Source: a virus | Lineage: Duplodnaviria > Caudoviricetes | Length of the DNA stretch: 64,000 bases | Direction: 5' to 3' (one strand) | IMG/VR virus record: IMGVR_UViG_3300013121_000023 | Location: 64,001 to 128,000 of that record | In this document: piece by piece, positions 1 through 64,000 of the stretch | Position numbering within the stretch: position 1 is the stretch's first letter | Layout: each line of letters starts with the position of its first letter | Notes under the pieces: model-generated | Told to the model about the DNA's origin: nothing | Databases searched by the model: none | The model's input: only the letters and a program-made list of their open reading frames with translations | Made by a program: the position numbers and the translations under genes

Positions 1-515
1 GGCTAGCTGGCACAGATGTAGGTATGATGGCAGCAGAGTCTCTATCTAGAGAGACTAGGATGAAAGCAGGCATCAAACGAGGTGGTGCCGAGTCTGCTGT
101 AGCATCTGAGCTTGGGCTAGACCTAAGTAAAGACGAGCTAGCTGCTCTTAAAGGAATGAAGAGCAGCGAGGCTTCGGCCATGCTTCAAAGAAAACTTGGC
201 ATACAAGATGAGACCTTCGGTAATGAGCTATCAAAGTCTCTACATGATGCGCGTCGCGGTAAAGTTGGCAAAGCAGGAGATGAACTTGTACGTGGCATAG
301 CCCAATCTCCAGAAGCTCAGAAGAAGATAGCCGAGGAAAAAGAAAAGAAAGCAGACGCAGCTGATCCACAAAGAGCTATGGCTAGGGATATAAAGGCCAT
401 GGCCGATGCTTTCAAGAAGCTTACCCCCGGTGCGGTTGGAGACGCCGTAGGTACCAGCCTAGGAGCTAAACTGGAATCCATGGGCGATAAGATTGCTCAG
501 GCGGTGAAGAAATGA
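1..515 (+). CDS. C-terminus of probable tail tape measure protein (5'-truncated)
   Basis: Frame open from the window start; helical Ala/Lys/Gly/Glu-rich sequence; upstream of baseplate genes. Confidence 0.5.
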   Translation, partial: LAGTDVGMMAAESLSRETRMKAGIKRGGAESAVASELGLDLSKDELAALKGMKSSEASAMLQRKLGIQDETFGNELSKSLHDARRGKVGKAGDELVRGIAQSPEAQKKIAEEKEKKADAADPQRAMARDIKAMADAFKKLTPGAVGDAVGTSLGAKLESMGDKIAQAVKK

Positions 516-784
516 AATCCAGACTGTTTATGGGAGTTACCCCAATAGTTCAGCCTGAAATATGCTCTGCCGAAAGAACCGAGCAGAGACGGGTGTTTCA
601 TAAAGGCGGCAAGAGGTATGATTTTGTCGTAAGGGACAAAATCTGTATAGAAGACTACTTGATGGTCTATATCAAGGGCATTCTATACGCAGTAGATACT
701 GGTGAGTCAGTTACTGTTCAAGTAGTACCAAAGAGCGTTAAGGACGCTCTTATAAAGTCCAACGTTATACCCAACGAGGTTTGA
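512..784 (+). CDS. hypothetical protein
   Basis: ORF coupled to the upstream gene by an ATGA overlap. Confidence 0.6.
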   Translation: MKSRLFMGVTPIVQPEICSAERTEQRRVFHKGGKRYDFVVRDKICIEDYLMVYIKGILYAVDTGESVTVQVVPKSVKDALIKSNVIPNEV

Positions 785-785
785 T

Positions 786-1149
786 ATGCCTTGTATAGAC
801 CTAAGCAAGACAGCTGCTCCTAGGTACGAAAAAGAAATATCTGCTGGAAATATATCTAGATCTGATGTTGCCCCAGGGGTATCCAGACGATGTTCATGCC
901 TACGCAGCCATGAAAAGAGTAGGTGGTACTCCATGGGCTCCCCCAGCTGTTGGTGGTAAACAGCATGCTGCTTTGGATAAAATTATGGAGAACTACACGC
1001 CTAATATAGCTACTAGAGAAAAGGAACTAACTAATCACATGCTGCATGGGATTACTTCTAATAGGTTGTCGCATATACCAACTGAAGTTCCAAATAACGC
1101 AAGAGGTGTTATTGACGTACTTAAATACTTGTACACAGGAAAGCGTTAA
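786..1149 (+). pseudogene. frameshifted K-x-A motif protein (786 frame joined to 865..1149 frame)
   Basis: ATG786 MPCIDLSKTAAPRYEKE...VAPG continues as YPDDVHAY if one G of the run in CCAGGGGTAT is skipped. Confidence 0.4.
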
Positions 1150-1153
1150 GTAG

Positions 1154-1612
1154 CTAAAAAGAGAGTACCCCTAATGAGGTACTCTCAAAAAATAAGTCGT
1201 CCCTGGAGACAATATCCTCCAGGGCTTGAGCTATATCATCATACTCTACCAACGGCAGCGACCTCCAGTCCTGCTCATCGACTGGAGGCACTGGGGTGTT
1301 TTCCCAGGCGCTCCAATATGTGCTCTTTGGGGCCGGAGCCCCAGTATCATTAAAAATCTCTAGCACGCACATTGCCCCGTCGGGCAACTCTCTAATAATG
1401 TTACGCAGTGCATTGTACTCGATTATGCAGCGGACTGCCCAGTAGAAATTTTCGCGATCATTATTATGCTTGCACGAATCCATCAATGTATCAATTCGAT
1501 TCGCTGACTCAATGTAGTGGCGCCTACGCAACCCCTCCACTAGGCAGTATTGCATAATCTCCAAAAACCAATTTACTTGACTGGGTTTTTTTATGGGGAC
1601 GATTTTTTTCAT
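1154..1612 (-). CDS. hypothetical protein, stand-alone leaderless cassette
   Basis: ATAAGA motif 6 nt before ATG; hairpin plus TTTTTAGCTAC at the 3' end. Confidence 0.7.
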   Translation of the reverse strand: MKKIVPIKKPSQVNWFLEIMQYCLVEGLRRRHYIESANRIDTLMDSCKHNNDRENFYWAVRCIIEYNALRNIIRELPDGAMCVLEIFNDTGAPAPKSTYWSAWENTPVPPVDEQDWRSLPLVEYDDIAQALEDIVSRDDLFFESTSLGVLSF

Positions 1613-1662
1613 CAATGCTCTTATGCCAGAAAAGTGCTATTTTTACGTTAGAAGGGTGACAC

Positions 1663-2934
1663 ATGCCTGTATTTTTCGAGCTAACAACATCGTCCTTTTC
1701 CAGCAACATGGATAGGTTCGCTGGCAACATGACTGGTGCGCGTAGAGCCGGAATAGCCTCCGTAAGGCGCCCACTACGTGGCCTTGAGATAAAAGAGGAC
1801 ACATATGCAGTACTCAAGGTCGTAAAGGCAGATGGGAGCGAGGTGCCTGTTGCCGACTCAGCTACCTTCAAGGGTACAGGTGTCAACTACGCCAACTTTC
1901 TTTTGCAGCAAGTTACCGAAACCAGAATAGAAAAGCAGCAGCTTATAGAAACCTTTGGTGCTGCTTATGTATTCTTTTACGGCGAACAGCCAAGGTTTCT
2001 GGATGTAGCTGCACTTCTTATGAATTCAGCTGACTTCAACTGGGCGGCTGAATGGTGGTACAACTACGAAAACTTTTGGAGAGGTACCAAGCTCGCTGAA
2101 ATGGGTGCTCGCGTATACCTTCTTTACGATGACAACATCGTTGAGGGTTACATGATGTCGTCCGCTGCTACTAGAGTGTCTGCGGAACAGCACATCATTC
2201 AACTACAGTGCCGACTGTTTGTAACCCAAGTTCGTAGCATCGCTGTAGTTGGAGACCCAAACTACCCGCTACCCGCAGCTACATACATACCTGAAGGCGT
2301 GGACCTAAGAGACCCGGCTTCAAATAGGCTGCTAGACTATCTGGCTGCTACACCAGACTATGAGCAGCTTCAACAAGAAGCAGCCATCATAGCCCCGAGA
2401 CCAGACCAATTCGCTAGCTACGGCACACTCGCCGACCTGGTTAGACGAGGACTCATATCTGCCCCTGGTTCAAGCCCAGATATAGAGTCATTCGTCAGAA
2501 ATGCCGCCGCAGCCGTATATAGCGATGGGTACGTACTCTCAGAAGACGAAAAACGATGGCTCCCATTGCGTTCTAGATACGTAGACAACGTTGATGAGTG
2601 GACCGGAGCACCGCCGTTTGAGGATGTTAATATAGGCGATGTTCCAGAGGTGGACGATGTAGTTAAGACGCTAGATGGCGCTTTTGATGATTTCGATCTA
2701 CCGAAGGCTACTCCCAAACAGTATAAAGAAATGGGAGTCATACCACCACCAGATGACCCGCCCGATGAGGAAGACGAAGATGATAAAAACAAAGGCGTCG
2801 GTATGGGTCCGCCCATTATTATTGAAAGAGATCCACCTAAAGGTGACGACTGGCCACCGGATGAGCAGAAGAACCCAACACCATTTGGTCTCGGCTCAAT
2901 AGATCCGAAAGGTAAGATTTTACCATGTCCATAG
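1663..2934 (+). CDS. tail/baseplate structural protein (tube-initiator-like N-terminus)
   Basis: FLLQQVTETRIEKQQLIETFGAAYVFFYGE resembles large-phage tail proteins; located between TMP and hub. Confidence 0.5.
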   Translation: MPVFFELTTSSFSSNMDRFAGNMTGARRAGIASVRRPLRGLEIKEDTYAVLKVVKADGSEVPVADSATFKGTGVNYANFLLQQVTETRIEKQQLIETFGAAYVFFYGEQPRFLDVAALLMNSADFNWAAEWWYNYENFWRGTKLAEMGARVYLLYDDNIVEGYMMSSAATRVSAEQHIIQLQCRLFVTQVRSIAVVGDPNYPLPAATYIPEGVDLRDPASNRLLDYLAATPDYEQLQQEAAIIAPRPDQFASYGTLADLVRRGLISAPGSSPDIESFVRNAAAAVYSDGYVLSEDEKRWLPLRSRYVDNVDEWTGAPPFEDVNIGDVPEVDDVVKTLDGAFDDFDLPKATPKQYKEMGVIPPPDDPPDEEDEDDKNKGVGMGPPIIIERDPPKGDDWPPDEQKNPTPFGLGSIDPKGKILPCP

Positions 2935-5900
2935 GCGCCGCCAAGAGACTCAGGCTGAGACTTTTCATTGAAGGAATAGAGCTACCAGTAATAGGTGCGT
3001 CCATTCAGTGTCAGCCAAACTCGCCTGTAATGGCTTCTTTGCAGGTGCCTCCCTTGTCAGAGGGTACGAAAGTACTGCCAAGAAGCCTTGTCCATTTGTT
3101 CTTTTACGATCTGTACGAGTACGAAAATCCAGTCGCTACTAGGAGAGGTAACCTGTTTAGAACCGATAAGGTTCAGTACGGACCAACGCCGTATCAGGTG
3201 TCTAGAAAAAAGCTGGCCGGTATCAAAGAGGTAGATACGCCTAGCGACCTAGACGACTTCGTAAACGATCAAAAGAACCAACACTTCAAGCTACTATTTG
3301 TAGGTGAGATAGTAGGTTTTTCGTGGCAGAAAACACCAAATGGTAGGGCTCTGGTGTATCAGTGCGCAGATCCTTCTATCTATTGGGATTATGCGTATCA
3401 ATTTAACAATACTGATTTGTTCGGTCCTGGCTACAAAGCTTTGTTTAGTGGAGGCTCTACAAACCTATTCACTGATTTCTTGGATGAACCCGGTGGTGTA
3501 ATAGCACACTTGATCCAATCACCGTCTACTCAGTATCCTAATTTGAAGGGTCTACTAGGCGGCGTGGTTCATCTATTGGAAGCAATGGGTGGTTCGTATT
3601 ATTACGAAAAGAAATACGCCGGCCAAAACATATTCTTTTCCATAGCAGAACTTCGTTTGCGCATAACGCAAATGATAACTGCGCTCGAAACCGATCCAAC
3701 CGGACAAAGACTTCTGAACGCAGGTGGTTTTGGAGACCTACTAGGCAGGTCACTAGGCAGTATCGGTTCTCAGGCTTCTTTTAGGTCTGCCATAAACATG
3801 CTGATGAAGCACATATTCCATGAGACCTATGGAATACCTACGCCTAGGTTTGTGCCAGGTACAGAGGGAACAATAACAGGCTTTGTAAGAAAGAAGCTAG
3901 CGGAAGATCCTAAGTACGGTTCTGTTCTTAGCACCGCTAGAAGCATACGAGATAGCATAGAGAGCGTAGTAGCTGCACTGGTAAGTAATTCAAAGACAGG
4001 TTCTGCCAAAGAACGAGATGATATCGTCCAGAGAATAAAGACGATGCAAACGACCTGTCAAAAGATGGCTACTCAGACGCAAGCTCTTGGGTTTAAGCCT
4101 GTCTCTGGTCTGTTTAGAACAAGTGGTACTGAGCTTGGTACCGTAGCTGTAAAGGTGAGAATAAACTGGAAGCCGGGTGTAGCTGAGCCAATAGTAAAAG
4201 ATCTCAGCGACCGTCTTCTACTTGTAAATGAAAAAATGAAGCAGGTAGAAGATTATGACATACCGGTTACGTCTAAAAAAGAAGCTAGACCAGCCAGATT
4301 GAATCAACAGATATTCAGACCGGATGTATGGTTTAGCGCACCTCCTATGTGTAACGTCATCTTTCCAGATCAATACTTTGATATGGGTTACAGCCGGGAG
4401 TTTCTGAAAGAACCGACTAGGCTTCTTCTGAAGACGCACGAAGAATTTTTCGGAGAAGATGAGCTTTTCGACAACTTTTACTTCGCACCAAAAGCGTTTG
4501 GTATAAAGACAGGGAAGAACGACCTATCTTCTATACTTCAGAACGACATCATGGCCCATGAGTTGTTTACTGGGATACTCCCAGTGTTCGAGAAGATGGG
4601 CGAGCTTAACATATTTGCTGCTAGGTCTGGTACGGTTAACGGAAAAACACCAAAAGTAGGTCTTGCACAGCGTTCTACTAACTTCATGTACTTCAAGCAT
4701 AGATTTGCTGCTAGGCAGCTGTCTCTGCAAGCTTTGTTTTTGCCTTATCTAGTTCCTGGCTTTCCAGCTGTGGTTCTAGACAAGTACGTAGACATAGACG
4801 CTATAGCTCAACAAAACCAAGTCAGAAAAGCTACAGGTAGAACGCAGCTATCGTATGCAGGAACGCATTTCCTAGGCAATCTAGAGAACGTGTCGTATCA
4901 GTGCAGCCAGTCAGACGGCGGTATTACGTCCATAACAATGACGTACGCTAGACAGCACGATGAGAGCGTGGAGTTCCTTGGAGCTATAGAAAATGATCAA
5001 CAGCTAAGAAAGCGTTTTGACCAAGACGCTCTTGGCAAAGCTACTGTTGGTTCCCTCACTGTTCCTAAGTTGGGTGCTTTGGGACCGAATTACGGGATCA
5101 TTGTGGAAGTGAGAGAGGTAACTTCCAGATTCAAACCAGCAGAAGACGGTACTGAGTTCTTCTTGCCTTTGTATACTGGCTCCAGAAGAAAGGGTCCGCC
5201 AACTACTGTGACCGTGCCTATAGATGCTCCTAAAGAAGCTCGTCTACTAGGTCCAGATGTAGTCGCTGCTGTCGGTGGTGATATGAACAAGATTGTTCGA
5301 TTCAAGGCGTACGAGCTTGTCGAACAGGTGCCTAAGTATAGGCGCGTTGAAGCAGACCTACCGGCAGAAGAGTACATACGTCCAGGTTGGTACGGAGATG
5401 TTTGGCACCCGTCTCAAATAGGCAATGCCTATGATGACTTCTTCAGATGTAGGGCCATTACAGACCCGCAGCAGGTATCTGACAGTGATGGTGCTAGTAC
5501 CGGCATACCTCAGCAAGATGCTATAGACGCTCTTGCAGAGGCAGCCAGTGGTTTTGAAGTAGAAGACGACCCAAAGAAAGAAGCACCGGCCATATTGGCT
5601 TTGGATAAGGGGGCTTCTGTTCAACAGGCAGTTGACTTCATAGTCACTACTTATTCTTACGCAAAACAAAACCAGATGGACTTGGACACGTTCATAACTG
5701 GTTATATATGGCGACCTGTAGCAACCATGCTCGACATGTTTGGTACTTACGATTTGGCTCTAGACGCCGAAGGTAAAAATGTTGTCTCTGGAGTAGAGGG
5801 TTTTCACTCCAGAGCCTTTGGTCAATACGAAGACTTGTTTGGCTTGGTTACCGCAGATATAGAAAGTGTGCTGGGTATACGAAGGGGCTCAGACAAGTCA

Positions 5901-5987
5901 GCGAAGATGGATACGCGAAAGCGTAAATGGCTCGCTGTCAAAACATTTCGCGATTCTCTTGACTTGGGAGCTTCATTGATAGGATAA
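2925..5987 (+). CDS. putative baseplate hub protein
   Basis: 1020 aa; N-terminal RLFIEGIELPV and LFVGEIVGFSW strands plus PYLVPGFPAVV; gene context. Confidence 0.5.
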   Translation: MSIGAAKRLRLRLFIEGIELPVIGASIQCQPNSPVMASLQVPPLSEGTKVLPRSLVHLFFYDLYEYENPVATRRGNLFRTDKVQYGPTPYQVSRKKLAGIKEVDTPSDLDDFVNDQKNQHFKLLFVGEIVGFSWQKTPNGRALVYQCADPSIYWDYAYQFNNTDLFGPGYKALFSGGSTNLFTDFLDEPGGVIAHLIQSPSTQYPNLKGLLGGVVHLLEAMGGSYYYEKKYAGQNIFFSIAELRLRITQMITALETDPTGQRLLNAGGFGDLLGRSLGSIGSQASFRSAINMLMKHIFHETYGIPTPRFVPGTEGTITGFVRKKLAEDPKYGSVLSTARSIRDSIESVVAALVSNSKTGSAKERDDIVQRIKTMQTTCQKMATQTQALGFKPVSGLFRTSGTELGTVAVKVRINWKPGVAEPIVKDLSDRLLLVNEKMKQVEDYDIPVTSKKEARPARLNQQIFRPDVWFSAPPMCNVIFPDQYFDMGYSREFLKEPTRLLLKTHEEFFGEDELFDNFYFAPKAFGIKTGKNDLSSILQNDIMAHELFTGILPVFEKMGELNIFAARSGTVNGKTPKVGLAQRSTNFMYFKHRFAARQLSLQALFLPYLVPGFPAVVLDKYVDIDAIAQQNQVRKATGRTQLSYAGTHFLGNLENVSYQCSQSDGGITSITMTYARQHDESVEFLGAIENDQQLRKRFDQDALGKATVGSLTVPKLGALGPNYGIIVEVREVTSRFKPAEDGTEFFLPLYTGSRRKGPPTTVTVPIDAPKEARLLGPDVVAAVGGDMNKIVRFKAYELVEQVPKYRRVEADLPAEEYIRPGWYGDVWHPSQIGNAYDDFFRCRAITDPQQVSDSDGASTGIPQQDAIDALAEAASGFEVEDDPKKEAPAILALDKGASVQQAVDFIVTTYSYAKQNQMDLDTFITGYIWRPVATMLDMFGTYDLALDAEGKNVVSGVEGFHSRAFGQYEDLFGLVTADIESVLGIRRGSDKSAKMDTRKRKWLAVKTFRDSLDLGASLIG

Positions 5988-6329
5988 GTGAAGATGAACG
6001 TGTACCCTACTGTTGTGGATACAAGCTCCTTTTACAGGTCTTTTATGGAAGAGTTCTCAAAGCTCGCGGCTAGTAAAGACTTTGCACGAGCTTTGTTTCA
6101 GGTATCTTCCAAAGTAAGAAGTGGAAAGACGCCCATATCCATAGCAAACTTGATCAAAAAGGCTGCCACCGGACCAAAGAAGCAGCCCTGGGAGCCACCA
6201 AGCCCAGAAGATGGTGTAGAAGCTCCTAAAACAGACGAAAGACGGCTGTTTACTCATCTGGGAGCTGGTACAGGTCAACTCAATAGGCAGGAACAGGCTA
6301 TGACAGCCAATACGGAGTGGTGGACATGA
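5988..6329 (+). CDS. K-x-A motif protein (putative internal head protein)
   Basis: FMEEFSKLAA, LIKKAA. Confidence 0.5.
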   Translation: MKMNVYPTVVDTSSFYRSFMEEFSKLAASKDFARALFQVSSKVRSGKTPISIANLIKKAATGPKKQPWEPPSPEDGVEAPKTDERRLFTHLGAGTGQLNRQEQAMTANTEWWT

Positions 6330-7141
6330 CTACGATCGCTATCGAAAAGATTGCCAGAGATTCTTTTTACGCCGAGCTGACCAAAATAGCTCAGGACCAT
6401 AACGACGACTCAGTTATCAAGATTGCATCCATGCTTGATGCTGATTCTGTCGAAAGTCTCATCAAGCAGGCTTTTTTTGGTCAAGCTGCAAGTGGTCTCA
6501 AAAATGTAGCTTCGAGAGCAGGTGGTCTTTGGGACAATGCTAAGTCATGGCTACAGAGGGGTGCTTCGGCCGTTAGAGGCAACCCAGCCGTTCCAATGGA
6601 AAGCGCATTCAGCCAGTATGTTAAAGACCCACTTGCGGCAGCTGGTAGAAGCATGGGTGAGAGTATCGGTCATCTTAGAAGAGGTGACCAGCTAGCCCCT
6701 GAAATGAAGCAGCTAGGTAATAGAGTTACGCGCATAGAGAGCAATCCAGCCGCTACTTTGCAGCATGTATTCCCAGGTACGTTGGCAGACAGAAAGAATC
6801 TTCTAGATTCTGGGCTAGCCGGAATACGAGCTGATTTGGCAAGAGCTGGTGTTCATCTGCCTGATGCTAGTGGAGCTTACAACGTAGGCGCACCAGGTAA
6901 CAGGAGAGTAACTTCGCACGATACAGGTTATCCTGTAGACCAGCTTTTGCAGCGCCACGGACACGTAGTTCCAAGTAGCGCTTACGCTGCTGGTTTGAAC
7001 GCAGACATGCCAAATATAATTCATCAAGCTGGACTCAGAAGTGCACCCAAAACAGTTCCAGGGTATGAGTCTCCTCTTCCTCCAGGGTTGCTAGCGCAAA
7101 TGCAGCAAACACCGAGAGAAGAGTGGGGTAGATATTTTTGA
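6326..7141 (+). CDS. K-x-A motif protein (putative internal head protein)
   Basis: IEKIAR, FYAELTKIAQ, VIKIAS, LIKQAF; Gly/Ala-rich. Confidence 0.55.
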   Translation: MTTIAIEKIARDSFYAELTKIAQDHNDDSVIKIASMLDADSVESLIKQAFFGQAASGLKNVASRAGGLWDNAKSWLQRGASAVRGNPAVPMESAFSQYVKDPLAAAGRSMGESIGHLRRGDQLAPEMKQLGNRVTRIESNPAATLQHVFPGTLADRKNLLDSGLAGIRADLARAGVHLPDASGAYNVGAPGNRRVTSHDTGYPVDQLLQRHGHVVPSSAYAAGLNADMPNIIHQAGLRSAPKTVPGYESPLPPGLLAQMQQTPREEWGRYF

Positions 7142-7165
7142 TGTTAGACACAGCGGTTTACTCCC

Positions 7166-7876
7166 ATGGCTTCAGGTGGCGTTATGGTTACTAAGGCAGC
7201 AACGGTACTAACTCAGGATGCTAGGGATGATCTTAAAAAGAGGGAGTTTGCTATACCTTCTAGAAGGGCATATCCCATACATGATGAGACACATGCTAGG
7301 GCTGCCCTTTCCATGGTAGCCAAGCATGGGACACCTGAAGAAAAGTCTCAGGTGCATGCCGCAGTAGCAAAGAAGTACCCAGGACTAGCTGCCAGGTCTT
7401 CTGTAGAGGATGTACGTGAGAAGGTGAAGAGGGCCAACATGATGAATGGCGGTTCTTATGGACCTTCTCACGATGCTACGGGCCTTGGCAGCAGTGGACC
7501 AAAGATGTCTGCTACTGTAAATCCATCGAATATAAGCGTCGCTTCACCTCCTAAAGTGGCTTCAGTTCTTGCCGAAAACATGGCTAAAGGACTGACTGCT
7601 CTAAAAGGAGGCGGTAGGGGCGTTCTAGAGCATTTGGATAGAAATGCCATCAACTACGACCTTGCTGGTCTTGGTATGCTGGCAGCGCTGCCTGTAGATG
7701 AGATACAGGCTAAGCTGAGAACGGCGCAGGGGGAAGATCCTGAACAGCATAGGTTCCTTCACGATGCTGCTCATCCAGCAGTGGATTTCGCTGGGCTTGC
7801 TACGCTGGCAGCCCCTGGAATAGCCACTAAACTACTTGGTAAAGCAGGTCATTTATGTACGAAAGAGCTAAGCTAG
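7166..7876 (+). CDS. DUF6582-like domain protein with K-x-A motifs
   Basis: LTQDARDDLKKREFAIPSRRAYPIHDETHARAAL resembles the DUF6582 pattern. Confidence 0.6.
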   Translation: MASGGVMVTKAATVLTQDARDDLKKREFAIPSRRAYPIHDETHARAALSMVAKHGTPEEKSQVHAAVAKKYPGLAARSSVEDVREKVKRANMMNGGSYGPSHDATGLGSSGPKMSATVNPSNISVASPPKVASVLAENMAKGLTALKGGGRGVLEHLDRNAINYDLAGLGMLAALPVDEIQAKLRTAQGEDPEQHRFLHDAAHPAVDFAGLATLAAPGIATKLLGKAGHLCTKELS

Positions 7877-8400
7877 CTACAGTAGATGACCTAGAGAGAG
7901 CGTCTAGGGCAGCCGAAAAGCTAGAAGACATACAAAAGTCAAAGCCTTCTATAAGTGAGATGGCTTCTTTTGCAGGTCTTGGTGGTGGAGCTAACTTGGC
8001 TTCTGACGTGCTCGGATCTTTGATGAGCGGAAGAGAGCTGTTTGAGCCACCTATGAGAGGCGGGCAGCCCATACATAAATCACCAGCTGTTGGCAGGCTC
8101 AGAACAGCTGCTACCGCTGCCGGCAAAGGTATGATTATGTCGGCGGCAGTTCCTCTTCTGCAAGATGCGATAAAGAGAAAATCCGCTGAGATAAAACTCA
8201 GAGAAGCTCTGGACGCATACAAAGATCAAATGACAGAGCAACCTGCTAAGTTGGGGTTCTCTCCAGCTACACAGCTAAGTAAGAGTCAGCGTATGCCGCT
8301 CAAGGGCGGTGCAGTTGGCCCCAGTATATCCGAGCAGTTCAAACCAAAAGGACTCGGTACTGGCAAGCCTATGACGATAGCCACCAACACAACGGATTAA
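7855..8400 (+). CDS. K-x-A motif protein (putative internal head protein)
   Basis: RAKLAT, PAKLG; Gly/Ala-rich helices. Confidence 0.5.
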   Translation: MYERAKLATVDDLERASRAAEKLEDIQKSKPSISEMASFAGLGGGANLASDVLGSLMSGRELFEPPMRGGQPIHKSPAVGRLRTAATAAGKGMIMSAAVPLLQDAIKRKSAEIKLREALDAYKDQMTEQPAKLGFSPATQLSKSQRMPLKGGAVGPSISEQFKPKGLGTGKPMTIATNTTD

Positions 8401-8403
8401 GTC

Positions 8404-10827
8404 ATGCGCAACAAGTTTAAGCTCGCCCTTGAGAAACTGGCCCTGAGCTACGACCCGTTCAACGTTCAGTACACGCCTGAACAGGAAGCGGCTCATGCTG
8501 CTAGACAACAGCATATACAGCAAAAGATGCAAGAGTCCGCATCTTCTCAAGCTAAACAGCTGGGTATGCGTACCGGTGCATTCAAGCAGATGGTTGTCGG
8601 AAATGTGTATGCACCACCGCAATCGCAGCCCGCTACTCCGCAGCGAAGTGTTGCCCCTACAATAGCTATGACGCAGCAGATGCCAGCGCAGAGTGCCCCT
8701 ACTTTGGTTGGTTCTCCTGTTGGTCACACGCAGATGCCGACCAACCCTGGCTCTCCCAGGATGACTCAGGCGGCTCCCGCGCAGGTAAAACCTTCTGCGG
8801 TACCTCTAGGTTATGACCCCAACCAAAAGGGTCCGATTGGTAGGGCAACAGGTGGCACTGCTAACAATCCGCAGCAACCGGTTGCTACCCCACAAAGAGC
8901 GCCTGCTGCGGCTAATACTGCCGCCACAGCAGTACAACAGCCTCCAGTAGCAAGACCTGCTGCCAATACAGCTGCTACAGCAGTACAGCCAGTACCCTCA
9001 GCTGGGGCTGCAACGCCTACTATGCAAAGCCCAGTAGCTCAACCACAGTCTACTGCACCGCCTGCCTCTTCAAATAGGACGGCTAGGGGTACAGTTATGA
9101 TGCAGGCTGCGCAACCCCCATCACCCGCTCCTGCCCCTACTCCCGTTGCAAAGCCTATGGGTCGCGGCGGCACGATGATGATGTCGGCTATGGCGCCCCC
9201 TACTATGAGGTCCAAGTTTGCGGAAGCTCTTAGTAAAATAGCTGGCTGGTTGCCACATCCTTTTGTACTTCATTCTACCCCAGACCAGTTGGAGGCGTTC
9301 TTGGTAGATATGGGCAGTGGTAAGACGCCCACTCTTCTACCAGGTATGTCTGCGTCAATGACGCCCGAAGAAATGGCAACTATTAGGGGTGACGCAAAAA
9401 GATTTCATATCCAAAACAAAGTGAGAGATATAAGAGCAAGTCAGCCGGCAGTTGCACAGATGTCAGCCCCACGTACAGAAAGCACTGGTAGAAACCTTGG
9501 TGCGGTGGACCTGGCTAAAGCAAATGCAGAAACAGTACAAACACAACCGTCTGTACCGCCACCACCGCAGTCGATGACGGCTTCGGGCATTAAACCGCCG
9601 GCTAGGGTGTTTAAACCGAATTTGAGTGTACCAGCTAGTCAGGCTGCTCCACCTGCCAGGGCTCCTATGATGGACCCTAGATTGCTTGCCATGAGATCTC
9701 CTACAAGCGTGAAGGTTGGTTCTGACTTGAGCACCAATGATAAGTGTGTAGCCGGTACACAACCTACTGGTAACGAACACCCCAATCCCCTACCAGACAC
9801 TCAGCAGAACTACAGCAAAACACGCTTGTTTAGCAACAGCGTAGAAGATGCTGGAGATGAGCTAATCAAGAAGCGTTTGCGTGAGATGTTTAGTAACGCG
9901 GACGAATCAAAGGCTCATGACGAAGACGTACTTAAGCACTACTTCCCAGATATTGATTCCGGTAAGTATGTACGTAGGTCTCGTAGTTTGTTTGAGGCTG
10001 TCGGTCACGTAATGCCGAAGCCTTTATCTGTTATAAGAGCGTCAAGGAGGCATGTCATGGATGATGAGCATCAAGCGCCACTAGACGCTTTTCTGAGCAA
10101 ACAACAGAGCCATCATAGTAAAGGTCACGAGCTTCATAAGCAGTGGGTTTCGTCTGGCCATAAACCAGAGTTCTTTGACCCACTGCTGAATCATTACAAA
10201 AAAGTAGAAGACCAACTGGTAGCTAAGTATAGAAAACCTAATGTGCCTGAATCAGCAATGAGAGAGCATTATCGCTCCCTAGCCTATCAGGCAGCAAAGG
10301 GTTTCGACCCCAACAGAGGGATCAATCTGGAAACCGTGCTACACCACCACGGTAAAGGTTTGTACAGATTTTCTAATCAGCACAACGATATGCTCAGGAA
10401 AGTAGAAGAAAATGAAAGGCTTGTTGGACCAGTCCAGCAGGCCATTCAGTTCTTCCAGAATGAGCGCGGCAGAGAGCCTACGGCACATGAGTTGGCGACC
10501 CACCTTGGCAAACCAGTACGCCAGGTTATGCGCGCCATGAAGGACGCTACCAGACGAGAGGTGGCTGCTTCTGCCTTTGAGCAAGACCCGATGGAGAGGG
10601 TGCCATCTCGGTTCTTTGAAGTTGAGGAGTTGGTTCGCATGTCGAATCCTCCCCTTCTCAACGAGAGAGAAATGGCGCTGATGAATCATCTGACAGGGCA
10701 CGGATTTGAATCACCTATCCAGCAAACGGGCGCTATAGCCAAGTCAATGGGCATTACAGATTCGGCTGTATCTAAACTTAGAAAAGCGCTACAAAAGAAG
10801 ATAGATAGGTTCGGCTCCGACGAATGA
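8404..10827 (+). CDS. Pro/Gln/Ala-rich K-x-A protein fused in frame to a C-terminal sigma-70-family domain
   Basis: 807-aa ORF; repeated leader MRNKFKLALEKLA / MRSKFAEALSKIA; sigma regions 2-4 in the last ~250 aa. Confidence 0.75.
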   Translation: MRNKFKLALEKLALSYDPFNVQYTPEQEAAHAARQQHIQQKMQESASSQAKQLGMRTGAFKQMVVGNVYAPPQSQPATPQRSVAPTIAMTQQMPAQSAPTLVGSPVGHTQMPTNPGSPRMTQAAPAQVKPSAVPLGYDPNQKGPIGRATGGTANNPQQPVATPQRAPAAANTAATAVQQPPVARPAANTAATAVQPVPSAGAATPTMQSPVAQPQSTAPPASSNRTARGTVMMQAAQPPSPAPAPTPVAKPMGRGGTMMMSAMAPPTMRSKFAEALSKIAGWLPHPFVLHSTPDQLEAFLVDMGSGKTPTLLPGMSASMTPEEMATIRGDAKRFHIQNKVRDIRASQPAVAQMSAPRTESTGRNLGAVDLAKANAETVQTQPSVPPPPQSMTASGIKPPARVFKPNLSVPASQAAPPARAPMMDPRLLAMRSPTSVKVGSDLSTNDKCVAGTQPTGNEHPNPLPDTQQNYSKTRLFSNSVEDAGDELIKKRLREMFSNADESKAHDEDVLKHYFPDIDSGKYVRRSRSLFEAVGHVMPKPLSVIRASRRHVMDDEHQAPLDAFLSKQQSHHSKGHELHKQWVSSGHKPEFFDPLLNHYKKVEDQLVAKYRKPNVPESAMREHYRSLAYQAAKGFDPNRGINLETVLHHHGKGLYRFSNQHNDMLRKVEENERLVGPVQQAIQFFQNERGREPTAHELATHLGKPVRQVMRAMKDATRREVAASAFEQDPMERVPSRFFEVEELVRMSNPPLLNEREMALMNHLTGHGFESPIQQTGAIAKSMGITDSAVSKLRKALQKKIDRFGSDE
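10033..10050 (+). promoter_or_regulatory. nested ATAAGA promoter motif plus Shine-Dalgarno for the sigma factor
   Basis: GTTATAAGA-GCGTCA-AGGAGG-N6-ATG. Confidence 0.6.
10057..10827 (+). CDS. RNA polymerase sigma factor, FliA/WhiG-like (nested internal start)
   Basis: Region 2 AAKGFDPNRG, region 3 GREPTAHELATHLG, region 4 LNERE...IAKSMGITDSAVSKLR; AGGAGG at 10045-10050, 6 nt before in-frame ATG. Confidence 0.8.
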   Translation: MDDEHQAPLDAFLSKQQSHHSKGHELHKQWVSSGHKPEFFDPLLNHYKKVEDQLVAKYRKPNVPESAMREHYRSLAYQAAKGFDPNRGINLETVLHHHGKGLYRFSNQHNDMLRKVEENERLVGPVQQAIQFFQNERGREPTAHELATHLGKPVRQVMRAMKDATRREVAASAFEQDPMERVPSRFFEVEELVRMSNPPLLNEREMALMNHLTGHGFESPIQQTGAIAKSMGITDSAVSKLRKALQKKIDRFGSDE

Positions 10828-10842
10828 TGCTAAACTCGGCTC

Positions 10843-11127
10843 ATGTCGAGCCGAGACGAAAAGCTAAATGAACTGGAAAAAGCCGTAACAGAATGGGCGG
10901 CTAAAACCAGAGATTTGTATAAGAGGCAAGCTTCTCTAGCTAAATCGGTCATAAAAGGCCGAACAGGCTCAGAGAGGCTTGCCTCTTCTGCATTGGACAA
11001 GACAGAAAAAATTGTTCTGGACGAACTAGACGAATTGTTTATATCTTCCGACTTATGGACAAACTGTCTACAGAAGATCTACTTCGTCTTCAAAACGCCC
11101 AACTTCGCGTTCAAAACGCTGAATTGA
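10843..11127 (+). CDS. hypothetical helical protein, leaderless
   Basis: TGC-TAAACT-N6-ATG. Confidence 0.6.
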   Translation: MSSRDEKLNELEKAVTEWAAKTRDLYKRQASLAKSVIKGRTGSERLASSALDKTEKIVLDELDELFISSDLWTNCLQKIYFVFKTPNFAFKTLN

Positions 11128-11342
11128 CTCTGAACATCGCCAAGAATGCTCACGAAAGCGAGTGCGAGCAGTTGAAGGCAGTTGCTACTGAGTTGGCTAG
11201 TAAATATGGGTTTTCTTGGGAAAAGGTTAGAATAGATGGCAAAACAGGTGCTCTGATGAGCATCCAACCGCCTATCAGGGATATAAAAAGCGTCTTGGCT
11301 CCACATATCCCCCCAAAGGCAGATAGCGAACCGGCACAATGA
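11055..11342 (+). CDS. hypothetical coiled-coil protein
   Basis: ORF coupled to the next gene (ATGA). Confidence 0.55.
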   Translation: MDKLSTEDLLRLQNAQLRVQNAELTLNIAKNAHESECEQLKAVATELASKYGFSWEKVRIDGKTGALMSIQPPIRDIKSVLAPHIPPKADSEPAQ

Positions 11343-12292
11343 CAGCTGCGCTCACCACCCTGGGAAACAGAGTAGACCTTGTTCTTTACCTACCCGATGA
11401 AGATTGGGCAGGTAAATACAACGCTATAGAAGTTCAGCGGTCCAGATACGGTAACGGTTTGTATGAGTCGCTGCATGGCAGCACTTACACATCACCGTCC
11501 TTCAAGACTACACTGACTTCGAATAATGTGTCGGGTAAGTATCTTGAACTTCTTGTTGATGAGACACATAAAGTATCTCTCACATTTACAGGTACCAACC
11601 CACTGACTGTTTCTCAGATGGTGAGCCAGGTGAATACTGCTGGCGCTGGCTTGGTTACAGCGTCTGCCATAGATTCATCTACTTTTGAGGTGAAAGCCAA
11701 CAACGTAGGCATGAATACCACCATGCGAGTAAACGGCGGTGAGGCTGCCGCTCTACTAGGGCTCCCTCTTGAAGAACCGGACTCTTTGGCTTTTGGTAAA
11801 GATCTGTATAAAACAGTATCTACCAAAACTGAAGTTGTAGATCTGTACGGTGGTAGATCTACAACAACATATCGGTTCAGATATGTAAACACTTTGGATG
11901 GCTCTTTCAGTGAATGGTCACAAGATATTACTAAATCCAACTCTAAAAAAGCCATGGATAACCTAGTGGTAGGTTATCTGAAAGCTATTGATGGGTTTGG
12001 TAGACCCATAGCCAATAACCCTATTATCATAGAAACATTTACGGCTTCTACGTCTCATTACGATATTTCTAATGGTAGAGAGCGATTTGTTACAGATGAA
12101 GATGGTAATTTCGAAACTACGTTCATAAAAGGCAGTAGAGCGCATATAGCTGTAACTGGAACTGACATAGTTAGAATGATTTTGGTACCGAGCGACATAG
12201 ATAGATTCGATCTGCTTAGCCCGGATTATAGTGTTGATAGCGATAGGTTCAGTGTCGCGAAAGCACCAAGGGACTATGCCCAAAGAAGATAG
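11339..12292 (+). CDS. virion structural protein
   Basis: Beta-rich Thr/Ser/Gly sequence with GGEAAALLGL sheath/fibre-like motif. Confidence 0.55.
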   Translation: MTAALTTLGNRVDLVLYLPDEDWAGKYNAIEVQRSRYGNGLYESLHGSTYTSPSFKTTLTSNNVSGKYLELLVDETHKVSLTFTGTNPLTVSQMVSQVNTAGAGLVTASAIDSSTFEVKANNVGMNTTMRVNGGEAAALLGLPLEEPDSLAFGKDLYKTVSTKTEVVDLYGGRSTTTYRFRYVNTLDGSFSEWSQDITKSNSKKAMDNLVVGYLKAIDGFGRPIANNPIIIETFTASTSHYDISNGRERFVTDEDGNFETTFIKGSRAHIAVTGTDIVRMILVPSDIDRFDLLSPDYSVDSDRFSVAKAPRDYAQRR

Positions 12293-12560
12293 ATCTAGTG
12301 TATGGCTGGTTTACACTTCCGATGTAGGGGGACGTGTAACTAAAGAACGTACTTGGTGCAAAGGACTGAACTTGCACACGTTCATAGCCGAAAACAGACT
12401 CGATGATTTGCTAAAGACCTGTGTACCGCATCTTCATGACGGAAGAAAGCTGGTCATGGCGTATGAGCTTAACCCATACGATACCGTTACAATGGTTCGA
12501 GTGAGGTGGTTATGGCATCCTATGAACCAGTTGACGTTTTCGTACTTGAGAAGCACGTAA
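12276..12560 (+). CDS. hypothetical protein
   Basis: ORF filling the gap; AAGGGA upstream. Confidence 0.4.
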   Translation: MPKEDRSSVWLVYTSDVGGRVTKERTWCKGLNLHTFIAENRLDDLLKTCVPHLHDGRKLVMAYELNPYDTVTMVRVRWLWHPMNQLTFSYLRST

Positions 12561-13384
12561 ACACAGCCCTAACCAACGTTCTGGTTAGGGTGCTGTCCAA
12601 CGGCGCTTTCTATACGGAAGCTACTACAGACGTGGATGGCAAAGTTTCTTTTTTGCTACCGAGTAACCAAACCTTTGAGTTGAGGTTCGGTAAGAGCCAG
12701 GTAACCTTTGTAAATCCGCTGTTTATAGAGGTACTGGAAAACGTAACTAACTCATTCGAGGTCTTTGGTGTTTCTTGGGTACGACCTATAGCGGCAGACC
12801 CAGATTTTTGTAGGGTTTCTGGTTACTTCATAGGCGCTGACGGTAAGCCTGCGTCTGGCGCTGTCATACATGTAAATGTCAAGTACCTTCCTTTGCTACT
12901 GCGAGACAAGTATGTAATGAAGGGTATTACTGCTGTCACAGATAAAAACGGGTATGCCGAATTTGATTTGATTCGGTGTGCTTATTTTGATGTGACTGTA
13001 TCTGGTGCGTCGGATATGGTTAGGCATATATCCGTACCAGATGCGCCCAGTTGTAACCTACCAGATTTGCTTTTCCCCAAGATTGCCAAGGTCATTCTTG
13101 ACCCTGTATCTTTGGGCATTTCTGTTGGTTCTGAGGCCGATTTCACTCCTACAGTGCAAACTACTGACGGCCGAATACTGCCCGGTACTGCACAGGATGA
13201 TGTGCAATGGTCGATAGCAGACACAGGGATAGCTGTCATATCAGCTCTGACAGACACGCTACTAAAGGTAAAGGGAATAGCCGCTGGCACGACCTCGATA
13301 ATCGCCAAGAGGAGGGACGAGACAGTGGTGGCCTACCCAATTCAATCCGTGACCATAGTGGGAGGGGGGATAATAGTGACATAA
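12506..13384 (+). CDS. Ig-like (Big_2) / carboxypeptidase-regulatory-like domain virion protein
   Basis: TTDVDGKVSF, TDKNGYAEF; C-terminal VQWSIADTGIA...VKGIAAGTTSI. Confidence 0.65.
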   Translation: MVMASYEPVDVFVLEKHVNTALTNVLVRVLSNGAFYTEATTDVDGKVSFLLPSNQTFELRFGKSQVTFVNPLFIEVLENVTNSFEVFGVSWVRPIAADPDFCRVSGYFIGADGKPASGAVIHVNVKYLPLLLRDKYVMKGITAVTDKNGYAEFDLIRCAYFDVTVSGASDMVRHISVPDAPSCNLPDLLFPKIAKVILDPVSLGISVGSEADFTPTVQTTDGRILPGTAQDDVQWSIADTGIAVISALTDTLLKVKGIAAGTTSIIAKRRDETVVAYPIQSVTIVGGGIIVT

Positions 13385-13818
13385 ATGGGGATGGTTGGAG
13401 GCTGCTACTTTTCGAGATATTGAGAAGAGCGGTTTATGATTGGGTTCTTTACCGAACGAATAAAAGCCAGAAGAAACGAAAGGTAGCAGCTGCTGCCTTT
13501 CAATGGCTATTTAAAGAAGAGCCTGGACATCCAGCGTATGATGAGGAAGTGAGAAATGGCACAGAGATCACTTCCTTTCTGTCTATTTGTGACGCCCTCG
13601 ATATGGCGCCATCTGCTGTTCGTAGAGACGTATCTAAACTAGTAGCAAAAGACATACTTAACGCAGGCAGACCTCCTGAACATAGGAAAATAAAGGAAGA
13701 GTCTGTTGGCGATTTCGATTCGGCGCTGCTTAGATATCTAGTTGAGACACACAGAGACTACGCCATCGTTGTTGATGAAGACGAAGCTTCAGTAAAAGAC
13801 ATTTTATTTATGGTATAA
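13207..13818 (+). CDS. phage hypothetical protein, possible regulator (true start likely near 13380)
   Basis: LLFEILRRAVYD...WLF...FLSICDALDMAP pattern; 5' part overlaps the upstream gene. Confidence 0.55.
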   Translation: MVDSRHRDSCHISSDRHATKGKGNSRWHDLDNRQEEGRDSGGLPNSIRDHSGRGDNSDINGDGWRLLLFEILRRAVYDWVLYRTNKSQKKRKVAAAAFQWLFKEEPGHPAYDEEVRNGTEITSFLSICDALDMAPSAVRRDVSKLVAKDILNAGRPPEHRKIKEESVGDFDSALLRYLVETHRDYAIVVDEDEASVKDILFMV

Positions 13819-13826
13819 GAGCTGTG

Positions 13827-14549
13827 ATGAACAGCTCTTTGTCCGCTTTCGTAGCAATGAGAGCGTATGAGCGAATCATCAGATGTGGTTGGCTTTCCAA
13901 TGGTATGGACGCCGTTGACGCCAACGGTAGGTTCGTAGAAGCATCTGATGAAAGTGCTGTGAAGTGGAGTTACCACGGTGCGCTCTCAAAGGAGTGTTGT
14001 GACCTAGGATTGTCCTCTATGGAGGTATTTAACTTCCTAGGGGCGTTCTTGAAAGAAGATGTAGACGACGCTGGTCTACGATGGAGTGGGAGGTGGAGGC
14101 TAGCAAATGCCGAGGACAAGGCGGATACTGTATACATACACATATTCGTTTATAGGATACTGTTTTTGGCTGTCGATGCAGCCAGTTTGGAGGTAAGCGT
14201 GGATAAGGAAAGAGAAAGGGCTTCTGAGATAATCAGAGGAATGTTTCGTCTATTTGCGGAGGACGAAGCGCTATGGTGCCGAGATGGAGCAGTTGCTAGG
14301 GATTTCTCTGGTAGAGGAACCTGCCCCAAGAGCGCGGCATCTTGGAGTGTACTGGGAGCCCTGTGGCTCTTTGACCAGTGCAGCAGTGACGTTCTATCTC
14401 CAGCTGGGTGGATGGCCTACCACGCGCTGCGTGGAGAGGGCCCAACGGCGCAACCCAATTCCCCACCAGTTGGGGACATAGATCGCTACCTGACTTACGA
14501 AGGCCTGTTGGCCTATCTTATTGAAGCAATAGATAGGATAGAGCAATGA
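13827..14549 (+). CDS. DUF6197-like protein with two internal repeats, leaderless
   Basis: GW...AVDANG...AVKWSYHGAL and W...ARDFSG...AASWSVLGAL; ATAAGA-N6-ATG. Confidence 0.5.
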   Translation: MNSSLSAFVAMRAYERIIRCGWLSNGMDAVDANGRFVEASDESAVKWSYHGALSKECCDLGLSSMEVFNFLGAFLKEDVDDAGLRWSGRWRLANAEDKADTVYIHIFVYRILFLAVDAASLEVSVDKERERASEIIRGMFRLFAEDEALWCRDGAVARDFSGRGTCPKSAASWSVLGALWLFDQCSSDVLSPAGWMAYHALRGEGPTAQPNSPPVGDIDRYLTYEGLLAYLIEAIDRIEQ

Positions 14550-14875
14550 TTCTTCAGACTCCGATTACATCAAAAAACAATACCGTAGTACTGATATACA
14601 TACCTAGAACATTCAAAGACTGGCAGTTGTACGACAAAACAGGTTCTGCTAAATTGGCACATAGTTTGTACAAAGGTACGGTTACTTTCTATACGCAATG
14701 CCTTAATAAAGCTGAAAGGGTTAACGGTGTATCCAAGAAAGAAGTAGAAAACATGGCAGCTAAATACATTTTGAAGAAAATGGAAAAAGGTGCAGATCTT
14801 GGAGCAATGGACACAGAGCCTCTGTGTGTGCTGAATAGCATTCTATCTGATGCTTTGAAGCGTTTTGTAATCTGA
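14546..14875 (+). CDS. hypothetical protein
   Basis: Coupled ORF. Confidence 0.55.
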   Translation: MILQTPITSKNNTVVLIYIPRTFKDWQLYDKTGSAKLAHSLYKGTVTFYTQCLNKAERVNGVSKKEVENMAAKYILKKMEKGADLGAMDTEPLCVLNSILSDALKRFVI

Positions 14876-14884
14876 GGAGACGCC

Positions 14885-15556
14885 ATGAAAGTGATACTCA
14901 TCTGTGGAGCCGCCAGGTCTGGAAAAGATACGGCTGCTGATGCCATAATCCAAAACCAGACTAAATACAACGTGATAAAAATAGCACTGGCAGATCCCAT
15001 CAAGAGAATGGCCGCCGAAATATATGGTTGGCCGGTTGAATACGTATGGGAGAAGAAGGACGATCCAGACCCAGCTGGCCGAGTACTACCAGATGGGACA
15101 ATCCTTACTGGTAGAAAGGCTCTACAGATACTTGGTACTGAGGGGGCCAAGACAGTATACAAAGACGTATGGTCTGAGTACTTGAGTCGAAGTATATACG
15201 AACTGTCAAAACCAATGGTTGTCAACGGCGCATTTCTATATAAGCAGTACGACAAGTACAGAGGCATCCAGAAGTATCACTATGCTGAGCATGTTAAAGA
15301 GCCGATATTCATAGTGTCTGATGTACGTTATTTTGATGAGTACAAATACCTATCAGAACGGTTTACCGTATGCGTCCTTGAGATAAAGAGAAAGAAGAGA
15401 AAGAGCACCACAATAAATGGTGTAGCTGGTCATTCAAGTGAGAACTTGGATTGGCTGGAAACCGTAGAGAGGGTAACTATCAATAACAACGGCACAAAAA
15501 GTGATTTCGAAGAATCAGTTGTAACTACCGTGTCTACTTTCATGAGGTTGACGTGA
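14885..15556 (+). CDS. deoxynucleoside monophosphate kinase
   Basis: P-loop GAARSGKDT, ALADPIK, RKALQILGTE, VSDVRY, GHSSE (T4 gp1-like). Confidence 0.85.
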   Translation: MKVILICGAARSGKDTAADAIIQNQTKYNVIKIALADPIKRMAAEIYGWPVEYVWEKKDDPDPAGRVLPDGTILTGRKALQILGTEGAKTVYKDVWSEYLSRSIYELSKPMVVNGAFLYKQYDKYRGIQKYHYAEHVKEPIFIVSDVRYFDEYKYLSERFTVCVLEIKRKKRKSTTINGVAGHSSENLDWLETVERVTINNNGTKSDFEESVVTTVSTFMRLT

Positions 15557-15954
15557 GCGAGAAATATATAACCGTAAATGAAGCTAAAAATAAGCCCGTA
15601 TGGCTAGATGCTTTCTTTGAGAAAAACATAGACAGTTTTTGGCCAGCCATTAAAGTAATCATTGAAGATGTTAAAAACCCTCAGTTGTTTGTTGCGATGT
15701 TGGACAAGATACCGCCGTTGACCGTGGTAGAGATTGGTGAGCCTGGATTCGAAAGCTGTTTCATTGTTAGGCTACCGGTAGGTATTGATCAAAATGGCGC
15801 ATTTGTGTACCAAGTCACATGCTGCCCCAATGCGTGCAACACATTCAACATATCTGAAAATTCCATGAAGGTTTTGTACAGGCACCATAGTTTTCCTGTG
15901 GGAGTCATAAGCGACAGGTTTAAGGATGTCGTCCAACCGCAGACCTGTTCTTGA
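15553..15954 (+). CDS. hypothetical protein
   Basis: Coupled ORF (GTGA). Confidence 0.55.
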   Translation: MSEKYITVNEAKNKPVWLDAFFEKNIDSFWPAIKVIIEDVKNPQLFVAMLDKIPPLTVVEIGEPGFESCFIVRLPVGIDQNGAFVYQVTCCPNACNTFNISENSMKVLYRHHSFPVGVISDRFKDVVQPQTCS

Positions 15955-16168
15955 TGCTGCGCTTGTACGTGTAATAAACAACAATTGCACAATCATGGAA
16001 GTGCTTAGAAGCTTCACCTACGGGGATCATGTAGCCAACTCCTTGATGGTTTTGGCCTACCATGCCGAAGTAGGCATAGAAGGATTCGGAGCATGGGACG
16101 AAAGAGCGAACAGAGAGCAGAGGCTAGAGGTAATAAAAAAGGCTATAGACTCTGATTCTCAATGGTAG
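15926..16168 (+). CDS. hypothetical protein
   Basis: ORF followed by a hairpin. Confidence 0.45.
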   Translation: MSSNRRPVLDAALVRVINNNCTIMEVLRSFTYGDHVANSLMVLAYHAEVGIEGFGAWDERANREQRLEVIKKAIDSDSQW

Positions 16169-16172
16169 TTAC

Positions 16173-16192
16173 GGTCCCCCGAAAGGGGGACC
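16173..16192 (+). terminator. GC-rich hairpin terminator
   Basis: GGTCCCCC-GAAA-GGGGGACC; TTTTTAGCTACC at 16221. Confidence 0.6.
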
Positions 16193-16249
16193 ACCTATTA
16201 TAGCTACTTAGTTGTTTACTTTTTTAGCTACCTGTCGTACATATTTAGC

Positions 16250-16891
16250 ATGTCGTGGAAGAACAACTGGATAGTTATTGACACCGAAACAACTGGCCTC
16301 AGAGGTAGGGTGGTCGAAATAGCCATACTATCCTATAAAAACGGGATCATGACTGATATGTGGTCATCCGTAGTCAGGCCAGAAGTACCTATTGGTTCCG
16401 TGTCTGTTAAGCCCGTTGACTGGAATGATAGATCTGTAAAAGAAGCACTTTCTATCAACATGCTTTCTATGGATGTTATCCTAAAAGCTCCTATGTTCTG
16501 TGAGCTTATAGATGAGATATCCAGAAGAGTAGCAGATGCTGATGTCATTGTGGCGCACAACGCGCCATTTGACGTATGGCACTTGAACTACGAGTTCAGC
16601 ATATTGGGTATGAAGAACCCCATTGAGGAACACGATCTTGTAGTTGCGGATACTCTCATTTTGGATAAGCACCTAAATCCAAAAGTAAATAGGAAAAGAA
16701 AGCTAGCCTTTGTAGCAAAACACTATGGCATAAATATACACAAGACCCATGAGGCCGAATACGACGCCATGCTTTGTGGAGATATATTCAAGGCCATGCT
16801 AGAACATCTACCTGACGACGTAGACGAGTTTGCGTCTCTTCACGATCAACTCCGCAACAAACTAGGCTCAGAACATGACCGTAACTATTGA
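16250..16891 (+). CDS. DEDDh 3'-5' exonuclease (DNA Pol III epsilon-like)
   Basis: IDTETTG, VAHNAPFD, DTL, HEAEYDA. Confidence 0.9.
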   Translation: MSWKNNWIVIDTETTGLRGRVVEIAILSYKNGIMTDMWSSVVRPEVPIGSVSVKPVDWNDRSVKEALSINMLSMDVILKAPMFCELIDEISRRVADADVIVAHNAPFDVWHLNYEFSILGMKNPIEEHDLVVADTLILDKHLNPKVNRKRKLAFVAKHYGINIHKTHEAEYDAMLCGDIFKAMLEHLPDDVDEFASLHDQLRNKLGSEHDRNY

Positions 16892-18005
16892 TAATATAGG
16901 ATGGGGAACATATCAGAACTATGCAGGCCCTTGGTACAAGGGCAGCGTAGGACTCCCCGAAGTTACAAAGAGCAGCTCAGACAACAGTAAAATGTTGGCG
17001 GTAGTAACTGCCACAGAAGGTGGTAGGGCAGATGCTATCAACATGTATGATTCTTGTGTAGTATCTGTTGGCTACATACAGCTGTGCGGCAGTATATTCT
17101 TGGTTAACAAATTCCTATCATACGCTTTTAAAGCACTCGGGGAAGATCATGAGTCATTTACACCGCTAATAGAGCATTTGGGTTCTATAAATGCGAGCTG
17201 CACAAACGACACCTCTGGTTTTAACTTCATCAACAGCAACGGAAGCAAGGTAGACACTCTAGCGGAAGTACAAGAGTTCTTCTTGGGCTGTAACGGAAGA
17301 GCCAATAGCTGGGATGATTCTTCTAAGGCTTATGCAAAGAAATGGGCTGTAACACTCGCTTCTGTATTGGCGTCACCAATCGTACGAGATTTGCAGATAG
17401 ACTACGTTGGTAGGCGTCTACTTACATTTTGCATGCCTACTCCGCTAAAGGAGTTTATAAGCAACCCTAATCTAAACACGCCCATGCAAAGGGCTGCTAA
17501 GGCTGCTTATGTATCGTTTTCGGCCAACAACCCCAAGAAGGCCGAAGAGTCGTACGATAAGACCAATGCTCTAGGTACAACTAAGTTTTCTGATGCCTGG
17601 GTTATGGCCTTGCTCAAGACAATGACCTTTGGTCCTGGCATAGGTATCTACCCACATAGATACAACGCCATTAGGCCGGTACTTGAGAGATTGTATGGGG
17701 TAGATCTACCAGATTTTGCAAAAGACCTATCTGACGCGGTGATAAAATTTGATGCTTCTGTACCTGTAACTGGTTTTGATTTGACCAGTGTGACAGGTGT
17801 ACAGAAAGCACTTATTTACTTGGGGTATGATTTGGGGCCGAGTGGTGCTGATGGTGTTTATGGACCAAAAACAACAATGGCGCTCATACAACTATGTGAT
17901 GATAGAAAGATAAAAGATAGATGTAGTGTAGACCCGTATGAGCTACTTAAAAATGACGTGATGGTCGCTCTTTCTGATGCAGTAAATGAGAAGAATAAGA
18001 CATAA
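16875..18005 (+). CDS. endolysin: lysozyme-like domain plus C-terminal peptidoglycan-binding domain
   Basis: TEGGRADAINMYD...VSVGYIQ; VQKALIYLGYDLGPSGADGVYGPKT. Confidence 0.75.
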   Translation: MTVTIDNIGWGTYQNYAGPWYKGSVGLPEVTKSSSDNSKMLAVVTATEGGRADAINMYDSCVVSVGYIQLCGSIFLVNKFLSYAFKALGEDHESFTPLIEHLGSINASCTNDTSGFNFINSNGSKVDTLAEVQEFFLGCNGRANSWDDSSKAYAKKWAVTLASVLASPIVRDLQIDYVGRRLLTFCMPTPLKEFISNPNLNTPMQRAAKAAYVSFSANNPKKAEESYDKTNALGTTKFSDAWVMALLKTMTFGPGIGIYPHRYNAIRPVLERLYGVDLPDFAKDLSDAVIKFDASVPVTGFDLTSVTGVQKALIYLGYDLGPSGADGVYGPKTTMALIQLCDDRKIKDRCSVDPYELLKNDVMVALSDAVNEKNKT

Positions 18006-18024
18006 GAGGTAAGAGGGTCTATAA

Positions 18025-19092
18025 ATGGCACCTAGGGAAAATTGGGTTATGAACCTGGAACCCAGCATGATGACAGCTGTAGCGGACAAGCTAGAAGATG
18101 ACATCTACGCGCTGCACGTTGCTGGGTTCAAAGCCATTGCTGGAGGTGTTGTGTGTTGTGTTGTTTCTGCTCCTAAAAGTATGCAAAGCCGTCCAAATCT
18201 ATATAACATATATGAAAAAGATCTGCTAAAGCGCACTGAAGCCAAGCAGAACAAGCAAGTAGCTTTTGAGACCCTATCTTTTCATGAACGGCAGCTGGAG
18301 GCTCATGGCACCGTTCGCGTGATGCAATCGGTCATGAAATGGGTGCGTAGCATTGTGCCCAATAATCTACTCTTCATCAGCGGCGTACCAAAGAGTTTGG
18401 TGTCCGACGACAATAACGTGGAGCTAGCAGATGCCGGTTTGGTACCGGCTAGTTGTTACGCGAAGATAATATCTTCTGTAACTAGATGGTCAGATCTGGT
18501 TGATAGCGGAAAGAAGACAAAGTTCAGCTTTAGGGTCCATGGCGGGGCATTGAATGAGCTGCATGTGTCTGAAATGGATACATACGGCATTTCTGCTGTC
18601 CACAGGAGTACTTCACCAGCTGTGAGGGCGCTACGCTCTCTGGACCTGCTGAAAGAGTCAGACCTTGCTAACGTATCTGACTGGGTGCGTTCTTGCGGTA
18701 AGGACAAGACGCTTGAGCTAGTCAACAGGAGTATGAAGTTCAACGGGTACGGTGTGCCTGAGAAAACAATACGTCTTGTAGATGATATCGTAAACAGGGG
18801 CGTGGTCGCCCTAAATGAAAATCAGAGCAAATATGCACTACTAGCGGTATTTGAGCCATATAGACTGTTTACAGATCCATCCGAAAGGGAGTTTACTAAG
18901 CAGTTCGTAGGTTGGGTATCGTCACTTAACATGGCAGAGATAGCTGAGTTTGCTGGTTGCTCAGAATCCATGGCTAGCTACATTAAGACGGCCGTAGCAA
19001 GCGGGATATCTCCGAAGGTTACGGAGAGAGTGCCAGTAGGTAAACTCAAAAAATTGATGAGACACTGGAAAGAATCTAAATCTAAACGCTAA
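18025..19092 (+). CDS. hypothetical protein
   Basis: 355-aa ORF after an ATAAGA motif. Confidence 0.65.
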   Translation: MAPRENWVMNLEPSMMTAVADKLEDDIYALHVAGFKAIAGGVVCCVVSAPKSMQSRPNLYNIYEKDLLKRTEAKQNKQVAFETLSFHERQLEAHGTVRVMQSVMKWVRSIVPNNLLFISGVPKSLVSDDNNVELADAGLVPASCYAKIISSVTRWSDLVDSGKKTKFSFRVHGGALNELHVSEMDTYGISAVHRSTSPAVRALRSLDLLKESDLANVSDWVRSCGKDKTLELVNRSMKFNGYGVPEKTIRLVDDIVNRGVVALNENQSKYALLAVFEPYRLFTDPSEREFTKQFVGWVSSLNMAEIAEFAGCSESMASYIKTAVASGISPKVTERVPVGKLKKLMRHWKESKSKR

Positions 19093-19124
19093 AAAGTTTT
19101 TTCCGTTCAGTCAAATACCCGCGT

Positions 19125-20087
19125 ATGCGGGTATTTTGCTTTGGAGGATGCATGCTGGAAAACGCTCACAACTTGGTCAGGTTGTTTCTCATTAGTAGAC
19201 CGTTGCCTACTATATGCGTGGTAGTGATGCCTGGAGCATCTCCTTTTCCCCCTGAGATATTTAGGTTCATAAAGGGTCTCAAGAATGATTTTTACAGCAC
19301 CATAGCAGTAACATATGTATTCGTAGATGACGTAGTTTCTGCTATGACGTTTCAGGAAGATAATGAAGACATAACAGTTATAAGTACTAAGAAGAAAGAC
19401 CTTCGTACTAGTATAACCAAGGCTGACCATTTCTATATATGTACTATAAATTCGCGCTTTCACCCCAATGAAGTAAGTGAGTGCGCTATAGAGGTACTGG
19501 CCGGAAACAACAATGATACGATTGTTTCCTTCGAGGCTTGCACGGATATAGGCATTTTCGATGGGCTGAGATCTGGATCACCGGCATCAAGCGAAGATCC
19601 TGATGTGCAAAAGGAATTTCATATATATTCGGCGCACGATAAGAAACCTGCTGATTTTAAGGAAGGAGAAGAGTACATAAACCCAGCGATGGTCTTGGTC
19701 TGGGCCTTCATCAGGCAGTACATTAAGGCTTCACCTTACGCCAAGAAAACAATACATGATAAACCAATAATATTCGGTGTTCCGGTTATTGGGTCTGGTT
19801 CAGCTAAAGGTGTGCCACTATCAGCCTGCTTCTCAATGTTCGATTTTAGGCAGATAGCAAGTTCGTACGAAGCAAAGTTGGCAATGAAAAGATATAAAAA
19901 CATGCTGGACGCATTTCAAATGTCAGCGACTTATGTTGACGACCTATCTATCATAGATAGGGTAAACGCTTGCTCTGGCGTTATGGGGGTTTCTACTAAA
20001 GAAGTCCTCAAGATTTGTGAAATAAGTGAAGAGCACTACGCTAAGATTCTTTCTAAGGAGGCTGTAAATGTCATCTCATCAAGGTAA
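19125..20087 (+). CDS. hypothetical protein
   Basis: 320-aa ORF; GGAGG suggests a start slightly downstream. Confidence 0.6.
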   Translation: MRVFCFGGCMLENAHNLVRLFLISRPLPTICVVVMPGASPFPPEIFRFIKGLKNDFYSTIAVTYVFVDDVVSAMTFQEDNEDITVISTKKKDLRTSITKADHFYICTINSRFHPNEVSECAIEVLAGNNNDTIVSFEACTDIGIFDGLRSGSPASSEDPDVQKEFHIYSAHDKKPADFKEGEEYINPAMVLVWAFIRQYIKASPYAKKTIHDKPIIFGVPVIGSGSAKGVPLSACFSMFDFRQIASSYEAKLAMKRYKNMLDAFQMSATYVDDLSIIDRVNACSGVMGVSTKEVLKICEISEEHYAKILSKEAVNVISSR

Positions 20088-21387
20088 GTGTGCTCGTACT
20101 CTGGTTGTGGGAATGATACCGCAAAACCACTTTGACACGAAGTACAGGGACGCCCTTGAGTCCAGTTGCTTCAAAGTCGTAGCCTACATAGATGCTGACA
20201 GGCACATGGGAGGTATAAGTGCGTATAGGGATGAATGTGATGTCGTAGTAATCCTAACGGGTCTGATGGCCCACAACACAGTCGAACAAATACACAGTAA
20301 AATCAAAGGGTGGCGGCAAACAATAGTGAATCTACCAGCTAGTGTGTCTCGCTGGGTCGCTATATTGCAGCCAATCATAAAAGGCATGGAATTGACAGCA
20401 CCCGCATCTGTTGCAGAAGCCAAACCCGTAAGCATCACACCGCCGCAATTGCCACCTGTCTACGTACCTCCACCTTCGCCAAGTAAAGTAGAAGTTACGC
20501 CAGAACCAGAGACTGCAAATATGGAAGAGAACGTTGATGAAGAAAAAGAAGATGAAAGCGGTGAAGATGAAAGCAAGGAACTCATAGAAAAGATATTCGA
20601 AGCATACAAAAAGGCGTGCCTGTCTGGTATAGCCGACAACATACTAGCTTATGTAAACCCGATAAAGAAATTCCCCACCAAACATGCCGTAGACATGTTT
20701 GTTCGGAGGCGGTGTGATAAGGGTTACGGAACCAAAGAATTTAAGGATTGGCTAGACAACGAAAGGAGGTATGCATTCGGAACAGGAGGGAGAAGGAAGA
20801 GCATTTCCACATCATCAGTGCCCGCCAAAAATGATGAGGTAGAACTGGCTAATCTGTACGCTACGGAAAATGAAAGCCTGAAGAAAAAGCTAAAAGAAGC
20901 AGAAGATGGCCTTGAATCAATCAAGGCCAAATACGAAGCCAAGATCAGAGAGTGCTTGGATTTGCAAAATGAGCGAGCACTTCTCACAGAAGACCTCAAT
21001 AAGATCACGGAAGACTTTGAGTTGACCAAAGGGACAATAGCGAAGATACAGGAAGAAAATACTTCGCTACGTAGTTCGCGCAGCTTGTTCGACGAAAACA
21101 AGTTGCGTCAAGAAATAACCTCCCTACGTGGCGAAGTAGAGAGGTGGTCGAAAGACGCCCGCGGATATGAGGTATTGGTCAAAGAACTCCAGAAAGACGC
21201 CTTGGAGAAGGATAGACTCATCCTATCACTCAGAGAGGCGGCTGACTCCAAGAGCGGGGTCATAGCCATGCTTGAGGCAAAACTCAAGCAGGAGCAGCCA
21301 CAAGCTCCACAAGCTCCACCAACCATGGTGGAAATAAAGCTCAACGTACCACTTACACACGAGCTTATGCAGATTCTGTTGAAGTGA
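20068..21387 (+). CDS. DUF2325-like N-terminal domain plus long coiled coil
   Basis: DVVVILTGLMAHNT; Pro-rich linker; heptad Glu/Lys/Leu C-terminus. Confidence 0.55.
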   Translation: MSSHQGKCARTLVVGMIPQNHFDTKYRDALESSCFKVVAYIDADRHMGGISAYRDECDVVVILTGLMAHNTVEQIHSKIKGWRQTIVNLPASVSRWVAILQPIIKGMELTAPASVAEAKPVSITPPQLPPVYVPPPSPSKVEVTPEPETANMEENVDEEKEDESGEDESKELIEKIFEAYKKACLSGIADNILAYVNPIKKFPTKHAVDMFVRRRCDKGYGTKEFKDWLDNERRYAFGTGGRRKSISTSSVPAKNDEVELANLYATENESLKKKLKEAEDGLESIKAKYEAKIRECLDLQNERALLTEDLNKITEDFELTKGTIAKIQEENTSLRSSRSLFDENKLRQEITSLRGEVERWSKDARGYEVLVKELQKDALEKDRLILSLREAADSKSGVIAMLEAKLKQEQPQAPQAPPTMVEIKLNVPLTHELMQILLK

Positions 21388-21394
21388 ACATTTG

Positions 21395-21424
21395 TACGCC
21401 GCCCTACGTGGCGGCGTATTTTTT
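21395..21424 (+). terminator. intrinsic terminator
   Basis: TACGCCGCC-loop-GGCGGCGTA-TTTTTT. Confidence 0.75.
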
Positions 21425-21446
21425 AAGTACGTGACATAATGTATGT

Positions 21447-21563
21447 ATGGCTCTCGTACTTTTCTGCGTGGCTGTGTTTTTTGGGCTGGTGTCTGATTTG
21501 GCCAGACTTGTGTTTAAGTCGCTGGGCATGAAAATGGCTCTGGAGGTAATGGATGGCTTCTAA
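21447..21563 (+). CDS. 38-aa membrane peptide, leaderless (not in ORF track)
   Basis: MALVLFCVAVFFGLVSDLARLVF...; TGA-CATAAT-N6-ATG. Confidence 0.45.
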   Translation: MALVLFCVAVFFGLVSDLARLVFKSLGMKMALEVMDGF

Positions 21564-22053
21564 CAGGTTCAATTGGAAGAGGGTACAGGATGTAAAGAAA
21601 GTAACGACTACTGTAGCCGAAGCGGCTATAGACTCAGAAATAAAGGGACACCCTAAAAGAAAAGTAATAGATTACGTACCAGGCAATAACTGTCTGTTTG
21701 CAGTGCTGTCTTGTGGTCATAGGATTAAAATGTTTTCCAAACACGAAGATCCTCGTAAGGATTTTACTTGTGTTAACTGCACTATAGACAAGCAAACAGC
21801 TGTTCAACATATACGAAATTTGCGACCAATCAGTATCCTACATTTGGCTAGCCTTACTGACTTGCCGTATGACCACTTGAGAACACTATTGTATGAAGGA
21901 GGTATAGAATACGCTAACAGTGAATACGCTAACAAGATAATGATACCAGCTGCATCAGTAATCAGCTATCTATCCAAGATAGGCATACTAAAGGGTCTAA
22001 TAGTTGACGTGTTAGGAGGCTTGGATGGTATCTGTAAGAAATGTACTAGATAG
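21553..22053 (+). CDS. Zn-binding hypothetical protein
   Basis: LSCGH...CVNC; GGAGG RBS. Confidence 0.55.
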   Translation: MASNRFNWKRVQDVKKVTTTVAEAAIDSEIKGHPKRKVIDYVPGNNCLFAVLSCGHRIKMFSKHEDPRKDFTCVNCTIDKQTAVQHIRNLRPISILHLASLTDLPYDHLRTLLYEGGIEYANSEYANKIMIPAASVISYLSKIGILKGLIVDVLGGLDGICKKCTR

Positions 22054-22780
22054 CGTAAATGCGTGCGACGACGCAATTATGTGGGCTGAGGAATGTTTCG
22101 GTAATCGTATATATGAAACAGATACAGATGTAATAGAAGATACCAAAACACTATGGGATAGCTGCCATAGACCAGAATGGCTACTTTACATAATACTAAA
22201 AATAGACGCCCTATTGGCTTATAGAACTGTGTTGTATCTAGTTCAAATGCAGTTCTATAAAGTTATAAATACAAACAATAAAGATTACGATCTATACGCT
22301 ACGATGATGAGCAGGTGCGAAGAGCATTTGAGAGATACAAGCTATGCACCGACCAGTAAACTAGCATCAGCTGTGCCTAACTATCATGAATTTGTGCCAG
22401 CTTGGGCCCACTCTGTACTGTGTACTGATGGATTTAGGCCTTTTTACGTATTCATGCATAAGTACGAACACGAATTTATTTGTGTATTTCACGAAAGAGT
22501 ACATGGACTTAGTGTTCTCTGGGAATGTGTTTACGGTAAAGATGCAAGTAAAAAATTGGCAGATACGATACGAGAAATGTTTACCTTTGAATTTGTATTT
22601 GACAACGTAGTAAATACACACCGTTTATTGTTGTGCCTCCGTTTTAGTATGTTATGTTTGCCGCATGGTAGACATACATACCGTTCTGACCCGTCTCAGA
22701 GACAGAGGTTGGTCTGTGCGCATCTTCTCAAGCTCAGAAGGCTGGGATGTGGAAATAAGCAAAGTTCTGCTGGCCTATAA
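22025..22780 (+). CDS. phage hypothetical protein
   Basis: ACDDAIMWA...WDSCHRPEWLL N-terminal motif. Confidence 0.55.
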   Translation: MVSVRNVLDSVNACDDAIMWAEECFGNRIYETDTDVIEDTKTLWDSCHRPEWLLYIILKIDALLAYRTVLYLVQMQFYKVINTNNKDYDLYATMMSRCEEHLRDTSYAPTSKLASAVPNYHEFVPAWAHSVLCTDGFRPFYVFMHKYEHEFICVFHERVHGLSVLWECVYGKDASKKLADTIREMFTFEFVFDNVVNTHRLLLCLRFSMLCLPHGRHTYRSDPSQRQRLVCAHLLKLRRLGCGNKQSSAGL

Positions 22781-22922
22781 AGCCCTTGAAGGAAGAGGTA
22801 AGCACGCCCAGCTTATGGAGGCGGTACATAGCGCCGTTTCCGATGTTAAGAGGCAGCTTAGGACCATCTCAGATCAGCTCCCAGAAATGCTGGTGTCCAT
22901 AGATAGTCTTTTCTCTGAGTAA
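22665..22922 (+). CDS. hypothetical protein, leaderless
   Basis: TGT-TATGTT-N6-ATG. Confidence 0.6.
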   Translation: MVDIHTVLTRLRDRGWSVRIFSSSEGWDVEISKVLLAYKALEGRGKHAQLMEAVHSAVSDVKRQLRTISDQLPEMLVSIDSLFSE

Positions 22923-22980
22923 AAATAAATAAAAGCTGGCTATAAGAGTTTGGGGTACTGCAACCTCAAGGAGTTTTCTC

Positions 22981-23658
22981 ATGGAATCTGAAGCTAAGAT
23001 AGAGAACAACAAAGAAATCCAGGCGGCGTCCATCAGGCTGGCCAAAAGTCTAATGGATGCGGCGTCAATAAAATTCGGCGTCTTTGACGCCAAACATTAC
23101 AAGGCTGCCTGTAGTGTCATCAATGAAATGGTCGCTGTTGGATTGATTACGGAGAAAGTAGCTGTAGTGAAAAAGGCTCAAATAGTGAGTCAGTTTACAG
23201 GTGTAGACCTACTCAACGGCGTGCGCCTTGATGATGTTATAAACCTACCGAGCGCTGAGTTGCTGCTTGGGCCCAAGGGGTCGGTAGCGGCGTTGCCAAA
23301 GAACCCGGCGCCAGAAAAAACATCTACGTACATAGCCGTGCCGATGGTGGATAGCACTGGTCATTATTCGGCCATAAGGGCGGCTCGTACACTATCTTCA
23401 GTATCGTCCAATGGCCCTGTTTCCCCGAAGTGGGTCTCCACTGCCGCGAGGCAACTAGCGATTTTTGGCAAGGATGGTTGGGGCATGTACGTCAGTCTCG
23501 AAAGCACTGACGTGAAGGGGGAGACGATAAAGCATTGGAAGTACAACAAGAAAGCGGTTCTTGAGTTGGCCAGACATAGGTTTGGTAAAACTTTCAAAGA
23601 AGAAGATTTTGTGTGGGATGACAAGCTATTAACGGCTGTTGACTACCGTATGTTTTAG
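22981..23658 (+). CDS. antirepressor-like DNA-binding protein
   Basis: C-terminal YSA...VSPKWVSTAARQL...WG...HWKYNKKAV resembles phage antirepressor C-domains. Confidence 0.45.
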   Translation: MESEAKIENNKEIQAASIRLAKSLMDAASIKFGVFDAKHYKAACSVINEMVAVGLITEKVAVVKKAQIVSQFTGVDLLNGVRLDDVINLPSAELLLGPKGSVAALPKNPAPEKTSTYIAVPMVDSTGHYSAIRAARTLSSVSSNGPVSPKWVSTAARQLAIFGKDGWGMYVSLESTDVKGETIKHWKYNKKAVLELARHRFGKTFKEEDFVWDDKLLTAVDYRMF

Positions 23659-23673
23659 GCGCACTCTTGATGC

Positions 23674-23892
23674 ATGTTGGTACCAGAACAACAAGCAGTT
23701 TCAGTGCGCCATATAACTTGCTACCCCGATGGGGGTATAAAGCAGGTTACGAACATAGACGTGCCAATCGCTGTAGTGGCCGGAATACTAACGGTCATTA
23801 CAGCGATTGTTGCTGCTGTAGTATCATCTAGAAATCAACCGCAGCAACCAGCTAATTTTTTAGCTACCGAGTACCATGGCATATACAAGTGA
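23674..23892 (+). CDS. small single-pass membrane protein
   Basis: IAVVAGILTVITAIVAAVV. Confidence 0.5.
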   Translation: MLVPEQQAVSVRHITCYPDGGIKQVTNIDVPIAVVAGILTVITAIVAAVVSSRNQPQQPANFLATEYHGIYK

Positions 23893-26887
23893 AGAAGTAA
23901 GGGCGGCTGTACAATCTCTTCTACTCAGCGAATTGAGAAGAGGTTTCAACAGCCTCGGCATCAGAGATGTTGGTCAGACATTTGCTGATTTTCAAGAAGT
24001 CACAGCCATTACTCTTCTCTTGCAGCCAGAAGGTATATTTTACGTAGCTTATCTAGCTTCACAGCGCCTGTTGTCAACAGTTAGATCGCTGTATTTGAAG
24101 ATAGATGAGCTTGCAACTGTGACGAGATACGCTGATAGGAAGGTTATTCCTGTAAAGGACATAACCACCTTGGCAAATGCTCGCGCAGCTTTGTCCGAGT
24201 TGGCTTCGGCTATGGCTAGCAGGTCATCCGTACCTAAATCCATAACCAGCATACCGGCGTATACGCGGTTCAGCTCCAACACCTCGGACTTTGTTAACAG
24301 TCAGGCGTCTTCTATACGGGATGGTAGCGATATAGTACCTACCCCAGACGAAGCCAGGATGCGTATACCTGCTCTTATAGAAGAAGTTTTTTCTCTTTAC
24401 GCCACTGTAATAACAAGAGCAAAGTTCATATCAAATCTTCTTACAAATTATACGAATCTAGACCTACCCAGAGTTGTCTCACTAGGCGTTATAGAACGTT
24501 CAAGAGATAAAATAGACGAGATATATGAAACTTTGGACAATCTCTCTGACTCAGAGAGACTTGCCGTACTCAGAGAATCGGTTTTGGGTATAGCCGCAAC
24601 AAGAGCTGTAGTTAAGCAGCTCGGTGGTTTTGTTTCGCCCACGACTGAAAAGAAAATAAACGGCGCTTTGGTGCCGTACAGTGATGCCACGCATACTCTA
24701 ACGAGACCTTTTATAGAATGCGACATAAAGGGACCGTACGCTCTTACAGAAACGTCGAACAAACTATCTTTCTCGTTGGACGGAGCAACCTATGTCGTTC
24801 CACTAGGAACATCGTATTTCGCAGAAATAATTGGTGGTGTAATAGAAACATATGAAGTCAACCTTACGAATAACGTATTTAGATTTTATGTTGACTCAAA
24901 TCTAGCCAGTGTTCTGGTAAGTGTGACGCTGACAACTGGTGTTGCCAGAACGGCTGAACAGATAGCAGCTGATGTAAACGCCGTAAGCGCTGCTTATGAC
25001 GTTATGTGCATCCCCAGGTTTAGGAGCACCGTAAAGGCACAGGCTACTGTATCTGTTGTCAGTACTGGTCCTACTTCTGGCACAGTTACAGTATCTACAA
25101 CAGGAGTAGACTTCGTAGCTCTTGGTATTGTACCTGGGGACAAGCTTGTATTTCTTAATACTACGAACAGCTACTACGTTTGGACTGTAACTGCCAGGAC
25201 ATCTACAACTATAGACTTCACTGGTAGCGTTGCTGTTGTAGCCGCCACGTCATGTACGTGTCAGGTCGGTGCTTCTGGTAATTTCGTAGTGGCTCTGAAA
25301 GCTATAAACAGCGCATCTATCGTCAATAAAAAGAGCATTCAGATAGATTCTTCTGTGAGTAACACCGCCATAGGTATTCTAGGGTTTACAGCTGGTGCCT
25401 TTGCTGAGTCTGCCCCCGTGTACCCAAAGGATGTAGTAGGTACAATCAACAGAGTGACGGCCAGGATCGAGGCTGCTCCTGTGTTTGAGGCTACTTACGA
25501 AGACATACCAGGTAGAACAGATGCGACTGATAGGACCAAGTTCATAGCATCAAGTCTGTACTCAGAAGGAACTATAACACCTACTGGTACCGGGTTGACC
25601 TTCGTACCTACTGATCCCGGTAAGAGCGCGATAGATGCCGGTGTGGCTGCTGGATACGTGCTGATAGTGAGGGATGGTCCTGGTGTTGGCGAGGTATACC
25701 TAGTTACCTCTGTATCAGGTACTGGAGTGGTTTCAGCTACAGGCGTACCTCCCACGGTAGCTGGGATAGGTACAGTAGATATAGGATTTGCTTACCCTTC
25801 TCTAGAAGACTACGAGATTCTCATATCTTCTGGTCCACTAGCCGGTTCTTACATTGTTCGTAGGAACACAGCTGTGCCTACTTTTGAGCTAGAGCTTCGT
25901 GACGACACTCCGATGGCCACATACCAAGATACTGTTGGCAGGCCTATCGAAGTTGTGTGTTCCATAGGTAAGAGCGCAGTATCTTTTACCTCAAAGAATG
26001 AAACGATATCTTCTTCTATAGGTTGTTCTTCTGGTACGGCTTTTTCACTCCTGTTTACAACGTCTCAGCCGGTAGTGAACGCTACGACCAAATGGTTCAG
26101 ATACGATGCTTCTCTGAACTCCATAAAGGTTGGAGATGTGGTGGCGTACTATGACACCAGCATACAGACACCCAGTGTCTCATATGTGGTGACCAGAAAG
26201 GAGGAAGAGGTGCTTTCTCTTTCTCCCGAGGGTCCGGCGAATGTGAACATGTCCGTGTCTTCATCGGCTACGCTTCCTTTTGCTCTTGTGACGCACGGCA
26301 TGTACCAGCCATACCTAGCCGTCAAAACGGCCATAGATTCCTGGCTACTGTCGATACCCGATGATAACGATTTGTTCGAGCTTGAGCGCTTGTACAACAT
26401 TGTTCACAAGAACAGCAATCCTACAGCCAGTGACGTAAACAACGCTGTCAACAAGCTACTTGGTACAAGCGGTACCTATGAACTAGGTAATCTCGTGTCT
26501 AAATCGATAGCAACGGCTGTTGGTTCCGATGCAACCAAGTCTCTTGAGTACATTTTGTCCAGTTATGCCGTTGAGCACATACCTGATGTAGATGCTTTGC
26601 TGAGGGCGCTACTCCAGCAGGGCTGTGATAGAGCGTATGATTTGCTCATCACGGCTGATGTAGTGTCTTATTTCGGCATAGACATGGAAACAGCATCGTA
26701 TGCTGGGGCTATTACATCAAGTGCTCGCGCAGTAGTTAGAGAGACGCTGCCTACTAGCTCTACTGGTGTCGGCAGAAGATATGCTCGCGTCATAGCTGAG
26801 TCCGAGTCACCTGACTATGAGTACACTTCTGATGACTCCGGGCCCTCAAAGCAAGGCGGTACAGACGCTGATTTGGAGGAGACATGA
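23876..26887 (+). CDS. large baseplate/tail structural protein
   Basis: 1003 aa; helical ends, beta-rich middle with DFVALGIVPGDKL-type repeats. Confidence 0.6.
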   Translation: MAYTSEEVRAAVQSLLLSELRRGFNSLGIRDVGQTFADFQEVTAITLLLQPEGIFYVAYLASQRLLSTVRSLYLKIDELATVTRYADRKVIPVKDITTLANARAALSELASAMASRSSVPKSITSIPAYTRFSSNTSDFVNSQASSIRDGSDIVPTPDEARMRIPALIEEVFSLYATVITRAKFISNLLTNYTNLDLPRVVSLGVIERSRDKIDEIYETLDNLSDSERLAVLRESVLGIAATRAVVKQLGGFVSPTTEKKINGALVPYSDATHTLTRPFIECDIKGPYALTETSNKLSFSLDGATYVVPLGTSYFAEIIGGVIETYEVNLTNNVFRFYVDSNLASVLVSVTLTTGVARTAEQIAADVNAVSAAYDVMCIPRFRSTVKAQATVSVVSTGPTSGTVTVSTTGVDFVALGIVPGDKLVFLNTTNSYYVWTVTARTSTTIDFTGSVAVVAATSCTCQVGASGNFVVALKAINSASIVNKKSIQIDSSVSNTAIGILGFTAGAFAESAPVYPKDVVGTINRVTARIEAAPVFEATYEDIPGRTDATDRTKFIASSLYSEGTITPTGTGLTFVPTDPGKSAIDAGVAAGYVLIVRDGPGVGEVYLVTSVSGTGVVSATGVPPTVAGIGTVDIGFAYPSLEDYEILISSGPLAGSYIVRRNTAVPTFELELRDDTPMATYQDTVGRPIEVVCSIGKSAVSFTSKNETISSSIGCSSGTAFSLLFTTSQPVVNATTKWFRYDASLNSIKVGDVVAYYDTSIQTPSVSYVVTRKEEEVLSLSPEGPANVNMSVSSSATLPFALVTHGMYQPYLAVKTAIDSWLLSIPDDNDLFELERLYNIVHKNSNPTASDVNNAVNKLLGTSGTYELGNLVSKSIATAVGSDATKSLEYILSSYAVEHIPDVDALLRALLQQGCDRAYDLLITADVVSYFGIDMETASYAGAITSSARAVVRETLPTSSTGVGRRYARVIAESESPDYEYTSDDSGPSKQGGTDADLEET

Positions 26888-27210
26888 GCACAAAAGAAGA
26901 CAACAAAAAGAATGATGACGCCTTTGAGCTTCGCCGTAAGGTTGCAAATGCTTACGGTTTCGTCGTTGGCCAGCAGTCGAACCAATCCTTTGCCGCAACC
27001 ACACTTGAAGAGTGTATCGATCGCCGTATCGAGGATATTGAGGGCACTCAGCAAGATGGCAGGCCGAACATACTTGAAGAGATATCTAGGATAGAAAATG
27101 ACTTCAAGTCAGCTGTCGAAAAGATACGCAGCTTGCCACCCGATTACTTCAAGGCGCCGAAGGATAACTTGCCGGTGAACACAGAAGAGGGACAAGCTGA
27201 AGAAACATGA
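26884..27210 (+). CDS. hypothetical protein
   Basis: Coupled ORF with GGAGGAG RBS. Confidence 0.6.
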   Translation: MSTKEDNKKNDDAFELRRKVANAYGFVVGQQSNQSFAATTLEECIDRRIEDIEGTQQDGRPNILEEISRIENDFKSAVEKIRSLPPDYFKAPKDNLPVNTEEGQAEET

Positions 27211-27222
27211 TAACCTTTCGGT

Positions 27223-27873
27223 GTGTTTGACCTACAAATCTGCTACCCACAACAGTTGGTGGACCTTCGCCGTATGCGCGAAGTCCCAGGTCTTCCTGTT
27301 CGCACACTGGAGGTCATAGGCGAGGACTTCAGAGCGGTAGAGGAAGTCATTGTGAATGGCTATCCATCTCCCAGCTATGTGAACGTATCTGACAAGAAGA
27401 TACTTGTGCAGGTACCAGATGAGGCCGCTCTTCAAAGAATCACAAGTGTCGAAGTTCTGTCCAACAACTTCGTACTCAGCCCACGTAGTAAACTCAGGTT
27501 CAAGCTGAACAAGCAGCCTCGCAGATGCAATAGGATGCTTTTGCTTGTACAGATGTTTCTCAAGATTTTGTTGACCACTCCTGGCAGAGACAGGTTTGCC
27601 AAAAAGATTGGTGGTGGTCTCATGAGAAACATAGGCGCCGTGTTCAGTAAGAACAACGGTGGGAGTATTTTGGCGGACGTAATCATAACAGTAGATCAAA
27701 CTACCAAGCAGCTTCTTGCCTTGCAGAGAACTCAAAACCTGGCACCAGAAGAGAAACTTCTGACGGCCAAGGTAGAATCAGCCTACTTCAGCAAGACTGA
27801 TGGTGGCTTGGTTGTGCAGATCAATTTGAAAAACCAGGCGGGTAAGACTGGTTATTTGAACGTGGAGATCTGA
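27223..27873 (+). CDS. baseplate wedge protein (gp25-like) with N-terminal IPT-like domain
   Basis: LVQMFLKILLTTPGRDRFAKKIGGGL; directly upstream of baseplate J. Confidence 0.65.
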   Translation: MFDLQICYPQQLVDLRRMREVPGLPVRTLEVIGEDFRAVEEVIVNGYPSPSYVNVSDKKILVQVPDEAALQRITSVEVLSNNFVLSPRSKLRFKLNKQPRRCNRMLLLVQMFLKILLTTPGRDRFAKKIGGGLMRNIGAVFSKNNGGSILADVIITVDQTTKQLLALQRTQNLAPEEKLLTAKVESAYFSKTDGGLVVQINLKNQAGKTGYLNVEI

Positions 27874-27874
27874 T

Positions 27875-30800
27875 ATGGCATCGAAAGACCTAGCTCAATA
27901 CATCAGGGAGCGCATGGCTCTCTTTGACAGCACTATCGATACATCATCTGGTAGTGATTTCGATGCCAAGGTAGTGCAGCCTACAGTGTCTCGTCTCGGG
28001 GCAGATCCATTCGTCATGGATTTGCAGTTGTTTGCCAAGACGAGACTACAACAGGAGCATCCTACGTATTTCGTTGAAGAGGGAAGCGCTCTAATAGACC
28101 TTCTGATAAAGCCGTTCTCTGTATTTCTGGAACCTCTCATAAGAGAGAACAGAAGAATAGCTAATGGTCAGAGTCTTACGGCGCCAGAGCTTCTAACTAC
28201 AGAAGAAGCAGAAGCTTTGGGTTCTCGCACTTATTCTGTTCGCGACACTGGTGACATATCGAAGGGTACAGTTCGTCTGTACTTTACTTCTCCCAGGTCC
28301 GTTTCTGTGAGTGGTTCCAACTACGCATTTACAGCAGATGGTCTCAGGTACTTCCCAACACAGAGCCAATCGATTCGTTCCGAGGAGATGATTACGAATG
28401 TAGAGAATGGTCTCTACTACTTTGATGTTCGTGTACAAGCTGAGCAGGCTGGTAGCGGTTACAACATCAATGCTGGGAAGATAGTTGGTATCACTGGGAT
28501 AGCCGGCGCGGTAAAGACAACAAACAAGGTGAAGTTCAGAGGTGGTCTACCTGCCGAGAATCCATCCGAGTTTATATCTCGTGTACAGCAAGAGGTGACA
28601 GACAGGTCACTTGCTTCAGACCGTGGTGCCAAGTACAGGATTCTAAATAATTTCCCAGAGGTGCAGTCAATTGCATTGATTGGTTATCAAGATCCTGAGA
28701 TGCAGAGAGACATCATCACAGGCGGCGGTCTTGGTAAGTCACTGGCATCAGGAGTACTTGCAGCGTCCACAGATGATGGCGAGGCTGGTCTTTACACGAG
28801 ACGAATACTGCTCGATGCATCCGAGGTGGACCTAGTAGCTCTTGTTGGTTCTACTGGTTCGGCGCCGGATGGATATGTAATTACTCTCTACAATGCTTTC
28901 GAGATTGGCTCATCTGAAAAGGTGAGAGATTTGAAAGTAAGGTCGATCATCAGCAGTCAGCTACTTGAGGTAGAGGAGCAGGTGCTCAGGAGGTATGTAA
29001 CCGACATACCTTGGACTCTGAGAAAGAGAGAGCTTACTCTTTCTTCGTTGCCTGGCGGGATTGTATTTGGTGAAGGTGGTGACTTCATCACCACGTCTCC
29101 ATCTACGGAGATACACATAGGCGGTATGTATGACGCTTATGTGAAGGGTGAGTCTCCAAATGAGTCTTCACTCGCGATAGGCGAGGTGCGGACGAGGACA
29201 CCTCTTTTGTCTGGGATAGCGGCGACTGTACCTGTGGCTGGGTCTGTGTCTCTTGATGACCTGGTTCTCGGTACGAACTACGCGAGTGTGGACAAGGAGT
29301 ATGAGTACATCAGTGACTCGTACTTGAAGAGGTACGTGCTTGAGGTATCTGGTGACCCAGCGGTCGCGGGGACGTACAAGATAGTGTCCGTCACACAGCC
29401 GACGATACCCGGGGACTCCCCAATCTTTACGCTAATACCGACAATTTCAGCTGTTGCAGGCAATTTTGCCTGGAAGCTGATTGACACAATCGATGTAGAC
29501 CTGTTTGAGCCAAAGGTTTTCAGGCTTTCAAACACGGATTTGCAAACGGTTGGTTCTTCTACGATTGTAAAGTCTGGGAGTGGTATAGACTTCGATGCAT
29601 ATGGGGTGTCTGCTGGGGATACACTTCGTATTCTTTCTGGTGGTGAACCAGGTGATTACACAATCACGGCTATAGCTCCATTTTTTAATACGCTTACTTT
29701 GGATAGGTCACTTACGCAAAACAACTCAGGTCTTTCTTACGAGATTTTCAAAAAGAATTCAAATGGCGGAATCAAGCTGCCGCTTGTGAGAATCAAGAGA
29801 GTAGAACTTCTTGACACATCAAGTCAGCCGACTGGTTCTACTATTCCCTATGCAAAGGCTTTGAAGGCTAAATCACTTGGATTTGCGAACGTAGCACAAG
29901 GTACGAAGGTGAGTGTGACGGATGCCTCACTTGGTATTGTAGGCATACCCATCACTGGGCCTGTCGCGGGTCTAAATGGGCTACCTCTCAGAATCAAATT
30001 GGGTGTATCCGGTTCTGATTTCAATTCGACTACATACGGTACTCTTGTTTCTGTTTTCTTTACGGGAGCTTCTCTTACACTTGCGCAAATCGTCGAACAG
30101 ATAAACGATGGTTTGGTAGCTCTGAACTATCCACCGTTGGCCGTTGTTGTGGATGGAGACAGACTGGGTATTTTGCCATATCGAGGTGGGTGCTGTGTCT
30201 TTCTTTCCGGCAATGCTCCATCAGGTGCATACAGTAATTTCCCTGCCGTATTGACCGCACTCTTCGGTAGCGCCACATACAAAGGAACAACAAGAGACAT
30301 CAGGTCTGCCTATGTTTCTGGTTTGACTGGCCGGTGGTCTTCATCGACTATTTCTCCGGTTATTGACCCGACCATAGATGCAGCCGATGTTTTGAATGGG
30401 TATAACCCAAAGGCCGTTCCTGTTTACAAGGTCACGACAAGAGAACTGACCAATGATGTTTTGGAAGTGAAGGTTGGTGGTGACTTCAATCCACAAGTCG
30501 ATGCCTCGGTCAATGTGGGTTCCAGGTCTCTTGGTACAGCCAGGGTTTACTTCCTTGAGCCGACCAGCGCCGAGTTTGACCAGGAGACAAGGCTAACGGC
30601 GAGCCTGGAAGACGGTTCAGAGGTCACTTACCTGCCAGACCCTACGGTTGATGCCATCCGTATCCCAGCACCGCCTTATACGGCAGCTCCAAAGGATGGT
30701 TCGACAACTGCTCTCGGTACCACCCTTACCTCGGCAACAACTGACTTCATATCAAAAGGCATACAGCCCGGAGATAAGCTGCAAATAACCTATGTGCCCA

Positions 30801-31912
30801 TCATAGGAACAGTTGCTTTGACGGAGGAAGTACTCAATCTAGCTCTTACTCAAATCGTTGTTTCTCTGAATGGTGGAACACCTAAAACGATAACTCTCGT
30901 AAATGACAGCACATCGATACTGGCTACATCGGTAACCAGAGCAGGTGTCGCTTCTCAAATAAACTCTTCTCTCGGTGTGACTGTTGCTTACATCAACGCG
31001 CTTACAAACAAGCTGGAGTTCGAAGCCGACATAGCTGTTTCTGTACTGGAAACAGGTTCGGCCAATACTCTTCTTGGGTTCTCTACTCTTTCACCTCAGA
31101 GCAACACGGCTACGAATGCGGGTCTTTACAAAATCTCGGCTGTGAACACAAACACAGTCACCATCCAAGACAGCATTTTTGCCGTAACTGCCCAGAGACA
31201 ACACTTCCTTGTATACCGCGCTGAGACCCAGCGTATTTCGTCCACTGAAATGGCGAATAACAAGGAAAACGGCTTTTACTATTTCGATTTGGAAGTCGTC
31301 AGCGAGGGTGTTGGAAACAGAAACAACATACCTTCCGAGACCTTCATGGATATCGAAAAGTACAGGTCTGATGGGTATTGGCTCGAAACCAATTCCGAGT
31401 CTTTGACCTTTTCAACAGCCGAGAGACCTACCCTTTTTCTATCCAGAACGATGTTGGAAGTTGGGTCTTCGGATGATTACGCAAACGTGAGACAACTTGA
31501 AGGTACATCGATACAGATTGTTTACGAGCACTCTGAACTTGTATCATCTATCCAGTCATTTCTCTTGGCAGATGATGAGAGAGTTCCAAATGCAAATCCA
31601 CTGGCGAGACATTTGATACCTCATTATGTGAGTTTCAATTTGTCTTATACTGGTGGACCACAGGCAAATACTGTTCAATCCAAGTTGATTGATTACGTAT
31701 CTGCCAGCGAACCAAATCAGGCTATCGAAGTGGCGGCTATTGAATCGATGGCGAAACAAGCTGGAGCTACAACGGTCAAGAGCCCAACGACTGTTTACGC
31801 TGTCATTCACGATATCGATAGACGAGTTTATCTGGAGGCATCGCAAGACAGACTTTCGATAGGCCGTCTTGCTTCCTTTTTCGCCGATTCAATAACAGCT
31901 ACGAGAGGGTAA
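27875..31912 (+). CDS. baseplate J / gp6-like wedge protein
   Basis: GSALIDLLIKP, SKGTVRLYF, VQAEQAGSGYNI, FRGGLPAENPSEFISR. Confidence 0.8.
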   Translation: MASKDLAQYIRERMALFDSTIDTSSGSDFDAKVVQPTVSRLGADPFVMDLQLFAKTRLQQEHPTYFVEEGSALIDLLIKPFSVFLEPLIRENRRIANGQSLTAPELLTTEEAEALGSRTYSVRDTGDISKGTVRLYFTSPRSVSVSGSNYAFTADGLRYFPTQSQSIRSEEMITNVENGLYYFDVRVQAEQAGSGYNINAGKIVGITGIAGAVKTTNKVKFRGGLPAENPSEFISRVQQEVTDRSLASDRGAKYRILNNFPEVQSIALIGYQDPEMQRDIITGGGLGKSLASGVLAASTDDGEAGLYTRRILLDASEVDLVALVGSTGSAPDGYVITLYNAFEIGSSEKVRDLKVRSIISSQLLEVEEQVLRRYVTDIPWTLRKRELTLSSLPGGIVFGEGGDFITTSPSTEIHIGGMYDAYVKGESPNESSLAIGEVRTRTPLLSGIAATVPVAGSVSLDDLVLGTNYASVDKEYEYISDSYLKRYVLEVSGDPAVAGTYKIVSVTQPTIPGDSPIFTLIPTISAVAGNFAWKLIDTIDVDLFEPKVFRLSNTDLQTVGSSTIVKSGSGIDFDAYGVSAGDTLRILSGGEPGDYTITAIAPFFNTLTLDRSLTQNNSGLSYEIFKKNSNGGIKLPLVRIKRVELLDTSSQPTGSTIPYAKALKAKSLGFANVAQGTKVSVTDASLGIVGIPITGPVAGLNGLPLRIKLGVSGSDFNSTTYGTLVSVFFTGASLTLAQIVEQINDGLVALNYPPLAVVVDGDRLGILPYRGGCCVFLSGNAPSGAYSNFPAVLTALFGSATYKGTTRDIRSAYVSGLTGRWSSSTISPVIDPTIDAADVLNGYNPKAVPVYKVTTRELTNDVLEVKVGGDFNPQVDASVNVGSRSLGTARVYFLEPTSAEFDQETRLTASLEDGSEVTYLPDPTVDAIRIPAPPYTAAPKDGSTTALGTTLTSATTDFISKGIQPGDKLQITYVPIIGTVALTEEVLNLALTQIVVSLNGGTPKTITLVNDSTSILATSVTRAGVASQINSSLGVTVAYINALTNKLEFEADIAVSVLETGSANTLLGFSTLSPQSNTATNAGLYKISAVNTNTVTIQDSIFAVTAQRQHFLVYRAETQRISSTEMANNKENGFYYFDLEVVSEGVGNRNNIPSETFMDIEKYRSDGYWLETNSESLTFSTAERPTLFLSRTMLEVGSSDDYANVRQLEGTSIQIVYEHSELVSSIQSFLLADDERVPNANPLARHLIPHYVSFNLSYTGGPQANTVQSKLIDYVSASEPNQAIEVAAIESMAKQAGATTVKSPTTVYAVIHDIDRRVYLEASQDRLSIGRLASFFADSITATRG

Positions 31913-32221
31913 CTCTTCTTCCCTCTCTTTACCTATTCTCGTGTATCCGAGCATGGGATTTCCCAGCTTGATATCGATACCTGTATGTGGGTCAAAGACA
32001 TGCTCACATGACGGACACATGAGAAGACTTCTCGGGAGCGGCTCATCTGGAATAAATGGTTTTGGATGGGCCGTTCTTTTTAGCTCCCCATGCTTGCATC
32101 TGGGACATGAGAACGACGCATAAAATGCGTTCTGTTTTTTTTCTGCTTCCTCCAGAAGGTTCTTTTCACCTTCGGTAGCAAGGATATTCAGAGTAGCATT
32201 CATGTATATGGTCGGTCTCAT
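31889..32221 (-). CDS. Zn-ribbon protein
   Basis: CPRC...CPSC. Confidence 0.6.
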   Translation of the reverse strand: MRPTIYMNATLNILATEGEKNLLEEAEKKQNAFYASFSCPRCKHGELKRTAHPKPFIPDEPLPRSLLMCPSCEHVFDPHTGIDIKLGNPMLGYTRIGKEREEELPSRSCY

Positions 32222-32250
32222 GGGATGGTCCCTGGTAGGAGGATAAAGCC

Positions 32251-33930
32251 GTGTTTACAGCTGTCATCAAGTTTACGCAAGGACTGAGCATAGGCGCTGA
32301 TAATGCGGCTCTGCGAACCAGTAGCAATGCTACTGTTACTGTGGCCAGCGTGGGAGACCACACGGGTGTTTCTCAATGGACCTTCACGGTATTGGATGCA
32401 CCAATTGGGAGTGCCTATGCACCTGGGGCTGTTCTTTCTTCTGGTCTGTCTACATCGACTACATTTACACCAGACGTGGTGGGCTCTTATTCTATAGAGC
32501 TATCACTTACTGATGGTGACACAACGCTGTCGGTGAACAGAGTATTCACTTATCGTTCCAGCCGCTCTTGGACATATCCGCCGTTCAGAGCCAACTCTGC
32601 AAATACAAATTATTCAGGTAATAGCCGTGGGTACATGGAGGCTATTGACCAGCTATTGAGGGATGTAGAGTCAAACGCACTATTCAGAGACACAGCTTAC
32701 ACGGCTGCATCTGGTGATGTTCTCAGGTGGAATGGTAGCGCCTGGGCAAAGGACTCAAATGCCTTTTTCTTGGATGAGGCAAATGGCGCTTCATCTGGGC
32801 AGGTACTTAACTGGAATGGTAGTGCGTGGGTACCAGTTACACCCGGAGGTGGTGGTAGCGGTACTACACAAGTTCTTATTTACAGACCTGGATCTACTCA
32901 GTCTGGTAATAACTACACCAGCTGGACAGATCTAATGACGGCCTTTGCTGCCACTAAAGGTCTGGTATTCATATGCTTTGATAGCCAAGACGCAGCAGTA
33001 CAAATACCAGCTGGCGCATATAACTTTCAGTGGCGCGCAGTCTTTGTAGGTCTGCCATTCACTGATGTCATAGTAGCGATAGATGCTCTGGACGGTGCTG
33101 AGTGCCAGAATGTAATCGGCTTTCAAGACTTGCAGATATCGTGTCAAGCCATAGCCGGTAATTACAACTTCACTTGGGGTGCAAGCCCTGTGATGTTGCG
33201 CCTGGTAAACACCAACATGGCCGGTACAGGTGATGGCGTTGGTTTCGGTTTGCGTTTCAATAACAGTTTGAGTGTTCTGTACTTGCTAAACGGCAGCAGA
33301 CTTTCAGTTGACGCAGATGCTCCCGTAAAGGTCGAGGCTACAAAGACACTCACTGTTTATGTAGATGGTTCTTCTGAAATAGAAGGCGACTCTGTAAAGG
33401 GTGGCGGTACTCTCGTTGTATACGCTCTGGATGTGACAGCTCTGATAAGTAACCAACCCAATGTTGGCACTTTCACAGACTCATCTTTCAGAACCAGAAA
33501 CATACCAAGACTCCCAGATGCGAAGGTTTATTACGGCGTAGCTGGGTTGCAGACACATGATGACACAGCCTATAAAACGATAGGTGTCATAGATATAGAC
33601 CCATCTATACTGCCTCCCGCTGTTGGTGGTCAAATAACGCGAACCCTGACTTTCAGAGCTGTCGTACTCGTAGAAGCAACTGGGTCTACGATAACAGTAC
33701 GACTAAAGGATGAATCAGGCGCCGTTATCACCGGTAGCACCATTACTTCTACAGCTGCGGCAGAGACAGCACCTGAAGCCTTGAGCGCTGCGCTGACAAT
33801 AGGAGCCTCTCCTAATGTCCAGAACGCCAGGCAGATGTATAGAGTGGAAGTCAGAAGAAATGGTGGAGCCGGTACAGACAAAGTGTTCTGTTATTCGGCG
33901 CTCATGGAGCTTTCGTATGCAACAGTATAA
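32251..33930 (+). CDS. tail fibre / virion protein with PKD-like N-terminus
   Basis: WTFTVLDAPIGS...FTPDVVGSYSIEL; two G.VL.WNGSAW repeats. Confidence 0.65.
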   Translation: MFTAVIKFTQGLSIGADNAALRTSSNATVTVASVGDHTGVSQWTFTVLDAPIGSAYAPGAVLSSGLSTSTTFTPDVVGSYSIELSLTDGDTTLSVNRVFTYRSSRSWTYPPFRANSANTNYSGNSRGYMEAIDQLLRDVESNALFRDTAYTAASGDVLRWNGSAWAKDSNAFFLDEANGASSGQVLNWNGSAWVPVTPGGGGSGTTQVLIYRPGSTQSGNNYTSWTDLMTAFAATKGLVFICFDSQDAAVQIPAGAYNFQWRAVFVGLPFTDVIVAIDALDGAECQNVIGFQDLQISCQAIAGNYNFTWGASPVMLRLVNTNMAGTGDGVGFGLRFNNSLSVLYLLNGSRLSVDADAPVKVEATKTLTVYVDGSSEIEGDSVKGGGTLVVYALDVTALISNQPNVGTFTDSSFRTRNIPRLPDAKVYYGVAGLQTHDDTAYKTIGVIDIDPSILPPAVGGQITRTLTFRAVVLVEATGSTITVRLKDESGAVITGSTITSTAAAETAPEALSAALTIGASPNVQNARQMYRVEVRRNGGAGTDKVFCYSALMELSYATV

Positions 33931-34270
33931 CGTGATTATTAGTGAGCCCAGTGTACGTGCAGACAGGTACGGTAATAGACACTGGCACGCTAACATAGTG
34001 ATAAACGGTAAAACATGTGGGGCTGTGACCAAGCCGATCAAGAGTAGGGACGACTGGTTTGGTTTTCATGATACGTGTACAAGGGCACGAGAAAACCTAC
34101 AGTCTATTCAAGACACCATCTGCAAAGTTGGGTTAGACCGGAGAAACCATGTCCAACGTGATCAACGCGAACCTTGTAAGAGACACCAACAACCCGCCAG
34201 ATGCGTGGTGTGTTACTTGGCGACTTCTTCTGTCCCTCATACAAGCAGGCTGGCAAATAAAGTCCTCTAG
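33917..34270 (+). CDS. hypothetical protein
   Basis: Fills the gap 33930-34149 (MQQYNVIISEP...); 3' end overlaps the next gene. Confidence 0.3.
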   Translation: MQQYNVIISEPSVRADRYGNRHWHANIVINGKTCGAVTKPIKSRDDWFGFHDTCTRARENLQSIQDTICKVGLDRRNHVQRDQREPCKRHQQPARCVVCYLATSSVPHTSRLANKVL

Positions 34271-35879
34271 CAACGGCACTACAAAACTGGGTGTGGGTAC
34301 GGCTAGCCCGACCAACTTCAGCTTGGCTACTTTGCAAAACGTTGGGGCTGGAGGTACTGGGCCATCGATCACAAACAAAGAGTTTGGTGGATTGATGACC
34401 GTAACCGGTGTTTCTGGTCTTGTATCACCAACAGCTACAGACCCTGGCTCAGAGGGTAACTTCATCACCTTTTCTGGCTTTGCGTCGGGCGGTAACAACG
34501 GCACTTTTCAGATAGCCGAGGTACTGAGTGCTACTTCATGCACCATCTGGAATAATTCTGGTGTTTCTGGTGACGCGAATAACGGCAATGTTGGTGTTAC
34601 CTGGCAGGAGAAGAGCTTTAAGACAGCTACCTATACTCCTCCTGGGGCTGTTGTTCAGTGGGCTGTTCTAGAAGGGCCTAGAGTTATCAAGGTTCCTGTG
34701 AACACCACACCATCTTCCAGCTTCATCATCGGTGAGACTGTTTATCAGGGCGCCACCGTAGCTACCCAAAGAAGCGGTACACTAGCCGGCGTTGTTATGA
34801 ACTCTGCTGGTACATCTGGGTGGATGGCCATTGAGCCGCACGATTACGGCACATGGGATACGGTTGACGATATTGTAGGTGTCACTTCTGGCGCTACGCT
34901 GCTGGCAGCAAATATCTCAGCTACACCTGTTGTGTACGCGAATGAAGTGATGTTCGCGAAGTCTTCTTCAAACTATTATCAGGGTAGCTTTTTCTGGTGG
35001 TGCGGTGATAGGTCTGGCGAGAACTCAGACTCACTATCAGGTCGTGCAGGTTCTACAGCCGCTATTCCTCCCGGCTTTACAACCGACACCTTTCCGACAA
35101 ACGCCGCCCTTGGTTATGGCGGCAATGCCGCGCACCAGAATGTCATCAATACTACGGCAGCCAACATGGGCGCGAATGCACAAGTCATGTGTGCAAACGC
35201 TTTGCCCAGGCCGAGGCTCGCAAATGGAAGTGCCAGAACGCCTAGATATGCAGACGGTTCGTTCACCGTTTTGTATCACACGTCGGCCGCTCTTCTTACC
35301 GATGGGTCATACCCAGTGTCTTGGCAGCGCTGTGATGACGTAGAGCCAGGCGACTTGTCGCCGTTCGCCATTCTTACACAGGCGCAAGGAACAACCAGCT
35401 TCGATAAGAAGGCAAACCTGGCGAACACCTACATAGCTGCAACAAGCGGTGTTGTGCATCTAGGTACAAGCGGTTCTGTAAACGCTTGGGTAGCCTTTCC
35501 AGGTAGAGGCTGTGGTGTTGCTGCGAGAGATATTGTGCAGCCGTACGTCGGTCTCGTAGCGCAGACAACATCGGTACACTTCATGGCGCTGAACTCAGGA
35601 GAAGCCTGGAGGCTGGCAGTACACCCAGACACCACACCTCCTATAAGGCCCGAGCGCATTGGTTTGTACAACGATGGCTCAGCTAACCTAACTGGTGGCG
35701 TCACAAGTCAGATAAAGAACAAGAAGGGATCGCCCAGGTGGGTACGGTTGCTGCCTACAGGAAGCCGCATGTCTACGGCAGATAACAAGTTGTGGATATC
35801 AGTGGCTCCTCTTGACTCCACTTACGGCTGCTTGATGTTCGGGCCCTATAACGGTTCTACTACGCCTGTCGCCACATGA
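34149..35879 (+). CDS. virion structural protein (fibre/appendage)
   Basis: Gly/Thr/Ser/Asn-rich; NNGTFQIAEV. Confidence 0.6.
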   Translation: MSNVINANLVRDTNNPPDAWCVTWRLLLSLIQAGWQIKSSSNGTTKLGVGTASPTNFSLATLQNVGAGGTGPSITNKEFGGLMTVTGVSGLVSPTATDPGSEGNFITFSGFASGGNNGTFQIAEVLSATSCTIWNNSGVSGDANNGNVGVTWQEKSFKTATYTPPGAVVQWAVLEGPRVIKVPVNTTPSSSFIIGETVYQGATVATQRSGTLAGVVMNSAGTSGWMAIEPHDYGTWDTVDDIVGVTSGATLLAANISATPVVYANEVMFAKSSSNYYQGSFFWWCGDRSGENSDSLSGRAGSTAAIPPGFTTDTFPTNAALGYGGNAAHQNVINTTAANMGANAQVMCANALPRPRLANGSARTPRYADGSFTVLYHTSAALLTDGSYPVSWQRCDDVEPGDLSPFAILTQAQGTTSFDKKANLANTYIAATSGVVHLGTSGSVNAWVAFPGRGCGVAARDIVQPYVGLVAQTTSVHFMALNSGEAWRLAVHPDTTPPIRPERIGLYNDGSANLTGGVTSQIKNKKGSPRWVRLLPTGSRMSTADNKLWISVAPLDSTYGCLMFGPYNGSTTPVAT

Positions 35880-36280
35880 GGTTAGTCATGGCTGACATAG
35901 GAACCACGGCTGACGTTTTCTATTACGGTACGCAGAATCAGACGATTGATTCGATGTACAGCGGTAGCCTTCCTGGTCTACATCCTAAAAATAACCAAGG
36001 GCTTGGGATAGAGCCTAGTAGTACTGACTACGGGAAGATAGTTCTAGTGGAGGGTGCTGGTATTCCTGCGAGTGGGCCACCACCTCTTCCAGAGCCTGTA
36101 AGGGTATTCAAGATGTCTTGGAGAGACCCTGATGGCACACCTGCGTGGCGTTCTTGGCGAGCTACTGGTGCAGCAGATACCAGTGGCAGTCAGTACAGCG
36201 GTCCAAAGAACGGTGCTACTCCTATATCGGATGCTACTGTTTTGGGTTCGTGGGTTGAATTAGGTGAGAGATCGCTATGA
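35876..36280 (+). CDS. hypothetical structural protein
   Basis: Coupled ORF. Confidence 0.55.
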   Translation: MRLVMADIGTTADVFYYGTQNQTIDSMYSGSLPGLHPKNNQGLGIEPSSTDYGKIVLVEGAGIPASGPPPLPEPVRVFKMSWRDPDGTPAWRSWRATGAADTSGSQYSGPKNGATPISDATVLGSWVELGERSL

Positions 36281-39200
36281 CATGTACAGCTGATGGTTAC
36301 GGCGCAGGTCCATGGGGTGAAGAACCTTATGGTGGTCCAGAACCCGTGTCTGGCGATCCCCTGCCATATACATCCGAATTCGACATATTCTGTATAGGGC
36401 CTTGTGCTCAGATGGAGTTCGCTACGCTGTATTTCGGCGTGACTGTACTACCTGGCGGGGACAATAGCTTTGTAGACAGTATATCCAAGGACCAGATACT
36501 AAGAAGCGGTGGTTCTTATCCTGATGTAGAAGCTAAGATGACCATCTTGAGCGAAATACCTTCGGGTAATACGCTTGAGTGGACATGGAAGTTGATATCG
36601 AGACCTATCGATTTTGCAACTCCTGCTGACAAATATCTTGTCGTCACGATGGATGATGAGACTGGTAAGAGCTACTGCTTCTACTTCTCTGACGCCGGTA
36701 TCGCATACAGCGATGTTCTGGGTAGTGCTTCGTCTGTAATACCTGATAGTACGGGTCTGATTACGCTAAATGAGTATTGGACCTTCAGAGTGGTGGTGGA
36801 CGTATCTGTAAATAAGATACTCTTTTTCGCCACCAAGACAGCAGACCTACCGCTAACTGGACATCAGCTACGATTCATTCTTTCTACGTTCTCTTCACCT
36901 CCTTCTGTATCGTTTGACAGCGTTACCATAAGAGCACTAGGTACAGTTACGGAGACCGCATATCTAAAGCTCGACTCCATATGTATGGGCACTGGTTCCA
37001 TATATCCCAATCTCAGACCTATAGCTGACGCTGGTACTGATGTTGGTCTTCGTATGTGTTCCATCGCCAGATTGGATGGCAGCAAGAGTTACGATCCCGA
37101 GGGGGCTCCGCTCATATACAAATGGAGATTGATCGACGCTCCTTACGATAGTGAGTTTTGTATAAGCGGACACGACGGATACACACTTTCGTCTATTTCT
37201 GGTTATGTAGATAAATTCTACTCGGACGAGTTCAACCCGCTTGTGCATACTATAGCTGTTGGTGACGTTCTTCTTTTGAACGGTGTTGCGCACACTATAG
37301 AAGTGATATCAAGCGATATAGACGGGTACTTCGTTCAGGTAGCTACAGTCACAATACCTGAAGAGCTTTCGTCCAGGCCGTTCAAGGTACTGCATCAGAA
37401 CGGCATTGATTCACCTACTTCTATCAAGCCTGTCTTTTACCCTGACGTTGTAGGAATCTTCAAGTTCGACCTGGTTGTGTTCGATGGCTCTCTTTATTCA
37501 GAACCGTCTGTCACCACCTTGTTCGTGCAATCGTCCAGCGTAGCTCGTGGCGTAATCCCAGACTTGAGCCTTCTTTGGGACTATCTGTCTGAGATATGGG
37601 GGATTGTTGAAGATAGGGAGCCTATAGAGACTTACTTCTCGGCCGCCTTTCAAGCTGCGGCTTCTGAGCTACTTACTCTTTGGCAAATCGACTACAATAA
37701 CAGTCTGACGGATATACAACGAACCTTCATACGCAAGTGGCTGTCTTACAGTTTGTTGCTTGAGGAGCTAAATCCATCGACGACAACTATTCGTAAGATG
37801 TACGGCGGTGTTGCAAGCTCGCTGATTCCTGCCACTGGTTCTAACCAGAACGGCCTTACGGTAGTTATCACAAGTACAGTACACGACCCTATAACCGCTA
37901 CCTTCGTTGGTACCAATCCAATCGTACCGAGCGATTTGAGAGACCAACTACTAGAAGCACTACAGGCTATAGATGAGTCGTATGAAGTGACGCTGGTTTA
38001 TAAGCAGAGTACAAATGAATACTCTCTCAGAGTAACTAGCTCTCACGTCTTCTCTGTGGATGCTTCCAGCACATCTACCATATTCAGCGCTTCGTACTCC
38101 ACGCTAATCAGCGGTTCTTCTGGTGCCTATGCTGGGGATAAGACGTACAAGGTAGAAATAGGTCTTCTTGGACTTGACGTTGTTCAAGGAGACTACCTGT
38201 ATATAAACGGTGATGGTTACAAGATAGATAGAATCATTACCGATGCTGCTGATAGCTATGAGTACCAGAGAATAGTTCTGCTCGACGATATAAGCGCCAT
38301 GTCGGGGGCAGACTGGTCAATACTTCCCTACGTAAAATCGAAGACGCTATCGTTCTACTCGGAGATGGTTGTTTTCAATGACAAGGCCAAGTTCGATGTA
38401 ATCGATGCGAGTGGAGATTTGGTTGTCTACACGGCAGATGTACTCGGAGCCACTTCTAAATCTGAAGATGTATTGTTTTTCGATGCGACAGCTATAGATC
38501 AGTTTTTGAGCGATGCTTCCTACACGGTACAGCTAGGAAAGATACAAAGGCAGAGGTATGTACCTATTGATGAGTTGATTACAGACGTACCTTATCTACA
38601 GGAGACCATAAAAGACCCTGGAGATGAGCATGTTCTTCGCAGAAACGTTGACTTCTATATAGAAGATTTCAGGGATTTGAAGTGCATCAGGTTTGAGCAA
38701 GATATCTGGGAAGGCGTTGAGGCTGTGCCTCTTTTGTGGGGCGAGTACAACTACCTGGATAACAGGCCTGTCATAGAAGCCAACTTCGGCGCCGCCGTAA
38801 ACTTCACTTTGGACGATATGCGTTCTCTGGGTATAAGCAACCTGGACTACCTATCGTCTGTGCAGGGTCTATGGTATGCGCACTTCAAAGCACCTACTAT
38901 AAGTAATCTTCGAATAGGTGCTCAGATACTTCTCGGCCTCCCATTTGCGGAGTCAAAGAGCACGATACTTGAGATACGTAATGACTTCTCCCCCAATACA
39001 GGGAGAATACTTCTACAGGATGCTGTTAATAGCGATGTAGTGCGTTCTTACAAGTACCCGAGTCTTTTGGGCCTTGAAACGAACCCGGCTACAGGAGTTG
39101 CTTATGCTGTAGGTGATACAGTTGAGCAGTTCGCTCCGCTTGTAAATGGCGTGGAAGTAGATGATTACGTAAAGAACCCAACATGGTTTTACGCCTATAT

Positions 39201-39810
39201 GGCTGGTGGAAACATGTTCGAGGTTCAAAAGTTCTTCAAGTTCGTGGTCAGGGTGGATTCAGCGGCCTTTAACCTGAACTCCATATTGTTCATCCAGCAG
39301 TTCGCAAAGCGGGTCAAGGCTACCTACACTTACCCCACCTTTGCCGTTCGCAAGGATATAGAAGAAGATCTATTGGAGGTGGACGAAGATACTGCTTTTG
39401 GCGGTACTCTGAGTATAAATACTTCAGTATGTACGTCGCAGGTGTTTAATCAGGCGTACATATTTGACCAGTGGGAACCAGGACCAGACAACAGTGCATA
39501 CAACATCGAAACCGGCATACATACAGTTCCTCAGTTCGATGTTGACGCAGACCCTGGTACGCCTATACCCAGCTTTCCTACAGCTGAAGATACTGCCTGG
39601 GGGTATGACAAAATGTTCATATGCCCAGAAAGTGAAATACTAGGCACAGCCTCTCTGACATCTGGCTCACCTATAACAATCACTTACGACAGTATCTTTG
39701 TGGTAGATGTGCCTGTGTACCAAAACTGTGACCCTGGACTACCAGTCACTTGGAGTTTTGACGACCCACCCCTTTCTGCTGGTACGTGGTGTACTTTCTT
39801 CGTATTGTAA
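36277..39810 (+). CDS. baseplate wedge gp7-like protein with PKD domain
   Basis: PIADAGTD...LDGSKSYDPEGAPLIYKW; PTISNLRIGAQILLGLPF. Confidence 0.65.
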   Translation: MTCTADGYGAGPWGEEPYGGPEPVSGDPLPYTSEFDIFCIGPCAQMEFATLYFGVTVLPGGDNSFVDSISKDQILRSGGSYPDVEAKMTILSEIPSGNTLEWTWKLISRPIDFATPADKYLVVTMDDETGKSYCFYFSDAGIAYSDVLGSASSVIPDSTGLITLNEYWTFRVVVDVSVNKILFFATKTADLPLTGHQLRFILSTFSSPPSVSFDSVTIRALGTVTETAYLKLDSICMGTGSIYPNLRPIADAGTDVGLRMCSIARLDGSKSYDPEGAPLIYKWRLIDAPYDSEFCISGHDGYTLSSISGYVDKFYSDEFNPLVHTIAVGDVLLLNGVAHTIEVISSDIDGYFVQVATVTIPEELSSRPFKVLHQNGIDSPTSIKPVFYPDVVGIFKFDLVVFDGSLYSEPSVTTLFVQSSSVARGVIPDLSLLWDYLSEIWGIVEDREPIETYFSAAFQAAASELLTLWQIDYNNSLTDIQRTFIRKWLSYSLLLEELNPSTTTIRKMYGGVASSLIPATGSNQNGLTVVITSTVHDPITATFVGTNPIVPSDLRDQLLEALQAIDESYEVTLVYKQSTNEYSLRVTSSHVFSVDASSTSTIFSASYSTLISGSSGAYAGDKTYKVEIGLLGLDVVQGDYLYINGDGYKIDRIITDAADSYEYQRIVLLDDISAMSGADWSILPYVKSKTLSFYSEMVVFNDKAKFDVIDASGDLVVYTADVLGATSKSEDVLFFDATAIDQFLSDASYTVQLGKIQRQRYVPIDELITDVPYLQETIKDPGDEHVLRRNVDFYIEDFRDLKCIRFEQDIWEGVEAVPLLWGEYNYLDNRPVIEANFGAAVNFTLDDMRSLGISNLDYLSSVQGLWYAHFKAPTISNLRIGAQILLGLPFAESKSTILEIRNDFSPNTGRILLQDAVNSDVVRSYKYPSLLGLETNPATGVAYAVGDTVEQFAPLVNGVEVDDYVKNPTWFYAYMAGGNMFEVQKFFKFVVRVDSAAFNLNSILFIQQFAKRVKATYTYPTFAVRKDIEEDLLEVDEDTAFGGTLSINTSVCTSQVFNQAYIFDQWEPGPDNSAYNIETGIHTVPQFDVDADPGTPIPSFPTAEDTAWGYDKMFICPESEILGTASLTSGSPITITYDSIFVVDVPVYQNCDPGLPVTWSFDDPPLSAGTWCTFFVL

Positions 39811-39813
39811 GAG

Positions 39814-40506
39814 GTGAAAATGGCCAACAGGCGAACATCCAGAAGCGATCGTGTTGAGGTCCATTCGAACCTCAAGATGCTCATGCGTGAGAGGGGTAAG
39901 ATAGTAAGAGGCTCTAGGCGAGAAGTTCACAACATATGGCTAAATGCAGGTAGGTTGTGGCTCGCTAATCTAGTCGCCTACTCTTCTTACTCTCCCCTTA
40001 CACCGCAAGAAGATAACCGCATCAGATACATAGGTGTTGGTATCGGCGGCAACAAGCAAGACTCAAGCACGGTAAACAATTACCCCATGGGTCCAACTGG
40101 GGCACCATTGCTTGTCCCAAATGGCTACTACCCAGGCACAAATACACAGGATGATACGACTCCATCAGCGACTGCTCTTGAGCGTCCAGTGATGGTGTCA
40201 TCTACAAATCCTTCTGTGCCTTCAACACCTCCGCTATACAGCGACCCTGGCCAGCTGTGGATGAAAGAAGTAGGAGCACCGGCTTCGCATCCCACCAGCT
40301 ACTCGACCAAGTTTGTCGTTGTTTTCACGGAGACAGAGATTTCATACGGGCCTTTTTTGACCGTCCCTATGTCAGAAATAGGTCTCTTCACAAATGCTGT
40401 GGACCCAGCTGTATACAACAACCAACCGTTGGCTTACGATACATTCACGACCATTACCAAGACATCAGCCTTCTCGTTTGAGGTTGAGTGGACTTTGAGG
40501 TTCTGA
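39814..40506 (+). CDS. baseplate / tail-fibre attachment protein
   Basis: HNIWLNAGR, YIGVGIG, SEIGLFT, FTTITKTSAFSFEVEWTLRF. Confidence 0.65.
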   Translation: MKMANRRTSRSDRVEVHSNLKMLMRERGKIVRGSRREVHNIWLNAGRLWLANLVAYSSYSPLTPQEDNRIRYIGVGIGGNKQDSSTVNNYPMGPTGAPLLVPNGYYPGTNTQDDTTPSATALERPVMVSSTNPSVPSTPPLYSDPGQLWMKEVGAPASHPTSYSTKFVVVFTETEISYGPFLTVPMSEIGLFTNAVDPAVYNNQPLAYDTFTTITKTSAFSFEVEWTLRF

Positions 40507-40507
40507 A

Positions 40508-42655
40508 ATGGACTACTTTCACAGACTGACAGAGCCAACGTATTTCGTGTTCAGCGACAACGGTATCGCCATGGAAGGCGGCGAATCCGGTGTCACTTAC
40601 GATTACATCAACGATCCTCCTGGTAACGGAGATCCTGGCGCGTCTGCCCCTGTAAATACAGGAAAGCACGCATCTGGTACCAACCAAGGTTCTTACTTCA
40701 TTGGTTATCAGGACCAAGCGACATCTGCAAATGCCAATAGGCCTGCTTATGCTGTTGCACAGGGTCTAGAGCATATAGATAACATACTGCACGTTGCTCT
40801 GGCGATACCCACGAAGAGCGCGATGTACACGGCTGGTGGCTCTGAAACATCCAGAGCTATCAGTGACCGTATCTATAGAGGTACCGGCGCCATAACGGAT
40901 ATCTACAAGATAGTAGATTCATCCGGTAATGAAATTCTGGTCAACTCTTCTGGTATCAAGTGTCAGGTAACGGCTGTTGCCGCTCTGTCTGGTTCTTTGT
41001 CGGCCGATGGGTTTTACGACGGTGGTGTTACGTTCACCATCTCACCGGCAGTACCTAATGGTACGAACTACCACATACTGTACGGAGCTAGAAGTAATCT
41101 AGCCAGAGTATCGCCAGATATGTTCATCAGGTTCCTGGTTGAATCTAGGATGAACATAAGCGAGGTCATAGAGCAGCGCTTCAGGGCTCTCCATGGCGTA
41201 AGCCCGTTTGACGCTTCTCAGTTTGCCTGGGATGATACATGGAAGAGCACCATTGCAGACCTGGCCTTTGGCGGTCTCAATGACAGATACGGCCGCACTA
41301 CTGTATCCAATTCAGGTAAACCGGAAACCTGGATGAACCCGAATTACGATGACAGTAATATAGGGTCTGGCCATTTCATCGAGAGAACCGGCCCTGCTCT
41401 AAGTGTGTATACGTCTATAGGCGATTTGGACGGCGGCACACACTCTTATACAGACCCGTTCAATGCTTTGTTCAGGTCTATATTCTGGACTGGTAAGGGC
41501 GTCGGTACAACATCCGTATTGGGCGATGTTGGCTTCTTGGTCAACGGCGGTCGTAGAAGGTCTAATGACGAAACAGAGGACTACAATGCTCCTGGCCTTG
41601 CCAGCTTCTTGGCCGTTGAATCAAAGTCTGTAGCAAACGGTACATCGGCAGCAGACTTCTATACAAGGCTGAAGGGCGACGCTAACGCTACTATCTCAGA
41701 GGTGTCTGGCGAGCTTGAGGTAACTCTCACGGACGCTGACGCTGAGTTCTACGATACCGGTACCACAAAGACCAGCATCGCTGTAGGTCACGACCTGCTT
41801 GAGATAAGAGGCGTGTGGAATGACATAGCAATGCCGAATATAGATATACCGGCAGTGTTTGTTATTTCAGAGCTGGTCGTTGGAAACAACAAGAAGTGCA
41901 AGGTAAGGCAGCTGTCCGGCAAGCCTGTCACTGACTTCGTATCCAGCGCTGTATCTGTAAAGGTTCGTTGGCACGCCCCCTATTTCTCTGTTGGTGACGG
42001 TGGCCCTGAGTACTATGAAAAGATAAATGGTACTGGCACATCGAAGATAAACCTGAAGGGGTTTTTCTATTCGAGGGGTTCTTTGCTGTCGGCTACGTCT
42101 GGTAACAGAGTAAGCCCAGACCCAGCCAGGTTCTTCGCTCAAGACTCTTCTTCCACGGCTCTTGAGTGGGGTTACCATGTAAATGATGTGACCACAGCCA
42201 CCAGCGCCAAGTACACACCTAAAGGGTATCTGTACGGCGACGGCAGCATACAGACCACAAAGGTCAAGTCGAGCATATACGGTACAAATGCGTACGGCGG
42301 TGCTCTCATATCTCTGAGCGGTAGCCAGACGCTCAACATATCTGATTTGAACACGAATGCTTTTGCCATCGTGTTCGGACAGGCTGGAGCTGCGGTTACC
42401 TTCACCACAATATCTCTGCCTATATCGTCCATGACCCCAGGCGATAGGTTCGATATTTTCTTTGTGGCTGATGGCAGCACACCTATGCAGATAAGCAGCA
42501 CAACTACTACATGGCCTTCTGACTGCATGTTTGAGAACAGCGCAGACAGACTGCTCAGCAATGACACCAGTGTTATAGACCACTACTCTGGTGTTGTGGT
42601 TGTTGACTCTTCTCTAAATAACGTAGCTCTCATGACCGTTCGTAGGTACTACTGA
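40508..42655 (+). CDS. tail fibre protein
   Basis: 715 aa; ATSANANRP motif; beta-rich. Confidence 0.55.
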   Translation: MDYFHRLTEPTYFVFSDNGIAMEGGESGVTYDYINDPPGNGDPGASAPVNTGKHASGTNQGSYFIGYQDQATSANANRPAYAVAQGLEHIDNILHVALAIPTKSAMYTAGGSETSRAISDRIYRGTGAITDIYKIVDSSGNEILVNSSGIKCQVTAVAALSGSLSADGFYDGGVTFTISPAVPNGTNYHILYGARSNLARVSPDMFIRFLVESRMNISEVIEQRFRALHGVSPFDASQFAWDDTWKSTIADLAFGGLNDRYGRTTVSNSGKPETWMNPNYDDSNIGSGHFIERTGPALSVYTSIGDLDGGTHSYTDPFNALFRSIFWTGKGVGTTSVLGDVGFLVNGGRRRSNDETEDYNAPGLASFLAVESKSVANGTSAADFYTRLKGDANATISEVSGELEVTLTDADAEFYDTGTTKTSIAVGHDLLEIRGVWNDIAMPNIDIPAVFVISELVVGNNKKCKVRQLSGKPVTDFVSSAVSVKVRWHAPYFSVGDGGPEYYEKINGTGTSKINLKGFFYSRGSLLSATSGNRVSPDPARFFAQDSSSTALEWGYHVNDVTTATSAKYTPKGYLYGDGSIQTTKVKSSIYGTNAYGGALISLSGSQTLNISDLNTNAFAIVFGQAGAAVTFTTISLPISSMTPGDRFDIFFVADGSTPMQISSTTTTWPSDCMFENSADRLLSNDTSVIDHYSGVVVVDSSLNNVALMTVRRYY

Positions 42656-42663
42656 GGTAAGCC

Positions 42664-43335
42664 ATGACGATTCAACAGAGACAGAGGCCTGCTTCAAACC
42701 TGGAGCGGACGCTAGCCTACAACAACAACACGACCATAGTTGGTACTGGAAAGACCGTGGCTTTTGAGCCATCTGGTCCTACAGCCTGGCTAGATACGAG
42801 CTTCAGGTGGGTACTGGTTCTAGATGCTCCTGCCATAGCAGCCGGTAACTTCGCTGACTTCTCTGCTGTGTATCCAGGTCATACAGCAGTGGATGGCGGT
42901 GAAAACCTACTTGAGTTGATTCACATAGGCTCACCTGCCTTCCCTACAGCCGGCCCATCATCGAAGCCATTTTCTATAACAAATTATATCGAAGACATCA
43001 TGGTGTTTGCGGGCAGTGATTATGCAAGTACTCCTGCTTATGGCAACACCACACTAGCGTTCAACTTCTACTTGAACAGAAGCAACGCCATAAATAAGAC
43101 AGGTGGTCTCATATATAGCAAGACCGTTCAGGGAGGCATCACATTCCCTAACGGAACTACTGATAACTACGAAATACAGACTACAAAGGATACGACAGCA
43201 GGTAGAAGGTTTGTCATGAGTGGTGGTACTTCATCTACGACCGCAAACAGGCTAACCATGTCTATCGAGAACACTGGTGCAAATAGCATGATTGCTGGTG
43301 ACATCGTGGTAGTTGTAAAGGGCTTCAGGGTGTAA
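42664..43335 (+). CDS. virion structural protein
   Basis: Beta-rich; GAGGT RBS. Confidence 0.55.
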   Translation: MTIQQRQRPASNLERTLAYNNNTTIVGTGKTVAFEPSGPTAWLDTSFRWVLVLDAPAIAAGNFADFSAVYPGHTAVDGGENLLELIHIGSPAFPTAGPSSKPFSITNYIEDIMVFAGSDYASTPAYGNTTLAFNFYLNRSNAINKTGGLIYSKTVQGGITFPNGTTDNYEIQTTKDTTAGRRFVMSGGTSSTTANRLTMSIENTGANSMIAGDIVVVVKGFRV

Positions 43336-43337
43336 TC

Positions 43338-43727
43338 ATGGATGACGCATTCAAACTGGTAATTGACGTATTTGGGTGGTCTACCATCCTGTATGCCCTG
43401 TTTATACACTTCGTGGTCCTTTGCTTTAGACGGACTGCTGAAGCCATCAAGCCATCCCTGACCAGCAACAAGACGTGGCGCGGCCTTGTGCTGCACTCAG
43501 CTCCCCCTGTATTCGGCGTTCTGGGGGCCATCGTACCGGCCAACTACCCATTCCCAGGTGTCGTGGCCAGCAGCATGTACGCAAGGGTCATGTTCGGCGT
43601 TGTGCTCGGTACCTTGAGCGGCGTTGTGTACAAGCTACTCAAAAGCAAGTTCATGCCGGCAGACGACACGAAGTCAAAGGATGATGTGCCTCCTGTGACA
43701 ATAGATAAGTTACGTATGCGTGTGTAA
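43338..43727 (+). CDS. putative holin
   Basis: Three hydrophobic segments, charged C-terminus, at the end of the structural operon. Confidence 0.6.
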   Translation: MDDAFKLVIDVFGWSTILYALFIHFVVLCFRRTAEAIKPSLTSNKTWRGLVLHSAPPVFGVLGAIVPANYPFPGVVASSMYARVMFGVVLGTLSGVVYKLLKSKFMPADDTKSKDDVPPVTIDKLRMRV

Positions 43728-43733
43728 ATAGAG

Positions 43734-43767
43734 AAGCACCTGGAGTACTCCGGGTGCTTTTTCTTTT
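43734..43767 (+). terminator. intrinsic terminator
   Basis: AAGCACCTGGA-GTAC-TCCGGGTGCTT-TTTCTTTT. Confidence 0.7.
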
Positions 43768-43778
43768 GGAGGATTCAA

Positions 43779-44141
43779 ATGCTGGAAGACAAGAACATGT
43801 ACTGGGTTTTTATCATTGGCGTATTTGTGCTTCTATCCACCGTTTTGGGTATAGGCATAGCCTTCCTCAAGTCTTTCTTGGGTGATGGCCATGGCGTGGA
43901 TAAAGAGCTGGAAGACAAAAAGAAAGAGATAGACACAAAGATAGACGAAGAAATCAATGTGATCGACGAAACACAAGAGGAGAAGATAAAGGAAATCATA
44001 GAATCACATGATGTAGCCGTTCAAGAAGTCATTGATGAGCAGCAAAAGAAAGAGGAGATGCCCCCAGATGAACTTACTGCCAAGCTATTGGACATAGGTA
44101 GCAAGGTAAGGCAGTTACAGCATATTGGCGCACTGCTTTAG
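43779..44141 (+). CDS. N-terminally anchored acidic coiled-coil protein (i-spanin-like)
   Basis: One TM helix then an Glu/Lys/Asp-rich helix; next to the holin. Confidence 0.4.
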   Translation: MLEDKNMYWVFIIGVFVLLSTVLGIGIAFLKSFLGDGHGVDKELEDKKKEIDTKIDEEINVIDETQEEKIKEIIESHDVAVQEVIDEQQKKEEMPPDELTAKLLDIGSKVRQLQHIGALL

Positions 44142-44197
44142 CGGTGCGCCAAAACTGTCATAAGAAAAAAGATAGTACACGTTTGAGGTGAGCAATC

Positions 44198-44668
44198 ATG
44201 TCGGTTTTCAAAAGAGATCTAAAACGTAAGCTTAAATGGAAGTATATAAAACGTCTTGTGCATCGAGAGTACAATCCCGAAATGCTAAACGCACTATATG
44301 ACATGCTCATATTCGAAATGGTTAATACGTATGAATCACATAACTCTCATTCTATTATGGTGAGTTTTTATGCGCTATGGTTGAGAGCAATTTTGACCCA
44401 CCCAGCCTTTGGTGTGTGGTACCAAGAATTTGGTATTAGAGTTGTTTGCTCAACTTGGTCAAGCAAAGTACGAATACACGTATCAAAGAACGAGATATAT
44501 CTGTACCTCGCGTATCGAGGTACTATGAAGGCATTGCGCAAATACGCACCAGAATACGTGCTTGGTGACATAAGAAAACTGATAAATGCTGGGCCGCCGG
44601 CTATATTTTATGACACAATAAAAGCAAAAAACTTTCGTAGGTATCTTTTGTTCGCCAAAGAAAAATAA
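44198..44668 (+). CDS. hypothetical protein, paralog family A
   Basis: LWLRAILTHPAF..WY; YAPEYV. Confidence 0.6.
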   Translation: MSVFKRDLKRKLKWKYIKRLVHREYNPEMLNALYDMLIFEMVNTYESHNSHSIMVSFYALWLRAILTHPAFGVWYQEFGIRVVCSTWSSKVRIHVSKNEIYLYLAYRGTMKALRKYAPEYVLGDIRKLINAGPPAIFYDTIKAKNFRRYLLFAKEK

Positions 44669-44704
44669 TGTGATGAGATTTTACAAGAAAGCCGATGTAT
44701 ATAC

Positions 44705-45253
44705 ATGTCTCTAAAAATATGTGTTACCGCCACCTTTCGCAATTACCCGCAGCGCCTAGTGCGCCAATCTTACCTAAGACTAAAATGGAAGTGCGTGAAG
44801 AGGTACGTTCACAGTATAGAAGAGTTGTCAGACTTGGTATATATTTACGGTGTATTGAGGGGTAACCTAATAACCGAACATAGGTATCTACGTATAGTTA
44901 AAAGGAAGAATGATGTATATGACTTGAGAGGCTCGTTGATAGCTTTCGACATTCTATGGATGAGAGCTGTGCTAACTCATCCGTACTTTCGTATCTGGTA
45001 CGCACAAAGAGGAATATATGTGATGGGTAGTGATACACACAGAAACAAAAATACAGACTTTTTGGTACGCATAGCGGTTATGCCTAATCTAGAAAAGACG
45101 ATAAAGAGGTATGCTCCAGAATATGTAAATGATGATCTTCTAACAGGAGATTTTTACGGGCAGTATAAAAAGATAACGAGAAGAGTACCATGGTACTTTC
45201 ATACATGCGTGATTATGAAGGATGGCACATTCACTTTTCTCACAAATGAATAA
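44705..45253 (+). CDS. hypothetical protein, paralog family A
   Basis: LWMRAVLTHPYF..WY; YAPEYV. Confidence 0.6.
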   Translation: MSLKICVTATFRNYPQRLVRQSYLRLKWKCVKRYVHSIEELSDLVYIYGVLRGNLITEHRYLRIVKRKNDVYDLRGSLIAFDILWMRAVLTHPYFRIWYAQRGIYVMGSDTHRNKNTDFLVRIAVMPNLEKTIKRYAPEYVNDDLLTGDFYGQYKKITRRVPWYFHTCVIMKDGTFTFLTNE

Positions 45254-45818
45254 TAAAAAGCAAGCACTAAGAGAACTATGCAGAATAGCCAATTCAGTAG
45301 AAACTAGACAGGACGTAATGGATCTGTTTTTTACTTTCGAAAACTTGTTTTGGGACGAGTACAACGTAGACGAAGCTAGAGAGCCCATACCGCCCATACA
45401 TAAGTGGAGTCAGGCCAGCCTACAAAGTACGTGTATGCTTATTGATGCTGAAGTTGAGCTTATGCGTGCCCTATTTTCGAATCCAATGTTCCCTTTTATT
45501 TATATGAACGACCCAGATCCATGTTACCTCCTTTTGCATATGGACAAAAGGCGTGACTTTGTTTTTATGAACTTCGGTCAGAGGTCTTCTATCCTTTTTG
45601 GTGCGCTAGTTTCTAATTCCATGCACGCTAATATACGGCATATGACTACCACCGGTTTGAAATATAGATTGAAACACGAACTTGAGATAACTCAGATTAT
45701 AGCGTTTTTGGAGGTCAGTAACGCACCACCATACGTACTCGATGTGGTTTACGAAAACGCAGCTTTTATGAAAAGTCTATACGATCTACAGGAAGCACAG
45801 ATTAGCTGGTGCGAGTAG
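45222..45818 (+). CDS. hypothetical protein, paralog family A
   Basis: CMLIDAEVELMRALFSNPMFPFIY; FLEVSNAPPYV. Confidence 0.6.
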   Translation: MAHSLFSQMNNKKQALRELCRIANSVETRQDVMDLFFTFENLFWDEYNVDEAREPIPPIHKWSQASLQSTCMLIDAEVELMRALFSNPMFPFIYMNDPDPCYLLLHMDKRRDFVFMNFGQRSSILFGALVSNSMHANIRHMTTTGLKYRLKHELEITQIIAFLEVSNAPPYVLDVVYENAAFMKSLYDLQEAQISWCE

Positions 45819-46366
45819 GCATGATTAATCTGAATGATACTATAAAGACAAAGCTGGTAGGAATATTCATAAAGGCCGGTTTGGCAGAAAGTAGAGCTGA
45901 CATACAACAGGTGTTCGAAGATTTCGAAGAGGTACTCATCGATTACTATAGTTCTGTTTTTCGCTTCAATGGAGAGTCTGCAAAAGTGGTAACCACGGCC
46001 AGAGATATGTGTATGCTTATTGACGCAGAAGTTGATTTGATGAGAACTATATTCTCTAATCCTGCATTTCCTTTTATTTATATAAACTATCCAGACCCAT
46101 GGTTCCAATTTATCTATATGGACAAACTACGAGATTTCGTAAGCATAAGTAGGCATTCTCCTAGAATATGTATTCTGTCGGAGAGTTCTCCGATTCATAC
46201 TTATCATGACTATAAGGACGCTTACGATGAGGTTGTTCGTACAGTAGCATTTCTTGAGGTTAGTAACGCGCCTGACTACATAATGGAGGTAGCTTACAGA
46301 AATACACACCTATTTCTAGAGTCCGATAAGGGCGTAAAAACTGGTAAGAAAGGTAAAATATTGTGA
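45809..46366 (+). CDS. hypothetical protein, paralog family A
   Basis: CMLIDAEVDLMRTIFSNPAFPFIY; FLEVSNAPDYI. Confidence 0.6.
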   Translation: MRVGMINLNDTIKTKLVGIFIKAGLAESRADIQQVFEDFEEVLIDYYSSVFRFNGESAKVVTTARDMCMLIDAEVDLMRTIFSNPAFPFIYINYPDPWFQFIYMDKLRDFVSISRHSPRICILSESSPIHTYHDYKDAYDEVVRTVAFLEVSNAPDYIMEVAYRNTHLFLESDKGVKTGKKGKIL

Positions 46367-46794
46367 ACATAGTAGCGTTTATTGTGGGCGACACACTAGT
46401 AATAGTTTCAGAAGGTGGGGATCTTTTCAGGGTTGACATGTGTAGCGCTCCTATTAGACAACGTATAGACCAGGTTGATAGCTTGGACGAGTTCGCATCG
46501 ATTATTTATGCAAACTCATTTGAGGCTGCGCCGAGTGCAAACGAGTCAATAGAGCTTATACGGTCTGCCGTGAACAATCCATGTCTACCTATGTGGTTTG
46601 TACAAGATCCTTTTGTGGTGTACGTACTACTGTGCCTGCCTTCGATTACGTGTTTCAATAAGGAGATTATTAAGTCGATAATGATGAATCAGGTAATCAA
46701 CATAACTCCATCTATTATAAGTATACTTCCAGAGTATATACAAATGTACATAATAGATCTAATGCGTACATCTATGCGCCTAAAAGAGGCATAA
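46363..46794 (+). CDS. hypothetical protein, paralog family A (divergent)
   Basis: IRSAVNNPCLPMWF; LPEYI. Confidence 0.55.
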   Translation: MNIVAFIVGDTLVIVSEGGDLFRVDMCSAPIRQRIDQVDSLDEFASIIYANSFEAAPSANESIELIRSAVNNPCLPMWFVQDPFVVYVLLCLPSITCFNKEIIKSIMMNQVINITPSIISILPEYIQMYIIDLMRTSMRLKEA

Positions 46795-46799
46795 GAACC

Positions 46800-47276
46800 A
46801 TGAATAAAACCGTACTAGAAAGAGCAATGCAGATTCTGGGCAATGCAGATGGTACTGATTTCGTAAGCAGGGTTAATGAAGCGTGTGATTTCATTGCGGA
46901 GAACATTACGGTAGCAACCGACATGTACACTATGGTACATGTATGTACTACGTGTGCATATATCGCTGGCACAATGAAGGTAGGCTACGGTAGCGATACT
47001 TTGGTACGCCTTATACGTAGGGAGTTTCTTAGAGGACTATACAGGATGCCTCAGTTTCCTATATGGTTTCTCGAAGACGAGAAGCTCTGCCTATCTTTCA
47101 TAACTCACATATGTGGGTGTAACTCTGAAGCAGACCACATTGTATCGTTGCTGTGCCTAGATAGAATTGGGGAACGTCCTGTATTTTTGGAAGTGGAGGC
47201 ACCGATTTACGTTAAGGAGTACGTCATAAAAAGAGCATCCATATACGGCTATGATGGGTGCCATATGAACGTTTAG
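46800..47276 (+). CDS. hypothetical protein, paralog family A (divergent)
   Basis: LRGLYRMPQFPIWF; FLEVEAPIYV. Confidence 0.55.
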   Translation: MNKTVLERAMQILGNADGTDFVSRVNEACDFIAENITVATDMYTMVHVCTTCAYIAGTMKVGYGSDTLVRLIRREFLRGLYRMPQFPIWFLEDEKLCLSFITHICGCNSEADHIVSLLCLDRIGERPVFLEVEAPIYVKEYVIKRASIYGYDGCHMNV

Positions 47277-47285
47277 GAGAACGCT

Positions 47286-47825
47286 ATGGATGTCACGTTT
47301 CATGCATACAAGTTCGGTAGAGAGATACGACAGCTGAAAGAACTCAGCGAAGAAGAAGAGCTTGCCTTTCTACAATCCTCGTTGAAAAACATCAAAGACA
47401 AAATTATAGAAGAGATAGAAAAAGCAACAGATGGTGATAATGCAGTGTTTATTGTAAAATATATGCTTAATGTTTCTCGAATGGCCGTTAATGAGATACG
47501 CCTAAAGTACTTTGATGTCAATCATCCATATAAAAACGCTGTTGCACGTATGGTGCATGAATACACATACGACATAGTAACAAAAGTAGTCACTGATCCA
47601 ACAATTGTTGTTTTGTGCCAAATCCATAACAATGACAGACGAGATATTGTATGGGAAATTACGCTTACTATAGTAAATGCTGGATCTAGCGTAAATGACG
47701 AGTATAGACGTGTTCGTATAGCAGACGTACCCACAAGAACATTGAGGACATACGAACGGGCCTTGTTTAACATACCGGATTGGTTTTTAGTCGTATTGGA
47801 AAAAATATTGCGTATTGGCGCATAA
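47286..47825 (+). CDS. hypothetical protein
   Basis: AGGAG RBS; weak family-A similarity. Confidence 0.55.
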   Translation: MDVTFHAYKFGREIRQLKELSEEEELAFLQSSLKNIKDKIIEEIEKATDGDNAVFIVKYMLNVSRMAVNEIRLKYFDVNHPYKNAVARMVHEYTYDIVTKVVTDPTIVVLCQIHNNDRRDIVWEITLTIVNAGSSVNDEYRRVRIADVPTRTLRTYERALFNIPDWFLVVLEKILRIGA

Positions 47826-47864
47826 GAGGTTTGGCAGTTACTTTGGGCGTCCAAATGGCCGCCC

Positions 47865-48326
47865 ATGTTTCATCAAAAGGAGTTAGTTATGGGTTTTTAT
47901 GGACGTGGAGATGAAGGTCAGATGGTGGTTAGCGTAACAAAGGATTTTCTTATACAGAAGCTCACTGATAACAAAGAAAACCATATTAAAGAGTACAAAA
48001 AAGCAATAGCTAGTTACCAAGCTAGGGTAGCTAAGGAACTGGCTGCCGTGCTTGCCAAATTGCAGGCCGGTAAACCCATACCGGAAAGCTGGACGTATAA
48101 GCGCCCAGTATCACACGAGCGCGAGTACGCGCTTGCAATAGACATGTTGAGAGCATCGGTAGATACGACGCTCAAAATAACCGGTTCGATGTACGATATG
48201 TACGTCAATGACCGGTGGGACTGGAAATCCACGTTCGACGTAGTAAATGCTACGTATAATGATGGAGACGCCAACTCCGACGCAGGCGCCAACTCCGACG
48301 CAGGCGAGACCATGGTGCGTTCGTGA
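47865..48326 (+). CDS. phage hypothetical protein
   Basis: NKENHIKEY...PVSHEREYALAIDML...YVNDRWDW; start probably ~47889. Confidence 0.6.
   Translation: MFHQKELVMGFYGRGDEGQMVVSVTKDFLIQKLTDNKENHIKEYKKAIASYQARVAKELAAVLAKLQAGKPIPESWTYKRPVSHEREYALAIDMLRASVDTTLKITGSMYDMYVNDRWDWKSTFDVVNATYNDGDANSDAGANSDAGETMVRS
48270..48306 (+). repeat. 18-bp tandem duplication
   Basis: GCCAACTCCGACGCAGGC x2 (ANSDAG x2). Confidence 0.8.
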
Positions 48327-48331
48327 TTTGT

Positions 48332-48537
48332 GAGACGCCAAGTCTCCATGTCGGAAAACGAGGGATGTGGGCCACAGTTGACCCACAAATCCCAAAGGTG
48401 TCTGTGATGGCTTCGGCCAGAGTGATGGTCGCCGATTGACATCCGTCCATCGGCGATAGATACTGAGGGCCATGTACCACTAGCTGCACCTTGGTCGTGG
48501 CCCTCCTTGTTTCCGGTTCCATCAACCGTTTTTTTTT
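48332..48537 (+). ncRNA. structured intergenic RNA candidate with terminator
   Basis: Multiple nested helices, UUCG tetraloop, closing hairpin plus T9. Confidence 0.5.
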
Positions 48538-48554
48538 CGTTCAAGGAGGATGTG

Positions 48555-49073
48555 ATGACGACACGAAAGTTTGGGTTTGGTTCTATCCGTGTGGCTCGTA
48601 ACTTGATTGATATCGCAAGAGTAGATATCAGAAAATACGAGATGAGGATAGCCGCCACGCAAGCGTTGTACGACGTTTGTAAGGAGCTGATCAAGAGCGG
48701 AACTCTTATGGGTATCAACGCCCGTACAGTTTTGCTGCTTATGGCTTATCTCAAAGGTAGGTATTATGACGATGTTGAGAGAAAGCAAAGCGCTACATCA
48801 CGAAAATTTTTGAACGCCATAACCTTCAAGATACTGCATGACATAAAGTCAATCTTCCCAAATAAAGACAGTTTGAAGAACGTAGCCTTCGAACACATCA
48901 AGTTGGACGGCGCTGGTGGTTTTGCTGACTGGGTAGCATCCTGCGGAAACAACGTGGTTTCGGTGCCGCCTGGAACCAAGAAGGCCAGAAAGAAAGCTTA
49001 CGCCGAAAGAAGGGCTGCGCGAGTTAAGAAGGACATGGAAATGACTCATACAGCGAGTGACTTCAAAGCTTAG
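48555..49073 (+). CDS. hypothetical protein upstream of Pth; ends in TAG
   Basis: AAGGAGG RBS; ARTVLLLMAYLKGRYYDDVE. Confidence 0.65.
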   Translation: MTTRKFGFGSIRVARNLIDIARVDIRKYEMRIAATQALYDVCKELIKSGTLMGINARTVLLLMAYLKGRYYDDVERKQSATSRKFLNAITFKILHDIKSIFPNKDSLKNVAFEHIKLDGAGGFADWVASCGNNVVSVPPGTKKARKKAYAERRAARVKKDMEMTHTASDFKA

Positions 49074-49478
49074 AGGGTATATGTGGTGGTGTGTGACGAT
49101 CTCCCCAGCAGCTCACAAAAAGCTGTTCAGGGAGCACACGCACTCACCCAGTACATTCTACGTAACTTGCAAGAAGCCCAACAATGGGAAAAGGACTCAA
49201 ACGTCCTTGTGTTTCTGCGGGTGCCCGACGAGCAAGCCCTTATTTCTACAGCTGACAAGCTGAAGATTAATGGCGTTCCGGTGGAGGTGTTTACTGAGCC
49301 CGATTTGGGTAATAGGGCTACAGCACTGGCTGCGTCACCGTCAGCAGCCAAGCACCTCAAAAGATACCCACTGATGAAGTTACGAAAGCGGGCCTCGGCC
49401 CGCTTTCTTTTTAACTACCAAACATTATTCATTTACAGACATAAGATGTGTGAGAAAAAGACGTATTCTCAAATATAG
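49074..49478 (+). CDS. PTH2-family peptidyl-tRNA hydrolase-like protein
   Basis: RVYVVVCDDL...QKAVQGAHA...LVFLRVPDEQAL...FTEPDLGNRATALA. Confidence 0.75.
   Translation, partial: RVYVVVCDDLPSSSQKAVQGAHALTQYILRNLQEAQQWEKDSNVLVFLRVPDEQALISTADKLKINGVPVEVFTEPDLGNRATALAASPSAAKHLKRYPLMKLRKRASARFLFNYQTLFIYRHKMCEKKTYSQI
49384..49412 (+). terminator. intrinsic terminator inside the Pth ORF
   Basis: GAAAGCGGGC-CTCG-GCCCGCTTTC-TTTTT. Confidence 0.7.
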
Positions 49479-49487
49479 GAGAAATCT

Positions 49488-50342
49488 ATGCGCGCTCTTC
49501 CGATGATTGAAGCTGCTCCACATAAAGGCCAACTCTACTGTTCAGTGCGGTATGCAAAAAATTACGTAGCTGATAAAAAGGATTTCTTTATGCGTCTATT
49601 TAGCAAGCTCGGTACGCATACATGCGCGCCAGCAGCACACTGCTACACAGGAGATCCAGTAACCATATCTTCCATGTATTACGCATGCCCATTTTTGACG
49701 CATATCAAACCCACTTACCACAGATTGTCTTATCGGTGCGACCTGTTTGAAGATAAACTATCCACAGTTATCCCCAACAATACGGGAATACCGTTTCACA
49801 TATACGACTTTGAAATGCTTATGAATAGTCTGCAACGTGAAAATCAGATTGCTGTAGGTACTGCCATACAACTTCAAATTGGTCGTTTGTGGCAATGTCG
49901 TCAGCTACAAGAAGATTTGACTATGCATGGACGTTATCTCGGAGAAAGCAGAGATGGTCGCTCATCAGATGGGAATCATACGTCTGGTCTAAATATGATT
50001 CCATTTATAATACGTACCGATGGCGGTCAGTCGTCTGACAAGATTTCACTCAATGCGAAAAAGGAGGTGTTCTTGAAAACGCTACTTAATCCATCACCAC
50101 CAGTGACACAGATATACCCAATGTCGGCAGCACTTGATGAACTGCATACAGCCGACGAGATGAAAACAGCGAGGAGTCGTTATGAAGAGATATTGAAAGA
50201 GTTGCCGAAAGTGGATGAATTATCGTTGAAGACAACTTTTACTCTGTGCTTCTGTAACGTAAGCGCTGTCTCGTTTTTAGAAAGGTGTGAACATGTCGTA
50301 TTTCTTCACAAAAGACGATCTCTCGGTATCATACGGAACTAA
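49488..50342 (+). CDS. Cys-rich hypothetical protein, paralog family B
   Basis: CPFL...YRCDLF...RLWQCRQLQEDL..HG. Confidence 0.6.
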   Translation: MRALPMIEAAPHKGQLYCSVRYAKNYVADKKDFFMRLFSKLGTHTCAPAAHCYTGDPVTISSMYYACPFLTHIKPTYHRLSYRCDLFEDKLSTVIPNNTGIPFHIYDFEMLMNSLQRENQIAVGTAIQLQIGRLWQCRQLQEDLTMHGRYLGESRDGRSSDGNHTSGLNMIPFIIRTDGGQSSDKISLNAKKEVFLKTLLNPSPPVTQIYPMSAALDELHTADEMKTARSRYEEILKELPKVDELSLKTTFTLCFCNVSAVSFLERCEHVVFLHKRRSLGIIRN

Positions 50343-51426
50343 TCTGTATAACTGTTTGTACGATAATGACTTTTGGTCCAGCCTGTTGTCCAGAGTCTCG
50401 CTCAGACTAGGAATGTCTGCTTACGTAGGAAATGTTGGCGACGCTAGATCTAAAATATCGAAAGATAACTTCGATAAGCTAGTGTCTATTCTTAAAGAGA
50501 GTTGTTTTACTAAAGTCTACTCAAGAGGTGATTATCCGTCTTGTGAAGAGGTATATCTATCCGTAGCTGGATACGTGATTGTAGACGTATTCCAGGATAA
50601 CCATACATTCATATATGTAGGAATGTTCGATAGGGAGTCTGTTAGTAAGCTTAAATCCAAAATAGAGCATCTTGTAGAAAAAGTACCTGAAAATAAAGTT
50701 GATAACATACCGCGGGTACACGTCGTAGTTCAAACATCTAGCGGCCTAGACACTAGGGAATTTAATAGTGTCTATTGCAAGCTAGTTCGGGATAACTATG
50801 ACGCGCGCGTTCTTTCGCAGTGGGACAACGTTATTTCTGAGTTCAAGAAATCCGAGCCTGTGGCTAGAATGGCCATACTGAATGGCCCGCCAGGCACCGG
50901 TAAAACACATCTTATAAAGTCCATGCTGTTTGAAGATGGATTGTTTTGCCTTCTTCTGCCAAATGATTTGTTTGTAAACGTGGCCTCACCGGCCTTCCTC
51001 AACTTCTTGATAAATACAGCAGGGAGAATTTCACAGAAGTTGGTTCTTATACTTGAGGACGCCGATAGTCTATTGGAGGAGAGGTCCAACAAAGACGACG
51101 TTAATCCATTGGCGACGCTGCTCAATATGGCAGACGGAATATTGGGTAGAATATTGGATGTTCGTATGATTTTGACTACGAATAGAAAAGATCAAACGTA
51201 TGACGCCGCTACCCTGAGAGCTGGTAGGCTTCTTCACAACATAAACGTAGATAAGTTGGAAAAGAATGGTGTACTCAAAGCCTTTAGAAACATACTGGCT
51301 GACAATGGGATGTCTGAGAATGACATTCATTGCGAACTAGAAAAATTCGCGGCGGATCGCATGTCCATTGCCGATGTATATGCGATGGCGTTTGATGTGC
51401 TCAACAAGAGAAGAGAAGCAAAATGA
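50287..51426 (+). CDS. AAA+ ATPase
   Basis: Walker A GPPGTGKT, Walker B LILEDAD, LLNMADG, TTN, LRAGRL. Confidence 0.9.
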   Translation: MNMSYFFTKDDLSVSYGTNLYNCLYDNDFWSSLLSRVSLRLGMSAYVGNVGDARSKISKDNFDKLVSILKESCFTKVYSRGDYPSCEEVYLSVAGYVIVDVFQDNHTFIYVGMFDRESVSKLKSKIEHLVEKVPENKVDNIPRVHVVVQTSSGLDTREFNSVYCKLVRDNYDARVLSQWDNVISEFKKSEPVARMAILNGPPGTGKTHLIKSMLFEDGLFCLLLPNDLFVNVASPAFLNFLINTAGRISQKLVLILEDADSLLEERSNKDDVNPLATLLNMADGILGRILDVRMILTTNRKDQTYDAATLRAGRLLHNINVDKLEKNGVLKAFRNILADNGMSENDIHCELEKFAADRMSIADVYAMAFDVLNKRREAK

Positions 51427-52505
51427 TAGATCTAGGACCGATCAAAAACTACCTGTCTTTGGTTTGTACGGCAGACGATGCCGGTATCACATACGACAAA
51501 CTATTGAATGCGCTAACAATATCGCAAATGTTGTCGTATAAAGAGAGCTACGTAAGAGTACTGCGCTTGTCAAAGGACATGCTTTCACCTGACGGTAACA
51601 GGGTAATAAGTAAAAGAAACCTAGTAAAGTTGGAGAAGCAACTGTCTGCAAAGTTCTATCTAATGCAGCATGCAGGTAATAGAAAGTATTACGTATCCAA
51701 GGATGGGTGCGGTTTTCTGATGGTAGATGCTGGCGAGTACTTGTCTATAGTGGGGGCCGAACTGTGGTTCAGTAATCTACCAGGTGGGTCAGGTACTGAT
51801 GCAATTAAAAGCGCGCTAAGCCTCAGTAGATTGGAGGCAAGACCTACTGCGTGCGTCCACATGCTAGTAGCGCAGGGCGGTATTTTGACAGCCCGCCCAG
51901 TGTTCATAAAGGAAAGCAAGTTTGTAGTCTCTAACTACTCTTCAACGGTTAGGAACAAATGGGCGCACGCCGTATCAGCTATGTGTAGCGCTGAGCCACC
52001 AGCTAGACTGACTATACTGAATGGTCCGCCAGGAACTGGCAAGACACACTTGATAAAATCACTTCTGAGTAATAAGGATGTCAGTTGTTTGTTCATACCT
52101 AATGGTTTGTTTCCTAAGTTGGCCGATCCATCATTCATAGGTGCAGTCACGGACTTCTGCCGATCTACCGATCTACCTGTGCTTATTATGGAAGATGCCG
52201 ATGATGTATTGAGTTCCAGAGAAGAGGCAGGGACAGTGAACCCGTTGGCTACACTGCTTAATATGACAGATGGAATACTTGGTGTGATGCTGAACATTCG
52301 TGTGATTTTGACCACGAACAGAAAGGACCAATCTCTGGACAAAGCTTTGATCAGAGAGGGTCGTCTTCTAGAGCACATAGAGGTGGGGTATCTTTCTCCG
52401 AGCGAGGCTGTAGAGTGCGCCAAAGGGCTTGGCGCTTCTATAAAGAAGCCTTCAAACAGTATGCCTTTGTGTGATGTGTATGCTGCGATTAAGCAAAAGA
52501 TTTAG
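51423..52505 (+). CDS. AAA+ ATPase (tandem paralog)
   Basis: GPPGTGKT, LIMEDAD, LLNMTDG, TTNRKDQ, IREGRL. Confidence 0.9.
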   Translation: MIDLGPIKNYLSLVCTADDAGITYDKLLNALTISQMLSYKESYVRVLRLSKDMLSPDGNRVISKRNLVKLEKQLSAKFYLMQHAGNRKYYVSKDGCGFLMVDAGEYLSIVGAELWFSNLPGGSGTDAIKSALSLSRLEARPTACVHMLVAQGGILTARPVFIKESKFVVSNYSSTVRNKWAHAVSAMCSAEPPARLTILNGPPGTGKTHLIKSLLSNKDVSCLFIPNGLFPKLADPSFIGAVTDFCRSTDLPVLIMEDADDVLSSREEAGTVNPLATLLNMTDGILGVMLNIRVILTTNRKDQSLDKALIREGRLLEHIEVGYLSPSEAVECAKGLGASIKKPSNSMPLCDVYAAIKQKI

Positions 52506-52527
52506 GGTTTAAGTCATAAGAATTATG

Positions 52528-53033
52528 AGATGTTTAATTAGAGACCCCTCCAAAGAGGGTCTGCCTACAAACCCGGGCAGATGAAAACATAAAAGTGGGT
52601 TCTCAGTTAATGCGACATTAACTGAGTGTCTTGAAACCAAGTCCATAGTATGGACTCTGGGATGTGCCCAGCACATATACCCAGCACATATCGCGGCTAG
52701 CGCCCCGCGATTGGCTTGCGGCAAGGCAAGGTGTCAGTCACTCAAGGTAAGGTGTCGTTGCTACACGCCACCGAGTGACGACGTATAGGGTTTCAGTGTG
52801 AATCCCAGTGGGGGATAGCACGAAGTAGCATTTACAGCCCTATATTTCAAGCCTCCGCAATGTCATAGAAAGCAAGCATACAGCTAGAACGTTCATTCGC
52901 GAAGCTCGCTTTTCTTGTTCGGCGAGTTAGCACAGAACGATGCTGTGTGTTTGAGCCGTAGCGCAGCGGCGTAGGATATATTTTATCTGTGTGTGTGTGT
53001 GTGGGCTGCCGGAATAACCGGCAGCCTTTTTTT
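52528..53033 (+). ncRNA. large structured ncRNA candidate (~500 nt)
   Basis: No credible ORF; about ten inverted repeats; ATAAGA motif upstream and terminator downstream. Confidence 0.6.
53004..53033 (+). terminator. intrinsic terminator
   Basis: GGCTGCCGG-AATAA-CCGGCAGCC-T7. Confidence 0.85.
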
Positions 53034-53051
53034 AGTACCGATGGAGAAGCC

Positions 53052-54050
53052 ATGAAGATGAATATTTTGGGCCAGGAACGTTGTCTGTATAACGTACCCT
53101 ATCACATAGGGTTCAACACTATAAAATTTGTAAGGTCTTTGTACGCATGGCTCAGTGATTACGATCGTAAGCTAACGTGGATGACCGTAAGTTCACCGCG
53201 TCAATCAGCAGAATATTATCACTCCGTAGCTTTGGACAATGGTTATAAAGAAATATGGATGGCAGAGACGGGACTTACACGTTACGAACTAACTGCTCTT
53301 TTGCAATGGATGAGCATACTTCAGCGCGTAGTATTTGAAAAAATATCTCATTTTCCAGCTAGGGCGCTTTTCAGAAGGAATGAAGGTAAATTGGAGGTTC
53401 ACCCAGCAGCTATAGTAGGCGACTTCAATAAGGTATCTAAGTTTTCTCCAACCTATCGTAATTACGTTTCTATTGGAGTTGATACCCCATATGAAATTAT
53501 TGATATCTACGGCATACATGCACTTGTCGATAATTCTGATGAAGATAAACCATTTCACATGTTCCCTGTGGGAGCTAATGAATCCATTGCAAGTATATTC
53601 AGGTCTAACGATCAGTTTAAATTGACTGTCACTAGTAAGACTGAACTCATTAGCGGTATATACGAATCTGAAGCGGCTGCTAATCGTAATAAGATACACG
53701 CTGAAGGAAATAGAATTGCCAAGGCTTGCGTAGAAGATAAAGTGGCGATCAAAACAGATATTCTCATTGCTAGCCTAGAAACCTGTTTCATGTCTTTTTC
53801 GTGTATGGAGAGAGCAATAGCCGCCGTACTGTCTGACCCGGGGTATGAACAGCACAAGTCATCAGTTATAAACGTCATCCAAACAATCATATCTTGCTAC
53901 ATGGGACATATGTATTGGAGAGAGCAGTTTGATTTCTACATGGCCAGTAAATACGCTGTGCCGCAGATGTACTCTATAGATATGTCTTATGGTGATTTTG
54001 ACTTGGGTAAGCTTATAGATTATTGGAGGCCCTACATCGGTACGAAGTAG
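53052..54050 (+). CDS. hypothetical protein
   Basis: GGAG RBS before ATG53052. Confidence 0.65.
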   Translation: MKMNILGQERCLYNVPYHIGFNTIKFVRSLYAWLSDYDRKLTWMTVSSPRQSAEYYHSVALDNGYKEIWMAETGLTRYELTALLQWMSILQRVVFEKISHFPARALFRRNEGKLEVHPAAIVGDFNKVSKFSPTYRNYVSIGVDTPYEIIDIYGIHALVDNSDEDKPFHMFPVGANESIASIFRSNDQFKLTVTSKTELISGIYESEAAANRNKIHAEGNRIAKACVEDKVAIKTDILIASLETCFMSFSCMERAIAAVLSDPGYEQHKSSVINVIQTIISCYMGHMYWREQFDFYMASKYAVPQMYSIDMSYGDFDLGKLIDYWRPYIGTK

Positions 54051-54058
54051 TAATCTTG

Positions 54059-54090
54059 AGAAGGTCCGCTTGGCGGACCTTCTTTTAGCT
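54059..54090 (+). terminator. intrinsic terminator
   Basis: AGAAGGTCCGC-TTG-GCGGACCTTCT-TTTAGCT. Confidence 0.75.
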
Positions 54091-54141
54091 ATTAAAAAAA
54101 ATGTCTATTACAGCAATAAGAGGATTGAAAGGAACGTGGCT

Positions 54142-54498
54142 ATGAGTAGTGAGCTAAGGGACTTGCAGAAGTACAGTAACGACATAGGTGATGTGTTTCT
54201 TACGATAGGAACGATCAATGAGGAAACAAGAGCATACATAAGAACACTGTGTGTTAAAAGCCACGAATCCAGTATTGTCAATACTACGGTCGGGTCTGTG
54301 TTCTTTGTCGGAGCTTGTTGTGTTTTGTTTATAGGTAGGGTCACAGTTGAACTGTCGGCGGCAGTACCTATATTTGTACTATCATTTTACTTTTTTGTCC
54401 GTTCATACACAGAACGTAAGTTGGTTTGTAGGTATGAACTTATATTGTTTATGTCGTATCAACAAAAAGAGTTGGTTCGGAGGTTTAAGAATGTCTAA
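54142..54498 (+). CDS. membrane protein (2 TM)
   Basis: Hydrophobic hairpin; ATAAGA and AAGGA upstream. Confidence 0.55.
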   Translation: MSSELRDLQKYSNDIGDVFLTIGTINEETRAYIRTLCVKSHESSIVNTTVGSVFFVGACCVLFIGRVTVELSAAVPIFVLSFYFFVRSYTERKLVCRYELILFMSYQQKELVRRFKNV

Positions 54499-54949
54499 GC
54501 GTGACTTGGAGCACAGAATTGCTGAAGAAACAAATATGTATCTTAAGGAGTTGTTGTATGATGATGCTAGAGGACTAAAATGTCTAGTAAAGAATGTTGT
54601 GGAGTGCATTATACAAAGGATTATCGATGAGAGTGTTTGCGCACAGCACTCAGCCAACACTGGTGTAATGATAACGGATATAAGTCATACGACCGCTAGA
54701 AAAATACTTGTCGATAAAGCCAACGTGCTGGCTGCTCATTTTGTGGACGCTGTTATAGATGCAAACTATAAGAAACTAACAGATAAAAAATACGTGGATG
54801 AAGCAAAAGAAATAGTATTTAGAGAATACAGTGATGCGCTTAATTATGAGTTGAAACACGCAGCCAGGGAACTGGCTAGGAAGCACGCAAGAGAAAAAGG
54901 GGAAAAGATCGTAAATAGTGTCATTAAAGGGTATAAAGATGGAGAATAG
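54491..54949 (+). CDS. hypothetical protein
   Basis: GGAGG RBS before MSKRDLE. Confidence 0.55.
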   Translation: MSKRDLEHRIAEETNMYLKELLYDDARGLKCLVKNVVECIIQRIIDESVCAQHSANTGVMITDISHTTARKILVDKANVLAAHFVDAVIDANYKKLTDKKYVDEAKEIVFREYSDALNYELKHAARELARKHAREKGEKIVNSVIKGYKDGE

Positions 54950-55223
54950 TATATCTGAGTGGGTAAGTTTCTTGATGGACAACGATATATACGTACGTGA
55001 GCACGATGATAAATATAGCATACTTATTCCATTCTATATAAGTAGCTACGGCCTCAGAACTCCGTTGGAAGCATCCATAAGCATCATAGATAGATTGGAG
55101 GAGAGTATCAGAAGTGCCCATCTTGGACACGAGGAAATTATAGATATACGCAGCAAAATAGTGCTTATACAAAAAGCTGCTATTTTGTTTTTGGGAACAG
55201 CTCCAGTAGGGGTGATTACATGA
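54939..55223 (+). CDS. hypothetical protein
   Basis: Coupled ORF. Confidence 0.5.
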   Translation: MENSISEWVSFLMDNDIYVREHDDKYSILIPFYISSYGLRTPLEASISIIDRLEESIRSAHLGHEEIIDIRSKIVLIQKAAILFLGTAPVGVIT

Positions 55224-55942
55224 GATTGTTGAAAATAGTAGACTATGAGCCATATTTTTATTTGCGTACGGCAGAGGATTTCAATATCCAGATATACCTG
55301 CATAGAGGTACAAAACTGTTTACAAATCTCTTTGAAGTCCTACCTACATATACTTGCCACACAGCGAATCGTGAGATGCCCGCTAAATGGTACAGAAATT
55401 ATGTGGCAGACCCCAACATTAAGTGCTGCCCGTTTTTGCACTATAATCGTGGTTACAAAACTCCGTATACCGCTTATAGGTGCAAACTATTTAGTAAGCA
55501 CCTGCACGTATATGTTACATATGGCGGTATAGAAGTATGGCCAGGAGATTCAGCAGTATACGAGGTGGCTAGTACGGCTTCTTCCTCTATTACTGCTTGG
55601 TTCGGTCACGTAGCTAGATTGCCTGAATGTAGGCAGCTTCAGGAAGATTTGCTACTTCATGGAGAAGCGGTAGAAAGCTTCCAAAAGACGTACGCACATG
55701 TAAATACTAATATAGTTAACAAAGCTAAAATCGCTGGTCTGGTAAAGGAAAAACAACTATTTGAGAGAGATGCAGTTGATGCTGACAACAAGAGTACTGA
55801 CGAAGTAGAACCAGATACCGATGAAGATTTTGTTAAGTGGCAATGTGCGTTCTGCAACGCATGGAATGTCACCGAAGTTCAAGACGACAAACGTTGTTAC
55901 TTTTGCAAGTCTGAATTTTTGGTTGTTAACAAGGAGAAGTGA
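55220..55942 (+). CDS. Cys-rich protein, paralog family B, with C-terminal Zn finger
   Basis: CPFL...YRCKLF...RLPECRQLQEDL..HG; WQCAFC...CYFC. Confidence 0.6.
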   Translation: MRLLKIVDYEPYFYLRTAEDFNIQIYLHRGTKLFTNLFEVLPTYTCHTANREMPAKWYRNYVADPNIKCCPFLHYNRGYKTPYTAYRCKLFSKHLHVYVTYGGIEVWPGDSAVYEVASTASSSITAWFGHVARLPECRQLQEDLLLHGEAVESFQKTYAHVNTNIVNKAKIAGLVKEKQLFERDAVDADNKSTDEVEPDTDEDFVKWQCAFCNAWNVTEVQDDKRCYFCKSEFLVVNKEK

Positions 55943-55943
55943 C

Positions 55944-56558
55944 ATGCCCCACCTCAACCTTAAGGTTATAGAAGCAGATCTGTACGCTGCACCTAATAGT
56001 TATGCATCGGTGACGACAACAACATCGTTTCTCGATCTTGTGCTTGTGCGCTGCGAGCGACAAGACGTGCAATTTTATTTGCAGGTCTATACAACTCAAG
56101 GATGTGGGCTCGTTTGGTGCGGGCACCATAAATTGATACCGCAAGGCCAGGGCAAGTCCGCAGTGAGGGATGGAATTGAAGTGACATTGATTCCGTTGGT
56201 ACTCGCCGGGGCAGAGCTTTCTCTTTTTGTTGACGCTGCCGTATTGATCCCAAAGTACGTACGTTTTGGCGTCACCGAACATATGTTGATGCTGCGGCAT
56301 GAGTCACCGATTGTTCCATACAGCGTAGCTAATGAACTAGTTGCAAAGTTTCTCGGCGGCTATAAACCGGAAGCGCTCATTTGCTGGCCCAATGATGACG
56401 TTGACAAGCTAGTTGGTGCTCTCGACATAGATGTCAAGATACACGATATAGAGTCCACACAGCCAACGCCTGAAGAGTTGGCTGAGACCGAGAGGAAGCG
56501 AGCTGCCTTTAGGTCTAGACTTGAGACTGTTATTGCCAAACGCGGTGGGCCCCGGTGA
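55944..56558 (+). CDS. hypothetical protein
   Basis: AAGGAG RBS before MPHLNL. Confidence 0.55.
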   Translation: MPHLNLKVIEADLYAAPNSYASVTTTTSFLDLVLVRCERQDVQFYLQVYTTQGCGLVWCGHHKLIPQGQGKSAVRDGIEVTLIPLVLAGAELSLFVDAAVLIPKYVRFGVTEHMLMLRHESPIVPYSVANELVAKFLGGYKPEALICWPNDDVDKLVGALDIDVKIHDIESTQPTPEELAETERKRAAFRSRLETVIAKRGGPR

Positions 56559-56645
56559 CATATTTGTAATAGATAGTATTTGCGAAGAGAGGTTTATTCT
56601 CTCTTCTTTAGATATTCTGTAATAAGAGATTTGGAGGTAGGTACC

Positions 56646-57779
56646 ATGGGTTCTTTTGATTTCACCTGTGCTATTTCACGTATGCCGATTAGCTATGAGC
56701 AGCGAGCTATCTTGCTACTATTGGCAGGTAATGAGAGTGTCAGTAACAAAGGTTGTTCACCTAATGACTGGTGGTTCCCTTGGTCATTTCCAGTGTGTGC
56801 TACGTATAAAGATTATGGCAGGTTTGTACCTGTGTCGTGCCATGACGTATGGGAGAAAGTTCTACAGAAATATGTTGTGGTGAAGGAAGTAGGAGAAAAC
56901 GAGTATCACGATGTACCCACACACAGGAATATGAAATTCGAAGATATAATAGAAGCATGTCTAGAAGATAGACTGGAAATAACAGATAATGCAGGCGTAG
57001 TTTACCAAAACGCGCTTGAACTAAACGATGAAGCCAGTACGTATATACCAACAGTAAATAAAATACGTCGCATCATAAGTGGTATAATGAAAAAAGACGC
57101 AAATGATTTCTTGATAAGAAGGATAGGTAGAGGCGTTATTAACGTAAGCACCCGCATAGGCTCAACCATAAAAGCTAATAAGTTCTTTTCCGCTATGTGT
57201 AAATTCATAAACAGTAGAGCGACCTTCACATCTATAGTGACACCTGGTAAATACGAAGTCACTCTAACTATTTACGCAAAGCCTGGTAACTTTCATATGA
57301 ATCCCGACGAGTCTATGGCTGGTGAACCACCGACCAAAATGCCAATGGCTTTCATGGCTATAAGAGGCGATGTTTGGGATTATCTGAGTTCTACTAACTA
57401 TACTGGTTTGACGAAAAAGAAAATACAGGCAGACATAACACGACTGAGAAAGTTCGTGGATTCGTATAAGAACGAGCCGGAAAGTATGAGATACCACCTG
57501 TGTAAACTTGATATGTCAATTGAGTCACGCATATTTATAGATGGTGTTCTTGGACCTATGAGGTGTGATAGGTCACCGCATCTGTTGGTGGGCAGTAGCG
57601 AGAAAGAAGAGTTCTGGCGACTGGTACGTGCTTTCGCTACGGCTATGCCGGCTATACACAGACTCAGACACATGCTCGTGCCGTCCACGTCAGTTGGGTG
57701 GCAGGTGGATTATGGGGAGGCGCACGTTCGCGCCTATAAAGCGTTTGCTCAGATGGCTGGAAAAGGGAACAAATTATGA
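56646..57779 (+). CDS. phage hypothetical protein
   Basis: MGSFDFTCAISRMPI...YKDYGR; ATAAGA and GGAGG upstream. Confidence 0.65.
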   Translation: MGSFDFTCAISRMPISYEQRAILLLLAGNESVSNKGCSPNDWWFPWSFPVCATYKDYGRFVPVSCHDVWEKVLQKYVVVKEVGENEYHDVPTHRNMKFEDIIEACLEDRLEITDNAGVVYQNALELNDEASTYIPTVNKIRRIISGIMKKDANDFLIRRIGRGVINVSTRIGSTIKANKFFSAMCKFINSRATFTSIVTPGKYEVTLTIYAKPGNFHMNPDESMAGEPPTKMPMAFMAIRGDVWDYLSSTNYTGLTKKKIQADITRLRKFVDSYKNEPESMRYHLCKLDMSIESRIFIDGVLGPMRCDRSPHLLVGSSEKEEFWRLVRAFATAMPAIHRLRHMLVPSTSVGWQVDYGEAHVRAYKAFAQMAGKGNKL

Positions 57780-58345
57780 CCATGAGCGAAGATAATCTTT
57801 CGTGGATGTATGATGCTTGTAAAGAATATCTTTCAGTATTGAGGGACGAAGAGATAAATACACTCATATACATTACAGCTCCAAATAGGATGGTGACTGT
57901 AACAAAGGAAGCCATCAGTGAAAACAGGTTTCCGTCCATCGCGTCTATGCATAAACTGGGGCTACTGTATTTTAACGATTACGATAAGACCAGATATGAG
58001 GTGTGCACCACTCACGCTGGCTATCTACTGACTACGTTTTTGGGAAAAACAGTTCCTTACATAGTTGAGACAGCGCGTGTAGGGCCCGATAAGATTCACA
58101 TAGATGATGAGGTTAATCGAGGTTATATGCGCATAATTTATAAAGCAGACATGTCAGATATGCTGTGCAAGTTCTTTGTGCTTTGGAAGGATATGTACGA
58201 TAGAGACGTGTTTATCTCCATGATCAAGAACAATAATGGTAATGAAGAAAAACCGTGTTCCATATTCGTATATTCCGCAGACGAGACAAAACTGAATGAG
58301 TACGTAATCGCCAAAATAAATGCATTTACTAGAGAGGTTAAATAA
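57776..58345 (+). CDS. hypothetical protein
   Basis: Coupled ORF. Confidence 0.55.
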   Translation: MTMSEDNLSWMYDACKEYLSVLRDEEINTLIYITAPNRMVTVTKEAISENRFPSIASMHKLGLLYFNDYDKTRYEVCTTHAGYLLTTFLGKTVPYIVETARVGPDKIHIDDEVNRGYMRIIYKADMSDMLCKFFVLWKDMYDRDVFISMIKNNNGNEEKPCSIFVYSADETKLNEYVIAKINAFTREVK

Positions 58346-58836
58346 TGAATCGTAGGTATATATACGTTACCGGTAGTCACGGTAACAAAGATGTGGATAG
58401 CGTAGTAATGGCACTACGCAAGGCAAACCATCGTGTGTACAGTCCGTGTGCGCGTAACAAGTCTATGGGCTTGAGGAACAAGGTTGCTACAGCACCTGGC
58501 AACGTATACGTGGACTGTTTGCAGTTGGAAGCCGACTTCGGCTTTAAGCGTGACGTTGGGGCGCTGCTAGCGGCTACGCTATTTGTACTAGTACTACCAT
58601 CATGCCCTAATAGTGATGTAGACCTAGGTATGGCCGTTGGACTCAGAAAGCCGGCGTGCGTATACGTTCCACCAGAAGCTAAAAAGCTACGTATGGTGGA
58701 GTCGTATCTATCTGTTAACAAGTTCTCGTCTAATATAGACGAGGTAGTTACGTGGTCCACTAACATATCGTTGTTGTTCCCCGATAGTGTTTTGAGCCCC
58801 AATGCGCTCATGGACTCGTTGAGCTGCTACGAATAA
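58345..58836 (+). CDS. nucleoside 2-deoxyribosyltransferase-like protein
   Basis: IYVTGS...LRKANHRVY...D..AL...VLVLP...DLGMAVG..K; the usual catalytic Glu appears as Asp. Confidence 0.55.
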   Translation: MNRRYIYVTGSHGNKDVDSVVMALRKANHRVYSPCARNKSMGLRNKVATAPGNVYVDCLQLEADFGFKRDVGALLAATLFVLVLPSCPNSDVDLGMAVGLRKPACVYVPPEAKKLRMVESYLSVNKFSSNIDEVVTWSTNISLLFPDSVLSPNALMDSLSCYE

Positions 58837-58847
58837 GGAGAGCACGT

Positions 58848-59393
58848 ATGGAAGCCTACAGAATGATAAGCGAGGAAGACTTGAAATTCTTTCAATACGT
58901 ATCTCACGAGGTTAGTGATGACAGTATATCACTTCTTGTGTGGATTCATGGCATGTCACCAACATATAGAACAAACTCAGATGCCTTCTCTGCTACAATA
59001 CTAATAGACCTTCTACAGTACGGACTTGCAAGAAAGAATGAGGGAAGAATAGAGACAACGCATCTAGGCCTTATAGTTGTGGGAGTACTCGTAACAGCCA
59101 TATTCCCAGCATTTCCAGCTGACTACGTTGCTAATCTAAAAGGCAAGGAAGAGTCGGTAGAGGAGGCACTGCTTTCTGGCAGACTCGTAACTCCTAGTAC
59201 ACGATCTTGGCTTTTTGCCGATTTTATACGCACGGTCATGCAAGCACACAAAATAGGTATGCGTCCAGTTTGGGAAGACGACAAAATGAAACTCGTTCCT
59301 ATTAGTCATATTGATGGTCGTAATAGGAGTGAAACAATTATCAAGGAATACCTTTCAGACATTGTTGAAGAAATCTTGTTGGCGAATAAATAA
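58848..59393 (+). CDS. hypothetical protein
   Basis: AAGGAG RBS. Confidence 0.55.
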   Translation: MEAYRMISEEDLKFFQYVSHEVSDDSISLLVWIHGMSPTYRTNSDAFSATILIDLLQYGLARKNEGRIETTHLGLIVVGVLVTAIFPAFPADYVANLKGKEESVEEALLSGRLVTPSTRSWLFADFIRTVMQAHKIGMRPVWEDDKMKLVPISHIDGRNRSETIIKEYLSDIVEEILLANK

Positions 59394-59406
59394 GAAAGAT
59401 TGTTTG

Positions 59407-59479
59407 TAGGACGCCCGGGACTTGAACCCGGAACCTGCGGATTAAAAGTCCGCTGCTCTACCTATTGAGCTAGCGACCC
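59407..59479 (-). tRNA. tRNA-Lys(TTT)
   Basis: Cloverleaf; anticodon arm GCGGA-CTTTTAA-TCCGC; GGTTCAAGTCC. Confidence 0.9.
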
Positions 59480-59490
59480 GAAGGAGAACC

Positions 59491-59799
59491 ATGACAACAG
59501 CAGCGCGCATGAGGGATTTGGTGGGCGAATATACCAAAAAAGTCATTAGTGAAAATGAGGAACATATAAATGAAAACTTGCTACCGATATTCCTTAAAGA
59601 CTTGTATTCTTGCATAGAATCAGCTGCATCTAAGGGACAGCGCACATACCAACATGCTATAAATCTTACAACCTTGAAGGTGCTGCATTTGGTTGTTCCA
59701 CAATTGAGAGATCGAGGTTATTTGGTAGAGTATATTACTAGTAGTACTACACAGCATCTTATGTACATGAACGTATCTTGGTCATTACTTGGTAGCTAA
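59491..59799 (+). CDS. hypothetical protein
   Basis: AAGGAG RBS. Confidence 0.55.
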   Translation: MTTAARMRDLVGEYTKKVISENEEHINENLLPIFLKDLYSCIESAASKGQRTYQHAINLTTLKVLHLVVPQLRDRGYLVEYITSSTTQHLMYMNVSWSLLGS

Positions 59800-60205
59800 A
59801 AAAGAAGAGAGCGAAAGCTCTCTTCTTTAAATACTTGAATCTATGCGCCTCAATGTATGAGGCCATTACCTCTGCAATGTAGTCGGGGGCAATTCCCCGA
59901 AGTGCATTGCGACTGAGCACTTTTGCGGTACCCTTCCCCCACGGTACCTTCACTGCCTCAATATATGGTTTGCCCTCCCCTTCTGGATGGCGCATTGTTA
60001 GCAAGTGTCTCGCTGCCTGCATCAGCAGGGAGCTTACCTCCTTCGGCTCCTCCAGCCAAAGGATGTGGATTACTGGGTGGTTCAGCACCACCCTCAATTG
60101 CTTTATGGTTTCTTCATTTGCAATATCAGTGTACCTAGTGCCCTCATGTACGAATGTCCTAATGTCCAACAGGGCCTTCCGAAGGCCCTCTATGTTTTCG
60201 TACAT
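59759..60205 (-). CDS. hypothetical protein, paralog family A
   Basis: LRVVLNHPVIHILW; IAPDYI; ATAAGA and AGGAGG upstream. Confidence 0.6.
   Translation of the reverse strand: MYENIEGLRKALLDIRTFVHEGTRYTDIANEETIKQLRVVLNHPVIHILWLEEPKEVSSLLMQAARHLLTMRHPEGEGKPYIEAVKVPWGKGTAKVLSRNALRGIAPDYIAEVMASYIEAHRFKYLKKRAFALFFFSYQVMTKIRSCT
59791..59828. terminator. bidirectional terminator
   Basis: AAAAAAGAAGAGAGC-GAAA-GCTCTCTTCTTT between convergent genes. Confidence 0.75.
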
Positions 60206-60318
60206 AGTACCTCCTTTCATATATCTTATGCCATTTTTACGAATAAATTAAGGTACACATAAGTAATAATCGAGGGGCTAAAGAAATGGAAGGATAGCTC
60301 CATCTCTAATAAGTGTTG

Positions 60319-60390
60319 TGCCCCAGAGAGGAATCGAACCTCCTTTAGCCTCCTTGTAAGGGAGGTGCCGGACCAGCTGGCTCCTGGGGC
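60319..60390 (-). tRNA. tRNA-Val(TAC)
   Basis: CCTCC-CTTACAA-GGAGG; GGTTCGATTCC. Confidence 0.85.
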
Positions 60391-60686
60391 AACTGTAACT
60401 TAGATATATCCAAAGAAAGGGAAATCAGCATACCAATGAATTGGTCTCTTCCTTTTTCTACTTCTGTTATGAATTCCGAAACCAATTTGGTTTCGGTCGT
60501 GCCATTTGACTCTATTGTCATGTTCATGTTATGAAAACATGACGATGCTGAATCTGGCCATATTGTGTGTGATACTTTATTAAACCGTTTGTGGAATAGA
60601 TGCCACGCATCTCTAAAGCAGTCTGTTACATAGACCATAACCACCAGTTCTTTTCTTTCTGTGTCCTTTATGAAGTAAACGTTCAT
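60345..60686 (-). CDS. hypothetical protein overlapping tRNA-Val
   Basis: AAGGA RBS; 113 aa. Confidence 0.5.
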   Translation of the reverse strand: MNVYFIKDTERKELVVMVYVTDCFRDAWHLFHKRFNKVSHTIWPDSASSCFHNMNMTIESNGTTETKLVSEFITEVEKGRDQFIGMLISLSLDISKLQLPQEPAGPAPPLQGG

Positions 60687-60722
60687 TCTTCATTCCTTTC
60701 ATTTTTACTCATATAGTAACAG

Positions 60723-60796
60723 TGGGACCACTCGGATTCGAACCGAGAACATCCCGGTTATGAGCCGGGGGCTCTGACCGATTGAGCTATAGTCCC
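60723..60796 (-). tRNA. tRNA-CAT, probably Ile2 (lysidine)
   Basis: CCCGG-CTCATAA-CCGGG; paired 1:72, so not an initiator. Confidence 0.85.
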
Positions 60797-60875
60797 AAAC
60801 AAGCCGTTTTTAAATAAACGGCAAGGATTTATTGCATGACGTGGCCTCAGCCCGCCTTATCTATGCAATACATCG

Positions 60876-60947
60876 AGCCCACTATGGGATTTGAACCCAT
60901 GACCTACGGTTTACAAAACCGTTGCTCTACCACTGAGCTATGTGGGC
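60876..60947 (-). tRNA. tRNA-Thr(TGT)
   Basis: ACGGT-TTTGTAA-ACCGT; canonical cloverleaf. Confidence 0.92.
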
Positions 60948-60950
60948 AGG

Positions 60951-61060
60951 AGCGACAGGCCCGAGTCGAACGGGCGACCAACGGAAAACCGCTGCTCTAC
61001 GGGGCCATCACCAGACAGAACGTTACTTGTCTGGCTTGTGACCTACTGAGCTACTGTCGC
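60951..61060 (-). ncRNA. tRNA-like RNA with D-loop hairpin insertion and 4-nt anticodon loop
   Basis: Perfect acceptor GCGACAG/CTGTCGC; T arm GCCCG-TTCGACT-CGGGC. Confidence 0.7.
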
Positions 61061-61083
61061 AAAAAAGGCTTATATAGCCTTTG

Positions 61084-61155
61084 TGGATCGTCTAGGAATT
61101 GAACCTAGGCACAGCGCTTATAAGACGCCGCAGGGCAACCAGCCCGTCACGATCC
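61084..61155 (-). tRNA. tRNA-Ile(TAT)
   Basis: GGCGT-CTTATAA-GCGCT; GGTTCAATTCC. Confidence 0.8.
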
Positions 61156-61234
61156 ATAAGAGGTACACCGGAGACCCGATGAAGCCTTCCGCCAGCATGG
61201 TAGGAAGAAGGAGTGTCACCACGATGTACCTCGG

Positions 61235-61306
61235 CATCCCTGACAGGATTTGAACCTGTGACCCGGAGATTAGAAATCTCCTGCTCTTCCGCTGAGCTAC
61301 AGGGAC
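61235..61306 (-). tRNA. tRNA-Arg(TCT)
   Basis: GGAGA-TTTCTAA-TCTCC. Confidence 0.92.
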
Positions 61307-61544
61307 ATCTACGCCTTCACTCATATTTCTTATTGCGCTATTTATTTGATTTTTTCTTACGGTAGCTAAAAATAGATAGGGTTTGCTGATATAGGAGTAA
61401 GTTGGCCCGCCGTCATGATCGCCGTTATACCGGATGGAGTCTGGAGTACAGCTACTATCAACCGGGCCGAGAAGATAGATTTACAACGAACTGGTGTGGT
61501 TCGTATGACTAACGGTCTTTCGGGGCGCCTCATCAAGACCGCTG

Positions 61545-61623
61545 TGCTCTTGGCAGGAGTCGAACCTGCAAATAATAAAGCCGCTTTTGAAACGGCCGCG
61601 TCTGCCTATTTCGCCACAAGAGC
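61545..61623 (-). tRNA. tRNA-Leu(CAA)
   Basis: GCCGT-TTCAAAA-GCGGC; T-rich 10-nt variable region. Confidence 0.85.
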
Positions 61624-61682
61624 TTTGGCCGTCACCCCCCACACCAACTACTAGAGCTGTGTGGGGGGGGGGTTTCGTAGGT

Positions 61683-61781
61683 AGACCCCGAGTTAGAAAG
61701 CCGTTCTGCATCTTCAGTATTCGGCGAAGAAAAAGAGAGTTGCACTCTTTTCGGGCGTGTATGGCTTTCTTGGTGGGGTCT
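61683..61781 (-). ncRNA. Y-RNA-like RNA 2
   Basis: AGACCCC/GGGGTCT terminal stem; T-arm-like AAGAG-TGCAACT-CTCTT followed by a closed hairpin. Confidence 0.6.
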
Positions 61782-61865
61782 TGGAAAGCGAAGAGGAATT
61801 GAACCTCTTATCTCCATTTCGGTAGTTGGCCTAGATGGATGGTTTTTGCCTTTAACCTACGCTTC
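61782..61865 (-). ncRNA. tRNA-like RNA with 17-nt anticodon loop
   Basis: D stem GGTT/AACC, TCCAT/ATGGA stem, GGTTCAATTCC, encoded CCA. Confidence 0.6.
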
Positions 61866-61870
61866 ATAAT

Positions 61871-62016
61871 GAGACCCGAGTTACTGCACCATTGTCCTTG
61901 TTAGGACTGGTTTTGGTTACCAGTTGCCGACCACCGGCACCTACCCCTTATACGGGGTAGCTAGGATTCGAACCTAGTTTTTGGGGTTGCGTGTAGGATG
62001 CAGTTGTTTGGGTCTC
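61871..62016 (-). ncRNA. Y-RNA-like RNA 1 / circularly permuted tRNA-Trp-like domain
   Basis: Order is T arm, loop-closed acceptor, D arm, anticodon arm, all inside a terminal stem. Confidence 0.7.
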
Positions 62017-62018
62017 GG

Positions 62019-62100
62019 TGCTGAGAGAGGGACTCGAACCCTCACGGTTTTACCCGCCGGTACCTAAAACCGGGGCGTCTACCTATTCCGCCACCTCAGC
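62019..62100 (-). tRNA. tRNA-Leu(TAG)
   Basis: CCGGT-TTTAGGT-ACCGG; long variable arm. Confidence 0.92.
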
Positions 62101-62174
62101 AAGAAAGGGTGTAAGTAACGTGTGTAGGGACGAACGGCGAAGAACATCCAAGTACTCACGTTAAGCACACCCTG

Positions 62175-62253
62175 TGGGGTAGATAGGGATCGCACCTATC
62201 AGCTCTGGGCAGCGGTTTTACAGACCGCCTGAAGCACTAGCTTCGTCTACCCC
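62175..62253 (-). tRNA. non-canonical tRNA-Tyr(GTA)
   Basis: GCGGT-CTGTAAA-ACCGC; A73; T-loop TGCGATC; atypical D arm. Confidence 0.7.
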
Positions 62254-62347
62254 TGGCGCGCTGGCTTTCATAGAACGTTGCTGTACAGCAGCTACAGCTA
62301 ACTACGAGCAGAGTCGTAACACTCTGACTCAAGCCGCGCAATCATTT

Positions 62348-62842
62348 TTATAAAGCTCTTCTTTTTTCTTTTGTAAAGAAGTCCAAGAGGTCTTGTGGAG
62401 AAGTAGCGCTTGGAACCAAGTCCGCCGAGCCTGGGTATTTGGCGGCCTTTAGGACGAACACAACGGATTCAGAGCAAAACATTGCGTGAGTGGTGTCAAA
62501 TGGGTTTCTCCATTTCATTTTTAGCCACTTACCTATTTGTACAAAGAATGCGCCTATTAGACCTGTGTAGTCATATCCACCACCTAGCCAATCTGTAGCC
62601 ACACGCACACCCTCATCTAGCGGTTCTTGCGGAGTTATTATTTCTACTATGTCGTGTGTTTCTGCAAACCTAGAAAAGGAGGTCAACTTGAATCCTCCCT
62701 TTGTAGCTTCCATAACCATGGATTTACCTAGAAATGCATTTTCTATGATAAGCCATACGTGACTTACACGGCTCTTTGTGACCGCGCGTATGATTCTAGA
62801 TATGACGTTGTTTTTGCTAGTAGAGAATCCTATTCTGACCAC
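62348..62842 (-). CDS. permuted papain-like amidase (YaeF/YiiX, NlpC/P60 superfamily)
   Basis: SRVSHV, MEA, YDY, MFCSE. Confidence 0.8.
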   Translation of the reverse strand: MVRIGFSTSKNNVISRIIRAVTKSRVSHVWLIIENAFLGKSMVMEATKGGFKLTSFSRFAETHDIVEIITPQEPLDEGVRVATDWLGGGYDYTGLIGAFFVQIGKWLKMKWRNPFDTTHAMFCSESVVFVLKAAKYPGSADLVPSATSPQDLLDFFTKEKRRAL

Positions 62843-62846
62843 AGTA

Positions 62847-63146
62847 TCACCTCCAGTTGTCTAGCGCGTGCCATATAAACAACAACCCCACTACACACGT
62901 AAGAGGATCTGATATCCACGAATTCCAAAAACTCTCTGGTGTCAGCCATAGATTAGGCCATTTCTTCTCAGCGAACTTTTCAAATATTTCCCAAACAAAG
63001 GCCAAACCTAGGCATACACCCATAGCAATGTTTCTGTCTGCTCTTATTGCCCAAGTGTTAGACCCTATAAACACCCAGAAACAGAAGTGCACTATCGACC
63101 ATACGTCAAATAGTGCATACCCAGCGCGGCCTATGAACCAGCTCAT
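62847..63146 (-). CDS. membrane protein (DUF2585-like)
   Basis: DVWSIVHF, WEIFE, ES..NS..D; three hydrophobic segments. Confidence 0.55.
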   Translation of the reverse strand: MSWFIGRAGYALFDVWSIVHFCFWVFIGSNTWAIRADRNIAMGVCLGLAFVWEIFEKFAEKKWPNLWLTPESFWNSWISDPLTCVVGLLFIWHALDNWR

Positions 63147-63940
63147 GTCTTTGCTCTCCCTAGATCTAGCCAGAAGGCTACTTTGAGTCCTTCATGCGCT
63201 GTGTGGTTATGTACCCATACTCGGAACTTCCAGTGAGGTAGAAGCAGCTTCGTCTCTATGGCTGCTAGCGTAAGAGTCTGCTGGCTGCTCGTCCCATGCA
63301 TAGGAATAGAACGCGCGTGAGTAACAAGCGTTACCTCGGTAGCGAGTAGGTTAAATCTCCCCTTTTTCTCGTAATTGGGGGATATCGCACCTCTGCCTAT
63401 CAGCGGAGGATCTGTACCGCCATCTGTCCAATTCCAGAAGCAGTATCCCTCTGTTTGATCTACCCAGTCGTCGCCGTAAGGAATGGGCACCGCTGTATCT
63501 AGGTCTACGTTGTGCGTGCCTGCTCCTGGGGCGCCTGCTGTCCAAGGCACTATCAAAAGACCATTTTGATCTGGGAGTCCGGTTAGGTGGTTAACCCTCA
63601 TACAGTTACCATCTAGCCCTGGCGCCTCTACAACAGTAGACGCTGGGGCGATCAGCTGTAGAGAGCAGGTATCACCGAACTCTGCGCCTCTAGGCACAAG
63701 AGACCCACCAGCAATCCAAACCGGGTCTACAAAGCCAAATTCGAACGGGGCGGTATTGTTGCTCCCGTTCAAATTGTTAGGCGAAGCGTCTACCTCAAAC
63801 ATAGGGCCCGTACCACGGGCAGCATCCAAGTTTGGGTTAGCTAGGTCGTCGGCCTGACCGGTAAGATACCTGTAGTTCTTGTCCGGGTAGATATTAGGTG
63901 CATGAAAAGGCTTACCGTCAAATGCGCGCGGAACACCCAT
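63143..63940 (-). CDS. hypothetical, probably virion protein
   Basis: 265 aa; Gly/Pro/Asp-rich beta sequence. Confidence 0.55.
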   Translation of the reverse strand: MGVPRAFDGKPFHAPNIYPDKNYRYLTGQADDLANPNLDAARGTGPMFEVDASPNNLNGSNNTAPFEFGFVDPVWIAGGSLVPRGAEFGDTCSLQLIAPASTVVEAPGLDGNCMRVNHLTGLPDQNGLLIVPWTAGAPGAGTHNVDLDTAVPIPYGDDWVDQTEGYCFWNWTDGGTDPPLIGRGAISPNYEKKGRFNLLATEVTLVTHARSIPMHGTSSQQTLTLAAIETKLLLPHWKFRVWVHNHTAHEGLKVAFWLDLGRAKT

Positions 63941-64000
63941 GGTTACACCTGCGTAAAGACGAAGATGACATCAAACGCTCCCTGAGTCGTATTTGTCACG

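What the first reader, a model, noticed from the sequence alone, without database searches (positions are those of the whole stretch)
48555..49478. Peptidyl-tRNA hydrolase gated by an in-frame amber codon and an in-ORF terminator
Seen: TAG at 49071-73 is followed in frame by R-V-Y-V-V-V-C-D-D-L, the full first strand of the PTH2 fold. The first usable start (GTG49083) would drop RVY, although GAGGG could serve as its RBS. After the domain end (KRYPL) there is no stop before a strong terminator at 49384-49412; the stop is at 49476. Known: arfA and Bacillus brfA are made from non-stop mRNAs and accumulate only when tmRNA rescue fails. Inference: a translation-stress sensor that yields Pth only on stop read-through and/or failed trans-translation.
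Basis: partly seen in the sequence, partly recalled or inferred. Interest (0 to 1): 0.72.

Follow-up and report, generated by a model that had tools for sequence, protein, structure and literature searches.

The report
Amber-gated phage PTH2-like hydrolase gene
A 177-kb sludge phage keeps a UAG stop codon just before the first strand of a small tRNA-hydrolase-like gene and encodes its own UAG-reading tRNA, a pairing shared by dozens of distant phages, so the complete enzyme is probably made only when that tRNA overrides the stop.

Summary
TAG 49071 is followed in frame by R-V-Y-V-V-V-C-D-D-L. GTG 49083 is the first standard start. A strong terminator (49384-49412) lies inside the ORF, whose stop is TAG 49476.

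The amber part is real and conserved. Of 63 distinct related phage loci, 39 read start, 1-7 codons, TAG, 1-6 codons, K-L-Y, with no start after the TAG. The leader stop is always TAG. A tRNA(CUA) lies within 4 kb in 34 of those 39. This phage uses the standard code and encodes a genuine tRNA(CUA) 22 kb away, outside the window.

Three things are special here. The gating TAG is also the stop of the in-frame upstream gene ORF-A. ORF-A belongs to a family found upstream of, or fused to, PTH2-like genes elsewhere, so read-through would give a fusion. A GAGGG-GTG site could bypass the gate.

The ArfA-like "non-stop mRNA" idea has no comparative support. No relative has a terminator inside the ORF, and the closest one stops straight after the domain.

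Nothing is experimental. I found no paper on this layout, but this scan has noted the same PTH2/suppressor pairing on other DNA.

The parts
48555..49073 (+). ORF-A, 172 aa. It belongs to a helical-protein family found upstream of, or fused to, PTH2-like genes. Its stop codon is the amber codon.
   Evidence: BLASTP to L007:3757-4566 gives E 7e-11. An HMM of the N-domains of fused PTH2 proteins ranks it first of 1898 genome ORFs, E 0.037 with 8 sequences and 0.0072 with 18. hhalign P = 1.2e-4.
49029..49043 (+). AAGGA (49029-33), then 7 nt, then in-frame ATG 49041. This is a candidate own start of a leader M-T-H-T-A-S-D-F-K-A-TAG.
   Evidence: Sequence. By analogy with the leaders. ATG 49035 is lost in one natural variant, ATG 49041 is kept.
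49071..49073 (+). In-frame amber codon. It is the stop of ORF-A and the family-type gate of the PTH2-like gene. The next base is A.
   Evidence: It is unchanged in contigs of 4 other runs.
49074..49376 (+). PTH2-like domain, 101 aa, starting with R-V-Y.
   Evidence: Pfam PF01981 and phrog_1866. AlphaFold2 pLDDT 97.6. Foldseek top hits are Pth2 structures, TM 0.81-0.86. 885 homologues. Six natural substitutions all fall at third codon positions.
49073..49085 (+). GAGGG, then 5 nt, then GTG 49083. This is a possible suppression-independent start that would drop R-V-Y.
   Evidence: Gene callers use it (P0003).
49377..49475 (+). 33-codon C-terminal tail with no counterpart in most relatives.
   Evidence: Family members end -5 to +13 residues from the profile end; four have +22 to +28.
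49384..49412 (+). Intrinsic-terminator-like hairpin plus T tract inside the ORF.
49476..49481 (+). Second TAG, the stop of the PTH2-like ORF. It overlaps AGGAG, the ribosome-binding site of the next gene.
   Evidence: The same TAGGAG-6 nt-ATG design occurs at 47274.
49488..50342 (+). ORF-C, 284 aa, no family match. It is in frame behind the second TAG.

Best explanation
The gene at 49074-49478 belongs to a phage clade of PTH2-fold (peptidyl-tRNA-hydrolase-like) proteins. Genes of this clade typically carry a UAG within their first few codons and sit beside a phage tRNA with anticodon CUA.

TAG 49071 is that gate. The complete protein, with its whole first strand, is made only when the phage's own amber-suppressor tRNA (genome 135413-135485, minus strand, 22 kb beyond the locus and outside the window) reads the UAG.

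In this phage the gate doubles as the stop of the in-frame upstream gene ORF-A. ORF-A's relatives are encoded next to, or fused with, PTH2-like domains elsewhere. Read-through therefore gives either an ORF-A-PTH2 fusion or, from the internal AAGGA-ATG 49041, a short-leader PTH2.

Shown: the sequence layout, the family-wide conservation, the tRNA gene, the fold, and purifying selection on the ORF. Inferred: that the tRNA is expressed and charged, that it decodes this UAG, and that this limits enzyme production.

The terminator inside the ORF is most simply a lineage-specific loss of the original stop codon. It is not part of the gate.
For: The domain is a genuine PTH2 fold:
- Pfam PTH2 above the cut-off, AlphaFold2 pLDDT 97.6, Foldseek top hits are all Pth2 structures.
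- R-V-Y fits the family N-terminal consensus [KR]-[LV]-Y-V-V-V-R-x-D-L.

The amber codon is conserved across the family:
- Of 81 related loci (63 distinct), 55 (39 distinct) read start, 1-7 codons, TAG, 1-6 codons, K-L-x, with no ATG/GTG/TTG after the TAG.
- The leader stop is TAG in 39 of 39, even at 27-37% G+C.
- The base after the TAG is a purine in 37 of 39.

The suppressor tRNA goes with the gene:
- tRNA(CUA) lies in the +/-4 kb locus in 34 of 39 gated and 13 of 22 ungated distinct loci, on the same strand in all but one.
- It also follows the hydrolase gene of Mycobacterium phage Cane17.
- This genome holds one tRNA(CUA), at 67.5 bits to Rfam tRNA.

The closest relative shows the same gate. 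L007 (51% identity) reads AGGAA-5 nt-ATG ACG TAG ...K-L-Y, followed by TGA, a terminator and tRNA(CUA).

Other support:
- Several gated loci, and this genome, use the standard code: 95% coding density in code 11, and TAG ends 49 of 199 genes.
- ORF-A family genes lie directly upstream of PTH2-like genes in at least 11 other loci and are fused to the domain in 8 representatives.
- Natural variants keep the TAG, and all 6 changes in the ORF are at third codon positions.
Against: - No experiment. Expression, charging and amino-acid identity of the tRNA are unknown.
- GTG 49083 with GAGGG is a respectable start, so here the gate may be leaky or bypassed.
- The tRNA is 22 kb away on the other strand, not adjacent as in most relatives.
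- TAG ends a quarter of this phage's genes. These genes show no enrichment of back-up stops: median 20 codons to the next TAA/TGA, against 12-17 for other genes. Suppression must therefore be weak, timed or context-bound.
- The candidate leader is 10 codons long, longer than in relatives (1-7).
- In relatives the upstream gene is out of frame, so the fusion reading is not conserved.
- No other gene of this genome shows a leader-TAG excess.
Confidence: 0.55

Rival explanations
1. These are two ordinary adjacent genes. ORF-A stops at TAG. The PTH2-like protein starts at GTG 49083 from the GAGGG site. The shared frame is a by-product of a stop codon overlapping the ribosome-binding site, and R-V-Y is an untranslated relic of an ancestral leader.
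For: The GAGGG-5 nt-GTG geometry is good. Gene callers choose this start. TAGGAG-6 nt-ATG junctions at 47274 and 49476 are in frame by design. In-frame TAG junctions are not significantly enriched: 8 of 19 against 10 of 40.
Against: A GTG start removes two residues of strand 1. No family member with an ordinary start begins after K-L-Y. A relic would not keep [KR]-[LV]-Y in both this phage and L007, whose proteins are only 51% identical. The family-wide TAG and the phage tRNA(CUA) would be left unexplained.
Confidence: 0.3
2. ArfA/BrfA-like logic. Transcripts ending at the terminator (49412) lack a stop codon. The product is tagged by tmRNA and destroyed, and it accumulates only when ribosome rescue is saturated.
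For: A strong hairpin plus T tract lies inside the ORF, with no in-frame stop for 33 codons after the domain. The layout is identical in contigs of four studies.
Against: It is not conserved. None of 62 other distinct family members has a terminator in the ORF. L007 has TGA straight after the domain, then the terminator. Four other members have 22-28-residue tails without a hairpin. Elsewhere in this genome, hairpins overlap ORF 3' ends 7-45 nt before the stop. The protein is unrelated to ArfA or BrfA.
Confidence: 0.07
3. Start-stop leader with re-initiation. The short ORF (ATG ... TAG) is translated and terminated. Ribosomes then restart without suppression at a nearby non-standard codon, here GTG 49083 and ATT/ATA/GTA in relatives.
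For: The codon after the TAG is ATT in 23 and ATA in 3 of 39 distinct leaders. AUU is a rare bacterial start (general knowledge, infC).
Against: GTA, GTT, CTT, AGC, AAT, GAA, CCA and AGG also follow the TAG. Re-initiation gives no reason for the stop to be TAG in 39 of 39 AT-rich and GC-rich loci, nor for a tRNA(CUA) next door.
Confidence: 0.05

Closest known systems
Stop-codon recoding in phages through phage-encoded suppressor tRNAs (TAG read as Gln, 'code 15'; Borges et al., bioRxiv 10.1101/2021.08.26.457843; Peters et al., PMC9523058)
   Same: A phage tRNA(CUA) is used to read in-frame TAG. The proposed role is timing of gene expression.
   Different: Here the genome is standard-code: 95% coding density, and TAG ends 25% of genes. 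A single identifiable gene carries the in-frame TAG, at a fixed place near its 5' end. That paper does not mention a hydrolase.
prfB (RF2) autoregulation through an early in-frame UGA
   Same: A translation factor gene carries, near its start, the very stop signal whose decoding state it could sense.
   Different: prfB uses a +1 frameshift and the factor is the release factor itself. Here the read-out would be suppression by a tRNA, and the enzyme's target is unknown. This is an analogy only.
Archaeal/eukaryotic Pth2 (PF01981; PDB 2zv3, 1q7s, 3erj, 1xty) and the PTH2 genes of jumbo phages (Iyer et al. 2021, PMC7824862)
   Same: Same fold and a Pfam match. Presence in large phages is already described.
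   Different: This is a divergent clade with two deletions. The Lys of the canonical G-K motif is mostly Gln, and the D-A-G Asp aligns with Glu. The published survey links PTH2 to ribosome rescue and mentions neither suppressor tRNAs nor an in-frame TAG.
arfA (E. coli) and brfA (Bacillus) non-stop mRNA regulation
   Same: An ORF runs into a transcript-ending element with no stop codon before it.
   Different: There is no homology. The layout is not conserved in relatives. Nothing shows that the truncated product is the active form.

Membership tests
PTH2 (PF01981) | Profile match above the curated cut-off | tested here: met
   34.7 bits against 23, E 2.3e-8. The family profile hits Pth2 chains at E 1e-12 to 3e-5.
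PTH2 (PF01981) | Pth2 alpha/beta fold | tested here: met
   AlphaFold2 pLDDT 97.6. The Foldseek top 12 are all Pth2 structures, TM 0.81-0.86.
PTH2 (PF01981) | Catalytic residues of canonical Pth2 (Lys of the G-K motif, Asp of D-A-G; recalled from memory for S. solfataricus Pth2) | tested here: inconclusive
   In the profile alignment the Asp position is an invariant Glu. The Lys position is mostly Gln in the clade and Lys in this protein.
PTH2 (PF01981) | Hydrolysis of peptidyl-tRNA | not testable with these tools
   Needs an enzyme assay.
Amber-gated phage PTH2-like / tRNA(CUA) module (informal; seen in this scan, no paper found) | In-frame TAG just 5' of the K-L-Y strand with no standard start between | tested here: met
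   TAG 49071 directly precedes R-V-Y. The same holds in 39 of 63 distinct loci.
Amber-gated phage PTH2-like / tRNA(CUA) module (informal; seen in this scan, no paper found) | Own start codon 1-7 codons before the TAG | tested here: inconclusive
   AAGGA-7 nt-ATG 49041 lies 10 codons before the TAG, but inside ORF-A and in its frame.
Amber-gated phage PTH2-like / tRNA(CUA) module (informal; seen in this scan, no paper found) | tRNA(CUA) on the same strand within a few kb | tested here: not met
   The only tRNA(CUA) is 22 kb away on the minus strand. It is present in the genome but not adjacent.
TAG-recoded (code 15) phages | Fragmented genes in code 11 and few genes ending in TAG | tested here: not met
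   Coding density is 91-95% in code 11. TAG ends 49 of 199 genes. No leader-TAG excess in other genes.
ArfA/BrfA-type non-stop regulation | No in-frame stop before a transcript-truncating element | tested here: met
ArfA/BrfA-type non-stop regulation | The layout is kept in homologues | tested here: not met
   0 of 62 other distinct members. L007 has a stop before its terminator.
ArfA/BrfA-type non-stop regulation | Product level depends on tmRNA | not testable with these tools
   Needs ssrA mutants and 3'-end mapping.

The most novel reading that the evidence does not exclude
The ORF-A-family protein, the PTH2-like enzyme and the tRNA(CUA) form a self-referential circuit that measures and limits amber suppression. 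The enzyme removes the acyl or peptidyl group from the suppressor tRNA (or clears what suppression produces). Its own synthesis needs suppression, which gives negative feedback of the prfB type. In this phage the same UAG also sets the ratio of free ORF-A to ORF-A-PTH2 fusion.
Probability: 0.15. Interest if true: 0.9.

Novelty: new variant of a known kind. Interest (0 to 1): 0.7.

Why it matters
Many phages that use the standard code carry suppressor tRNAs with no known client. The XacN1 authors, for example, looked for targets and found none (PMC5852040). A conserved gene that can be read in full only through UAG, and that usually sits beside the tRNA, is a concrete and testable client. It also points to a translational switch built from a stop codon and its own reader.

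This window adds a natural variant. The tRNA is remote, the gate doubles as the stop of a partner gene that is fused to the enzyme elsewhere, and a bypass start exists. That makes it useful for separating the gated route from the ungated one.

Tried and rejected
- DNA search of the locus in the phage collection found no match. Protein-pattern scans of IMG/VR with single proteins found nothing.
- Word-based protein searches found only the window's own proteins.
- ORF-A against the N-terminus of XacN1 ORF364 (an HD-like domain) was not significant.
- Genome-wide TAG recoding is rejected: coding density is already high in code 11.
- A search for other gated genes in this genome found no excess. 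An upstream start within 12 codons of the preceding in-frame stop occurs in 18 of 62 TAG, 22 of 81 TAA and 14 of 56 TGA cases.
- The three in-frame ORFs at genome 8604-12368 have no Pfam or PHROG match, so read-through could not be judged there.
- Complex prediction of ORF-A with the PTH2 domain gave no verdict.
- In the RNA-library run X18, contigs cover 48451-49197 and nothing from 49198 to 49800. Contigs cannot show transcript ends, so this says nothing about the terminator.
- The homologue of the L007 middle gene (174 aa) is absent from this genome.
- PHROG annotation of ten large neighbouring genes gave almost nothing.

Full report
**1. What is in the sequence**

The window is bases 64001-128000 of a complete 177,132-bp phage record with terminal repeats. 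Genes are densely packed on the plus strand in the standard code.

At the locus, ORF-A (48555-49073, 172 aa) ends in TAG 49071. The same frame continues R-V-Y-V-V-V-C-D-D-L into a PTH2 match. The first standard start is GTG 49083, preceded by GAGGG.

The domain ends near ...K-R-Y-P-L-M. The frame stays open for 33 more codons, through a strong hairpin plus T tract (49384-49412; dG -22.1, z -5.8), to TAG 49476. That TAG overlaps the AGGAG of the next gene. The next gene, ORF-C (49488-50342), is again in frame.

An independent assembly (L004, 99.7% identical) and DNA contigs of three further studies carry the same TAG and the same open tail. None of this is an assembly artefact.

**2. The domain**

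- The AlphaFold2 model has pLDDT 97.6, with strand 1 at residues 2-7 counted from the R.
- All top Foldseek hits are Pth2 structures: 2zv3, 1q7s, 3erj and 1xty, TM 0.81-0.86.
- An exhaustive profile-free search finds 885 relatives. Most are 99-120 aa and end within a few residues of P-L-[LA].
- A soil variant of the phage has six substitutions inside the ORF, all at third codon positions: five synonymous and one Asp to Glu. The frame is therefore under purifying selection.
- The clade is divergent from canonical Pth2. It has two deletions, a Glu at the D-A-G Asp position, and mostly Gln where the G-K lysine would be. Its substrate is uncertain.

**3. In-frame adjacency alone is weak evidence**

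In this genome 8 of 19 TAG junctions are in frame, against 10 of 40 for TAA/TGA. The design TAG-overlapping-AGGAG, 6 nt, ATG (47274 and 49476) produces in-frame neighbours automatically.

**4. The decisive evidence is comparative**

The genome encodes a tRNA with anticodon CUA at 135413-135485 on the minus strand. It lies outside the window and scores 67.5 bits to the Rfam tRNA model.

The closest PTH2 relative (P0004, 51% identity) lies on a 168-kb contig, L007. There the gene reads AGGAA, 5 nt, ATG ACG TAG CCA CAC CGA GAT AAG CTG TAC GTG..., that is M T * P H R D K L Y V V V. It stops with TGA straight after R-R-Y-P-L-L. A terminator follows, and then a tRNA(CUA).

A profile scan of IMG/VR gave 80 more loci. 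After dereplication there are 63 distinct loci:

| Class | Distinct loci | tRNA(CUA) within +/-4 kb |
|---|---|---|
| Gated: start, 1-7 codons, TAG, 1-6 codons, K-L-x, no standard start after the TAG | 39 | 34 |
| Ordinary start | 22 | 13 |
| Other | 2 | 1 |

- The leader stop is TAG in all 39 gated loci, including genomes of 27-37% G+C.
- The following base is a purine in 37 of 39.
- The tRNA(CUA) is nearly always on the same strand, and within 1 kb in 24 of the gated loci.
- Several gated loci have 96-99% ORF coverage in code 11, so this is not ordinary sense-codon use in recoded phages.
- In the cultured Mycobacterium phage Cane17, the annotated hydrolase gene is followed by a tRNA that ARAGORN reads as CUA.

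The window's TAG directly before R-V-Y, with A as the next base, fits this pattern. An in-frame ATG at 49041 behind AAGGA would give a 10-codon leader.

**5. ORF-A belongs to the same module**

- Eight representatives carry a helical N-terminal domain of about 100 aa fused to the PTH2-like domain.
- An HMM of that domain ranks ORF-A first among all 1898 six-frame ORFs of the genome, at E 0.037. With 18 sequences it is E 0.0072 and the next hit is 0.25.
- Profile-profile comparison gives P = 1.2e-4.
- The HMM also finds separate genes just upstream of PTH2-like genes in L027, L045, L038, L012, L019, L021, L033, L042, L010 and L062.
- ORF-A matches the corresponding L007 gene at E 7e-11.
- The shared motif is R-x-x-L-L-x-Y-x-x-L-[RK]-G-x-x-Y-x-x-[IV]-E.
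- In L033 this gene overlaps the PTH2 start by ATGA, in another frame, and the PTH2 gene then reads ATG ACC TAG.

A fusion product is therefore plausible here, because fused forms exist. But it is not the conserved route.

**6. Limits**

- TAG ends 49 of 199 genes here, and those genes have no nearer back-up stops than the others. Any suppression must be weak, timed or context-dependent.
- No other gene of the genome shows the leader-TAG layout above background.
- The GAGGG-GTG site may let a slightly shortened protein be made without suppression.
- Everything about the tRNA's expression and charging is inference.

**7. The terminator**

- None of the other 62 distinct family members has a hairpin plus T tract within the ORF. 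Four have tails of 22-28 residues without one.
- L007 shows the canonical order: domain, stop, terminator.
- In this genome 11 strong hairpins lie 1-22 nt after a stop. Four or five overlap ORF ends, one of them ending 37 nt before the stop of a 432-aa ORF.

The simplest reading is that this lineage lost its stop codon. The window has AAG where L007 has TGA. An ArfA-like circuit cannot be excluded, but it has no support.

**8. Literature and earlier notes**

Published work describes PTH2 in jumbo phages (PMC7824862), suppressor tRNAs and code change in phages (10.1101/2021.08.26.457843), and an unsuccessful search for targets of the CUA tRNAs of XacN1 (PMC5852040). Four full-text searches found no description of an amber codon in PTH2 genes or of the PTH2-tRNA(CUA) pairing.

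This scan's own notes report the same pairing on other DNA many times. I reached it independently before reading them. One later check there rated the bold "self-contained switch" reading at 20 in 100, which is why my confidence stays moderate.

Noticed in passing
window 59406-62253 (- strand): A cluster of nine tRNA genes (Lys, Val, Met, Thr, Ile-UAU, Arg-UCU, Leu x2, Tyr) lies 10 kb downstream of the PTH2-like gene. The suppressor tRNA is not part of it.
   Followed up: partly
outside the window: genome 8604-12368 (locus L006:605-4369): A second run of three ORFs (560, 271 and 402 aa) is in one frame, separated only by TAG. None has a Pfam or PHROG match, so read-through cannot be judged.
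   Followed up: partly
outside the window: genome 144064-144092 (- strand): Another strong terminator-like hairpin (dG -22) ends 37 nt before the stop of a 432-aa ORF. Terminators inside ORF ends are not unique to the PTH2 gene in this phage.
   Followed up: no
window 53003-53027: A strong terminator-like hairpin sits 15 nt into the listed ORF 52989-54050. The true start of that gene is probably further downstream.
   Followed up: no
window 49196-49358: A soil-metagenome variant (run X6) has six substitutions within 163 nt of the PTH2 ORF and none in the following 1 kb. This looks like a small recombination patch.
   Followed up: partly
L027:3384-4010; L002:61-900 (XacN1 ORF364); L090:2015-2800 (RAS14): An HD-type domain is encoded between the ORF-A-family gene and the PTH2-like gene (L027), or is fused in front of the PTH2-like domain (XacN1). 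RAS14 also has a 261-aa fused form whose N-terminal part was not examined. This hints at a larger tRNA-end module.
   Followed up: partly
window 48014-48718 (- strand): A 234-aa antisense ORF overlaps ORF-A. It has no support, and ORF-A has the higher coding score. It is probably spurious.
   Followed up: no
window 48000-50400: Near-identical DNA occurs in activated-sludge, digester, sludge and soil metagenomes of several studies. The phage is widespread in engineered and soil systems.
   Followed up: partly
L029, L038, L045: Three PTH2-like loci with ordinary starts carry a tRNA with anticodon UUA (ochre type) instead of CUA.
   Followed up: no

Follow-up and report, generated by a model that had tools for sequence, protein, structure and literature searches.

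A candidate large structured non-coding RNA linked to an AAA+ ATPase gene in an uncultured phage

A gene-free stretch located directly downstream of an AAA+ ATPase gene in the genome of an uncultured phage is best read, with a probability of roughly 0.6, as encoding an independently transcribed, stable and structured non-coding RNA of ~500 nt on the plus strand, which would act in trans and whose core would serve as a protein-recognition surface. The element most likely represents a new family of large phage non-coding RNA, a family thinly supported by comparison, the comparison set consisting of two distinct sequences: the element itself and a related locus in a second phage. The window analysed is a 64,000-nt stretch comprising bases 64001-128000 of the 177,132-bp host record, a complete phage genome with direct terminal repeats at its ends, and positions below refer to the window unless stated otherwise. 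The proposal of a structured, possibly new RNA of ~500 nt, made in the initial annotation of this DNA, is supported by the folding of the stretch (z -7.7), its terminator, the lack of a matching Rfam family and the homology with the second phage.

Gene-free stretch, genomic setting and transcriptional frame

The interval 52506-53051 is one of four gaps of at least 250 nt without an ORF of at least 75 aa in the whole 177,132-bp genome; two of the other three are situated in the tRNA/Y-like RNA cluster and one is outside the window. Under translation table 11 it contains only two ORFs of at least 30 aa, both antisense (71 and 68 aa). Reading TAG as glutamine or TGA as tryptophan likewise yields no credible ORF, as the recoded frames cross the terminator and a (TG)8 tract and would require three to four recoded stops. 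The ORF-free character first ascribed to the stretch is thus real under all three codes.

Genes are encoded on the plus strand up to ~59,800, beyond which a tRNA cluster and more genes occupy the minus strand. The tRNA genes predicted in the window with ARAGORN are found at 59406-62253, which places the cluster ~6 kb from the element. The gene directly upstream of the element (51423..52505, plus strand) codes for an AAA+ ATPase of 360 aa (PF00004, E 2e-14) and is preceded by a tandem paralogue (50287..51426, plus strand). Downstream, the ATG of a 332-aa ORF with no assigned function (53052-54050) occurs 19 nt past the terminator. Pfam matches are nearly absent among the proteins neighbouring the element, and atlas look-ups provided no functional lead for either the ATPase or the downstream protein. 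More distant homologues of the ATPase adjoin RNA-repair or nucleotide genes on contigs of other phages: RlaP, a CCA-adding enzyme and RtcB (L094, 2331-7754), His_Phos_1 and an RNA ligase (L116, 1127-4077), and NAMPT and a DNA ligase (L092, 671-5182). The RNA-repair neighbours are loosely compatible with an RNA-related role for the ATPase.

The G+C content of the element is 49%, compared to ~43% in its surroundings. The plus strand (535 nt) folds at -212.8 kcal/mol, against -160.8 +/- 6.8 kcal/mol for dinucleotide shuffles (z -7.7), with a z of -5.4 for the minus strand. Sliding windows of 300 nt give plus-strand values of -3.2 to -4.5 across 52350-53099, against approximately -0.9 in the flanking coding sequence, and the minus-strand signal is mostly weaker than that of the plus strand. 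The folding excess is local and strand-biased. Of the repeats listed in the initial annotation, the two pairs of direct repeats and the perfect inverted repeats of 11, 9 and 8 bp were all recovered, and the other helices it named are present in the minimum-free-energy fold. A pseudoknot formed by CTTGAAA/TTTCAAG and TTGCGG/CCGCAA, also put forward there, finds no comparative backing; the crossing pairs that are conserved are others.

The 5' edge of the element is marked by a promoter-like motif, GTCATAAGAATT (52513..52524, plus strand), situated 8 nt past the stop codon of the ATPase gene. It belongs to the G-N-CATAAGA family, a recurrent gene-start motif with the consensus GGCATAAGAWAT, downstream of which atgaaaggagg and a start codon typically occur. 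There are 20 exact G.CATAAGA copies in the whole genome, 12 of which have, in the 60 nt downstream, a Shine-Dalgarno sequence and the start of an ORF of at least 60 aa on the same strand. Among 60 permuted 7-mers used as a control, 5.9% of copies have a ribosome-binding site and gene start within 60 nt downstream, with a maximum of 24%. Variants of the motif also stand before tRNA genes, and copies occur in the window at 44157-44168, 46788-46799 and 49438-49449 (plus strand) and at 60221-60232 and 61325-61336 (minus strand). These position statistics suggest that G-N-CATAAGA is probably the main promoter element of this phage. It does not match the sigma-70 -10 consensus, and a sigma-70 consensus scan upstream of the element found nothing. 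The proposal that the RNA has its own promoter draws indirect support from the membership of ATAAGA in the recurrent gene-start motif and none from a sigma-70 signal. TATAGGG was discarded as a T7-like promoter as it has no recurrent context. A similar motif, GGGATAAGA, is present in the related phage, where it overlaps the stop codon of the ATPase gene at the corresponding edge of the element and occurs twice more in intergenic gaps within the 13.7 kb of that phage that are readable.

The 3' edge is formed by a canonical intrinsic terminator, as had been annotated (GGGCUGCCGG-AAUAA-CCGGCAGCCU followed by U7; 53003..53033, plus strand), with ten base pairs, eight of which are G-C. The (TG)8 tract (52988..53003, plus strand) occurs directly before its stem and is predicted in the minimum-free-energy fold to pair with CACAUAU repeats at 52672-89. 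The related phage has a 13-bp terminal hairpin with a poor U-tract, which is not called as a terminator. Taken from sequence features, the element would be framed as its own transcription unit of ~505 nt, while transcripts may also read through from the ATPase genes.

A further recurrent module, GTAGCTAAAAAGAAAG, is followed directly by a G+C-rich hairpin and a T-run. Copies are located at 1149-1165 and 59792-59807 (plus strand) and 49404-49419 (minus strand) in the window, and at 53698, 54638, 55006 and 56892 in the genome. The module looks like a conserved cassette combining a stop codon with a bidirectional terminator and often has a promoter-like motif on the opposite strand at a distance of 16-35 nt. 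Two copies flank the sole other large ORF-free gap outside the tRNA cluster, a 432-nt stretch at genome positions 54600-55031 (9.4 kb before the window start) with several G+C-rich hairpins inside it. This gap is without similarity to the element; a further RNA gene and a divergent control region are both conceivable.

Predicted architecture and the related locus in a second phage

The proposed RNA (52527..53033, plus strand, ~505 nt) takes its 5' end from the promoter-like motif and its 3' end from the U-tract of the terminator. The 5' domain (52542..52711) consists of six consecutive local hairpins (52542-62, 52560-81, 52602-26, 52640-56, 52657-71 and 52690-711) and includes the tandem repeat ATGTGCCCAGCAC/ATATACCCAGCAC (52662-87). 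It is followed by a core domain (52712..52865), with a z of -4.6 on the plus and -3.0 on the minus strand, which is closed by the long-range helices UGGC/GUCA, UUGCGG/CCGCAA and AGGC/GCCU. Hairpin S1 (52751..52769) within the core combines the stem GGUGU/ACGCC with a 9-nt loop, CGUUGCUAC, and carries the sequence GUCGUUGCUACACGCC (52754-52769), referred to below as block 1. The adjacent B domain (52784..52844) is composed of helix B (UAUAGGGU/GCCCUAUA, blocks 2 and 4), helix B2 (UUC/GAA) and a variable apical hairpin, and harbours block 3, CGAAGUAGCA (52821-30), in its 3' internal loop. A long irregular hairpin with G.U pairs (52873..52953), in which CAAGCAUACAGC pairs with GCUGUGUGUUUG, CGUUC with GAACG and AGCUCGCU with GGCGAGUU, separates the core from the terminal region. 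All of these features are on the plus strand.

The nearest relative of the ATPase, P0002 (45% identity), is encoded on the second-phage contigs L002, L003 and L110-L115, where the shared proteins are 43-50% identical to those of the window. In this phage the ATPase gene is followed by a gap of 749 nt without a called gene, of which seven copies were recovered, all identical. The ATPase gene is the sole gene to keep its adjacency to the element, and both flanks of the pair differ between the phages: the genes upstream of the ATPase-plus-gap pair are unrelated, and the downstream gene codes for a 332-aa protein here and for a 1333-aa protein in the second phage, a homologue of which is encoded 55 kb away in the genome of the window. 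It follows that the ATPase gene and the element move as a unit.

Little of the two gaps can be aligned apart from ~40 nt in four colinear blocks of identical sequence. Block 1 (GTCGTTGCTACACGCC) is identical at 16 of 16 positions (window 52754-69, L002 3175-90), block 2 (TATAGGGT, RNA UAUAGGGU) begins at 52784 in the window and 3214 in L002, block 3 (CGAAGTAGCA, RNA CGAAGUAGCA) at 52821 and 3242, respectively, and block 4 consists of the CCCTA (RNA CCCUA) common to both gaps. Blocks 1 and 3 are spaced by 52 nt in both phages. No peptide is common to the two gaps, and a conserved micro-peptide was rejected on this basis.

Base pairing was compared between the phages by means of pair tables checked by script, since MAFFT misaligned the variable linkers. 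Pairing is retained in S1, B, B2 and the apical hairpin, and all pairs of the B domain are standard in both phages. In S1, GGUGU/ACGCC is replaced by GCGU/ACGC in the second phage, with a change from U.G to C-G. Helix B reads UAUAGGGUC/GACCCUA-C-UA there, in which a U.G pair has become U-A and one C-G pair has been gained, and helix B2 has the same sequence, UUC/GAA, in the two phages. The apical hairpin, AUCCC/GGGAU with GUG/CAC here, is replaced by a wholly different sequence, CUCC/GGAG. Block 1 is further complementary to block 3: this helix A pairs at 9 of 11 positions here and 11 of 11 in the second phage, and is centred on six invariant pairs, UGCUAC/GUAGCA. Helices A (blocks 1 and 3) and B (blocks 2 and 4) cross, with the order A, B, A', B', and the core would therefore form either a pseudoknot, through a contact between loop and internal loop, or alternative states. 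In the second phage, a single GAC is contested by helices A and B. Changes in the pairing are one-sided, aside from the one hairpin replaced, and the conserved blocks of A and B are invariant across the two sequences. S1, A, B and the 3' hairpin all contain G.U pairs, which would correspond to A.C mismatches on the other strand, such that these helices can form on the plus strand only. The mutual pairing of all four invariant blocks is the pattern expected from selection on RNA structure and is difficult to account for in duplex DNA. The existence of a homologue in a second phage that retains the pairing blocks speaks for a function.

The plans of the two elements are alike, each comprising 5' hairpins with a 13-14-nt tandem repeat, a core, a long hairpin and a strong terminal hairpin, a likeness that is a description from two sequences rather than proof. 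The sequences of the 5' domain are not kept in the related phage, in which this position is likewise occupied by consecutive hairpins and a 14-nt tandem repeat. A long hairpin of ~120 nt occupies the position equivalent to that of the irregular hairpin (L002 3288-3407), and a helix closing the core is possible there, although absent from its full-length fold prediction. The related locus is moderately structured overall (z -4.8 on the plus and -4.0 on the minus strand), and its core domain is unexceptional in nested folding. The related element also opens with a strong Shine-Dalgarno sequence, AAAGGAGGG, and a nine-codon mini-ORF (MKRYLFYTE; L002 2817-2861), a feature with no counterpart in the window. 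Elsewhere on the second-phage contigs (L110, 274-483 and 858-1050), two GG(G/A)ATAAGAATAGT motifs are each followed by ~200 nt that are gene-free up to the next ORF, which may be long leaders or further small RNAs.

Family searches and comparison with known RNAs

A cmscan search with the 4227 models of Rfam 15, including those for ROOL, GOLLD, OLE, raiA, HEARO, tmRNA, RNase P, group I and II introns, pRNA, Y RNA and riboswitches, identified only tRNAs in the window at gathering thresholds. With the E-value relaxed to 10, the stretch gave terminator-driven noise only, the best match being the L20 leader at 19.2 bits (gathering threshold 58.7). The stretch matches no family and is thus not a catalogued RNA, and the related locus has no Rfam match either. 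ARAGORN predicted no tRNA-like or tmRNA gene in the stretch and none in L110. The complete genome encodes neither an integrase nor a reverse transcriptase, and an attP site, a retron and a DGR RNA were rejected on this ground.

Further members were sought by several routes. Neither locus had a blastn match among 50,697 phage records or in E. coli genomes. Exact 14-mer searches of IMG/VR retrieved 87 stretches and the combination of blocks 2 and 3 a further 11 matches, all attributable to chance, while the three-block pattern had zero matches in this collection. Exact-pattern scans of the JGI metagenomes and of the GTDB genomes gave two chance matches each. Exact patterns overlook diverged members, and the JGI scan missed the pattern-bearing contig behind L115, so that the collections are incomplete and the pattern negatives are weak. 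Contigs encoding more distant ATPase homologues have no gap or unrelated short gaps in this position, and IMG/VR relatives retrieved through an ATPase alignment, or through a conserved 1020-aa protein with the whole records covered, are without the element. A corrected single-sequence covariance model (R2) aligned only hairpin S1 in the related locus and brought no gain, and a literature search returned nothing relevant to the element. The ATPase family is large and most of its members lack the element, the known distribution of which would comprise two phage lineages.

The size class of ROOL (RF03087) and GOLLD (RF01998), to which the initial annotation assigned the RNA, is supported by its length of ~500 nt. 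The element resembles these ornate RNAs, which are known from bacteria, prophages and phages and belong to the 0.5-0.8 kb class, in its many hairpins and its predicted long-range and crossing pairings, and in being phage-borne and a putative stand-alone gene, with a tRNA cluster in the same genome region. Unlike them, it matches neither model even at E-values up to 10, does not directly adjoin the tRNAs, is linked to an AAA+ ATPase gene and is found in two phage lineages. ROOL and GOLLD self-assemble via intermolecular loop contacts. The phi29 pRNA (RF00044), a phage RNA of ~120-174 nt with complementary loops, works with an ATPase that is a packaging motor of another class, and is to our knowledge the only well-known precedent for a partnership between a phage RNA and an ATPase. 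The element shares with pRNA the character of a structured phage RNA carrying mutually complementary sequences, the ATPase partnership being a supposition in the present case, and differs from it in lacking an Rfam match and in adjoining the ATPase gene; pRNA is not encoded beside its ATPase. By analogy with pRNA, ROOL and GOLLD, the complementarity of blocks 1 and 3 could in principle act between molecules. Structured riboswitch and attenuator leaders are similar in having a terminator directly before a gene and possible alternative pairings, but the element exceeds them several times in size, a long distance separates its core from the terminator, and each phage would have a different gene under control.

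Two short motifs were proposed to link the element to the Y-like (YrlA-like) RNA candidates of the same phage. The link through GAGACCC did not hold up: this motif occurs in 12 copies in the window against 5 expected, mostly within coding sequence and with no wider shared context, and was rejected as a shared RNA motif. TACACGC is present at chance frequency overall (7 copies against 7.2 expected in the window), yet three of the seven copies are sense-strand copies in the three non-coding RNA candidates, one in each. In the Y-like candidates UACACGC occurs just inside the terminal stems (61755-61761 and 61989-61995, minus strand), and in the element within block 1 (52762-52768, plus strand). 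The chance of a heptamer from a 16-mer being common to both Y-like RNAs is roughly estimated at ~5 in 10,000, in a comparison made post hoc, and UACACGC may represent a shared protein-binding or processing site. Unlike Y RNAs, the element has neither a tRNA-like module nor a stem closing both RNA ends. No Ro60/TROVE gene was found in the phage, and RtcB is also absent. A Ro60-bound Y RNA was rejected, given the lack of a TROVE gene and of a terminal stem with a tRNA-like module.

Competing interpretations, proposed mode of action and significance

The strongest rival is a cis-acting role, in which the stretch would be a structured leader, an attenuator or a 3' UTR, with the choice between pairings A and B gating the terminator or the structure stabilising the ATPase mRNA. 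This is considered unlikely, despite several features in its favour: all neighbouring genes have the same direction, no terminator separates the ATPase stop codon from the element, and the next gene begins so soon after the terminator (19 nt) that there is no room for a promoter of its own and its expression therefore needs read-through. The competition of A and B for the same GAC in the related phage would also suit a switch. However, the gene to be regulated is unrelated in the two phages (332 aa versus 1333 aa), the conserved core is separated from the terminator by 160-190 nt and a long hairpin, and a length of ~500-750 nt far exceeds that of known attenuators. Rfam likewise provides no riboswitch or leader family match, and a promoter-like motif placed at the 5' boundary is more in keeping with a separate unit.

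An element acting at the DNA level, such as an iteron-containing origin beside the gene of its initiator-like AAA+ protein, or a site for packaging or recombination, is more doubtful still. Direct repeats are present in both phages, as tandem pairs of 13 nt and 14 nt and a pair of 14-mers spaced 21 bp apart, and the minus strand also folds better than its shuffles. Initiator genes commonly adjoin their origins, and the kept adjacency to the AAA+ gene would fit this interpretation too. The stretch nevertheless contains no A+T-rich unwinding region, its G+C content being above that of its flanks, and the extreme of the cumulative GC skew is found at 122-124 kb, where the direction of transcription switches, rather than here. 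The genome ends are direct terminal repeats situated elsewhere, the ATPase is of the classical PF00004 type and not DnaA/Orc-like, and no integrase or reverse transcriptase is encoded in the genome. Furthermore, the interleaved A-B-A'-B' complementarity cannot be extruded by a duplex, several helices need G.U pairs and hence the plus strand, and the stretch is bounded like a transcription unit, by the motif and the terminator. A decayed gene or mobile-element remnant with no function of its own, in which the hairpins are incidental and only a short regulatory site is conserved, is barely credible: most of the 535 nt are unalignable and only the ~40 nt of the four blocks are identical, but there is hardly any room for spare DNA in this genome, a gap of 0.5-0.75 kb occurs at the same place in both phages despite rearranged flanks, and there is strong excess structure with no residual coding similarity.

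In the favoured interpretation of a trans-acting RNA, transcription would start a few bases past GTCATAAGAATT (52513-24) and stop at the terminator (53003-33), with some read-through feeding the next gene. The transcript would fold into four parts, namely the variable run of 5' hairpins, the conserved core, the long 3' hairpin and the terminator hairpin. The core would constitute the functional centre, in which the UGCUAC of the S1 loop (block 1) would pair with the GUAGCA of the internal loop of the B domain, crossing helix B and resulting in a pseudoknot or in two alternative states. The near invariance of this core suggests a protein-recognition surface, for which the upstream AAA+ ATPase would, from genetic linkage alone, be the likeliest partner. 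Rather than serving as a cis leader, the RNA would then operate in trans, be it as a scaffold, a decoy or a regulator. A more ambitious and rather improbable extension holds that the RNA founds an undescribed class of large phage RNAs that form an RNA-protein machine with a dedicated AAA+ ATPase, or that UGCUAC/GUAGCA pairing drives the formation of multimers; in either case RNA and ATPase would be a two-part module inherited together across genome rearrangement.

Large structured non-coding RNAs are rare, and work on the few known classes (ROOL, GOLLD, OLE and raiA) has been rewarding, in some cases revealing unexpected architectures made of RNA only. The element described here combines a clear transcription-unit frame with a small, nearly invariant and pseudoknot-capable core. 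The G-N-CATAAGA motif and the GTAGCTAAAAAGAAAG terminator module help to annotate a largely unannotated phage genome, and the linkage of the element to one protein gene supplies a concrete candidate partner, which most orphan RNAs lack.

What the first reader, a model, noticed from the sequence alone, without database searches (positions are those of the whole stretch)
61683..62016. Two paralogous Y-RNA-like RNAs, one holding a circularly permuted tRNA-Trp-like domain
Seen (minus strand), RNA1 62016-61871: GAGACCC-AAACA-ACTGCATC-C-TACACGC-linker, T arm CTAGG-TTCGAAT-CCTAG, acceptor CTACCCC-GTATAA-GGGGTAG closed by a loop, D arm GCCG-GTGGT-CGGC, anticodon arm ACTGGT-AACCAAA-ACCAGT, then GGTGCAGT-AACTC-GGGTCTC. 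G73 plus a central CCA are Trp identity elements. RNA2 61781-61683: AGACCCC-ACCA-AGAAAGCC-A-TACACGC, T-like arm, closed hairpin, GGCTTTCT-AACTC-GGGGTCT. The terminal stem, AACTC internal loop and TACACGC are shared, while the second helix differs in sequence yet stays paired. Known: YrlA Y RNAs have the T-acceptor-D order on a Ro60-binding stem, but they lack an anticodon arm and carry GNCGAA(N)G, which is absent here. Inference: a new family of protein-tethering tRNA mimics, or a permuted tRNA gene.
Basis: partly seen in the sequence, partly recalled or inferred. Interest (0 to 1): 0.85.

Follow-up and report, generated by a model that had tools for sequence, protein, structure and literature searches.

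The report
Phage tRNA-mimic RNAs without Ro60 partner
Two small structured RNAs in a phage's tRNA gene cluster are real: one is a back-to-front, sealed copy of the neighbouring tyrosine tRNA on a double-helix "handle", and both descend from phage Y-RNA-like RNAs that normally accompany a Ro60-like protein, which this phage lacks.

Summary
RNA1 (62016-61871, minus strand) and RNA2 (61781-61683) fold as described (z -5.4 and -3.8). They keep those folds within the 477-nt stretch of the tRNA operon that I folded. They share an identical outer stem, an AACUC loop and UACACGC, while the second helix differs by five compensatory pair changes.

New here:
- RNA1's un-permuted body aligns without gaps to the phage's own tRNA-Tyr 160 nt upstream (48/78 identical, z 7.1). 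The acceptor stems are identical and five stem pairs changed compensatorily. It is therefore Tyr-derived, not Trp-like, and it lacks U8, A14 and U33.
- RNA1 is homologous (77/111, z 7.2) to a 125-nt RNA in two other phages. That RNA carries an ACAGCAA handle and lies about 7 kb upstream of a DUF2828 gene whose model matches Ro60 structures.
- This phage has no TROVE, DUF2828 or RtcB gene, and its ACAGCAA motif is replaced by the second helix.
- There was no Rfam YrlA match and no closer relative in any collection I scanned.

Verdict: these are most likely functional, non-decoding Y-RNA-like tRNA mimics with a remodelled handle. A permuted tRNA gene is unlikely. This scan had already noted the wider handle-RNA family on other DNA. 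The partner protein and the function remain inferred.

The parts
61871..62016 (-). RNA1, 146 nt: handle plus a sealed, circularly permuted tRNA-Tyr-derived body
   Evidence: Sequence. Fold z -5.4. Part index. Homology to tRNA-Tyr and to E1 of G051/G053.
62010..62016 (-). RNA1 helix 1, 5' strand GAGACCC; pairs with 61871-61877 GGGUCUC
   Evidence: Pair probabilities 0.97-1.0. AGACCC/GGGUCU is identical in RNA2, E1 and E1'.
61997..62004 (-). RNA1 helix 2, 5' strand ACUGCAUC; pairs with 61883-61890 GGUGCAGU. Flanked by internal-loop strands AAACA (62005-62009) and AACUC (61878-61882)
   Evidence: Five compensatory double changes against RNA2. This segment is the former ACAGCAA site with a 3-nt insertion.
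61978..61996 (-). RNA1 single-stranded A/C-rich linker CUACACGCAACCCCAAAAA. It holds the shared UACACGC and a YUAY-type CUAC
   Evidence: Unpaired in the MFE and centroid folds. UACACGC is shared with RNA2 and is UACAAGC in E1. The YUAY motif of YrlA is described in PMC4201824.
61941..61977 (-). RNA1 T arm CUAGG-UUCGAAU-CCUAG, then acceptor 3' strand CUACCCC, cap GUAUAA and acceptor 5' strand GGGGUAG
   Evidence: The acceptor is identical to that of tRNA-Tyr. It is the only T-arm-plus-capped-hairpin signature among the loci I checked: L001 (the 3.3 kb around the RNAs) and eight tRNA regions of relatives.
61894..61939 (-). RNA1 D arm (GCCG-GUGGU-CGGC), anticodon-like arm (CUGGU-AACCAAA-ACCAG) and V-like hairpin (UCCU-AACA-AGGA)
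   Evidence: Aligned arm by arm with tRNA-Tyr, with two compensatory changes each in the D and anticodon stems.
61683..61781 (-). RNA2, 99 nt: the same handle (AGACCCC / ACCA / AGAAAGCC ... GGCUUUCU / AACUC / GGGGUCU) carrying a T-like hairpin (61731-61751) and a second hairpin (61711-61730). No D or anticodon arm
   Evidence: (z -3.8).
62174..62253 (-). tRNA-Tyr(GUA), the linear paralog of RNA1's body. It is itself unusual: T loop UGCGAUC and a 6-nt D loop
   Evidence: ARAGORN. Not reported by Rfam at the gathering score. Alignment to the un-permuted RNA1 body 48/78 identical, z 7.1.
61782..61870 (-). tRNA-like RNA between RNA1 and RNA2, with a 17-nt anticodon loop and an encoded CCA. RNA2 starts directly after its CCA
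   Evidence: Not called by ARAGORN. It sits where tRNA-Phe sits after E1 in G051, with the same AUUAU spacer and the same T loop UUCAAUU.
62017..62100 (-). tRNA-Leu(UAG). RNA1 starts directly after its 3' end
   Evidence: Co-fold of the stretch.
61544..61623 (-). tRNA-Leu(CAA), the next gene downstream of RNA2 after a G/C-rich hairpin spacer

Best explanation
RNA1 and RNA2 are most likely functional, non-decoding small RNAs of the Y-RNA-like 'handle plus tRNA mimic' kind.

How they are made (inferred). They are transcribed as part of the phage's minus-strand tRNA operon. They are set free when RNase P and the 3'-end enzymes trim the tRNAs that abut them.

What each RNA is (shown). Each consists of a clamp and a cargo.
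- The clamp is helix 1, a 5x5 or 4x5 internal loop, helix 2, and a conserved single-stranded UACACGC/A-C-rich tract.
- RNA1's cargo is a sealed, circularly permuted copy of the phage's own class-II tRNA-Tyr. Its acceptor end is closed by a 6-nt loop, and U8, A14, U33 and the GUA anticodon are gone.
- RNA2's cargo is only a T-arm-like hairpin directly followed by a second hairpin. I read this as an acceptor/T minihelix mimic.

Descent (shown). The lineage comes from phage ACAGCAA-handle RNAs that accompany a Ro60-like (DUF2828) ring protein. In this phage that gene is absent, and the ACAGCAA site has been turned into helix 2.

Proposed mechanism (inferred). The RNAs work without a phage Ro60-like protein, as stable tRNA-shaped scaffolds or decoys. 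The clamp and single strand would hold a partner. The most plausible partner is a host enzyme such as PNPase, which the phiLo Y-like RNAs bind on their own. A host Ro60-like protein or a tRNA-recognising or tRNA-cleaving enzyme is also possible. The sealed, mutated body cannot be charged or decoded. RNase P may nick RNA1 at G70, as it does the 147-nt Mycobacterium smegmatis YrlA, which also has a 7-bp acceptor stem.
For: - Structure and paralog covariation.
- Selection on the tRNA fold: the un-permuted RNA1 body against tRNA-Tyr is 48/78 identical, z 7.1 (other tRNAs 3.9 or less). The acceptor is identical, and five compensatory double changes (2 in D, 2 in anticodon, 1 in T stem) occur with none disruptive.
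- Non-decoding: ARAGORN rejects the un-permuted body at its default threshold. The loop is AACCAAA with A33, position 8 is G, and the D loop has 5 nt.
- Family link: RNA1 against E1 (L108:184-308) is 77/111 identical, z 7.2. They share AGACCC, ACA..GCA, UACA(A/C)GC and the 3' spacer AUUAU, none of which was in the search pattern.
- E1 and its ortholog E1' covary in the T and acceptor stems.
- E1 and E1' lie 7.1 and 7.6 kb upstream, on the same strand, of a DUF2828+DUF7788 gene. The AF2 model of that protein (pLDDT 81) has Ro60/TROVE structures as its 13 best PDB matches.
- No TROVE, DUF2828, DUF7788 or homolog of that protein in this complete genome.
- Published parallels. YrlA has the order V-T-acceptor-D. 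M. smegmatis YrlA is cut by RNase P and gains CCA. Characterised species have two or more Y RNAs, one of them tRNA-like. Yrn2 is co-transcribed with a tRNA (PMC4201824). The phage phiLo Yrl RNAs bind host PNPase (PMC12135203).
Against: - I have no expression, processing or binding data.
- No ortholog of the remodelled handle was found in IMG/VR, JGI metagenomes or 185,579 species genomes. Nor was one found in 50 related phage records. The support therefore rests on two paralogs and one outgroup lineage.
- The motif thought to mark the Ro60-like partner (ACAGCAA) is destroyed and the partner gene is missing. That also fits decay.
- Every spacer of this operon is strongly structured with a closing stem, so closing stems are not special here.
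- No neighbouring gene gives a partner candidate.
- No antisense target longer than 11 nt exists in the phage.
Confidence: 0.55

Rival explanations
1. Decaying relics. After this phage lineage lost its Ro60-like gene, the former partner RNAs drifted. The ACAGCAA site was hit by an insertion, and the RNAs persist only as inert, processed spacers of the tRNA operon.
For: ACAGCAA is interrupted in RNA1 and absent in RNA2. No DUF2828 or TROVE gene is present. No orthologs of the new handle were found anywhere. The anticodon loop, U8 and D loop are degenerate.
Against: Helix 2 has diverged to 3 of 8 identical bases on its 5' strand yet keeps all 8 pairs through five double changes. Meanwhile 22 bases of helix 1, AACUC and UACACGC stay identical. 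RNA1's D, anticodon and T stems kept pairing through five double changes against tRNA-Tyr. The folding z-scores are -5.4 and -3.8. Drift would break helices.
Confidence: 0.17
2. Processing scaffolds. The closing helices with an internal loop are cleavage or protection signals (RNase III-like or anti-RNase E) that help mature the polycistronic tRNA transcript. The tRNA-like cargo is incidental.
For: All spacers between the tRNAs of this operon fold into stable structures closed by their own ends. RNA1 and RNA2 abut tRNA ends directly. An irregular hairpin of two helices with an internal loop is the general shape of phage RNase III sites (my own knowledge, not tested here).
Against: Processing stems need neither a canonical T loop, nor a 7-bp capped acceptor, nor a conserved 19-nt single strand. 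RNA1 is homologous to an RNA family that travels with a Ro60-like gene. The other spacers share no sequence with the handle.
Confidence: 0.13
3. True permuted (or split) tRNA. RNA1 is opened at the sealed acceptor by RNase P and given a CCA end. It then works as a chargeable tRNA with anticodon CCA, either after the handle is excised and the ends ligated, or as two pieces clamped by the handle.
For: All tRNA arms are present in rotated order, and ARAGORN calls the rotated sequence tRNA-Trp(cca) at its lowered threshold. The 7-bp acceptor plus canonical T arm is the RNase P determinant that made M. smegmatis YrlA a substrate, followed by CCA addition (PMC4201824). The phage has unusual decoding: TTA is nearly absent inside long ORFs (52 of 40,271 codons, most at ORF ends) and there is a CUA-anticodon tRNA.
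Against: A33 replaces the universal U33, G8 replaces U8, and the 5-nt D loop lacks A14 and A21. ARAGORN rejects it at default. The body is Tyr-derived, with a long V arm that tRNA-Trp lacks. There is no bulge-helix-bulge at the termini and no RtcB in the phage. The cap is GUAUAA with no CCA, whereas E1 and E1' keep ACCA. RNA2 and E1 share the handle but have no anticodon arm.
Confidence: 0.05

Closest known systems
YrlA / bacterial and phage Y RNAs bound by Ro60 (Rsr); Rfam RF02553; Chen et al. 2014 (PMC4201824); Thermus phage phiLo Yrl1/Yrl2 (PMC12135203)
   Same: A stem formed by the 5' and 3' ends carries a tRNA-like module in the order T arm, loop-sealed acceptor, D arm. A YUAY-type CUAC follows the stem. 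RNA1 is 146 nt and M. smegmatis YrlA is 147 nt, both with a 7-bp acceptor stem. There are two RNAs per genome, one tRNA-like and one smaller. They are co-transcribed with tRNAs. Deinococcus Yrn1 also has an anticodon-like arm.
   Different: There is no Rfam hit at E up to 10. There is no GNCGAAN0-1G or CGAA motif and no bulged helix. No Ro60/TROVE gene occurs anywhere in the complete phage genome. RNA1 keeps a full anticodon arm and a long variable arm. The handle is two perfect helices around a symmetric internal loop.
ACAGCAA-handle RNAs next to DUF2828 (Ro60-like) genes in phages. I found no paper and no Rfam hit for the four E1-E4 examples. Noted repeatedly by this scan; examples E1-E4 in IMGVR_UViG_3300021255_001482
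   Same: RNA1 is homologous to E1: 77/111 identical, z 7.2. They share the same helix 1 (AGACCC/GGGUCU), the same acceptor stem, UACA(A/C)GC and the same 3' spacer. Both start right after a tRNA's CCA inside a tRNA cluster.
   Different: ACAGCAA is interrupted by a 3-nt insertion and paired into a new helix 2 with a new 3' segment and an AACUC loop. E1 has no anticodon arm, and its cap keeps A73-CCA. The Ro60-like gene, present about 7 kb downstream in both E1 phages, is absent here.
Circularly permuted tRNA genes of Cyanidioschyzon merolae and some other algae and archaea (my own knowledge; mentioned in PMC4090602 and PMC3400036, listed)
   Same: The 3' half (T arm and acceptor 3' strand) precedes the 5' half, joined by a short intervening sequence at the acceptor end.
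   Different: Those genes mature through a bulge-helix-bulge cut and ligation to a circular intermediate, and give canonical tRNAs. Here there is no such motif, no ligase gene was found, and invariant tRNA nucleotides are missing.
Small stable RNAs of phage tRNA clusters: T4 rnaC (species 1) and rnaD (species 2)
   Same: Non-tRNA stable RNAs encoded in and processed from a phage tRNA operon. rnaC has a canonical T arm. Function is unknown.
   Different: rnaC has the normal (not rotated) order with an open acceptor end, and shows no handle (fold). There is no sequence similarity.

Membership tests
YrlA (Rfam RF02553) | Match to the Rfam covariance model at the gathering score (69 bits) | tested here: not met
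   cmscan of 61300-62400 at E up to 10 lists no YrlA or Y_RNA match on RNA1 or RNA2. The only YrlA row (15.1 bits, E 6.4) lies on tRNA-Leu(CAA) and its spacer.
YrlA (Rfam RF02553) | GNCGAAN0-1G motif near the 5' end (putative Ro60 contact; PMC4201824) | tested here: not met
   The 5' ends read GAGACCCAAACAACUG and AGACCCCACCAAGAAAG, with no GNCGAA.
YrlA (Rfam RF02553) | tRNA-like domain in the order (V)-T-sealed acceptor-D on a stem made by the two ends | tested here: met
   RNA1 fold. ARAGORN cloverleaf of the rotated sequence at the lowered threshold. RNA2 has only the T-like hairpin and a second hairpin.
YrlA (Rfam RF02553) | Encoded within about 4 kb of a Ro60/TROVE gene on the same strand | tested here: not met
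   No PF05731 match at E up to 1 in the complete 177-kb genome, read in six frames. Nearby ORFs have no such domain.
YrlA (Rfam RF02553) | Bound by Ro60/Rsr; pseudouridine 55 made by TruB | not testable with these tools
   Needs immunoprecipitation and modification mapping.
ACAGCAA-handle RNAs with a DUF2828 (Ro60-like) partner | 7-9-bp closing stem, 1-3 bases, then (A)CAGCAA | tested here: not met
   RNA1 has ACA-ACU-GCA and RNA2 has CCAAGAAAGC at that place (alignment A5). A descriptor scan found no CNGCAA handle in the cluster. E1-E4 of G051 all have it.
ACAGCAA-handle RNAs with a DUF2828 (Ro60-like) partner | Sequence homology to a member | tested here: met
   RNA1 against E1 is 77/111 identical, z 7.2, including helix 1, UACA(A/C)GC and the 3' spacer, which were outside the search pattern. 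RNA2 matches E2 only locally (inconclusive).
ACAGCAA-handle RNAs with a DUF2828 (Ro60-like) partner | DUF2828/DUF7788 gene in the same genome, near the RNAs | tested here: not met
   None in G000. Present 7.1 and 7.6 kb from E1 and E1' in G051 and G053. The Ro60-like fold of that protein is shown.
Permuted tRNA genes (Cyanidioschyzon type) | 3' half upstream of 5' half, joined at the acceptor end | tested here: met
Permuted tRNA genes (Cyanidioschyzon type) | Bulge-helix-bulge motif formed by the transcript's termini, with a splicing endonuclease and ligase | tested here: not met
   The termini form 7 bp, a 5x5 loop and 8 bp, with no 3-4-3 bulge-helix-bulge. No RtcB in the phage. Host enzymes are unknown. 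I did not search for other RNA ligases or for the endonuclease family.
Permuted tRNA genes (Cyanidioschyzon type) | The rotated sequence is a canonical, decodable tRNA | tested here: not met
   ARAGORN at default finds nothing. G8, A33 and a 5-nt D loop are present.

The most novel reading that the evidence does not exclude
RNA1 is a working two-piece tRNA. RNase P opens the sealed acceptor and the tail is trimmed and given CCA. The two halves, clamped by the 15-bp handle, are then charged and read UGG (or another codon) in a phage that already departs from the standard code (TTA almost absent inside ORFs, its own CUA-anticodon tRNA). That would be the first split or permuted tRNA in a virus or in the bacterial world.
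Probability: 0.04. Interest if true: 0.9.

Novelty: new variant of a known kind. Interest (0 to 1): 0.5.

Why it matters
Y RNAs are defined by their Ro60 partner, and the job of their tRNA-like module is still unknown. Here a phage lacks any Ro60-like gene. It has kept, under visible selection, two descendants of Ro60-associated RNAs, with the presumed protein-binding motif rebuilt into a new helix.

If these RNAs are active, the tRNA-mimic module has a function of its own. That could be exonuclease capture, or acting as a decoy for tRNA-directed host enzymes. It could then be studied without Ro60.

The clear descent of RNA1 from the adjacent tRNA-Tyr also gives a worked example of how a tRNA gene becomes a permuted mimic.

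It adds to the evidence that phage tRNA clusters hold many non-decoding tRNA look-alikes. This cluster has at least four.

Tried and rejected
1. Rfam at the gathering score and at E up to 10: tRNAs only. E1-E4 also miss YrlA.

2. Exact handle patterns. Both halves with two payload ranges gave 0 hits in IMG/VR and 0 in JGI metagenomes. The 5' half alone gave one chance hit inside a coding region and 0 in 185,579 species genomes. RNA1's T-arm and acceptor 22-mer gave 0 in those genomes.

3. blastn against 50,697 phage records found only T-arm-sized matches. E1 also has no match there.

4. A covariance model of RNA1 (R1) found nothing at E up to 1 in 50 related phage records located through the portal protein. 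It does not even detect RNA2, so it is too cargo-specific. Those relatives carry at most 4 tRNAs, and their tRNA regions show no T-arm-plus-capped-hairpin signature.

5. Synteny through neighbouring proteins. The 265-aa ORF has no relatives. The 163-aa amidase-like ORF has relatives, but none next to tRNA clusters.

7. Partner hunt: no TROVE, DUF2828, DUF7788 or RtcB. Pfam, PHROGs and ESM Atlas on neighbours gave nothing RNA-related; the 398-aa ORF looks fibre-like.

8. Antisense targets of the conserved single strand and loops: none longer than 11 nt.

9. T4 rnaC and rnaD have a different topology.

10. A single-sequence AF2 model of the DUF2828 protein was useless (pLDDT 41); the alignment-based model worked. 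A profile search of PDB sequences found nothing.

11. Relatives cannot be drawn for a virus record.

12. The RNA2-E2 orthology idea rests on a 17-nt local match only and is not significant overall.
Full report
**Context.** The window is bases 64,001-128,000 of a complete 177,132-bp uncultured virus with direct terminal repeats. On the minus strand, 59,406-62,253 is a tRNA operon. ARAGORN finds Tyr, Leu(UAG), Leu(CAA), Arg, Ile(UAU), Thr, Met, Val and Lys. Rfam confirms seven of them at the gathering score and misses Tyr and Ile. The finding lies between the two tRNA-Leu genes. RNA1 (62016-61871) starts right after tRNA-Leu(UAG). Five bases later comes a tRNA-like RNA with a 17-nt anticodon loop and an encoded CCA (61870-61782). 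RNA2 (61781-61683) starts directly after that CCA.

**Observation.**
- RNAfold gives the described architecture for both RNAs. RNA1 scores -59.8 kcal/mol (z -5.4) and RNA2 -31.7 kcal/mol (z -3.8); no shuffle of 200 folds as well.
- The two handle helices have pair probabilities of 0.72-1.0. The same folds come out when the 477-nt stretch 62100-61624 is folded as one molecule.
- The genome holds just these two copies.
- The two RNAs share AGACCC, UACACGC, a CCC-N-AAAA tract and UAACUCGGG.
- Helix 2 (ACUGCAUC/GGUGCAGU against AGAAAGCC/GGCUUUCU) differs at six of eight pairs, five of them on both sides, and stays fully paired. A random 8-mer would do so with probability 4.5e-5.
- Identical loops beside a fully re-written helix point to selection on structure and on loop sequence, not chance or recent duplication alone.

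**What RNA1's cargo is.** I rotated RNA1 (nt 70-123, then 40-64). ARAGORN draws a cloverleaf, 'tRNA-Trp(cca)' with a long variable arm, but only at its lowered threshold and not at default.

The reason became clear from the neighbouring genes. The phage's tRNA-Tyr(GUA), 160 nt upstream, has the same acceptor stem, GGGGUAG/CUACCCC.
- The rotated body (79 nt) aligns to tRNA-Tyr (80 nt) practically without gaps: 48/78 identical, z 7.1. The other eight tRNAs reach z 3.9 at most.
- Arm by arm, the D stem has two pairs changed on both sides, the anticodon stem two and the T stem one. No pair is broken.
- The anticodon loop changed from CUGUAAA to AACCAAA, and the discriminator from A to G.
- RNA1 is therefore a circularly permuted paralog of tRNA-Tyr, a class-II tRNA, which explains the long variable arm.
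- The 'Trp identity' reading is not supported. The loop has A33 in place of the universal U33, position 8 is G, and the D loop has five bases without A14 or A21. I infer that the body cannot decode. Its acceptor end is closed by GUAUAA.

RNA2 carries only a T-like hairpin (loop UGCAACU) followed directly by a second hairpin. I read this as an acceptor/T minihelix mimic.

**Relatives.** Searches with the handle found nothing.
- Strict patterns gave 0 hits in IMG/VR and JGI metagenomes.
- The 5' half alone gave one chance hit in a coding region and none in 185,579 species genomes.
- blastn against cultured phages gave nothing.
- A covariance model of RNA1 found nothing in 50 related phage records. 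Those records have at most four tRNAs.

A pattern built on the cargo (ATCC-NNN-CTACCCC, a 3-9-base loop, GGGGTAG) returned eight places. Two are the same 125-nt element, E1 (L108:184-308 and L113), between tRNA-Val and tRNA-Phe of a tRNA-rich phage.

Beyond the pattern, E1 shares with RNA1:
- helix 1 (AGACCC/GGGUCU);
- the start directly after a tRNA's CCA;
- ACA..GCA;
- UACAAGC, against UACACGC here;
- the 3' spacer AUUAU.

Overall they are 77/111 identical, z 7.2. A second scan found an ortholog, E1', in a complete 184-kb phage. Its T and acceptor stems changed compensatorily and its cap ACCA is conserved.

E1 has the layout: closing stem, U, ACAGCAAUU, V hairpin, T arm, sealed acceptor, D arm. 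This is the YrlA order. It is also the 'ACAGCAA handle' that earlier notes of this scan describe. Three more such RNAs (E2-E4) lie in the same cluster.

**The partner in the relatives, and its absence here.**
- Both E1 phages encode a 511-aa DUF2828+DUF7788 protein 7.1 and 7.6 kb downstream on the same strand.
- I tested the claim that this protein is Ro60-like. An AlphaFold2 model from a 33-sequence alignment (pLDDT 81, pTM 0.78) has Ro60/TROVE structures as its 13 best PDB matches. They include Deinococcus Rsr, Xenopus Ro60 and Thermus phage phiLo Ro60 (E 8e-8 to 3.5e-5, TM 0.44-0.58 over the full length).
- In our complete genome there is no TROVE, DUF2828 or DUF7788 domain, no homolog of that protein, and no RtcB.
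- Nearby ORFs gave no RNA-related lead.

**What changed in this lineage.** In the alignment, RNA1 reads ACA-ACU-GCAUCC where E1 reads ACA-GCAAUU. This is a 3-nt insertion inside ACAGCAA. The segment now pairs with a new 3' segment to form helix 2, leaving the AACUC/AAACA internal loop. RNA2 has the same length and design, so the remodelled handle predates the RNA1/RNA2 split. It has been kept while helix 2 was rewritten. RNA1 also keeps a tRNA-Tyr anticodon arm and variable arm that E1 lacks.

**Mechanism.**
- Shown: two structured paralogs under structural selection inside a tRNA operon; descent of RNA1 from tRNA-Tyr; homology to a Ro60-like-associated RNA; absence of that protein gene here.
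- Inferred from published work: release by tRNA processing, since Yrn2 is co-transcribed with tRNA-Asp.
- Inferred: possible RNase P nicking at the 7-bp acceptor, since M. smegmatis YrlA (147 nt) is cut and gains CCA (PMC4201824).
- Inferred: binding of host PNPase or another tRNA-recognising factor without Ro60, since phiLo Yrl1 and Yrl2 bind PNPase on their own (PMC12135203).
- tRNA-Tyr is a known battleground: retron-Eco7 PtuAB degrades it and T5 counters with its own copy (PMC11555353). A Tyr-shaped decoy is therefore conceivable. However, the anticodon loop is not Tyr-like, which weakens that specific idea.
- I put 0.55 on 'functional non-decoding Y-like mimic with a remodelled, Ro60-independent handle'.
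- The rivals get 0.17 (decaying relics), 0.13 (mere processing structures; all spacers of this operon are strongly folded) and 0.05 (real permuted or split tRNA).

**Comparison and novelty.** These RNAs work like YrlA-type Y RNAs but fail three of the four membership tests I could run: the Rfam model, the GNCGAA motif and Ro60 adjacency. They are kin of the ACAGCAA-handle RNAs but lack both the motif and the partner gene. I found no paper on permuted tRNAs in phages or on DUF2828 and RNA.

The scan had already found the wider handle-RNA family on other DNA many times, so the kind is not new to this project. New here are the Tyr origin, the rebuilt handle and the missing partner. I class the finding as a new variant of a known kind, with interest 0.5.

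**Limits.**
- There are no transcript or binding data.
- The host is unknown.

Noticed in passing
window 62174-62253 (-); L117:6963-7050: The phage tRNA-Tyr(GUA) is itself non-canonical. Its T loop is UGCGAUC (G at position 55), its D loop has 6 nt, and positions 8-9 are AC. Rfam does not report it at the gathering score. The unrelated phage G051 has a tRNA-Tyr with the same kind of T loop (UGCGAUU), seen by ARAGORN only at the lowered threshold.
   Followed up: partly
window 61782-61870 (-): The tRNA-like RNA with a 17-nt anticodon loop and encoded CCA sits where tRNA-Phe(GAA) sits after E1 in G051 and G053. It has the same AUUAU spacer and the same T loop UUCAAUU. The 3' part of its loop reads CCGAAA, so it could be a Phe-tRNA derivative with about 10 extra bases. 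Overall alignment to tRNA-Phe is weak (z 1.8).
   Followed up: partly
window 59480-62350 (-), all spacers of the tRNA operon: Every spacer between the tRNAs folds into a stable structure closed by its own ends. Examples are Tyr-Leu (73 nt, -28.6 kcal/mol), Arg-Ile (77 nt, -31.1) and Ile-Thr (135 nt, -57.6); the last holds the tRNA mimic noted elsewhere at 60951-61060.
   Followed up: no
whole genome G000: TTA is almost absent from long ORFs: 52 of 40,271 codons, against 844 CTA and 1,319 ATA. Most of the 52 lie within the first or last tenth of an ORF. This agrees with earlier notes that TTA acts as a stop. The tRNA set has Leu(CAA) and Leu(UAG) but no Leu(UAA).
   Followed up: partly
G000:C1:135413-135485 (-), outside the window: A tRNA with anticodon CUA (reads UAG), called 'tRNA-Pyl' by ARAGORN.
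   Followed up: no
L114:1447-2979 (+) in IMGVR_UViG_3300021255_001482: The DUF2828+DUF7788 protein of tRNA-rich phages models as a Ro60-like HEAT ring plus vWA domain. At least 7,977 relatives at E below 1e-10 exist in the protein collection, many on contigs of 150-190 kb. No paper links DUF2828 to RNA.
   Followed up: yes
L117:5785-7116 (G051 38.8-40.1 kb): Four RNAs with a 7-bp closing stem, 1-2 bases and ACAGCAAUU lie between tRNA genes. E3 has a canonical T arm and a capped hairpin. E1 and E1' keep A73-CCA inside the cap, which hints at RNase P opening and a ready-made CCA end.
   Followed up: partly
window 62351-62842 (-): The ORF just upstream of the tRNA operon belongs to a conserved phage family. 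Its most distant listed relative carries PF05708, a permuted papain-like amidase, and a conserved Ser, His and Cys are present. Relatives in other phages are not next to tRNA clusters.
   Followed up: partly
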